From assembly GCA_031288595.1 (NCBI GenBank), contig JAITRB010000020.1:1-11823 (forward strand): a stretch of DNA of 11,823 bases. Reading direction: 5' to 3'. The position numbers and the translations under genes were made by a program. Below the pieces are notes generated by a model. That model had not been told where the DNA came from and ran no database searches. It saw nothing but the letters and a program-made list of their open reading frames with translations. This DNA comes from Puniceicoccales bacterium. GTDB taxonomy: Bacteria; Verrucomicrobiota; Verrucomicrobiia; Opitutales; JAIRLG01. Below, one piece after another: positions 1-11,823 of the stretch. Numbering within the stretch: the first letter of the stretch is position 1; every line of letters begins with the position of its first letter.

Positions 1-332
1 CTCGATATTCGGGGCTCCCTTGTTAGGAAATTAGTCCTCGCCATCTGTAAACCGAGTAGGTCTCCCCAATACAAGGATATACCAGCAGCTTACCTTCCCC
101 AGTTCGAACTGATGGACTCCCGCGGTTCGACTGCTGCTCCATTCCCTTCCCCATCCCCAGTAGTCGCGGGACAAACGCAGCGCATCCTCGCATAGGCCTT
201 GCAGTCCTCAGGAGAAAGGAGCGCCTACTCCACCGGCGAAGGAGCGTCCAGCAGGCCTGAGAATCAAGGCTTCTCCAATATACACAGGGACGCTAAACGC
301 CACGCAAATGGCGGTACTCTGTCAAAAGTGAG

Positions 333-872
333 TCAATGTCCCAGGGCTATTGGGGGTATTTTCCCGCGTCGTTGGGAGAAAAAGCCGCGGAGAAGGGCAT
401 AGCAGTCTTCGGCGAGGATGCCGCAGCGGACCGAAGGGTGAGGGGGATTCGGGAGATTTCTCAGAGCTAGTCCCTGCGGGAGAGCGGCATTCGGGTCAAG
501 CGGCCGGTGCTCCGGAATACCGAAGATGATGGCATCGACCCGCGACAGGCGTGCCGCGGCGGCACACATCGGACAGGGTTCCTTGGTGCTGTAGAGCATG
601 CAGCCGTTCAGGCGCCAGCCACCCAGTGCCCGCGCGGCCTGGGACAGCACCAGCATCTCCGCGTGCGCCGTTGCCTCCTGCCTGGCCTCGATGCGGTTAT
701 GGGCGGCAGCGATGATCCGACGGTCATACACGACGACGGCCCCGACCGGTACCTCGTCCTCTTCCCAGGCGCGGATGCCTTCGTTATAGGCCATGGCCAT
801 GAAGAACGCATCGTCTTTCGGCTGCGGCGAGGGATATTTGCGGCCAAAAGGGCAGTTCAGGCGCATTCCCAT
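333..872 (-). CDS. tadA: tRNA-specific adenosine deaminase (TadA, CDA-fold zinc deaminase)
   Basis: 179-aa track ORF. It carries the deaminase zinc motifs H-A-E ('EATAHAEMLVL') and P-C-x-x-C ('KEPCPMCAAAARLS'), and its size is typical of TadA. The ATG at 872 has AAGGAG about 9 nt upstream on the minus strand (read from 873-890). An internal ATG at 800 is a possible alternative start. Confidence 0.88.
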   Translation of the reverse strand: MGMRLNCPFGRKYPSPQPKDDAFFMAMAYNEGIRAWEEDEVPVGAVVVYDRRIIAAAHNRIEARQEATAHAEMLVLSQAARALGGWRLNGCMLYSTKEPCPMCAAAARLSRVDAIIFGIPEHRPLDPNAALPQGLALRNLPNPPHPSVRCGILAEDCYALLRGFFSQRRGKIPPIALGH

Positions 873-1067
873 GAATGATGCTCCTTCCGCGAGCTCAGCG
901 CAAGGTTCTTTCCATTCAGGATGGAAAATTCCGCCGAAGCCAAGCGCGGGTCAGCGGAGTTCCAATCGTCCTCAATTTCCACTCGCCATGGGCGTACGCT
1001 GAAGGGAGCGGAGAACCGGCCCGTTTCCGGGAAATGGGTCAACCGGCATACTCTCGTCTGGGCTCGG

Positions 1068-1442
1068 CTACTGCTGGCAGCAGCGGATCCGCACGATGCG
1101 GCGGCACCCAGGCATCCGGTGCAGCTGTTCCAAGACTTCGGCCAAGCGCAGGCTCAGGGCGTGACGAGCGACGCTGTTCAGGACATCCACCAGCAGCACA
1201 TCGTCCCGAATGACCTTGCGAGGATGGCAGTACTGGGCCAGCGCGGGACCCACGATTTCCGGCCAGCGGCGCGCGATCCGCTCCTCCAGGCGCAGCAGTG
1301 CTTCTGGCAGATTTTTTTTCAGCCAGCGTTCCATGGTATCACCCATCGGCTTGGCCGCCAGATCTTTGCCCACATTGCCATTGGTCGGCAGACCGCGCAG
1401 AGCGGCGATCAGGTTCTCGACGCGGCGGGGGAAGCTCGCCAT
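1068..1442 (-). CDS. DUF721 / DciA-like protein
   Basis: 124-aa ORF. The segment 'RWPEIVGPALAQYCHPRKVIRDDVLLVDVLNSVARHALSLRLAEVLEQL' fits the DUF721 pattern as I recall it (W..IVG..A.H..P......L.V.V.....A..L). The ATG at 1440-1442 lies 3 nt after the stop (1446-1448) of the upstream gene, which suggests translational coupling. Confidence 0.65.
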   Translation of the reverse strand: MASFPRRVENLIAALRGLPTNGNVGKDLAAKPMGDTMERWLKKNLPEALLRLEERIARRWPEIVGPALAQYCHPRKVIRDDVLLVDVLNSVARHALSLRLAEVLEQLHRMPGCRRIVRIRCCQQ

Positions 1443-1445
1443 AGG

Positions 1446-4229
1446 CTAGAAATCGTAGGGGACCATTCCCTTCCGCAGGCCGGCCATCGCCGCATCCAGC
1501 GAGCCGAGGGAAATCGTTTCCTGGAAGGTATCGGCCAGAGGGGCCAGTTTCAGCCCATGTAGGGTCTTGAGACCGTATTCCCAGGCCCGCTGGTAGAGCG
1601 AGGACAATGCCGCCATATTGGGCCGGTCCAGATAGAGCTCTAGGGTCTGGGATTGGTCGATCCATCGCTGTCGCACAGCCGCTGCCTGAAGCAGGGATTC
1701 CGCATCGAGTTCGAAGGCCGTTCGGGCGACGGCCCGTACCGTTTCCGGCCAATCAGCCGAGAGCAGTGCCATGGACTGCCCACTGCAGAGCTTTTGGTAG
1801 AACTCCGCCGTCCAGACGCCCGCGCTGCGGAGATAGTGGACGAAGGCATGCTTGGGAAAGAGCTCCGGCTCTTCCCGATTTTCGGGAGAACTCGGCGGAT
1901 GCAGCTGCCACGTCGCCGGCAACATGCCGGGGGAACAGCCCATCAGTCGGGCGGCGGATTCGATCGCCGGAAGGGCCAGGAGATAGGCATGGCGCAGGCC
2001 ATAGTTCAGCAGGCGCTGACGCAGGGGCTCCCAGTCGAGCGAGGGCGTTCTCATCTCTCGATGCCTGTCCTCCTTCGCCGTTCCACCTGCCCGCAGCGTC
2101 CGGCTGTGACACTCCCAGGGAAATTTTCCCTGTGCCCAGAGCGAATGCCCAAAGCACGGGTAGCGACCCTTCTCCTGGGCCAGGTCGATGGAGACCTCAA
2201 TCACGTCGTAGGAAAAAACCTCCATGCATTCGTCCTGAAAGGCAAGAGAAGCGGGAGCGTCGAAGGCCAGTTGTTTTTGCCACAGCGCCTCCTGCAGGCC
2301 GACGAGTCCCAGGGCGATGGGCCGATAGCACAGCGTCAATGCCTCCGCGGCCGGAGAAGGATAGGGCTTGGCGTCGAGCATCGCGTCCAGCGCCCGTACA
2401 GCCAGGCGCACGCTCCGCCGCAGCTGGGCTCGATCGAGGGTGCCCTGCGCGTCCAGATGTCGCGGTAGGGAGAGAACGGCGATGGGACAGCCCAGCGAGG
2501 CCTCTGGCTCCGACCGCAGGAGCAGTTCCGAATCCACGCCGCTGCTGTGGAGCAAGCCCTCCGGCGCGAGCATGTGGTCCCCGTTACAGCGATCCTTGAA
2601 GGCGAGCCGCGGGATTCCATTTTCGTAGATACGGGCAAGGATCTTTCCCCAGAGAGCGGCTGCCGGCAGGCTTCGGCCCCAGCAGCGTCCCGCACGCGCC
2701 TCCTGCTCTTGAGCCTCGTAGGCACTTTCAAAGGCCTCGCCATACAGGGTCTGCAGCTGGCGCACCTCTTCCACACGAAACAGCATCCATTCCCCTTCGG
2801 CCTGCACCCGCTTCAGGAAGAGATCGGGAATCCAGAGCTCCGTGGCGAGGGAGGAACTCGTGGCCCGCGCCCCCGACTGCCGGAAGTCGATGAAGTCCTC
2901 GATGTCTGCATGCCACAGTTCTAGCGCAGCCTTGCCACAGAGCTTCGGGTTCTCGCCGATGGCCGGTCGGGCGAGGGCGAGCTGGTGCTGGTGCAGTTCC
3001 AGAAATGGCATCACCCCAGCACTGCGCTGCCGCGTGCCCCGAATCGGGCTGCCAGCTCCCCGCACCGATGTCCAGGAACCGCTCAGCGACGCGCCCCACT
3101 TGACCGCCAGCGCATTGTCCGCGATACCCTGGGCCATGATGCTCTCCAGGTCATCCCGCAATTGGTAGACATAGGCGGAAAGGAGATGGGCCTTCGGCGT
3201 ACCTGCGTAGCTCAGCACCGTAGGGGCGACACAGAAGCGCCGGTCTTTGAGCAACTCGTAGAGCTCGATCACCTGCTCCTCGTGAGGCGAGGAGTTCTCG
3301 TGTAAAAATATCCCCATCGCCACCCGCATCCACAGGAACTGCGGCAGTTCGTCGACCTCGCCGCTCTCCCAGTCTCTCAGGAGGAAGTTCTCCAGCAATT
3401 CCTGTGTTGCCAGGCCATCCCAGCGCTCGTCGGCCCCCACATCCAGCGCTTCGGCCAAACGTCTCAGGTCCCAATCCAGCATGCGGGAATGCAGAATGCC
3501 CCTCTCGACGGCCCGCTGGATATGGCGCGGAAATGCTTCCCGATAGGCCTGTTCCAGGAGCTCCGGAGCGGCCGGTTCCCAGGCCAGGAAGCGCGAGTAG
3601 AGGAAGCTCCAGCGGAAGCGCGCCGCGAAGAAGTCAAACTCAGGCGCGACGGCAACCAGGCCCCGTGCCCCTCGGTTCAAGTGGACTTCCAGATCCGACT
3701 GCTCGATCTCTCCCTCGAGCTGCTGGCCCAGGCGCTGGGCAATCTCCGTTGGCGAAAGGGAAAGATCGAGCCCACGGGAGGCAAAGGCGATCCGCGGCAG
3801 CAGCTCCCCGATCGTCCACAGATGACTCTGGCCATCCGATTCCTTCACCAGCAAAAAACTCTCCTGGGCCGACATTGCCGACTTTGCCTTCTGGCCGCGC
3901 AGCTGCGCGTGCTCAGAGCGGTAGAGGATATAGGCCTCGGCGACCTTAAAATGCCCGCGGCGCATCAGCTCCTCCTGGACCATGTCCTGCACGCGTTCCA
4001 GTGCGATGCTGGGAACGCCAAGGGCGATGACCCGACGGGTGACGGTCTGGGCGATCTCGCGCGCTGAGGGGAAGGATTCCTGGTGCTGGGCGGCAAAGGC
4101 CTCGCTCACGGCCTTTTCGATCCTCTTGGCATTCCAGGCGACCTCCTCACCATCGCGCCGGATGAAGCGCGGGGCCTGGGAATTTGGAGACCAATTGTGG
4201 ATATTACCGGGAATAGCAGCGTAACTCAT
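1446..4229 (-). CDS. Ribonucleotide reductase large (alpha) subunit homolog, class I-like, with an N-terminal ATP-cone; catalytic residues substituted (probably non-catalytic)
   Basis: 927-aa ORF. ATP-cone: 'RFIRRDGEEVAWNAKRIEKAV...VQDMVQEELMRRGHFKVAEAYILYRSEHAQLR'. RNR alpha signature blocks: 'APTVLSYAGT', 'ELWHADIEDFIDFRQ', 'ELWIPDLFLKRVQAEGEWMLF', 'AFKDRCNG', 'YRPIALGLVGLQEAL', 'AWEYGLKTL'. ATG at 4227-4229. See findings for the active-site substitutions. Confidence 0.9.
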   Translation of the reverse strand: MSYAAIPGNIHNWSPNSQAPRFIRRDGEEVAWNAKRIEKAVSEAFAAQHQESFPSAREIAQTVTRRVIALGVPSIALERVQDMVQEELMRRGHFKVAEAYILYRSEHAQLRGQKAKSAMSAQESFLLVKESDGQSHLWTIGELLPRIAFASRGLDLSLSPTEIAQRLGQQLEGEIEQSDLEVHLNRGARGLVAVAPEFDFFAARFRWSFLYSRFLAWEPAAPELLEQAYREAFPRHIQRAVERGILHSRMLDWDLRRLAEALDVGADERWDGLATQELLENFLLRDWESGEVDELPQFLWMRVAMGIFLHENSSPHEEQVIELYELLKDRRFCVAPTVLSYAGTPKAHLLSAYVYQLRDDLESIMAQGIADNALAVKWGASLSGSWTSVRGAGSPIRGTRQRSAGVMPFLELHQHQLALARPAIGENPKLCGKAALELWHADIEDFIDFRQSGARATSSSLATELWIPDLFLKRVQAEGEWMLFRVEEVRQLQTLYGEAFESAYEAQEQEARAGRCWGRSLPAAALWGKILARIYENGIPRLAFKDRCNGDHMLAPEGLLHSSGVDSELLLRSEPEASLGCPIAVLSLPRHLDAQGTLDRAQLRRSVRLAVRALDAMLDAKPYPSPAAEALTLCYRPIALGLVGLQEALWQKQLAFDAPASLAFQDECMEVFSYDVIEVSIDLAQEKGRYPCFGHSLWAQGKFPWECHSRTLRAGGTAKEDRHREMRTPSLDWEPLRQRLLNYGLRHAYLLALPAIESAARLMGCSPGMLPATWQLHPPSSPENREEPELFPKHAFVHYLRSAGVWTAEFYQKLCSGQSMALLSADWPETVRAVARTAFELDAESLLQAAAVRQRWIDQSQTLELYLDRPNMAALSSLYQRAWEYGLKTLHGLKLAPLADTFQETISLGSLDAAMAGLRKGMVPYDF

Positions 4230-4485
4230 GGTGACTTGCGATATCCTTCATTAAATCACAAACCCCCAGAAAATTCAAGCTAAAACCATTGTGGAAGCCG
4301 TTTGTTCGGACGGAATCCACCCATCCAACCCTGCCCGAAGTAACTCGGTTCTGAGGGATGAAACCCCTCCATCGAGCGGAATATCCGCTCATCGGATTGG
4401 CGCTTTCGATCTCATGATCCCTCCGGAAGCCCCAGAGGAAACGCGCCGATCCGAGCCTCTCCTTCCCGCGTCGGTTCATCCTTCC

Positions 4486-4590
4486 CGCGCGATGGCCAGG
4501 CACAGCCCCCTTCTGGAAGAAGGGGGCTGTGCCTTGGGCGCCGGCGCTCCGCGCCAGCGCCGACTTTGCTCTGCAAAGGGCCATCGCGCG
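4486..4590. repeat. Cloverleaf-like composite palindromic intergenic element, copy A
   Basis: A 12-bp closing stem (CGCGCGATGGCC 4486-4497 / GGCCATCGCGCG 4579-4590) encloses three hairpins. Hairpin 1 is 4498-4534 (16-bp stem). Hairpin 2 is 4537-4561 (5+5 bp, C.A mismatch, TCC loop). Hairpin 3 is 4564-4578 (CTTTGC-tct-GCAAAG). It is related to the element at 7864-7984. Confidence 0.7.
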
Positions 4591-4623
4591 CGGCTCTAGA
4601 CCTCAGAAATTCCCAGGGTCCCT

Positions 4624-5436
4624 TCAGAGCTGAGTGCCCTCAGAGCGATGTTCAAGATCCTCATTCGGCCGAGGCGGAAGGGCCTGGGTCCCCTCCGACT
4701 GATAGTAATAGCCAACACCGTGCACCGTCCGGAGCTGATCCGTGGAACAGCCCTGCTGCTGGAAGAGCCGGCGAACGTGCATGATATACTGATCGAGAGA
4801 ACGACCTCTCGGGTTCGCAAAGCGTCCCCAAACGCCGCGGATCAGCTGACTTCGGGGCAATACGACGTTGGAATTATGCGACAGATAGGCTATGAGGCCG
4901 AAGATGCGTTTCCCGACGCACATGGGACCATCTGGGAACTGAAGCTCCATCTCCCCTGGTATGACCCGCACGCTGCAAAAGAAGAATTCGTCCTCGAGAA
5001 AGGACACACCCGAAGGCGCATCTTCCGATGCGCTCGTCGTCCGCCGGAGAACAGCATTCACTCGGGACAGAAGCTCAGCCAAACTGAAGGGCTTAGTCAG
5101 ATAGTCATCGCCGCCCATATCGAGGCTCTGCACCTTCGTCCGCTCATCTGTCTCTCCGGTCACGAAAATCGTCGGGACTGCAATTCTCTGCTCCTGCAGG
5201 CGCTTGAAGAGCAGCAGGCCGTTGCTATCGGGCAGGTTCAGGTCCAGCAGGAGGAGATGCGCACCGACCTTGGGCTGTTGGAAAAATTCCACTACTCCCC
5301 CGCCTTGGGAAAAGACCACGGCGCTCATGCCGATCAGCTCCAGCTGTTGCTTCACCACCCGAGCCAAAGGCGCATCATCCTCCACAATGACGACCTTCGG
5401 CTTGGCCAACAAACCCATAGACGATGAATGAGACAA
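4624..5436 (-). CDS. OmpR/PhoB-family response regulator (REC domain plus winged-helix DNA-binding domain)
   Basis: REC hallmarks: 'VVIVEDD', acceptor Asp in 'LLLLDLNLPD', 'IFVTGE', 'YLTKPF'. The C-terminal trans_reg_C-like segment ends in 'LRTVHGVGYYY'. The track start at 5436 is TTG, with AAGGGA 6-7 nt upstream. The ATG at 5418 ('MGLLAKPKVVIVEDD') is an alternative start. Confidence 0.85.
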   Translation of the reverse strand: MSHSSSMGLLAKPKVVIVEDDAPLARVVKQQLELIGMSAVVFSQGGGVVEFFQQPKVGAHLLLLDLNLPDSNGLLLFKRLQEQRIAVPTIFVTGETDERTKVQSLDMGGDDYLTKPFSLAELLSRVNAVLRRTTSASEDAPSGVSFLEDEFFFCSVRVIPGEMELQFPDGPMCVGKRIFGLIAYLSHNSNVVLPRSQLIRGVWGRFANPRGRSLDQYIMHVRRLFQQQGCSTDQLRTVHGVGYYYQSEGTQALPPRPNEDLEHRSEGTQL

Positions 5437-5520
5437 AACTTTCCCTTCTCGGACTGAAGGGAGAACAGGAAATGGGAATATCCCTCTGCGGCCAAGCTCT
5501 ATGCGCCGCGAGGAAAATTT

Positions 5521-6162
5521 TTACAGCATTTTGACTTCCGGAGAGACACCCGAGCGGTGAATCGCCGGTACGAGCCAGGAGGCCATGCCGGCCGCACTGG
5601 CCGCCTGAATGCCGAAAGAACTGTCCTCCAGCACCAGGCAGTGCCCGGGAAAAACCCCCAGTCTTTCCGCCGCCAGCAGAAAGAGATCCGGTGCCGGCTT
5701 TGTGTGCGCCACCTCTTCGCAGGTGACGATGACCGGGAAATAAGACTTGAGTTTCGTCCCTTCCAGGGATTGGTGGACGAATTCCCGATAACCGCCGGAG
5801 GCCACCGCCAGAGGCTTAGCGATCTTCCGACACTGTTCGGCGAACTGGACGACTGGCCGTACCGCCACAACATCCCCGATGTGCGCGGAGATGAAGTCCC
5901 GCTGGTAGCGCAGCAGAGTCTCCTCGTCGATCGATTCTCCAGTGCTGGCACAAATTTCGTCCAAGGTCACTTCCGTCCGCTGCCCCCCTCGTTCGCAGAA
6001 ATAATCCCAGCGGAATTCGTACTTCGCCCCGTAGCGCTTCAGGGAATCGAGCCAGGCGTGGTAGAATAGTGGCATTGTGTCGACCAGAGTTCCGTCACAG
6101 TCGAAGATGATGGCGTCGAACCCAGAGGGATCGGGAAAGACCATCACAGGAAATTCAGACAC
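5521..6162 (-). CDS. HAD-superfamily hydrolase, subfamily IA (phosphatase / beta-phosphoglucomutase-like)
   Basis: HAD motif I 'IIFDCDGTLVDT', motif II 'AVASGG', motif III Lys in 'HTKPAPDLF', motif IV 'LVLEDSSFGIQAA'. The track start at 6162 is GTG. The ATG at 6144 is an alternative start. Confidence 0.85.
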   Translation of the reverse strand: MSEFPVMVFPDPSGFDAIIFDCDGTLVDTMPLFYHAWLDSLKRYGAKYEFRWDYFCERGGQRTEVTLDEICASTGESIDEETLLRYQRDFISAHIGDVVAVRPVVQFAEQCRKIAKPLAVASGGYREFVHQSLEGTKLKSYFPVIVTCEEVAHTKPAPDLFLLAAERLGVFPGHCLVLEDSSFGIQAASAAGMASWLVPAIHRSGVSPEVKML

Positions 6163-6200
6163 GCTGCCCTGTTCTAAGATTTTCCGCTCATACGCAATAC

Positions 6201-6231
6201 AAAACGGCCCGAATGGCTGAACTTCAGGCCG
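6201..6231 (-). terminator. Possible intrinsic terminator downstream of the translocase gene
   Basis: On the minus strand, CGGCC (6231-6227) pairs with GGCCG (6209-6205) around an inner TGA-agt-TCA hairpin. TTTTGTATT follows (plus-strand AAAA at 6201-6204). The stem is short and the loop long, so support is weak. Confidence 0.3.
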
Positions 6232-6267
6232 AATAACCCTAGGGCAGGAGAGGTGATGCGGCTATTT

Positions 6268-7785
6268 CTAGGTATCCGTTTCGCCTGCCACGGCCCTCGC
6301 CTGCTCGACTCGCACGCTCAGCTTCTTGACCGAAAAGAGCCAGAAGCCACAGACCAGGACGAAGATCAGAAAGGAATAGGGGGCGATGAGGAAGTAGGAG
6401 GCATTGGGCACCAACACCAGCAGTGCGGCCTGAATCCAGGCCCCTCCGGCTTTGCCCAGGCGGCCACCGACCACATCGACCACCGCCTTGCCCTTCACCT
6501 TCATCTCCTCGTTCAGCGGGATATAGGCCATCTCCTTCGTCAGGTCGAAGAGCGCGTACTTCGTCGACTTGCAGATGATCAGGATCACCGTACCCAGGAT
6601 GACGGCGGCGAAGAGCGGCGTCAGGCCGATCGTACCCAAAACAGGGGCCAGGCTTTCGCGGAAGAGCACGAAGATGAAGAACAAGCTGCCGAGCAGAAGG
6701 ATGATCGCGGGCGTGATGGCCGCCGCGATCAACCAGCGGAACAGGCGCAAGACATTTCCCCCCACGATCATCATGATCATCGAGACGACTCCCGTCCAAA
6801 AGGTATACCAGCTCATATAGGTATTGAACGCATTGGGACTGCCGCAGTGCATGCCCACTTGCTTCTTCCAAAGAACCTCAATGAGATTGACACTGGTGCC
6901 GTAGCAGATGATCAGGGATGCGATGAACAGCAGGTACGGAGAGGTGAAGATCGTCATCAGGCTCTGCAAAAACGGCGTTTTCTTTTTCTTCTTCGACACC
7001 CCAGGAAGCTCGGGCTTGTCGTAGAAGCGCTTATCAGTCAGGATATGGCGATAGATCCAGCGATAAATCAGCATGGTTGCAACGCCGGACAGGACAACGA
7101 AGCCCATCAGCCAGTGGAGCGAGACCTGCCAACGATCGACTCCTGGGCTCTCGGGGATGTTGGAAAATCTTTCCCCGAACCAGCCGGAGAACAGCAGGGC
7201 CAGCTGAGCCACCAGGCCGAAAAAGGCATAAACCCGTTTCGACTCCGAGGTTTTGGTCACCTGGTTGGCGAACTGCCAGAAGGAAAGGGAGAGGATCGCG
7301 CTTCCCCATATCTCGGCGAGGATGTAAAAAAGCGCATACGACCAGATACCGACGATGGCCAATGGCCACTTGAGAAAACCAGGAGCGGCGGCCTGCCAGG
7401 CCCGAACGGTCTCCTGAGCCGGATGCAGGAGGTCCAGATGGGGATAGATCAGGAAGGCGAAGGCGCCGAAGAAGATGATGAAGGGCGAGAGCGTGGCATA
7501 GAACAGATGCTCATTGCTCAGGAGATCGCTCGCCTTCGTGTAGAGCAGCATGAAGATGATGGCTGACGGCATGACGCAGAAGCCCTTCAGGAAAGGGATC
7601 ACCTCCGCATCGGAACCCGGGCCGGTCACCACCAGGGCATCCTTGATGTTCCGCAGACAGGAGTAGTTGAAGAGGATGAAGAAGAAGATCAGGCTCATGG
7701 GGATGACCTTTTTCAGCTCATAGGTGTGGAGCGGAAAGAACATCCTGCGCCACCTGCCGAATTGCGATGCTGCTACTTCTGTCAT
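6268..7785 (-). CDS. tlc: ADP/ATP (nucleotide) translocase, TLC/NTT family
   Basis: 505-aa polytopic membrane protein. The N-terminus 'FGRWRRMFFPLHTYELKKVIPMSLIFFFILFNYSCLRNIKDALVVTG' matches the conserved start of Chlamydia/Rickettsia Npt/Tlc transporters as I recall them. Many hydrophobic segments and a 'KKKKK' loop are present. ATG at 7783-7785. Confidence 0.88.
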   Translation of the reverse strand: MTEVAASQFGRWRRMFFPLHTYELKKVIPMSLIFFFILFNYSCLRNIKDALVVTGPGSDAEVIPFLKGFCVMPSAIIFMLLYTKASDLLSNEHLFYATLSPFIIFFGAFAFLIYPHLDLLHPAQETVRAWQAAAPGFLKWPLAIVGIWSYALFYILAEIWGSAILSLSFWQFANQVTKTSESKRVYAFFGLVAQLALLFSGWFGERFSNIPESPGVDRWQVSLHWLMGFVVLSGVATMLIYRWIYRHILTDKRFYDKPELPGVSKKKKKTPFLQSLMTIFTSPYLLFIASLIICYGTSVNLIEVLWKKQVGMHCGSPNAFNTYMSWYTFWTGVVSMIMMIVGGNVLRLFRWLIAAAITPAIILLLGSLFFIFVLFRESLAPVLGTIGLTPLFAAVILGTVILIICKSTKYALFDLTKEMAYIPLNEEMKVKGKAVVDVVGGRLGKAGGAWIQAALLVLVPNASYFLIAPYSFLIFVLVCGFWLFSVKKLSVRVEQARAVAGETDT

Positions 7786-7863
7786 GATGATCGTTGTCTA
7801 AGGTGAAACCTGCCTCTAGCTGAAACCGCTTTCCGCAAGCAAAGCAAGCTTTTTCTCCTCGCG

Positions 7864-7984
7864 TGGTGCGATGGCCCGTCGCCAGCTGCGCGGCTCCGCC
7901 GCACAGCTGGCGACCCCGGGCTGGCACCCGCTCTGCAGAGCGGGTGCCAGCCCTTCTTTGCTCTGCAAAGAGGCCATCGCACCA
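7864..7984. repeat. Cloverleaf-like composite palindromic intergenic element, copy B
   Basis: A 12-13-bp closing stem (GGTGCGATGGCC 7865-7876 / GGCCATCGCACC 7972-7983) encloses three hairpins. Hairpin 1 is 7878-7914 (11 bp, C.A mismatch, 5 bp, TCC loop). Hairpin 2 is 7918-7953 (perfect palindrome of about 16 bp). Hairpin 3 is 7956-7970 (CTTTGC-tct-GCAAAG). It shares the third hairpin and the stem core with copy A. Confidence 0.7.
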
Positions 7985-8139
7985 AAGAGAATCACCCCAT
8001 CTTAGTATTTCTATGCTAGGGAATCCCCTTGCCCTGCCAACTGGGCCCCGGGGGAGAAGAGTAGGATTGGTCCCCCGGAGCTGAAACACAGGAGACGCAC
8101 GAGCGCGCCGGCCCTTAGAATCCAGGGTGGACGATTTTC

Positions 8140-8931
8140 TCAAGCCCCGTCGCACGGATAGAAGGGCAAGAGCTTCGTCCCGAAAATGCCATGGGCCCGA
8201 AGAAATGCATCTCGGCTCTCCGGGGATAGCTTTCCCCACTGCTTTTGGAGCGAAGGAGGCAGCAGAACCACATGAATGGCCAGCCATTGGGGCTCATCTG
8301 CCAGGTTCAGATCTCCCTCCGCCCAGGCCCGCCAGGAGAAGAATTCGGGAAAATCCCCATACCGGAGGAGATTGCCAGCCGATGACAGATCGCCCTCGGC
8401 GGCATACTGGATCCGCCAGGAGACGATCCGGTCGGCGAAGAGGGTCTCTGGCAAAATGCCCGGCGTCGCCGCCGGCCCAGGAAACATCTTGCGGAACGAG
8501 GGATAGACCTTGCTGCCCAGGCTGAAGGAATCGCAGAGTGCCATTGACTCCTCCGAATGCCTCGACAACCCGGAACGGTACACGGCCTGACTCCCGGGAA
8601 AAGCTTCCTCTCGGGCCCACAGGACATAGGCCATCTGTCCGCTCTCGTTCCGGCTGGACAGGATCAGGTGCGTACCGCTGCCCAAGATTTGGAGATCTCC
8701 CTCGACACGATCGAGGCGGCAGGCAAGGCGAGCCCAATCCTCCTGGATTCTCCAGAAGAGGCGTTCTTTTTCCTCCACCAGCCGCAGCTTCTCCTGAAGC
8801 CGGGACCATCGGCCAGCCATGCGGGCCCAGGGAGGCAGGACAAGGACAACAAGTATGAGCAGGAGGGTACTCACCATCAGCAGTTCCAGAAGCGAAAACC
8901 CTTCCTGGGGTCTATGTTTCAAGGAAAACAT
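8140..8931 (-). CDS. Prepilin-type N-terminal cleavage/methylation domain protein (pseudopilin-like, type II secretion / type IV pilus family)
   Basis: 263-aa ORF. The N-terminus 'HRPQEGFSLLELLMVSTLLLILVVLVL' gives the G|F-S-L-x-E motif followed by a hydrophobic helix. I do not recognise the rest of the protein. ATG at 8929-8931. Confidence 0.7.
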   Translation of the reverse strand: MFSLKHRPQEGFSLLELLMVSTLLLILVVLVLPPWARMAGRWSRLQEKLRLVEEKERLFWRIQEDWARLACRLDRVEGDLQILGSGTHLILSSRNESGQMAYVLWAREEAFPGSQAVYRSGLSRHSEESMALCDSFSLGSKVYPSFRKMFPGPAATPGILPETLFADRIVSWRIQYAAEGDLSSAGNLLRYGDFPEFFSWRAWAEGDLNLADEPQWLAIHVVLLPPSLQKQWGKLSPESRDAFLRAHGIFGTKLLPFYPCDGA

Positions 8932-9055
8932 GAAAGGACAAAAGAATCTCCCTTCCGCCGAAAGGCATGGAGCTGAAAATAAATCTCCGATCCCATCGAA
9001 CTCCCTGCGGGAGCTAGGGTTAATCTTAGCGAAAATCCATCCCTGTGTCTCGCCT

Positions 9056-9088
9056 AAAAATGAAGAGAGGGAAATCCAAGATTTCCCT
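9056..9088 (-). terminator. Probable intrinsic terminator downstream of mip
   Basis: A 9-bp stem, AGGGAAATC (9068-9076) / GATTTCCCT (9080-9088), has a 3-nt loop and lies 45 nt after the stop at 9133. On the minus strand it is followed by CTCTTCATTTTT (plus-strand A5 at 9056-9060). Confidence 0.4.
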
Positions 9089-9132
9089 CCCCGGGTGTGA
9101 GAAATTTTGCCCTCGAACCCCTACTTAGAGAC

Positions 9133-10188
9133 CTATAGCTCCTCTAGAGCCTCATCGGAGTCCGAGAAGTTCGGGAAAATCTCCTCATCGGAGGATGAGC
9201 TTTCTTGAAATTCAAGCGAAGAACTGGATTCCGATTTGCCCTCTTTTTTACCCGATGCTCCTTTATCACTTCCCGATTCCTTCAGGGCCGTCTGGAGAGC
9301 CTCCAGGTCGAACTTCGGCTTCGGTGCGTTTTTGCAATCGATCAGTTCCACTTCGAAGCACAGCAGCGAGCCCGCCGGAATCTTCGGCAAATCATGATCT
9401 CCATAGCCCAGGTCGGACGGGATCCACAGCTTCACGACTCCGCCCTTGGCCACCAGTGGCACTCCTTCGCTGAAACCAGGGATCACATCCCCCAGCAGGA
9501 AGGAAGCCGGATCTCGCCCCTTGGAGCTGTCGAACACCGTCCCATCGATGAGTGCTCCGCTGTAGTGGATCGTTACCTCGTGCTCCAGGCCTGGGTGCTC
9601 CCCTTCGCCCGCCTTGACGATCTTGTAGCGCAGGCCACTATCCGTCTTTTTGACCATCGGATCTTTGTCCAGGTTTTTGAGAAAATCCTCCGCCTTTTTC
9701 TTGTTTTCCGCTGCTGTTCTTTTCATCTCCTCTTCTCGAATCTTGGCCTGGGCCTCGGCCTTTTGGCGGAAGTATGGCATCGCCTCCCTCATCGCCTCTT
9801 CCTCTACTTCGCCCCCCTCGGCAACCCCTTCCAGTACGCACTTAATGCACTCCGGGGACAGCCCCAGCTCCTCAAGTCCCGCCTGTTTTCGAAGCATCCG
9901 ACCCAGGGTCCTGCAGTATCGGCATTCCTCTTCCTTCGTGAAAACCTTGGGCTTTGGAGCTTCCTGCTCGCCGTCAGAAGGGACCTCTGGCTTCACCGCA
10001 GCGGGCTTCGGAGCCTCGGAAGCCGGTGATGCTTTCGGCTTGTCGGCGCTTGCTTCCTGTGGCTTCACCGTTGAGATATGGGCGCTCGATGGCGTTACGA
10101 CCCCATGCTTCTTGCCCGGCCCAGCGGCGGCCAGAACAACACTCGTCCCACAGCACAGGGAGATCAAAACAACCCATTTCTTTTCCAT
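9133..10188 (-). CDS. mip: FKBP-type peptidyl-prolyl cis-trans isomerase, Mip-like, with signal peptide
   Basis: 351 aa. The hydrophobic N-terminus is 'MEKKWVVLISLCCGTSVVLAAAG'. The FKBP domain is 'VTIHYSGALIDGTVFDSS...FLLGDVIPGFSEGVPLV..GGVVKLWIPSDLGYG...IPAGSLLCFEVELID'. A helical FKBP_N-like region lies upstream of it. The ATG at 10186-10188 has AAGGA about 9 nt upstream. Confidence 0.9.
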   Translation of the reverse strand: MEKKWVVLISLCCGTSVVLAAAGPGKKHGVVTPSSAHISTVKPQEASADKPKASPASEAPKPAAVKPEVPSDGEQEAPKPKVFTKEEECRYCRTLGRMLRKQAGLEELGLSPECIKCVLEGVAEGGEVEEEAMREAMPYFRQKAEAQAKIREEEMKRTAAENKKKAEDFLKNLDKDPMVKKTDSGLRYKIVKAGEGEHPGLEHEVTIHYSGALIDGTVFDSSKGRDPASFLLGDVIPGFSEGVPLVAKGGVVKLWIPSDLGYGDHDLPKIPAGSLLCFEVELIDCKNAPKPKFDLEALQTALKESGSDKGASGKKEGKSESSSSLEFQESSSSDEEIFPNFSDSDEALEEL

Positions 10189-10309
10189 AGCAAGGATCCT
10201 TTATTGTGAAATTTACCGGCAGGTAAAGAAAAAAGAAGGGCGAGTTCTTCCAAAGCTCAGTTTCCCCTGAGTTACGAATGCGATCGGAACGAATTTCCGC
10301 CCCAAAACC

Positions 10310-10477
10310 CTAGGGAGTCGGCAGGGTCAGCGGCTCCATGCGGGCCAAAATTTCCGCCACCTGGAGCTCCGCCTCCGGTGTCATCTGCCCACTGCTCCGA
10401 ATCTGCTCCACGCCCCTTTTAAATTCCTCGACACCCTGACGTACCTTAGCCCGGGCCTTAAGTTCTTCCCTCGTCAT
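10310..10477 (-). CDS. Small hypothetical protein (55 aa, predicted helical); not in the supplied ORF track
   Basis: Hand translation: MTREELKARAKVRQGVEEFKRGVEQIRSSGQMTPEAELQVAEILARMEPLTLPTP*. The ATG at 10475-10477 has AAGGA about 10 nt upstream (minus strand 'gaaaggatgagataagATG'). It lies 51 nt downstream of the preceding ORF. No homology was recognised. Confidence 0.4.
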   Translation of the reverse strand: MTREELKARAKVRQGVEEFKRGVEQIRSSGQMTPEAELQVAEILARMEPLTLPTP

Positions 10478-10528
10478 CTTATCTCATCCTTTCTATCCAT
10501 ATCCTTGTTTTACCAGACCTATGAGCCC

Positions 10529-11014
10529 CTATAAATCCCGCACCGGCGCAGGATCTGCAGGGACCAGAGGAATGTCCGATATCGTCGAGGTTTCTGATCC
10601 CCGATCAGGTCCTCCCATCGCACCGACAGATCCCCCTATTCCTTGGCTAATTGCCCCCGAAACGCGTCGTCCCACGGCAATGCCCAGTTCTCTCACGCCC
10701 CCAGTCACTGCAGCAGCATCTCTGAGGGCATTCTTAAGCGCCTCCGCTAGGGTCCGCAGGATGGGAGAAAAAACCTTCTCCCTGAGCCAAGTCAAGGCCG
10801 ACTTAAGTGTATCTAAAAACTTCTGAGCTGCTGTTGTCTTCACCTCTCCTGTGACTCCCGCTGCACCGGCCTGTACCGCTGAAGAAGCTTCTCCCATCTG
10901 CCCAGCCAATCGAGAATTCTCTCCTCCACTCGCAACTTCGCCAGGATTCTCAGGAATGCCCTCATCCCAGCTCGTTCTGGAAACCGATATCCCGTCTCCC
11001 ACTCTATCTCCCAT
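10529..11014 (-). CDS. Hypothetical protein (161 aa; disordered acidic/Gly N-terminus, amphipathic central helix, glycine-zipper-like C-terminal segment)
   Basis: The ATG at 11012-11014 has a strong SD (minus strand 'agaGGAGGgtgttggtATG'). The segment 'GRRVSGAISQGIGGSVGAMGG' has a small-xxx-small/GxxxG pattern. No family was recognised. Confidence 0.6.
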   Translation of the reverse strand: MGDRVGDGISVSRTSWDEGIPENPGEVASGGENSRLAGQMGEASSAVQAGAAGVTGEVKTTAAQKFLDTLKSALTWLREKVFSPILRTLAEALKNALRDAAAVTGGVRELGIAVGRRVSGAISQGIGGSVGAMGGPDRGSETSTISDIPLVPADPAPVRDL

Positions 11015-11059
11015 ACCAACACCCTCCTCTCTTAAGTTTAAACCTTAAGTACTAGCTTA

Positions 11060-11087
11060 AGTTTACAGATCACGAGATGATCGTCAA
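11060..11087 (-). promoter_or_regulatory. Candidate sigma70-type promoter for the 10529-11014 gene
   Basis: The minus strand reads TTGACG (11087-11082), a 16-nt spacer, then TAAACT (11065-11060), about 45 nt upstream of the ATG at 11014. This rests on a consensus match only. Confidence 0.3.
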
Positions 11088-11111
11088 GCTCCAATACACA
11101 TCCCATGTCCC

Positions 11112-11189
<78 letters not shown>

Positions 11190-11280
11190 CATTGTTCCAA
11201 TGGTGATGGATCGGCGAATTCTTGGCAAGTGCATTCTGGAGCGCCGGTGGGCTCATCCCCAGCGGCGCAAGCCTATCCTA

Positions 11281-11580
11281 CTATTCACAGCCTGTTCACA
11301 ATTTCTCCGCCCGCCGACATCCTCATAATAAGGTATAGTAATTCTTAGTATTCTTATTATGCTCTGTGGATTTCTGAACAAGTGCGATCGAGCTAGTATT
11401 TAGGCTCTTTCCCAGAATTTTGGGCTATGAATAGCTTTGGGAATAAGCTGTGAATGAAAAAGAATATCTCTCCTCCCCGGTGGACTTATTCACAGTTATT
11501 CACGGCTTATTCTTGGGTTATTCACAGGTGTCTGTGAATGGAGAGGGCGCATTTTCAGCGAGATCTGGCTTTGTGAATTG
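11281..11580. other. Candidate chromosomal replication origin (oriC): DnaA-box-like cluster plus AT-rich unwinding element
   Basis: TTATTCACA occurs at 11486-11494 and 11518-11526, a perfect fit to TTATNCACA. Near-matches are TTATTCACG (11496-11504), TTATTCTTG (11507-11515) and CTATTCACA (11281-11289). Reverse-oriented TGTGAAT cores lie at 11449, 11533 and 11572. The heptamer ATTCACA/TGTGAAT occurs 6 times in 300 bp. An AT-rich block lies at 11321-11361. Confidence 0.55.
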
Positions 11581-11706
11581 TTTTTCTCGCGTGCTGTGAG
11601 GATCCCGCTCTGCATGCCATGCTGCCCCTGCCGGCGGTCTTTGCAGCTCTGGCAGGTTTTTCGCTTAAAATCCCCTAGGGAAAACGGGGCTTGTCTGGTA
11701 GCCGAC

Positions 11707-11823
11707 TTATCGGCGCGTCCGCCGAAAGATGTATTCCTGACAGAAGAAGTAGCCGGAGCCAGCGATGAGGCCGCCCAGGTGGGCAGAGTGCGCGATAAGG
11801 TCGCGTCCCGGAAGCTCGAGGAG
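11707..11823 (-). CDS. Rhomboid-family intramembrane serine protease, C-terminal fragment (gene continues beyond the window)
   Basis: Hand translation of the minus strand from 11823: LLELPGRDLIAHSAHLGGLIAGSGYFFCQEYIFRRTRR*. 'AHSAHLGGLIAG' matches the rhomboid catalytic-His TM motif (AH.AHLGG...G). The stop TAA is at 11707-11709. Confidence 0.6.
   Translation of the reverse strand, partial: LLELPGRDLIAHSAHLGGLIAGSGYFFCQEYIFRRTRR

Follow-up and report, generated by a model that had tools for sequence, protein, structure and literature searches.

What would a bacterium keep the alpha subunit of a class I ribonucleotide reductase (RNR) for, once the residues needed for catalysis appear to be gone from it? 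Textbooks present RNR as essential, and the presence of its alpha subunit is usually taken to mark dNTP synthesis reliably. The question is raised by an 11,823-nt stretch of DNA from a Puniceicoccales bacterium (contig JAITRB010000020.1; hereafter the window), in which one uninterrupted ORF of 927 amino acids occupies positions 1446..4229 (−), with its stop codon at 1446–1448. The encoded protein is identical to NCBI MDR3143865.1 and is labelled 'ribonucleoside-diphosphate reductase subunit alpha' by both NCBI and JGI. An earlier note, made from the letters alone, had read it as a full-length class I alpha homolog with a preserved ATP-cone but without catalytic residues; for brevity we call the gene, and relatives with such losses, dead nrdA.

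The ORF listing, HMMER and Pfam agree with the first part of that reading. All three expected domains were found, namely an ATP-cone (residues 23–108; 3906..4163 (−); PF03477, 62 bits against a cutoff of 25.8), the RNR all-alpha domain (residues 278–346; 3192..3398 (−); PF00317, 44.5 bits) and the ten-stranded barrel (residues 351–890; 1560..3179 (−); PF02867, 315 bits). The barrel scores 617–663 bits in canonical relatives, and the Pfam scores are asymmetric: dead ATP-cones reach 62–66 bits versus 74 in a canonical relative, while dead barrels reach 315–380 versus 632. At the family level, the window protein falls below the cutoff of the best equivalog, NF005544 (548 versus 965 bits), and barely exceeds that of the generic TIGR02506 NrdE_NrdA model (360.9 versus 341.05). 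NCBIfam also holds a bacterial family, NF005401 (PRK06948), labelled only as a 'ribonucleotide reductase-like protein'; the window protein lies outside it, since its 52.9 bits fall far short of the 906-bit cutoff and the match covers residues 362–695 only. The AlphaFold2 model (pLDDT 79, pTM 0.78; moderate confidence, pLDDT ~55, over residues 351–430) superposes in Foldseek on the class I alpha structures 5im3, 6aui and 8vhp with TM 0.81–0.89.

The closest known architecture is that of class Ia NrdA with tandem ATP-cones, as in Pseudomonas aeruginosa (5im3) and Verrucomicrobia, which has the same domain order and fold (HMMER E 3e-132 and TM 0.81 to 5im3). In the alignment to P. aeruginosa NrdA, the window cone pairs with the N-terminal, dATP-binding cone (5im3 residues 33–135). 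Behind it lies a second cone-like region (approximately residues 124–216; 3582..3860 (−)) that aligns to 5im3 residues 136–237 and is modelled as a hairpin plus helices, but in which Pfam finds no ATP-cone match. This again resembles P. aeruginosa NrdA, where only the N-terminal cone is functional (bioRxiv 10.1101/2022.04.23.489257) and a degenerate second cone follows. The N-terminal extension of about 130 residues found in Verrucomicrobial NrdA is absent from the window protein.

The catalytic columns were located in a MAFFT alignment of the window protein with 98 canonical relatives, and in HMMER alignments to 5im3 and human R1. Across the seven columns corresponding to E. coli C225, N437, C439, E441, C462, Y730 and Y731, the MAFFT alignment gives CNCECYY in the canonical relatives and AGDECHG in the window protein. 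The HMMER alignments tell the same story: 'qlsscyl' is replaced by 'hllsayv', 'hssnlcteitl' by 'hssgvdselll', 'vcnlgs' by 'gcpiav' and 'glkttyylr' by 'glktlhglk'. The redox Cys (C225; human C218) has become Ala352 (3174..3176 (−)), and this column holds Ala or Thr in the six orthologs described below and Ser in a sister clade. In the former finger loop and adjacent strand (residues 558–585; 2475..2558 (−)), Gly564 (codon 2538–2540) occupies the N437 column and Asp566 (codon 2532–2534) that of the thiyl-radical Cys439, a position occupied by D, E, G or S in the orthologs. Glu568 and Cys581, in the E441 and C462 columns, are kept. The Tyr-Tyr radical-transfer dyad (Y730/Y731) is replaced by His891-Gly892 (1554..1559 (−)), and by H followed by G or A in the orthologs. 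Each of these substitutions and retentions had been read by eye in the earlier note, and the alignments together with recomputed codons place them in the same columns.

A shifted by-eye alignment, or chance, was considered and rejected. HMMER and MAFFT concur, and among 160 further loci obtained by pattern scans of genomes and metagenomes, all 143 complete NrdA genes read CNCECYY; the matches listed were only canonical NrdA, and the scan patterns, although taken from the clade alignment, were generic, so that the scans carry no information on absence.

The C-terminal tail (residues 898–927; 1449..1538 (−)) differs as well. The last Cys of the protein is C815, as claimed from the letters and recovered on recomputation, and the shuttle Cys pair is absent; the tail ends in ...YDF in all orthologs versus ...CEACQ in canonical relatives. 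It is modelled with pLDDT < 50, retains a fraction of 0.19 of the canonical-invariant columns and has a dN/dS of 0.2–0.3. Mimicry of the alpha-docking C-terminus of NrdB was tried as an explanation of the YDF ending and is unsupported, because Verrucomicrobial NrdB ends in VDDDEL. Judged by the alignments and the predicted structure, the window protein, unlike class Ia NrdA, has none of the residues for radical chemistry, redox chemistry and radical transfer other than E441 and C462, and no shuttle Cys, and the fold and ATP-cone are intact: the barrel is kept and its active site dismantled.

The erosion is selective. The ATP-cone is the best-preserved part of the protein, with 89% of canonical-invariant columns retained (89–97% across dead NrdA), the RRDG hairpin and the VQDxVQEELM...AEAYILYR helices among them. 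The second nucleotide site is also largely preserved, from Asp359 via Lys377 and Arg390 to loop 1 (residues 384–412; 2994..3155 (−)). D359, K377, R390, I396, G398, T399, G405, P408, F409 and L410 do not vary in any canonical or dead relative, and retention is 0.73 for the specificity-site helix and 0.71 for loop 1. Asp359 aligns to human D226, and from this alignment and the human and yeast R1 structures we take the D359, K377, R390 and loop 1 columns to be the specificity site, whose residues are thus kept as in P. aeruginosa NrdA. Such retention is not universal, because loop-1 residues are unconserved in several other dead NrdA lineages. Loop 2, which in active enzymes relays specificity to the catalytic site, is eroded (residues 413–435; 2925..2993 (−); retention 0.28); canonical NQGG..R.G has become RPAIGENPKLCG, and pLDDT is < 50 at residues 421–430. 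The same holds for the finger-loop region (residues 545–590, retention 0.38) and for the former substrate-phosphate loop (residues 752–775; 1905..1976 (−)), where canonical APTATISNIMGTSPCIEP has become PAIESAARLMGCSPGMLP and retention over residues 746–775 is 0.24. In all, retention is 89% in the ATP-cone and approximately 72% in the specificity site versus 24–38% in the catalytic-site elements.

Six orthologs (tier 1; 57–100% identity) share the catalytic losses and the gene neighbourhood, which consists of TLC, HAD, response regulator, dead gene, DciA and TadA. The ORF is intact in six lineages despite saturated synonymous sites. Where dS can be estimated, dN/dS of dead nrdA is 0.09–0.19 (0.36 in the closest pair); it is below 0.31 in every domain and lowest, at 0.02–0.12, over residues 351–470, the region that holds the specificity site. 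The housekeeping neighbours have similar values (0.07–0.35). Dead nrdA is under purifying selection and not decaying, as the earlier note had argued from the open frame and the canonical ATP-cone.

The surroundings of the gene are those of a bacterial chromosome, with a tRNA-Glu gene, dciA and tadA. dciA, of a helicase-loader family (1068..1442 (−); PF05258), starts 3 nt past the dead nrdA stop codon, so the two are probably co-transcribed. The gap is 3–5 nt in the window and in loci L001, L002, L008 and L009, and 149–172 nt in L003 and L007. We considered whether nrdA followed by dciA is a general ancestral order, and rejected this: one canonical locus has it versus none of 62 others by tblastn. 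As evidence of orthology the position is therefore weak; the case for orthology comes mainly from phylogeny and shared derived residues. The nucleotide importer reported nearby is a TLC transporter (6268–7785; PF03219, 565 bits). Rfam finds only a tRNA in the window and no riboswitch upstream of dead nrdA; a promoter and terminator scan of 300–4700 gave nothing above shuffled expectation; and no NrdR boxes were found in the window or upstream of the tier-1 nrdD in L011, the positive control, canonical locus L006, being equally uninformative.

How, then, does the organism make dNTPs? Canonical loci nearly always place nrdB directly upstream of nrdA (68 of 70). Unlike these, the window has no nrdB, as the earlier note had observed, and neither does any other tier-1 locus read. 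A wider NrdB search returned, among the matches listed, mostly conserved canonical NrdBs, a search in which a divergent NrdB could be missed; the sole 'Puniceicoccales MAG' NrdB among them, MDR2981754, has no nearby accession of a dead-NrdA MAG. An intact class III NrdD does appear to be present in the same organisms, on separate contigs. Accession numbers of NrdD and dead NrdA are 207, 252 and 274 apart in three tier-1 genomes, two of these pairs come from the same JGI sample, GC3 matches, and NrdD dS (0.33–0.59) matches that of dead NrdA, with the NrdD loci being syntenic. This NrdD has the glycyl-radical motif RVVGYLRPV and a dN/dS of 0.115. Since it is attributed to the same MAGs, the organism would not be an RNR-less one living on imported nucleotides only. 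In the NrdDs of this Puniceicoccales lineage, a deletion of 15 residues has taken away the 'IRKRDGRxVxF' hairpin from the ATP-cone, and Pfam no longer detects the cone, whereas other Opitutales and Verrucomicrobia NrdDs keep it.

The sister clade (16 clusters), approximately 40% identical, has lost C225, Y731 and the tail and has kept C439. Tier 1 and the sister clade together have 22 members, and none of them departs from E441 or C462, which could point to residual chemistry.

On balance, we think that dead NrdA is probably a selection-maintained pseudoenzyme that still binds nucleotides and acts as a sensor, regulator or scaffold for some partner. A nucleotide-binding regulatory or scaffolding role is the most likely one because selection maintains the gene and both nucleotide-sensing sites are preserved. 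The earlier note had proposed (d)ATP sensing or scaffolding, a proposal that gains weight from both allosteric sites having been selectively kept. The history may have been as follows. A class Ia NrdA of Verrucomicrobia would have descended vertically into an anaerobic Puniceicoccales group carrying a nucleotide transporter, where its oxygen-dependent partner NrdB was presumably lost, along with the radical-transfer Tyr, the thiyl-radical Cys, one redox Cys and the C-terminal shuttle Cys. dNTPs would be made by the class III NrdD encoded elsewhere in the genome. The protein, no longer an enzyme, would have kept under purifying selection its fold, the N-terminal ATP-cone (ATP/dATP site) and the dNTP specificity-site residues at the dimer interface, while the substrate site, loop 2 and finger loop were dismantled. 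Going by the retained parts, it may still bind ATP/dATP and dNTPs, dimerise or oligomerise upon binding, and pass the status of the nucleotide pool to a partner or serve as a scaffold.

Other explanations have to be weighed against this one. That the gene is a functionless relic, either recently inactivated or open only for the translation of dciA, would fit the tight dciA coupling and the missing catalytic residues. We hold it to be highly improbable: dN/dS is 0.1–0.2 over the whole length, as in the housekeeping neighbours, the frame has stayed open past synonymous saturation, the sister clade shows the same losses, and the need for an open frame alone would not conserve the amino-acid sequence. 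It is barely conceivable that the protein still reduces ribonucleotides, drawing its radical from an unusual source or working by an unusual mechanism. It keeps the fold, E441 and C462, and C439 is present in the sister clade, but in tier 1 the thiyl-radical column holds no Cys, C225, the Tyr dyad, the tail Cys and nrdB are missing, and the substrate-phosphate loop and loop 2 are eroded. The neighbouring gene suggests a replisome-associated scaffold, linked to the helicase loader DciA via the tight operon, with dciA starting 3–5 nt past the stop codon in four of six lineages (five of seven contigs read) and one canonical, Coraliomargarita-type locus also having nrdA followed by dciA. Adjacency alone is no proof of interaction, dciA does not adjoin the sister-clade gene, and with the 62 canonical loci lacking this order we regard such a role as very unlikely.

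Two further possibilities were weighed. The barrel could have been repurposed for a new ligand or for non-radical chemistry, with Glu568, Cys581 and clade-specific invariants forming a new site. Besides the invariance of E441 and C462, this would account for the shared fixed changes N341Y, N400R, ND414-415QH, G426E, H635Y, N749Y and Y773T (window numbering), for C765, and for an invariant Arg-Lys that replaces the Ala-Thr pair of the phosphate loop in the sister clade. Within tier 1, however, conservation is lowest in the elements of the old active site, and the residue at C439 changes freely; the model gives low pLDDT for loop 2 and the finger loop, and other dead NrdA lineages do not keep E441 or C462, and we find a new site quite unlikely. 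The dead NrdA could instead be a trans-acting allosteric subunit of class III NrdD, supplying the ATP/dATP on-off switch that the NrdD cone has lost. The deletion of the NrdD hairpin and the well-kept cone of dead NrdA speak for this; moreover, in L005 the sister-clade gene follows nrdD on the same strand at a distance of 155 bp, and in L010 the two share one contig. Against it, the correlation between cone deletion and dead NrdA amounts to a single phylogenetic event, nrdD and dead nrdA are unlinked in tier-1 genomes, a stem-loop followed by a T-run separates the two genes in L005, and the longest contig is listed at the same length, 91,604 bp, for a cone-deleted NrdD (P0130) and a canonical NrdA (P0081). 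We also know of no interaction between class I and class III enzymes, and consider this subunit role unlikely. If it were true, it would mean regulatory cross-talk between two RNR classes; the broader proposition, equally tentative and also unlikely, is that ATP-cone-bearing dead NrdAs are recurrent, unrecognised bacterial sensors of the nucleotide pool, acting here as an in-trans dATP/ATP switch for a cone-crippled class III reductase.

Known systems can be set beside our preferred reading, a pseudoenzyme maintained as a nucleotide-binding regulator or scaffold. The literature search found no bacterial counterpart, in line with the earlier note, and only betaherpesvirus R1 homologs are described there. 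MCMV M45/vIRA and HCMV UL45 are described as having lost catalysis and kept a non-enzymatic role, acting via host cell-death and NF-kB signalling, with a RHIM motif in M45 (PMC5469499, PMC12845177). The window protein is likewise an R1 homolog without catalytic residues, but it is bacterial, keeps its ATP-cone and would have arisen independently from bacterial NrdA; a RHIM-like motif ([IV]Q[IVLC]G) occurs neither in it nor in any ortholog. A second comparison is NrdR, which is small and binds DNA through a zinc-ribbon domain. Unlike NrdR, the window protein keeps a whole 800-residue reductase body, and it has no conserved CxxC motif. As an ATP-cone transcriptional repressor of nrd genes, NrdR is an example of a cone outside an active reductase, and by analogy the window cone would be a nucleotide-sensing module that drives oligomerisation (PMC9110341). 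The ATP-cone and the specificity site, which make up the allosteric apparatus of RNR, appear valuable apart from catalysis, and the protein may offer a natural 'regulatory-only' RNR for studies of nucleotide sensing. In practical terms, reconstructing the metabolism of these symbiont-like anaerobes will lead to the wrong conclusion that they have an aerobic RNR.

Lastly, the window clade does not stand by itself. An exhaustive search brought up 13 further dead NrdA lineages, all with an ATP-cone above the Pfam cutoff. The dead NrdA of the window is part of an old clade and of a recurrent phenomenon rather than a one-off, and together with the sister clade these lineages suggest repeated conversion of NrdA into a pseudoenzyme, which in the literature searched is described only for betaherpesviruses. 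One sister-clade protein, P0018, has an accession number only 320 from that of the window protein and was considered as a paralog in the same genome; GC3 (0.57–0.65 against 0.66–0.80) and a separate NrdD, 71% identical, indicate two genomes.

The window protein is encoded by a single uninterrupted frame at 1446..4229 on the minus strand (ORF listing), and its 927-residue sequence matches NCBI MDR3143865.1 exactly. That entry belongs to a 'Puniceicoccales bacterium' MAG (Verrucomicrobiota), and the source annotation labels the protein an ordinary RNR alpha subunit. Pfam recovers the full class I alpha architecture, namely an ATP-cone (residues 23-108, 62 bits), an all-alpha domain (residues 278-346) and a barrel (residues 351-890, 315 bits). 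By HMMER, P. aeruginosa NrdA (5im3, E 3e-132) is the nearest among solved structures, with human and yeast R1 next, and superposition of an AlphaFold2 model (pLDDT 79.4, pTM 0.78) on class I alpha structures gave a matching fold, with target-normalised TM-scores of 0.81-0.89. The catalytic columns are nevertheless substituted. In residue-level HMMER alignments to 5im3 and human R1, QLSSCYL is replaced by HLLSAYV, HSSNLCTEITL by HSSGVDSELLL, VCNLGS by GCPIAV and GLKTTYYLR by GLKTLHGLK. We also aligned the window protein with its 119 best database relatives using MAFFT, and found that the columns of E. coli C225, N437, C439, E441, C462, Y730 and Y731 read CNCECYY in the 98 canonical proteins among them and AGDECHG in the window protein. 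A further 160 NrdA loci, taken from collections of genomes and metagenomes, likewise showed the canonical pattern in every complete gene, and therefore the loss in the window is real and exceptional, not an alignment artefact. The earlier note had described, by eye, a full-length RNR alpha homolog that kept a canonical ATP-cone and had lost its catalytic residues; this observation is confirmed, since the HMM alignments exclude a shifted alignment by placing the substitutions in the catalytic columns themselves. Its codon positions, the retained E568 and C581, and the lack of any Cys after residue 815 were all exact upon recomputation.

We sorted the relatives into three tiers. Tier 1, the window protein and its dead orthologs, comprises six clusters at 90% identity (57-100% identity, 916-975 aa), in which C225 is replaced by A or T, N437 by G or S, C439 by D, E, G or S, and the Tyr-Tyr dyad by H followed by G or A, while E441 and C462 persist. 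Every tier-1 protein has Y-D-F at its C-terminus (window 1449-1457), preceded by a conserved SLDxAMxxL helix; a likeness of this tail to the Verrucomicrobial NrdB terminus was considered and rejected, as NrdB ends in VDDDEL. The orthologs P0002 and P0003 (L003, L007) carry insertions of 29 and 48 residues (…RKPLLDREALRMDGMAPEGG…) at a low-confidence surface loop, a variable region in an otherwise constrained protein, around window residues 712-723 (nt about 2061-2096). Tier 2, a sister clade of 16 clusters (P0007-P0021, P0023; loci L004, L005 and L010), shows 37-41% identity and lengths of about 1030-1060 aa, and several of its clusters are likewise named Puniceicoccales. Its members keep C439, E441 and C462, have Ser at C225 and Asp or Glu at Y731, lack the tail cysteines, and have an invariant Arg-Lys in place of the Ala-Thr pair of the phosphate loop; they may be dead or may be doing something else. 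Tier 3 consists of canonical enzymes with a C-terminal CEACQ.

Neighbour-joining trees recovered tier 1, tier 2 and the two combined each as a clade in all of 100 bootstraps. Because the branches are long, we give more weight to the derived residues that are fixed in and common to both tiers, which in window numbering are N341Y, N400R, N414Q, D415H, V420A, G426E, P553M, H635Y, N749Y, Y773T and R894K. On the parsimonious history, the losses came in two steps: C225, the shuttle cysteines and the Tyr dyad went once, in a common ancestor, and tier 1 was later stripped of C439 and N437, of the substrate-binding Gly-Gly, of loop 2 and the phosphate loop, and of the N-terminal extension.

The tier-1 ORFs are intact throughout, and the pairwise dN/dS values (NG86) are mostly 0.09-0.19: 0.17 for P0001-P0002 (dS 0.41), 0.19 for P0001-P0003 (dS 0.43), 0.11 for P0005-P0006 (dS 0.64), P0004-P0005 (dS 2.23) and P0004-P0006 (dS 2.45), and 0.09 for P0001-P0004 (dS 3.45). 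The closest pair, P0002-P0003, gave 0.36 at a dS of 0.18, and the eight remaining pairs were saturated at synonymous sites. Values stayed below 0.31 in each domain and were lowest, at 0.02-0.12, in residues 351-470; neighbouring genes ranged from 0.07 to 0.35. Low dN/dS together with intact ORFs argues against a decaying pseudogene, as the earlier note had also held, and against a frame kept open merely for downstream translation. We are highly confident that the window protein is a pseudoenzyme under selection.

What selection has preserved was scored as retention over the 374 columns whose conservation in canonical relatives reaches 97% or more. The ATP-cone retained 0.89 of these columns in tier 1 and 0.97 in tier 2, the specificity-site helix 0.73 and 0.69, and loop 1 0.71 and 0.74. 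Retention was lower in loop 2 (0.28 and 0.58), the finger loop (0.38 and 0.58), the substrate-phosphate loop (0.24 and 0.39) and the C-terminal tail (0.19 and 0.17). Aligned to human R1, D226 (=D359), K243 (=K377) and R256 (=R390) are invariant in all tiers, as are the loop 1 residues I396, G398, T399, G405 and P408-L410, whereas S202, G246-G247, Q288 and R293 (human numbering) are replaced; following the structural literature on R1, we assign these columns to either the specificity or the catalytic site. The Pfam scores follow the same trend, with 62-66 bits for the tier-1 cone against 74 in a canonical relative and 315-380 for the barrel against 632. Taken together, retention and scores indicate that both allosteric nucleotide sites survive in a protein whose catalytic site has been taken apart. 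In P. aeruginosa NrdA, the counterpart of the retained cone by alignment is the N-terminal one, which reportedly functions and brings about dATP-dependent tetramerisation (bioRxiv 10.1101/2022.04.23.489257; PMC5794259). A reasonably probable role for dead NrdA, judged from the retained residues, would be that of a nucleotide-binding regulator or scaffold using its ATP-cone and specificity site, and the interpretation in the earlier note, a non-catalytic role, is supported.

In canonical loci nrdB lies directly upstream of nrdA (68 of 70); none was present in any tier-1 or tier-2 locus read, in agreement with its reported absence beside the window gene. A class III reductase, NrdD, adjoins the tier-2 gene in L005 and shares its contig in L010, and in three tier-1 MAGs its NCBI accessions are 207, 252 and 274 numbers away from dead NrdA, with the same JGI sample behind one such pair. 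Gene order is shared between the NrdD contigs L011 and L012, which differ by a dS of 0.33-0.59, like the window and L003, and the GC3 of L011 (0.66-0.76) matches that of the window (0.66-0.80) and differs from that of tier-2 L010 (0.57-0.65). The accessions of the window protein and of tier-2 P0018 (MDR3144185) are only 320 apart, but two paralogs in one bin were rejected, as GC3 and the separate NrdD point to two genomes deposited consecutively. The full-length NrdDs of the tier-1 lineage contain the glycyl-radical motif RVVGYLRPV, and their dN/dS is 0.115. We infer an anaerobic lineage that obtains its dNTPs from class III RNR. One tier-2 genome has two NrdR-box-like palindromes, atgCTATATATtgtac and TCACTATATATAGTAT, spaced 32 bp apart and immediately upstream of its nrdD (L005:7600-7647); none was found in the window.

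A 15-residue deletion in the NrdDs of this lineage (L011:6435-8579, L012:6360-8477, L005:7695-9845) removes the 'IRKRDGRxVxF' hairpin of the N-terminal ATP-cone, which Pfam no longer detects in them, while other Opitutales and Verrucomicrobia NrdDs retain the hairpin. An intact cone in dead NrdA coincides with a crippled cone in the live reductase, and the former might supply allosteric on-off control to the latter in trans. However, this is a correlation in a single lineage, and it might be contradicted by NrdD P0130 and canonical NrdA P0081, which both list a 91,604-bp contig; we therefore rank trans control as a sub-hypothesis, and an unlikely one.

Although an NrdA by descent and fold, the window protein departs from the functional hallmarks of that family in lacking the radical Cys, redox pair, Tyr dyad, tail cysteines and NrdB partner and in falling below the equivalog cutoff. 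NrdR provides a precedent for an ATP-cone acting purely as a sensor, but its zinc ribbon is absent here. The betaherpesvirus proteins M45 and UL45 were the sole inactive R1 homologs found in our literature search, which returned no bacterial dead NrdA (not proof of absence); they are, however, viral and act on host signalling, and the window protein has no RHIM-like motif. We searched 1.84 billion representative proteins exhaustively with an HMM profile of tiers 1 and 2 and obtained 13 more full-length NrdA homologs with degenerate catalytic columns (P0369, P0371, P0373-P0375, P0387, P0389, P0394, P0399, P0403, P0410, P0412, P0436), with patterns such as SGWDSRE, ADLDVGP, SSFESGR and TSGDAS-. 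In all 13 the ATP-cone passes the Pfam cutoff (42-133 bits) and the D226-equivalent Asp is kept, though not all of them retain loop 1; their barrels score 288-534 bits versus 617-663 in canonical proteins. In a neighbour-joining tree they form at least two assemblages beside different canonical subgroups, which implies repeated origins.

Lastly, the order TLC transporter, HAD hydrolase (5521-6162), OmpR-type response regulator (4624-5436), dead gene and dciA is common to the window, L001, L003 and L008, followed by a tadA-like deaminase in all but L003, whose contig ends before it. L007, whose contig breaks off within the TLC gene, has the same neighbourhood from that TLC fragment onward, and the short contigs L002 and L009 hold the downstream part only. 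The nearby nucleotide importer that the earlier note reported is a TLC-family ATP/ADP-type transporter (6268-7785, minus, 565 bits), which is under tighter constraint than any other gene in the block (dN/dS 0.08). Between the response-regulator gene and dead nrdA, a perfect GC-rich hairpin, ggcacagccccct tcttccaga agggggctgtgcc (4498-4532), may be a terminator, in which case dead nrdA would have its own transcript; a consensus terminator scan did not call it because it has no T-run. The window also encodes a pseudopilin-like protein that bears a methylation motif at its N-terminus (8140-8931, minus) and a Mip-like FKBP isomerase whose acidic tail is rich in Ser and Glu (9133-10188, minus). Together with a CesT-type type III secretion chaperone in tier 2 (L004:6110-6613), the TLC transporter and the isomerase may point to a host-associated lifestyle, and this chaperone and a tier-2 PPi-dependent PEPCK (L005:13888-17280) hint at one that is both host-associated and anaerobic. 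Further along are a 161-aa ORF without a Pfam match (10529-11014, minus) and a tRNA-Glu(TTC) gene (11112-11189, minus).

Follow-up and report, generated by a model that had tools for sequence, protein, structure and literature searches.

A cloverleaf-like nested palindrome upstream of a nucleotide transporter gene as a probable copy of a dispersed repeat family in termite-gut Puniceicoccales

What is the palindromic element of about 120 bases that stands upstream of a nucleotide transporter gene in a Puniceicoccales bacterium, and does it have any bearing on the transporter itself? The 11,823-nucleotide stretch of DNA in which it lies (hereafter the window) has all of its genes on the minus strand (Table 1), and these include that of a TLC ATP/ADP translocase, the open reading frame of which comprises 505 amino acids, the database gene call beginning 14 codons later. 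An earlier note on this DNA had described the element (copy 1) as a cloverleaf lying 79 nt upstream of the transporter ATG and 156 nt downstream of the pseudopilin stop, figures that agree to within one base with our 78-79 nt (ATG at 7785) and 155-156 nt (stop at 8140). The note had offered several readings, ranging from a repeat or a miniature mobile element to a structured RNA or a protein-binding insulator, which we consider here in light of a search for related copies and of their folds and genomic surroundings.

Table 1. Positions of the genes and of the parts of the two elements in the window, together with the closing helices of the sister families.
Feature	Position	Strand	Sequence or remark
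Deaminase	333-872	-	
Class I/II RNR large subunit	1446-4229	-	
Copy 2, whole element	4486-4590		Same family, by fold and model R1 (67.2 bits)
Copy 2, closing helix, 5' arm	4486-4497		CGCGCGATGGCC
Copy 2, hairpin H1	4498-4534		Perfect 17-bp stem, GGA loop
Copy 2, hairpin H2	4537-4561		GGCGCcGGCGC-TCC-GCGCCaGCGCC
Copy 2, hairpin H3	4564-4578		CTTTGC-TCT-GCAAAG
Copy 2, closing helix, 3' arm	4579-4590		GGCCATCGCGCG
Response regulator	4624-5436	-	
HAD hydrolase	5521-6162	-	
TLC ATP/ADP translocase	6268-7785	-	
Copy 1, whole four-way-junction repeat	7864-7984		Fold z about -12; model R1 89.1 bits
Copy 1, closing helix, 5' arm	7864-7876		TGGTGCGATGGCC; contains the family-invariant core GCGATGGCC, with covarying outer 3-4 bp
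Copy 1, hairpin H1	7878-7914		GTCGCCAGCTGcGCGGC-TCC-GCCGCaCAGCTGGCGAC
Copy 1, hairpin H2	7918-7953		Perfect 18+18 palindrome
Copy 1, hairpin H3	7955-7971		CTTTGC-TCT-GCAAAG (7956-7970) plus one extra T-A pair
Copy 1, closing helix, 3' arm	7972-7984		GGCCATCGCACCA
Prepilin-type N-methyl protein (pseudopilin)	8140-8931	-	
FKBP isomerase	9133-10188	-	
tRNA-Glu	11112-11189		Sole tRNA in the window
Sister-family closing helix			GGCGCTGTCTTTG...CAAAGACAGCGCC
Sister-family closing helix			CCGCCTTTG...CAAAGGCGG
Sister-family closing helix			GCGCCCCGGGAT...ATCCCGGGGCGC

The minimum-free-energy fold of copy 1 is a four-way junction on either strand and with either RNA or DNA parameters. A perfect closing helix of 13 bp, formed by TGGTGCGATGGCC with GGCCATCGCACCA, surrounds three hairpins, such that the plus strand reads closing arm, H1, H2, H3, closing arm, with H1 containing 16 pairs, one C/A mismatch and the loop TCC. 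The calculated energies are -110.1 kcal/mol for the plus strand as RNA (z -12.2), -114.6 kcal/mol for the minus strand as RNA (z -11.7) and -66.7 kcal/mol as DNA (z -12.4), and 0 of 200 dinucleotide shuffles folded as well. The cloverleaf upstream of the nucleotide transporter is thus a real structure, as had been proposed. Copy 2, which is flanked by the stop of the response-regulator gene (4624) and the start of the RNR gene (4229), folds to the same junction (-90.5 and -94.3 kcal/mol for the two strands, z about -9). It had been described as a rearranged second copy, of which its existence and its junction stand; the order of its hairpins, in turn, is identical to that of copy 1 and only the arms have diverged. 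We can say that copy 2 is not rearranged because its orthologue at locus L018, with which the window is syntenic across the RNR region and which likewise carries the copy, and all 18 complete copies of the family described below show the same order. Neither Rfam 15 (E<=1, both strands) nor ARAGORN, run for tRNA and tmRNA, gave a match at 7864-7984 or 4486-4590, and the literature searched contained no description of the element.

In order to count further copies, we scanned one genome per species with the pattern CTTTGC-NNN-GCAAAG-N(0-3)-GGCCATCGC, that is, with H3 and the 3' closing arm. This gave 21 loci, 16 of which lie in three Puniceicoccales MAGs (Pcl387_bin38, Pcl387_bin136 and Ct408_bin121), the remaining 5 being without a 5' arm and looking like chance matches. 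The Pcl387 MAG set comes from lower-termite guts (bioRxiv 10.1101/2025.08.05.668610). Together with the window and a related metagenome contig (L142), the three MAGs hold 18 complete and 4 partial copies; the partial ones lie at contig ends (L002 and L008), at the end of a locus sequence (L019) or are interrupted by Ns (L142). The L142 copy was reached through its TLC homologue, independently of the search pattern. A covariance model, R1, built on the closing helix and H3, recovered all 18 complete and the 4 partial copies in the roughly 200 kb scanned, and found no divergent copies in these 200 kb. The sample thus consists of 22 copies from a few incomplete genomes and about 200 kb of sequence. 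The search for further copies of the shared core that the earlier note had recommended thus returned copies in related genomes, with strong covariation among them, and the absence of further copies, which the note had named as speaking against its reading, was not what we found. By comparison, a scan of viral contigs returned 0 matches, and a metagenome scan for the closing arms (GCGCGATGGCC N70-100 GGCCATCGCGC) returned at least 120 stretches, with no H3 and no branched fold among the matches listed; these are essentially chance matches in GC-rich coding DNA, such as the ABC-transporter 'VAIARA' motif. A few unrelated long single hairpins were also seen among the closing-arm matches listed.

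All 18 complete copies consist of a closing helix and exactly three hairpins, and their conserved core can be written as GCGATGGCC ... CTTTGC-NNN-GCAAAG-GGCCATCGC, with arms that are copy-specific in sequence and almost perfectly paired. The fuller consensus is (T-run)-GGC-GCGATGGCC-H1-H2-CTTTGC-NNN-GCAAAG-G-GGCCATCGC-GCC-(A-run). The terminal inverted repeat has a 9-bp invariant core that is extended by 2-7 more perfectly paired bp in 17 of the 18 copies (and by none in L005), the linkers at the junction comprise 0-4 variable nucleotides, and the copies are about 100-125 nt long from one end of the closing helix to the other, or 105-132 nt with 8-nt flanks. The H3 stem is identical in sequence in all copies while its 3-nt loop varies, and we note that H3 and the 3' arm appear conserved in part because the search pattern itself required them, an ascertainment effect that touches neither the 5' arm nor the L142 copy.

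The fold is kept while the sequence changes. The variable H1 and H2 arms could not be aligned by MAFFT, and the covariation test was therefore restricted to the closing helix and H3. Three pairs of the closing helix outside the invariant core covary (CG/GC/UA and similar), with a covariation score for the helix of 0.139 compared to 0.069 in shuffles (0 of 500 shuffles scored as high), and pairing in the closing helix falls from 87% to about 40% when the partner is slid by one to three columns. For the arms of H1 and H2, we used a script that compares pairing within and between copies over ten contiguous positions from the base of the helix. The H1 arms pair at 95.6% of positions within a copy versus 52% between copies, and the H2 arms at 94.4% versus 46%, with three to five types of pair at most depths of both hairpins.

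Furthermore, three orthologous pairs of copies at syntenic positions (L001/L013, L005/L007 and L018/window copy 2) have kept the fold with many double changes, almost no single changes and perfect pairing, some of the double-change counts between orthologues being inflated by register shifts. In H1 of L005/L007, 5 of 12 pairs have changed on both sides and 0 on one side, while in the closing-helix extension of L001/L013 the same is true of 3 of 4 pairs, and orthologous copies also show symmetric indels of one pair. The loops are nearly always 3 nt long and mostly read G[AG]A or its complement T[CT]C, central triplets that we take to be of the GNA type, giving very stable DNA triloops. Orthologues can carry complementary loops, as in both H1 and H2 of L018 and window copy 2 (TCC versus GGA). 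Mismatches that are compatible with G.U pairing number 22 on one strand versus 11 on the other, the richer strand being the gene-sense strand for both window copies, and in 14 of 18 copies the loop of H3 is rich in pyrimidines in one orientation. We regard the G.U asymmetry and the H3 loop bias as weak hints of a strand-specific constraint at the RNA level.

A sliding fold scan of the Puniceicoccales loci showed that this design is shared by at least three further sequence families in the same genomes, which have the same closed three-hairpin arrangement with closing helices of other sequence (Table 1). They have short triloop hairpins in common, for example GGCCCGC-NNN-GCGGGCC, and their elements often share an intergenic region with a copy of the first family. 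Two loci from more distant Puniceicoccales with 40% GC (L148 and L149) have clusters of GC-rich triloop hairpins that lack the closing helix, and no such triloop hairpin clusters were found in L143 and L144.

The surroundings of the copies show gain and loss between relatives. L143, a JGI contig with a 79% identical TLC, keeps the gene order FKBP, pseudopilin, TLC, HAD, response regulator and RNR, and neither window copy is present there despite the full synteny. L142, with an 84% identical TLC, has no element upstream of TLC, and carries one copy downstream of TLC instead. A functional link to the transporter, as the position of copy 1 might suggest, is thus unlikely, in that two syntenic relatives are without the element upstream of TLC. 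The block directly downstream of copy 1 (GAAAAAGCTTGC...GCGGAAA...TTTCAG) is common to the window, L142 and L143, and because these three sequences share it, copy 1 looks like an insertion just upstream of the GAAAAAGCTTGC block. The choice of insertion rather than deletion rests on parsimony, since there is neither a target-site duplication nor a precisely defined empty site. Elsewhere, L019 carries a copy between nusA and an MFS gene, and the orthologous region of L006 has none. L006 and L007, which are different loci of one MAG, have 42 of 45 pairs in common along with about 30 nt of 3' flank, and L003a and L003b have an identical H1 and unrelated H2 hairpins.

The genes that flank the copies are unrelated to one another (TLC, RNR, SerRS, GlgB, PriA, NusA, MFS, rhomboid and MatE), and the intergenic settings comprise tandem, convergent and divergent ones. 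For the majority of copies, a stop codon is found 12-75 nt upstream. When orientation is taken relative to the nearest upstream gene, the split is 7 to 3, which is not significant, with two further copies in divergent settings (L011 and L019) and two that are ambiguous. The L020 copy is read through by the priA ORF. Three contigs begin or end inside elements, of the first family in L002 and L008 and of a sister family (fam2) in L142. Inspection of the boundaries for target-site duplications, a check that had been suggested from the outset, revealed no direct repeats at any of the 18 copies; the left flank is a T-run and the right flank an A-run, and these stand in an inverted, not a direct, relation. 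No parent IS or transposase with matching ends, RAYT included, was seen in the loci examined (about 200 kb).

With respect to transcription, a sigma-70-like site lies upstream of copy 1 (8040-8013, minus strand). An intrinsic (Rho-independent) terminator was considered and rejected: because a T-run precedes and an A-run follows the structure on both strands, which is the reverse of the terminator arrangement, a terminator by the usual definition is excluded, and no U-tract was found 3' of the structure on either strand. A terminator-like call within copy 1 concerns H2 on the plus strand only, antisense to all window genes.

Taking these observations together, we consider it probable, at roughly 0.6, that copy 1 is one copy of a lineage-restricted, dispersed family of nested-palindrome repeats of REP/BIME/MITE-like kind, hosted by termite-gut Puniceicoccales (Verrucomicrobiota) that have a TLC ATP/ADP translocase. 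Among the readings first proposed, those of a REP/BIME-like element and of a miniature mobile element have thus gained support, as the element is multi-copy, is gained and lost between relatives, and occurs in unrelated contexts. The copies would have spread, now or formerly, through a trans-acting enzyme that recognizes a folded single strand, possibly in a manner resembling IS200/IS605 or RAYT elements, whose mobilization creates no duplication of the target site. The selected form of the element is likely to be single-stranded, either ssDNA or RNA, because closing arms that are about 95 nt apart can pair only when single-stranded or transcribed. Once in place, the perfect arms may be maintained by template switching, in which one arm is copied from the other, by gene conversion among copies, or by a combination of the two; judging from the sequences, the purely Watson-Crick stems with their short (3-nt) and in some cases flipped loops, the symmetric indels, and the absence of target-site duplications would point to dynamics at the level of DNA. 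At the present locus, the event would have been the insertion of the element into the interval that separates the end of the pseudopilin gene from the conserved region upstream of TLC. It is best read as incidental, with no transporter-specific regulator involved, and if flanking genes are affected at all, for example because read-through or 5'-UTR transcripts contain so stable an RNA structure, this would be a by-product. We note, however, that the perfect pairing of orthologous copies that have stayed in place is not predicted by selfish decay alone, and could equally reflect host selection at each locus.

The last point leads to the possibility that the element is a structured RNA module of benefit to the host, which is co-transcribed with its neighbors and protects mRNA from 3'-exonucleases, serves as a site for RNase III or other processing, or acts as an insulator. 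Protection, processing and insulation of mRNA are roles that have been proposed for REP/BIME elements. The position of most copies shortly past a stop codon, the compensated changes at orthologous sites, the extra G.U-compatible mismatches on a strand that is gene-sense for both window copies, the strand bias of the H3 loop, the fact that the same element strand is gene-sense in 7 of 10 assignable loci, and the probable need of the closing helix for a single-stranded form are all in line with such a module. On the other hand, the orientation split is not significant, two copies lie in divergent promoter regions, the same gene junctions are without the element in close and fully syntenic relatives, the structure is followed by no U-tract and the T- and A-runs stand in the reverse of a terminator's order, and near-pure Watson-Crick stems with 3-nt loops and symmetric indels resemble the dynamics of DNA palindromes and not the evolution of an RNA through wobble intermediates. 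We hold this explanation to be unlikely. A further possibility is a DNA-level site, at which the junction or extruded hairpins would be bound by HU/IHF, gyrase, a Holliday-junction-binding protein or a replication-restart factor, with a role in nucleoid organization or supercoiling of the kind that has been reported for BIMEs. While the strict architecture of three hairpins and a closing helix across at least four sequence families, the invariant core, the placement independent of orientation and the GNA-type triloops, presumably very stable in DNA, would suit a site of this type, closing arms with 95 nt between them are unable to pair while the DNA is double-stranded, and the close relatives without the element argue against an essential architectural role, making it quite unlikely overall.

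The remaining explanations fare less well still. That copy 1 lies 79 nt upstream of the TLC ATG, and that the sigma-70-like site would place it in the 5' UTR, would be expected of a cis-regulatory leader (a riboswitch, attenuator or thermosensor) controlling the transporter; however, the same element flanks unrelated genes, it is missing at the two syntenic TLC orthologues (84% and 79% identity), where the conserved downstream block is kept, nearly all bases of the element are paired, with linkers of 0-4 nt and no ligand pocket, and Rfam gave no match. A TLC riboswitch or leader is thus very improbable, being largely refuted by the comparative data. We find it similarly hard to credit an independent family of small-RNA genes, or a tRNA-like or ribozyme element. 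Four-way junctions are common in RNA, and the element is multi-copy with covariation, yet the tRNA and Rfam searches gave no match at E<1 for either strand, no unpaired nucleotides are conserved from which a catalytic or binding core could be built, the copies are accompanied by neither a conserved promoter nor a conserved terminator, and they stand in both orientations relative to the neighboring genes. Finally, the genome is GC-rich, metagenome assemblies can create fold-back chimeras, and several unrelated long perfect hairpins occurred among the metagenome matches listed, all of which could be brought forward for a chance palindrome or an artifact of assembly. The probability of this is negligible in view of the shuffles, none of which folded as well, and of the recurrence of the element across five independent assemblies (the window contig, three MAGs and the L142 contig) with orthologues at syntenic positions, which refutes an assembly artifact.

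A more far-reaching variant of these ideas is that the four-way junction itself is the selected unit, as at least four sequence-unrelated families keep the architecture and orthologues compensate with both substitutions and symmetric indels. This would suggest a trans-acting factor specific for the junction, either a new type of structure-guided transposase or recombinase working on folded ssDNA, or a host system of RNA-processing 'punctuation', the latter being analogous to tRNA-like t-elements but in Verrucomicrobiota of intracellular type. We consider this variant unlikely.

If the reading as a dispersed repeat family is true, the elements constitute a superfamily of small repeats that has so far gone undescribed, its hosts being an uncultured clade of termite-gut Verrucomicrobiota with an ATP/ADP translocase, and they add to the pattern of palindromic repeats accumulating in bacteria with an intracellular-type lifestyle. 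With their fixed ends and fast-evolving, perfectly compensated arms, they would provide a clean natural system for studying how hairpin repeats are maintained, that is, whether by selection (for mobility or RNA function) or by mutational copying from arm to arm. In practical terms, such elements break metagenome assemblies, are called as spurious small ORFs, and can extend real ORFs, as in the case of priA in L020. They have no apparent bearing on the regulation of the transporter.

How the family relates to known repeats can be described point by point. Like REP and BIME sequences, it consists of GC-rich, multi-copy hairpin modules outside genes, mostly downstream of them and in both orientations, leaves no target-site duplication, and clusters with other repeat families in intergenic regions. 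The nearest cases so far described are REP dimers nested within longer palindromes, namely A. variabilis GTAG-15 and H. neapolitanus CGTC-1 (Di Nocera et al. 2013, PMC3733652), which likewise have a branched fold. However, a REP is a single hairpin of 20-40 bp, whereas here exactly three hairpins are combined in a closed unit of ~100-125 nt, the loops are of 3 nt rather than 4-5 nt, and the long arms are copy-specific where those of REPs follow a family-wide consensus. Tagged REPs, in particular, combine an 8-9-bp stem and a loop of 4-5 nt with a short tail and a tag, GTAG or CGTC, that is unpaired (PMC3733652), whereas no unpaired tag is present here, the CGTC or GTAG found at the base of some H1 hairpins being paired and not conserved. 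BIMEs, in turn, are tandem REPs of alternating orientation with conserved linker motifs, in contrast to the self-complementary hairpins with variable linkers inside one closing inverted repeat that we observe.

The family resembles MITEs in its terminal inverted repeats and in being small, non-coding, multi-copy, and present or absent at syntenic sites, and differs from them in that no target-site duplication was detected in the copies. Hairpin-forming MITEs include the Correia elements of Neisseria and the ERIC/IRU sequences of enterobacteria. Likenesses to these extend to terminal inverted repeats, a length of 100-150 bp, the lack of coding capacity, presence/absence polymorphism, strong RNA folds, and co-transcription with neighboring genes, which is putative in our case (comparison partly PMC3184786). 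A four-way junction nevertheless takes the place of their one long imperfect hairpin, and the interior is hypervariable between fixed ends and H3. The bcr1 repeat of the Bacillus cereus group, with a cruciform-like fold that is kept by compensatory changes (PMC3184786), is similar in being mobile-like, about 100-155 bp long and non-conserved in its genomic distribution, with a branched fold maintained by compensation. The bcr1 repeat has been shown to be transcribed. It differs in that it is flanked by 5-bp direct repeats, none of which are found here, and in that the stability of its structures varies between strains, whereas the present copies are uniformly near-perfect; its host belongs to an unrelated phylum, and kinship in sequence would not be expected.

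The palindromic elements of Rickettsia offer a parallel in the proliferation of palindromic repeats alongside an intracellular-type gene set (the TLC translocase), and the L020 copy in the priA ORF recalls their insertion into coding regions, although the present copies are otherwise intergenic, with in-frame insertion into genes being no general trait of the family, and both architecture and sequence differ. Integron attC sites have R''/R' core sites (RYYYAAC / GTTRRRY), one imperfect hairpin, a cassette ORF and an integrase, and were rejected as a candidate on account of the termini GCGATGGCC / GGCCATCGC, the branched fold, and neighbors that are housekeeping genes rather than cassettes. Because the comparisons with tagged REPs, BIMEs and classical MITEs each failed on the points given above, we assign the element to no named family, and describe it as a variant within the small palindromic repeat kind.

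The architecture of the element, in which a closing helix encloses exactly three hairpins, is not confined to the first repeat family, GCGATGGCC, but recurs in at least three further sequence families at Puniceicoccales loci, with the closing helices GGCGCTGTCTTTG.., CCGCCTTTG.. and GCGCCCCGGGAT.. (see the table below). These sister families have triloop hairpins in common (e.g., GGCCCGC-NNN-GCGGGCC), and their members often adjoin a GCGATGGCC family copy. We note that the window carries a segment at 11573-11702 that is syntenic with the region compared in L011, the locus with the GCGCCCCGGGAT family element, and is of similar length, with the clean nested palindrome absent; this segment may represent either a decayed or a different element.

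Repeat and hairpin features outside the window. L002-L020, loci matching the CTTTGC-NNN-GCAAAG core; L142, related contig with a TLC (ATP/ADP translocase) orthologue; L028, L082 and L103, metagenome contigs; L148 and L149, more distant relatives.
Feature	Locus	Coordinates	Context
Sister-family element	L002	3361-3490	
Sister-family elements	L003	3136-3265 and 4936-5065	
Sister-family element	L004	3256-3385	
Sister-family element	L006	466-595	
Sister-family element	L014	6286-6415	
Sister-family element	L016	5671-5800	
Sister-family element	L017	2911-3040	
Sister-family element	L019	751-880	
Sister-family element	L020	601-730	
Sister-family element	L142	1-100	
GCGCCCCGGGAT family four-way element	L011	3556-3685 (compared region 3548-3724)	Between tRNA-Glu and rhomboid gene
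Long, almost perfect single hairpin, 50-55 bp arms	L028	785-901	
Long, almost perfect single hairpin, 50-55 bp arms	L103	2108-2224	
Long, almost perfect single hairpin, 50-55 bp arms	L082	67-180	
GC-rich triloop hairpin clusters	L149	11121-11250, 12561-12910	
GC-rich triloop hairpin cluster	L148	14361-14490	

Within the GCGATGGCC family, the fifth pair of the first hairpin, H1, is recurrently an A x C mismatch, found in L003 (both copies), L005, L006, L007 and L019 (928-1054), which would become a G.U pair if read on the opposite strand. As the orthologous copies L005 and L007 both retain this mismatch amid adjacent pairs that covary, it may be a recognition feature. The near-identical copies in L006 and L007, which come from one MAG, also have in common (L006 4020-4058 and L007 7160-7201) approximately 30 nt past the 3' closing arm, CTGGAATTTC..GA..AAGAGGA.G.T, and this flank is absent from the orthologue L005; the duplicated unit may be longer than the palindrome in the L006/L007 genome.

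The single hairpins in the three metagenome contigs all start with the same termini, GCGCGATGGCC(T)TCAC, those of L028 and L103 being variants of one sequence, and may constitute a related single-hairpin repeat or, alternatively, fold-back assembly chimeras. The 832-aa priA ORF of L020 (2016-4514, + strand) remains open until a stop at 4514 and runs through the element copy at 4144-4255; residue 692 is the last of the PriA_C domain, and the element spans approximately residues 710-747. The inserted element may have moved the stop codon and thereby extended the C terminus; alternatively, the MAG may contain a frameshift.

Turning to the transporter downstream of copy 1, the probable TLC start is the ATG at 7785 (505 aa), as supported by aligning the upstream regions of orthologues, rather than the start at 7743 (491 aa) of the database gene call. 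Immediately downstream of the element, and approximately 25-65 nt upstream of this ATG, lies the block GAAAAAGCTTGCTTTGCTTGCGGAAAGCGGTTTCAGCT (7810-7852, - strand), which is kept in the TLC upstream regions of the related contigs L142 and L143, both of which lack the element there; for the transporter, this block is a candidate promoter or regulatory site. The interval from the pseudopilin stop to the element contains a sigma-70-like site, TTGGCA-16-TAGCAT (8040-8013, - strand), and a weak terminator-like hairpin (8109-8094, - strand), both of which are consensus matches only. Were the putative promoter real, the element would lie within the TLC 5' UTR. In a further relative, L144 (33% GC; 6826-7934), a canonical intrinsic terminator lies after the TLC gene and precedes approximately 1.1 kb of AT-rich non-coding DNA, segments of which are apparently reiterated.

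Finally, repeated clusters of GC-rich triloop hairpins, exemplified by CCAGGGGAT...ATCCCCTGG and CCCGCGGC-TTC-GCCGCGGG, occur without an enclosing closing helix in more distant Puniceicoccales of 40% GC (L149 and L148).

Follow-up and report, generated by a model that had tools for sequence, protein, structure and literature searches.

Does the gap between a tRNA-Glu gene and a rhomboid protease gene, on a contig that carries neither dnaA nor dnaN, act as the replication origin of its host's chromosome? The stretch of DNA that we analysed (11.8 kb; hereafter the window) is a complete metagenomic contig, and every gene in it lies on the minus strand. The gap spans 11190-11706. An original prediction had described it as a 517-bp non-coding interval richer in AT than the rest of the window, and this holds: its GC content is 48.5%, against roughly 55-65% elsewhere. 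Similarity between the small ORFs of the gap and the related sequences described below runs through several overlapping frames, is interrupted by stop codons and has no conserved start, so none of these ORFs is conserved as coding and the conservation is at the level of DNA. In a search of 10000-11823 against Rfam, the tRNA was the sole RNA family matched. The prediction that the window holds no dnaA or dnaN was confirmed by a domain search, which found no Bac_DnaA or DnaN domain in the window, nor within 10 kb on either side of the corresponding site in a related contig (L012). Upstream of the tRNA gene lies a conserved block, probably the promoter of that gene, in which TTGCCA would be the -35-like hexamer. 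The rhomboid gene runs off the end of the window; a full-length homologue with the PF01694 domain is present in a second related contig (L003). The features of the window are collected in Table 1.

To place the locus in a lineage we used its neighbouring proteins. The nearest homologues of the Mip-like protein (72-78% identity) come from metagenome-assembled genomes (MAGs) labelled Puniceicoccales bacterium, of the phylum Verrucomicrobiota. These Puniceicoccales bacteria carry an ATP/ADP translocase. Related contigs were found via Mip or the rhomboid protein and not via the boxes. Of these, three extend far enough to cover the region: L003 (GCA_031278595.1) and L012 (GCA_031255915.1; a 67-kb contig of about 45% GC, JAIRRP010000052.1, with the cluster at about record positions 27,590-27,880), which are contigs of Puniceicoccales MAGs, and L009, a JGI metagenome contig. 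Three others (L002, L004 and L007) stop short of the origin region. The box cluster is present in 3 of the 3 relatives whose contigs reach it, and in each of them the order is rhomboid, box cluster with AT-rich element, tRNA-Glu, a G-rich ORF and Mip, so that tRNA-Glu borders the cluster throughout. The locus is syntenic across genomes of 45% to 60% GC. More distant homologues of Mip or the rhomboid protein (L005, L006 and L014) lie in contigs without this synteny, and the arrangement therefore appears confined to one lineage. When 185,579 species-representative genomes were scanned for a pair of boxes placed some 95 bp upstream of tRNA-Glu, the L003 MAG was the only hit; the same pattern gave no matches in metagenome contigs, and alignment of the Mip protein against metagenomes returned one unrelated FKBP (31% identity).

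Table 1. Features of the window, with the forms that individual boxes take in relatives L003, L009 and L012
Feature	Position	Strand	Sequence	Remarks
tadA-like deaminase	window	-		gene list
DciA	1068-1442	-		Pfam E-value 6.7e-14
class I ribonucleotide reductase large subunit	window	-		gene list
OmpR-type response regulator	4624-5436	-		gene list
HAD hydrolase, TLC ATP/ADP translocase, pseudopilin	window	-		gene list
Mip-like FKBP; 161-aa protein of unknown function	window	-		gene list
tRNA-Glu (UUC)	11112-11189	-		ARAGORN; Rfam tRNA 54.6 bits; reads away from the boxes
conserved block upstream of tRNA-Glu	11208-11239	-	CCAGAATGCACTTGCCAAGAATTCGCCGATCC (minus strand)	probable tRNA promoter; nearly the same in window and L003, part-conserved in L009 and L012
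B12	11281-11289	+	CTATTCACA	points toward AT-rich element; TTGTTCACA in L003, CCGTTCACA in L009, TTATTTCCA in L012
B11	11292-11300	+	CTGTTCACA	points toward AT-rich element; TTATTCACA in L003 and L012, TTGTTCACA in L009
GC-rich spacer	11301-11320		ATTTCTCCGCCCGCCGACAT	between B11 and AT-rich element; read from sequence
AT-rich candidate DNA unwinding element, 42 bp	11321-11362			between B11 and B10; DnaA-trio-like NTN/NAN triplet runs
B10	11365-11373	-	AAATCCACA	points toward AT-rich element; 4 bp from triplet run
B9	11373-11381	-	TTGTTCAGA	1-nt overlap with B10; TTATTCAGA in L003, L009 and L012
B8	11426-11434	-	CTATTCATA	CTATTCACA in L003, TCATTCACA in L009, ATATTCCCA in L012
B7	11438-11446	-	TTATTCCCA	TTGTTCACA in L003, ATGTTCACA in L009
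B6	11449-11457	-	TCATTCACA	same 9-mer as the tgtgaatga site in E. coli oriC
B5	11486-11494	+	TTATTCACA	perfect TTATNCACA match
B4	11496-11504	+	TTATTCACG	TTATTCACA in L003
B3	11507-11515	+	TTATTCTTG	weak in three genomes; aligned with TTATTCACC in L012
B2	11518-11526	+	TTATTCACA	perfect TTATNCACA match; identical in L003 and L009; degenerate TTATTACCA in L012
B1	11533-11541	-	CCATTCACA	faces B2; ATTCACA core invariant in all four sequences
B0	11572-11580	-	CAATTCACA	window only; 4-6 mismatches there in relatives
rhomboid protease, 3' end (last 38 codons)	11707-11823	-		translation; runs off the window; stop codon 11707-11709

The cluster comprises 13 DnaA-box-like 9-mers, which we number B0 to B12. 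The set was defined by at most two mismatches to TTATNCACA together with alignment to the relatives (B3 has three mismatches). Twelve of the 13 lie at positions that are kept in the relatives; B0 is found in the window only and, given how far the relatives diverge at its place, probably falls outside the conserved core. The conserved sites occupy about 260 bp, at 90-350 bp from the tRNA gene, in both orientations, and the consensus of these predicted boxes is TT(A/G)TTCACA. All eight boxes of the original prediction were recovered. It had placed four tandem boxes at 11486, 11496, 11507 and 11518, and their starts are indeed 10, 11 and 11 bp apart; the two that it called perfect are the outermost of the four, and the further boxes that it listed in both orientations at 11281, 11449, 11533 and 11572 read +, -, - and -. 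To these we add five more, at 11292 (+), 11365 (-), 11373 (-), 11426 (-) and 11438 (-). The perfect inverted repeat ATTCACA-N6-TGTGAAT that it noted at 11520-11539 is likewise there.

The boxes are arranged with a clear polarity. Within the sub-arrays B2-B5, B6-B8 and B11-B12 they stand head to tail, with starts 10-12 bp apart, and along the window the order of orientations is →→ (AT-rich) ←← ←←← →→→→ ←. Boxes B11-B12 and B6-B10 aim at the AT-rich element from opposite sides, and B2-B5 aim away from it.

Such a density of sites is far above chance. The predicted enrichment of ATTCACA/TGTGAAT, with six copies, stands up to shuffling at both scales: the motif occurs six times in the whole window, always within 11283-11578, against 0.93 copies expected from whole-window shuffles, of which 0 of 200 reach six, and dinucleotide-preserving shuffles of the gap alone give an expectation of 0.05. 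For TTATNCACA with at most one mismatch, the gap holds six sites against 0.32 expected, a count reached in 0 of 500 gap shuffles. Local shuffles of the relatives give the same picture (10 observed and 0.34 expected in L003; 5 and 0.18 in L009), and all three perfect TTATTCACA sites in 20.6 kb of L012 fall within the cluster. A published criterion for an oriC is at least three DnaA boxes with at most one mismatch and a mean spacing below 100 bp (quoted in PMC7561715); here six boxes with at most one mismatch lie in 11281-11526. Elsewhere in the window, a DnaA-like box (ATATCCACA, 4196-4204) lies inside the ribonucleotide reductase gene; it is not conserved in L002 or L004 and is therefore a chance occurrence. 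We also considered parS sites and rejected them on sequence, as the boxes are not parS palindromes.

Conservation follows the boxes. In a four-way alignment of the window with L003, L009 and L012, the positions of B1-B12 are kept and the box arrays contain no indels, while the sequence between boxes diverges; the sole indel near the arrays is a 1-nt insertion in the B8-B9 spacer of L012. Box positions and spacing are thus preserved among relatives, as expected of an oriC. Conservation in the alignment is highest in the block formed by B9, B10 and the initial portion of the AT-rich element.

That element, which was absent from the original prediction, is the second feature that an oriC should have beside its boxes. 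The 40-mer that starts at 11322 is the least stable of the whole contig, with a nearest-neighbour dG of -40.0 (mean -58.8, sd 4.3) and a GC content of 23%. The homologous AT-rich element is likewise the least stable 40-mer in L003, L009 and L012, which makes four sequences of 3.6 to 20.6 kb. A GC-rich spacer lies at the same place in the relatives, with a different sequence and, in L012, a greater length.

We then compared the flanks of the AT-rich element with what is known of DnaA-trios. The rule for the basal unwinding system (BUS) calls for a box with at most two mismatches, a spacer of 0-16 bp and at least three NAN triplets with a conserved central base (PMC8287927), and the triplets have been given the consensus 3'-[G/A]A[T/A]-5', with a GC cluster ahead of them (PMC7561715). 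Under this rule, which is permissive in AT-rich DNA, the B10 side of L003 has five triplets at offset 4 (ATA ATA ATA CTA ATA), that of L009 has four triplets at offset 4, and that of L012 has three at offset 10. The window itself departs from the strict rule on both sides: beside B10 the run is broken by its third triplet, AGA (ATA ATA AGA ATA CTA), and beside B11 the spacer is 18 bp, against the maximum of 16.

Strand asymmetry is a further line of evidence. Our skew data are local, covering at most 10 kb on each side, and L012 is the relative with 10 kb on both sides (20.6 kb in all). There, a plot of cumulative GC skew is a clean V that bottoms out at 10707, and the boxes occupy about 10743-11035. 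All 7 genes on the left have a negative third-codon-position skew (taken on the top strand), and 9 of the 12 on the right have a positive one. Five of the left-hand genes are on the plus strand (four upstream of two minus-strand genes, plus the rhomboid gene), and so the negative values are not a coding-strand effect. The profile of L003 is also V-shaped; the lowest point falls in the 5200-5600 interval of the profile, where the boxes are, with the exact cumulative minimum at 5631, about 200 bp from the AT-rich element. At third codon positions, the skew is -0.42 in its rhomboid gene, which is on the plus strand on the left, and positive in the genes on the right. In the window under study the cumulative minimum is at 11324, inside the AT-rich element, with a skew that is strong and clear only within about 2.5 kb. 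A change of sign from minus to plus marks an origin and not a terminus, so that all three sequences show, locally, a GC-skew switch with the polarity of an origin. Gene orientation agrees: each of the 12 genes on the right-hand side of the L012 cluster reads away from it, as do all genes of the window.

Other explanations have to be weighed against these data. The cluster could bind DnaA without firing: it might serve for titration or regulation, as datA and DARS do in E. coli, or be a DnaA-controlled promoter of tRNA-Glu, with the origin elsewhere, for example beside dnaA. Boxes that fit the DnaA consensus and lie about 90 bp upstream of the tRNA-Glu gene are what such a locus would show. However, GC skew and third-position skew switch sign on the cluster in three contigs, the least stable 40-mer of each contig lies inside the cluster, and twelve sites that keep their phasing about an AT-rich core have the architecture of an origin. 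To our knowledge, datA and DARS are without an unwinding element. A locus of their kind would have boxes away from a skew switch and no such element, which is not what we find here, and we consider this explanation very unlikely. The short repeats beside an AT-rich stretch, on contigs that are themselves short, might also suggest an iteron-type origin of a plasmid or secondary replicon. Iterons are 17-22 bp long, whereas the repeats here are of 9-10 bp and match the DnaA box. No rep or partition gene is nearby, so the pairing of iterons with an adjacent rep gene is missing at the locus. The neighbours are instead housekeeping genes, in the window (ribonucleotide reductase, DciA, tadA) as in L012 (ribosomal proteins L13 and S9, aspartyl-tRNA synthetase, CTP synthase), and the synteny of the locus extends across genomes of differing GC content. 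A plasmid origin is accordingly the most improbable of the explanations discussed here, and we give it next to no weight.

Repeats of this kind could also be operators of another transcription factor that controls the tRNA-Glu or the rhomboid gene. Regulators of the OmpR/PhoB type bind tandem repeats at the 10-11 bp spacing seen here, and the window encodes an OmpR-type regulator. In L012, however, the 10 kb on either side of the cluster contain no such gene, so that gene and cluster are unlinked. Moreover, the motif equals the DnaA box, the array surrounds the stability minimum at the skew switch, and twelve sites in both orientations, at the distances from the tRNA gene given above, go far beyond the need of an operator; an OmpR/PhoB operator would be a few tandem direct repeats in one orientation, overlapping or next to the -35 of the promoter under control, a form that the cluster does not have. 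The original prediction had raised a dimeric regulator as its own alternative, on the strength of the perfect inverted pair. This idea fares poorly. It relies on the single pair B1/B2, and a simple palindromic operator is a poor fit to the majority of the sites, which stand head to tail in arrays of either orientation about an AT-rich core; in addition, B2 is degenerate in L012 (TTATTACCA). A CRP/FNR-type site has the form TGTGA-N6-TCACA, and the inverted pair reads TCACA-N6-TGTGA, the reverse arrangement, so we rejected a CRP-type site on sequence. An operator array of either type is in our judgement highly improbable, slightly more so than a cluster that binds DnaA without firing.

Based on these data, we propose that the gap between tRNA-Glu and the rhomboid gene is very likely a DnaA-dependent chromosomal oriC, unlinked to dnaA, of an uncultured Puniceicoccales-like verrucomicrobium. 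The original prediction had reached the same reading of an oriC without dnaA linkage, and it is supported by the consensus boxes, the stability minimum, the conserved spacing, the local skew switch and the lack of a nearby dnaA or dnaN. Many origins do have one of these genes close by, but such a neighbour does not define the family, and E. coli oriC has none either. By its sequence features this would be an ordinary DnaA-type origin, one that would not surprise a specialist.

How such an origin would open can be sketched from the arrangement of its parts. DnaA would bind about 12 boxes, probably filling the closely spaced sites cooperatively. Oligomers of DnaA-ATP, seeded on the boxes nearest the AT-rich element (B9/B10, and possibly B11/B12), would then grow along the neighbouring ATA/CTA triplets and separate the strands at 11321-11362. 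The tightest and best conserved opening module would be B9/B10 with the 4-bp spacer and the triplets. Loading of the DnaB helicase would come next, helped by DciA, whose gene lies about 10 kb from the cluster. Negative supercoiling left behind by strong outward transcription of tRNA-Glu may aid opening, a speculation by analogy with gidA in E. coli.

Inward-pointing box pairs on both sides of the AT-rich element are kept in all four genomes. This suggests a variant in which B9/B10 and B11/B12, on either side, would both serve one unwinding element of about 42 bp; we put it forward tentatively and think it rather unlikely. If it were true, DnaA filaments could form on both strands of one element, and a DciA-dependent bacterium would be able to load two helicases symmetrically; the adjacent, strongly transcribed tRNA-Glu promoter might add activation.

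A literature search on origins of Verrucomicrobia, Opitutae or Puniceicoccales found nothing specific, and the locus is very probably the first origin located in a lineage without a previously mapped one. It would give a precise and testable origin to uncultured, apparently host-associated Puniceicoccales that are known from fragmented MAGs. Candidate origins of this kind have practical uses: this one could serve as an anchor for scaffolding and orienting MAGs and as a reference point for estimating growth rates from metagenomic coverage (peak-to-trough ratio), and it supplies a defined box consensus. It would also be a natural example of a DciA-type organism with DnaA boxes on both sides of a candidate unwinding element. 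The general understanding of bacterial origins is left unchanged.

Comparison with known origins shows where the candidate is typical and where it differs. The dnaA-unlinked origins predicted in other bacteria, of the kind made by DoriC and Ori-Finder, rest on the same criteria, namely a box cluster, an AT-rich element and a switch in strand asymmetry; a difference is that the present lineage exists only as fragmented MAGs. The closest parallel for the opening module is the BUS of B. subtilis incC, which consists of DnaA-boxes 6 and 7, DnaA-trios and an AT-rich region (PMC8287927, PMC6669920). Both have a tandem box pair (B9/B10 here) followed by a short GC-rich spacer (4 bp here) and by triplets with a conserved central base that lead into the AT-rich region, as in the run of L003, and the polarity of the candidate boxes relative to the triplets follows the BUS rule. 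Unlike the B. subtilis origin, the candidate is not bipartite around dnaA. Its triplets are mostly 3'-TAT-5' and not the 3'-GAT-5' of the BUS, the run in the window is interrupted, and a second inward-facing box pair lies beyond the AT-rich element.

The oriC of E. coli, which lies between mnmG/gidA and mioC and is, like the candidate, unlinked to dnaA, differs in several details. The fifth position of the candidate box consensus is T (TTATTCACA or TTGTTCACA), compared with TTATCCACA in E. coli. The candidate has no 13-mer repeats and, with two GATC in the gap, no clustering of GATC. Its flanking genes, tRNA-Glu and rhomboid, are not those of E. coli, and its helicase loader is presumably DciA, where E. 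coli uses DnaC. Inward-pointing boxes stand on both sides of the AT-rich element in the candidate and on one side only in E. coli. The overall plan is nevertheless shared. Both origins pack about a dozen DnaA sites of 9 nt into some 250 bp, with edge-to-edge gaps of 1-3 bp between several of them, both have a GC-rich spacer between the first box and the AT-rich element, and the site TCATTCACA is common to the two. Each also has a gene at its border that is transcribed outward (gidA in E. coli, tRNA-Glu here). We used the E. coli oriC sequence (L015) to check polarity. In E. coli, R1 (TGTGGATAA) and the tgtgaatga site (L015 258-266), 3' of the 13-mer region, point toward that region, and the TTATACACA and TTATCCACA sites point away from the unwinding element. 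The candidate therefore follows the same logic as E. coli oriC, in which proximal boxes point toward the element that is opened and distal boxes point away from it.

Between tRNA-Glu and the Mip-like FKBP gene beside the candidate origin, 4/4 genomes carry a gene for a G-rich protein of low complexity (160-190 aa). No Pfam family matched this protein, and its gene is followed by a small ORF (~55-75 aa) in the three relatives that share the local gene order, L003, L009 and L012. Among the genes of each contig, the one for the G-rich protein has the most extreme GC skew, except in L003, where a 56-aa ORF exceeds it. The L012 locus has a GC content of ~45% versus ~58-60% in the window and L003, a large difference in base composition despite their common local synteny and origin architecture.

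Beyond the origin, divergent from the rhomboid gene, lie genes for proteins of 711-730 aa without a significant Pfam family. One of them matches Otubain/Peptidase_C65, a deubiquitinase fold of eukaryote-like character, at a sub-threshold E-value of 0.006.

Coordinates of genes and DnaA-box-like sites in the window and related contigs
Feature	Contig	Position	Strand
G-rich protein gene	window	10529-11014	-
G-rich protein gene	L003	~5746-6197	
G-rich protein gene	L009	796-1347	
G-rich protein gene	L012	11265-11807	
Large-protein gene	L012	5213-7348	-
Large-protein gene	L012	7571-9757	-
Large-protein gene	L013	786-2978	-
9-mer AAATTCACA	L003	6519-6527	
9-mer ATATTCACA	L003	1431-1439	
9-mer TCATTCACA	L012	9834-9842	
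Box ATATCCACA	window	4196-4204	
DciA gene	window	1068-1442	-
Leader of ribonucleotide reductase gene	window	4230-4530	
ATP/ADP translocase gene	window	6268-7785	-
ATP/ADP translocase gene	L002	3009-4526	
ATP/ADP translocase gene	L004	1991-3514	

Single DnaA-box-like 9-mers also occur in L003 and L012, promoter-proximal to Mip, a 469-aa gene and the divergent rhomboid promoter region. These isolated sites may mark promoters under DnaA control or may match by chance. In the window, a further DnaA-like box sits within the ribonucleotide reductase large-subunit gene; it lacks conservation and has probably arisen by chance.

Directly 3' of this reductase gene, and ~10 kb from the candidate origin, is a gene for the helicase operator DciA (PF05258, E-value 6.7e-14). 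The same gene order is present in L002 and L004, two related contigs that end before the origin region. The reductase gene (minus strand, start 4229) is preceded by a ~300-nt non-coding leader that is partially conserved with L002. Both related contigs break off a short distance upstream of Mip (L002 at position 1, L004 at position 37), stopping slightly before the tRNA-Glu/origin region, and assembly breaks may be favoured nearby.

Lastly, the window encodes an ATP/ADP translocase of the TLC family (Pfam E-value 2.6e-169) that is retained in L002 and L004. Its presence hints at a host-associated lifestyle for the organism behind this Puniceicoccales-like verrucomicrobial contig, because TLC-type ATP/ADP transporters are a typical feature of Chlamydiae, Rickettsiales and other obligate intracellular energy parasites.
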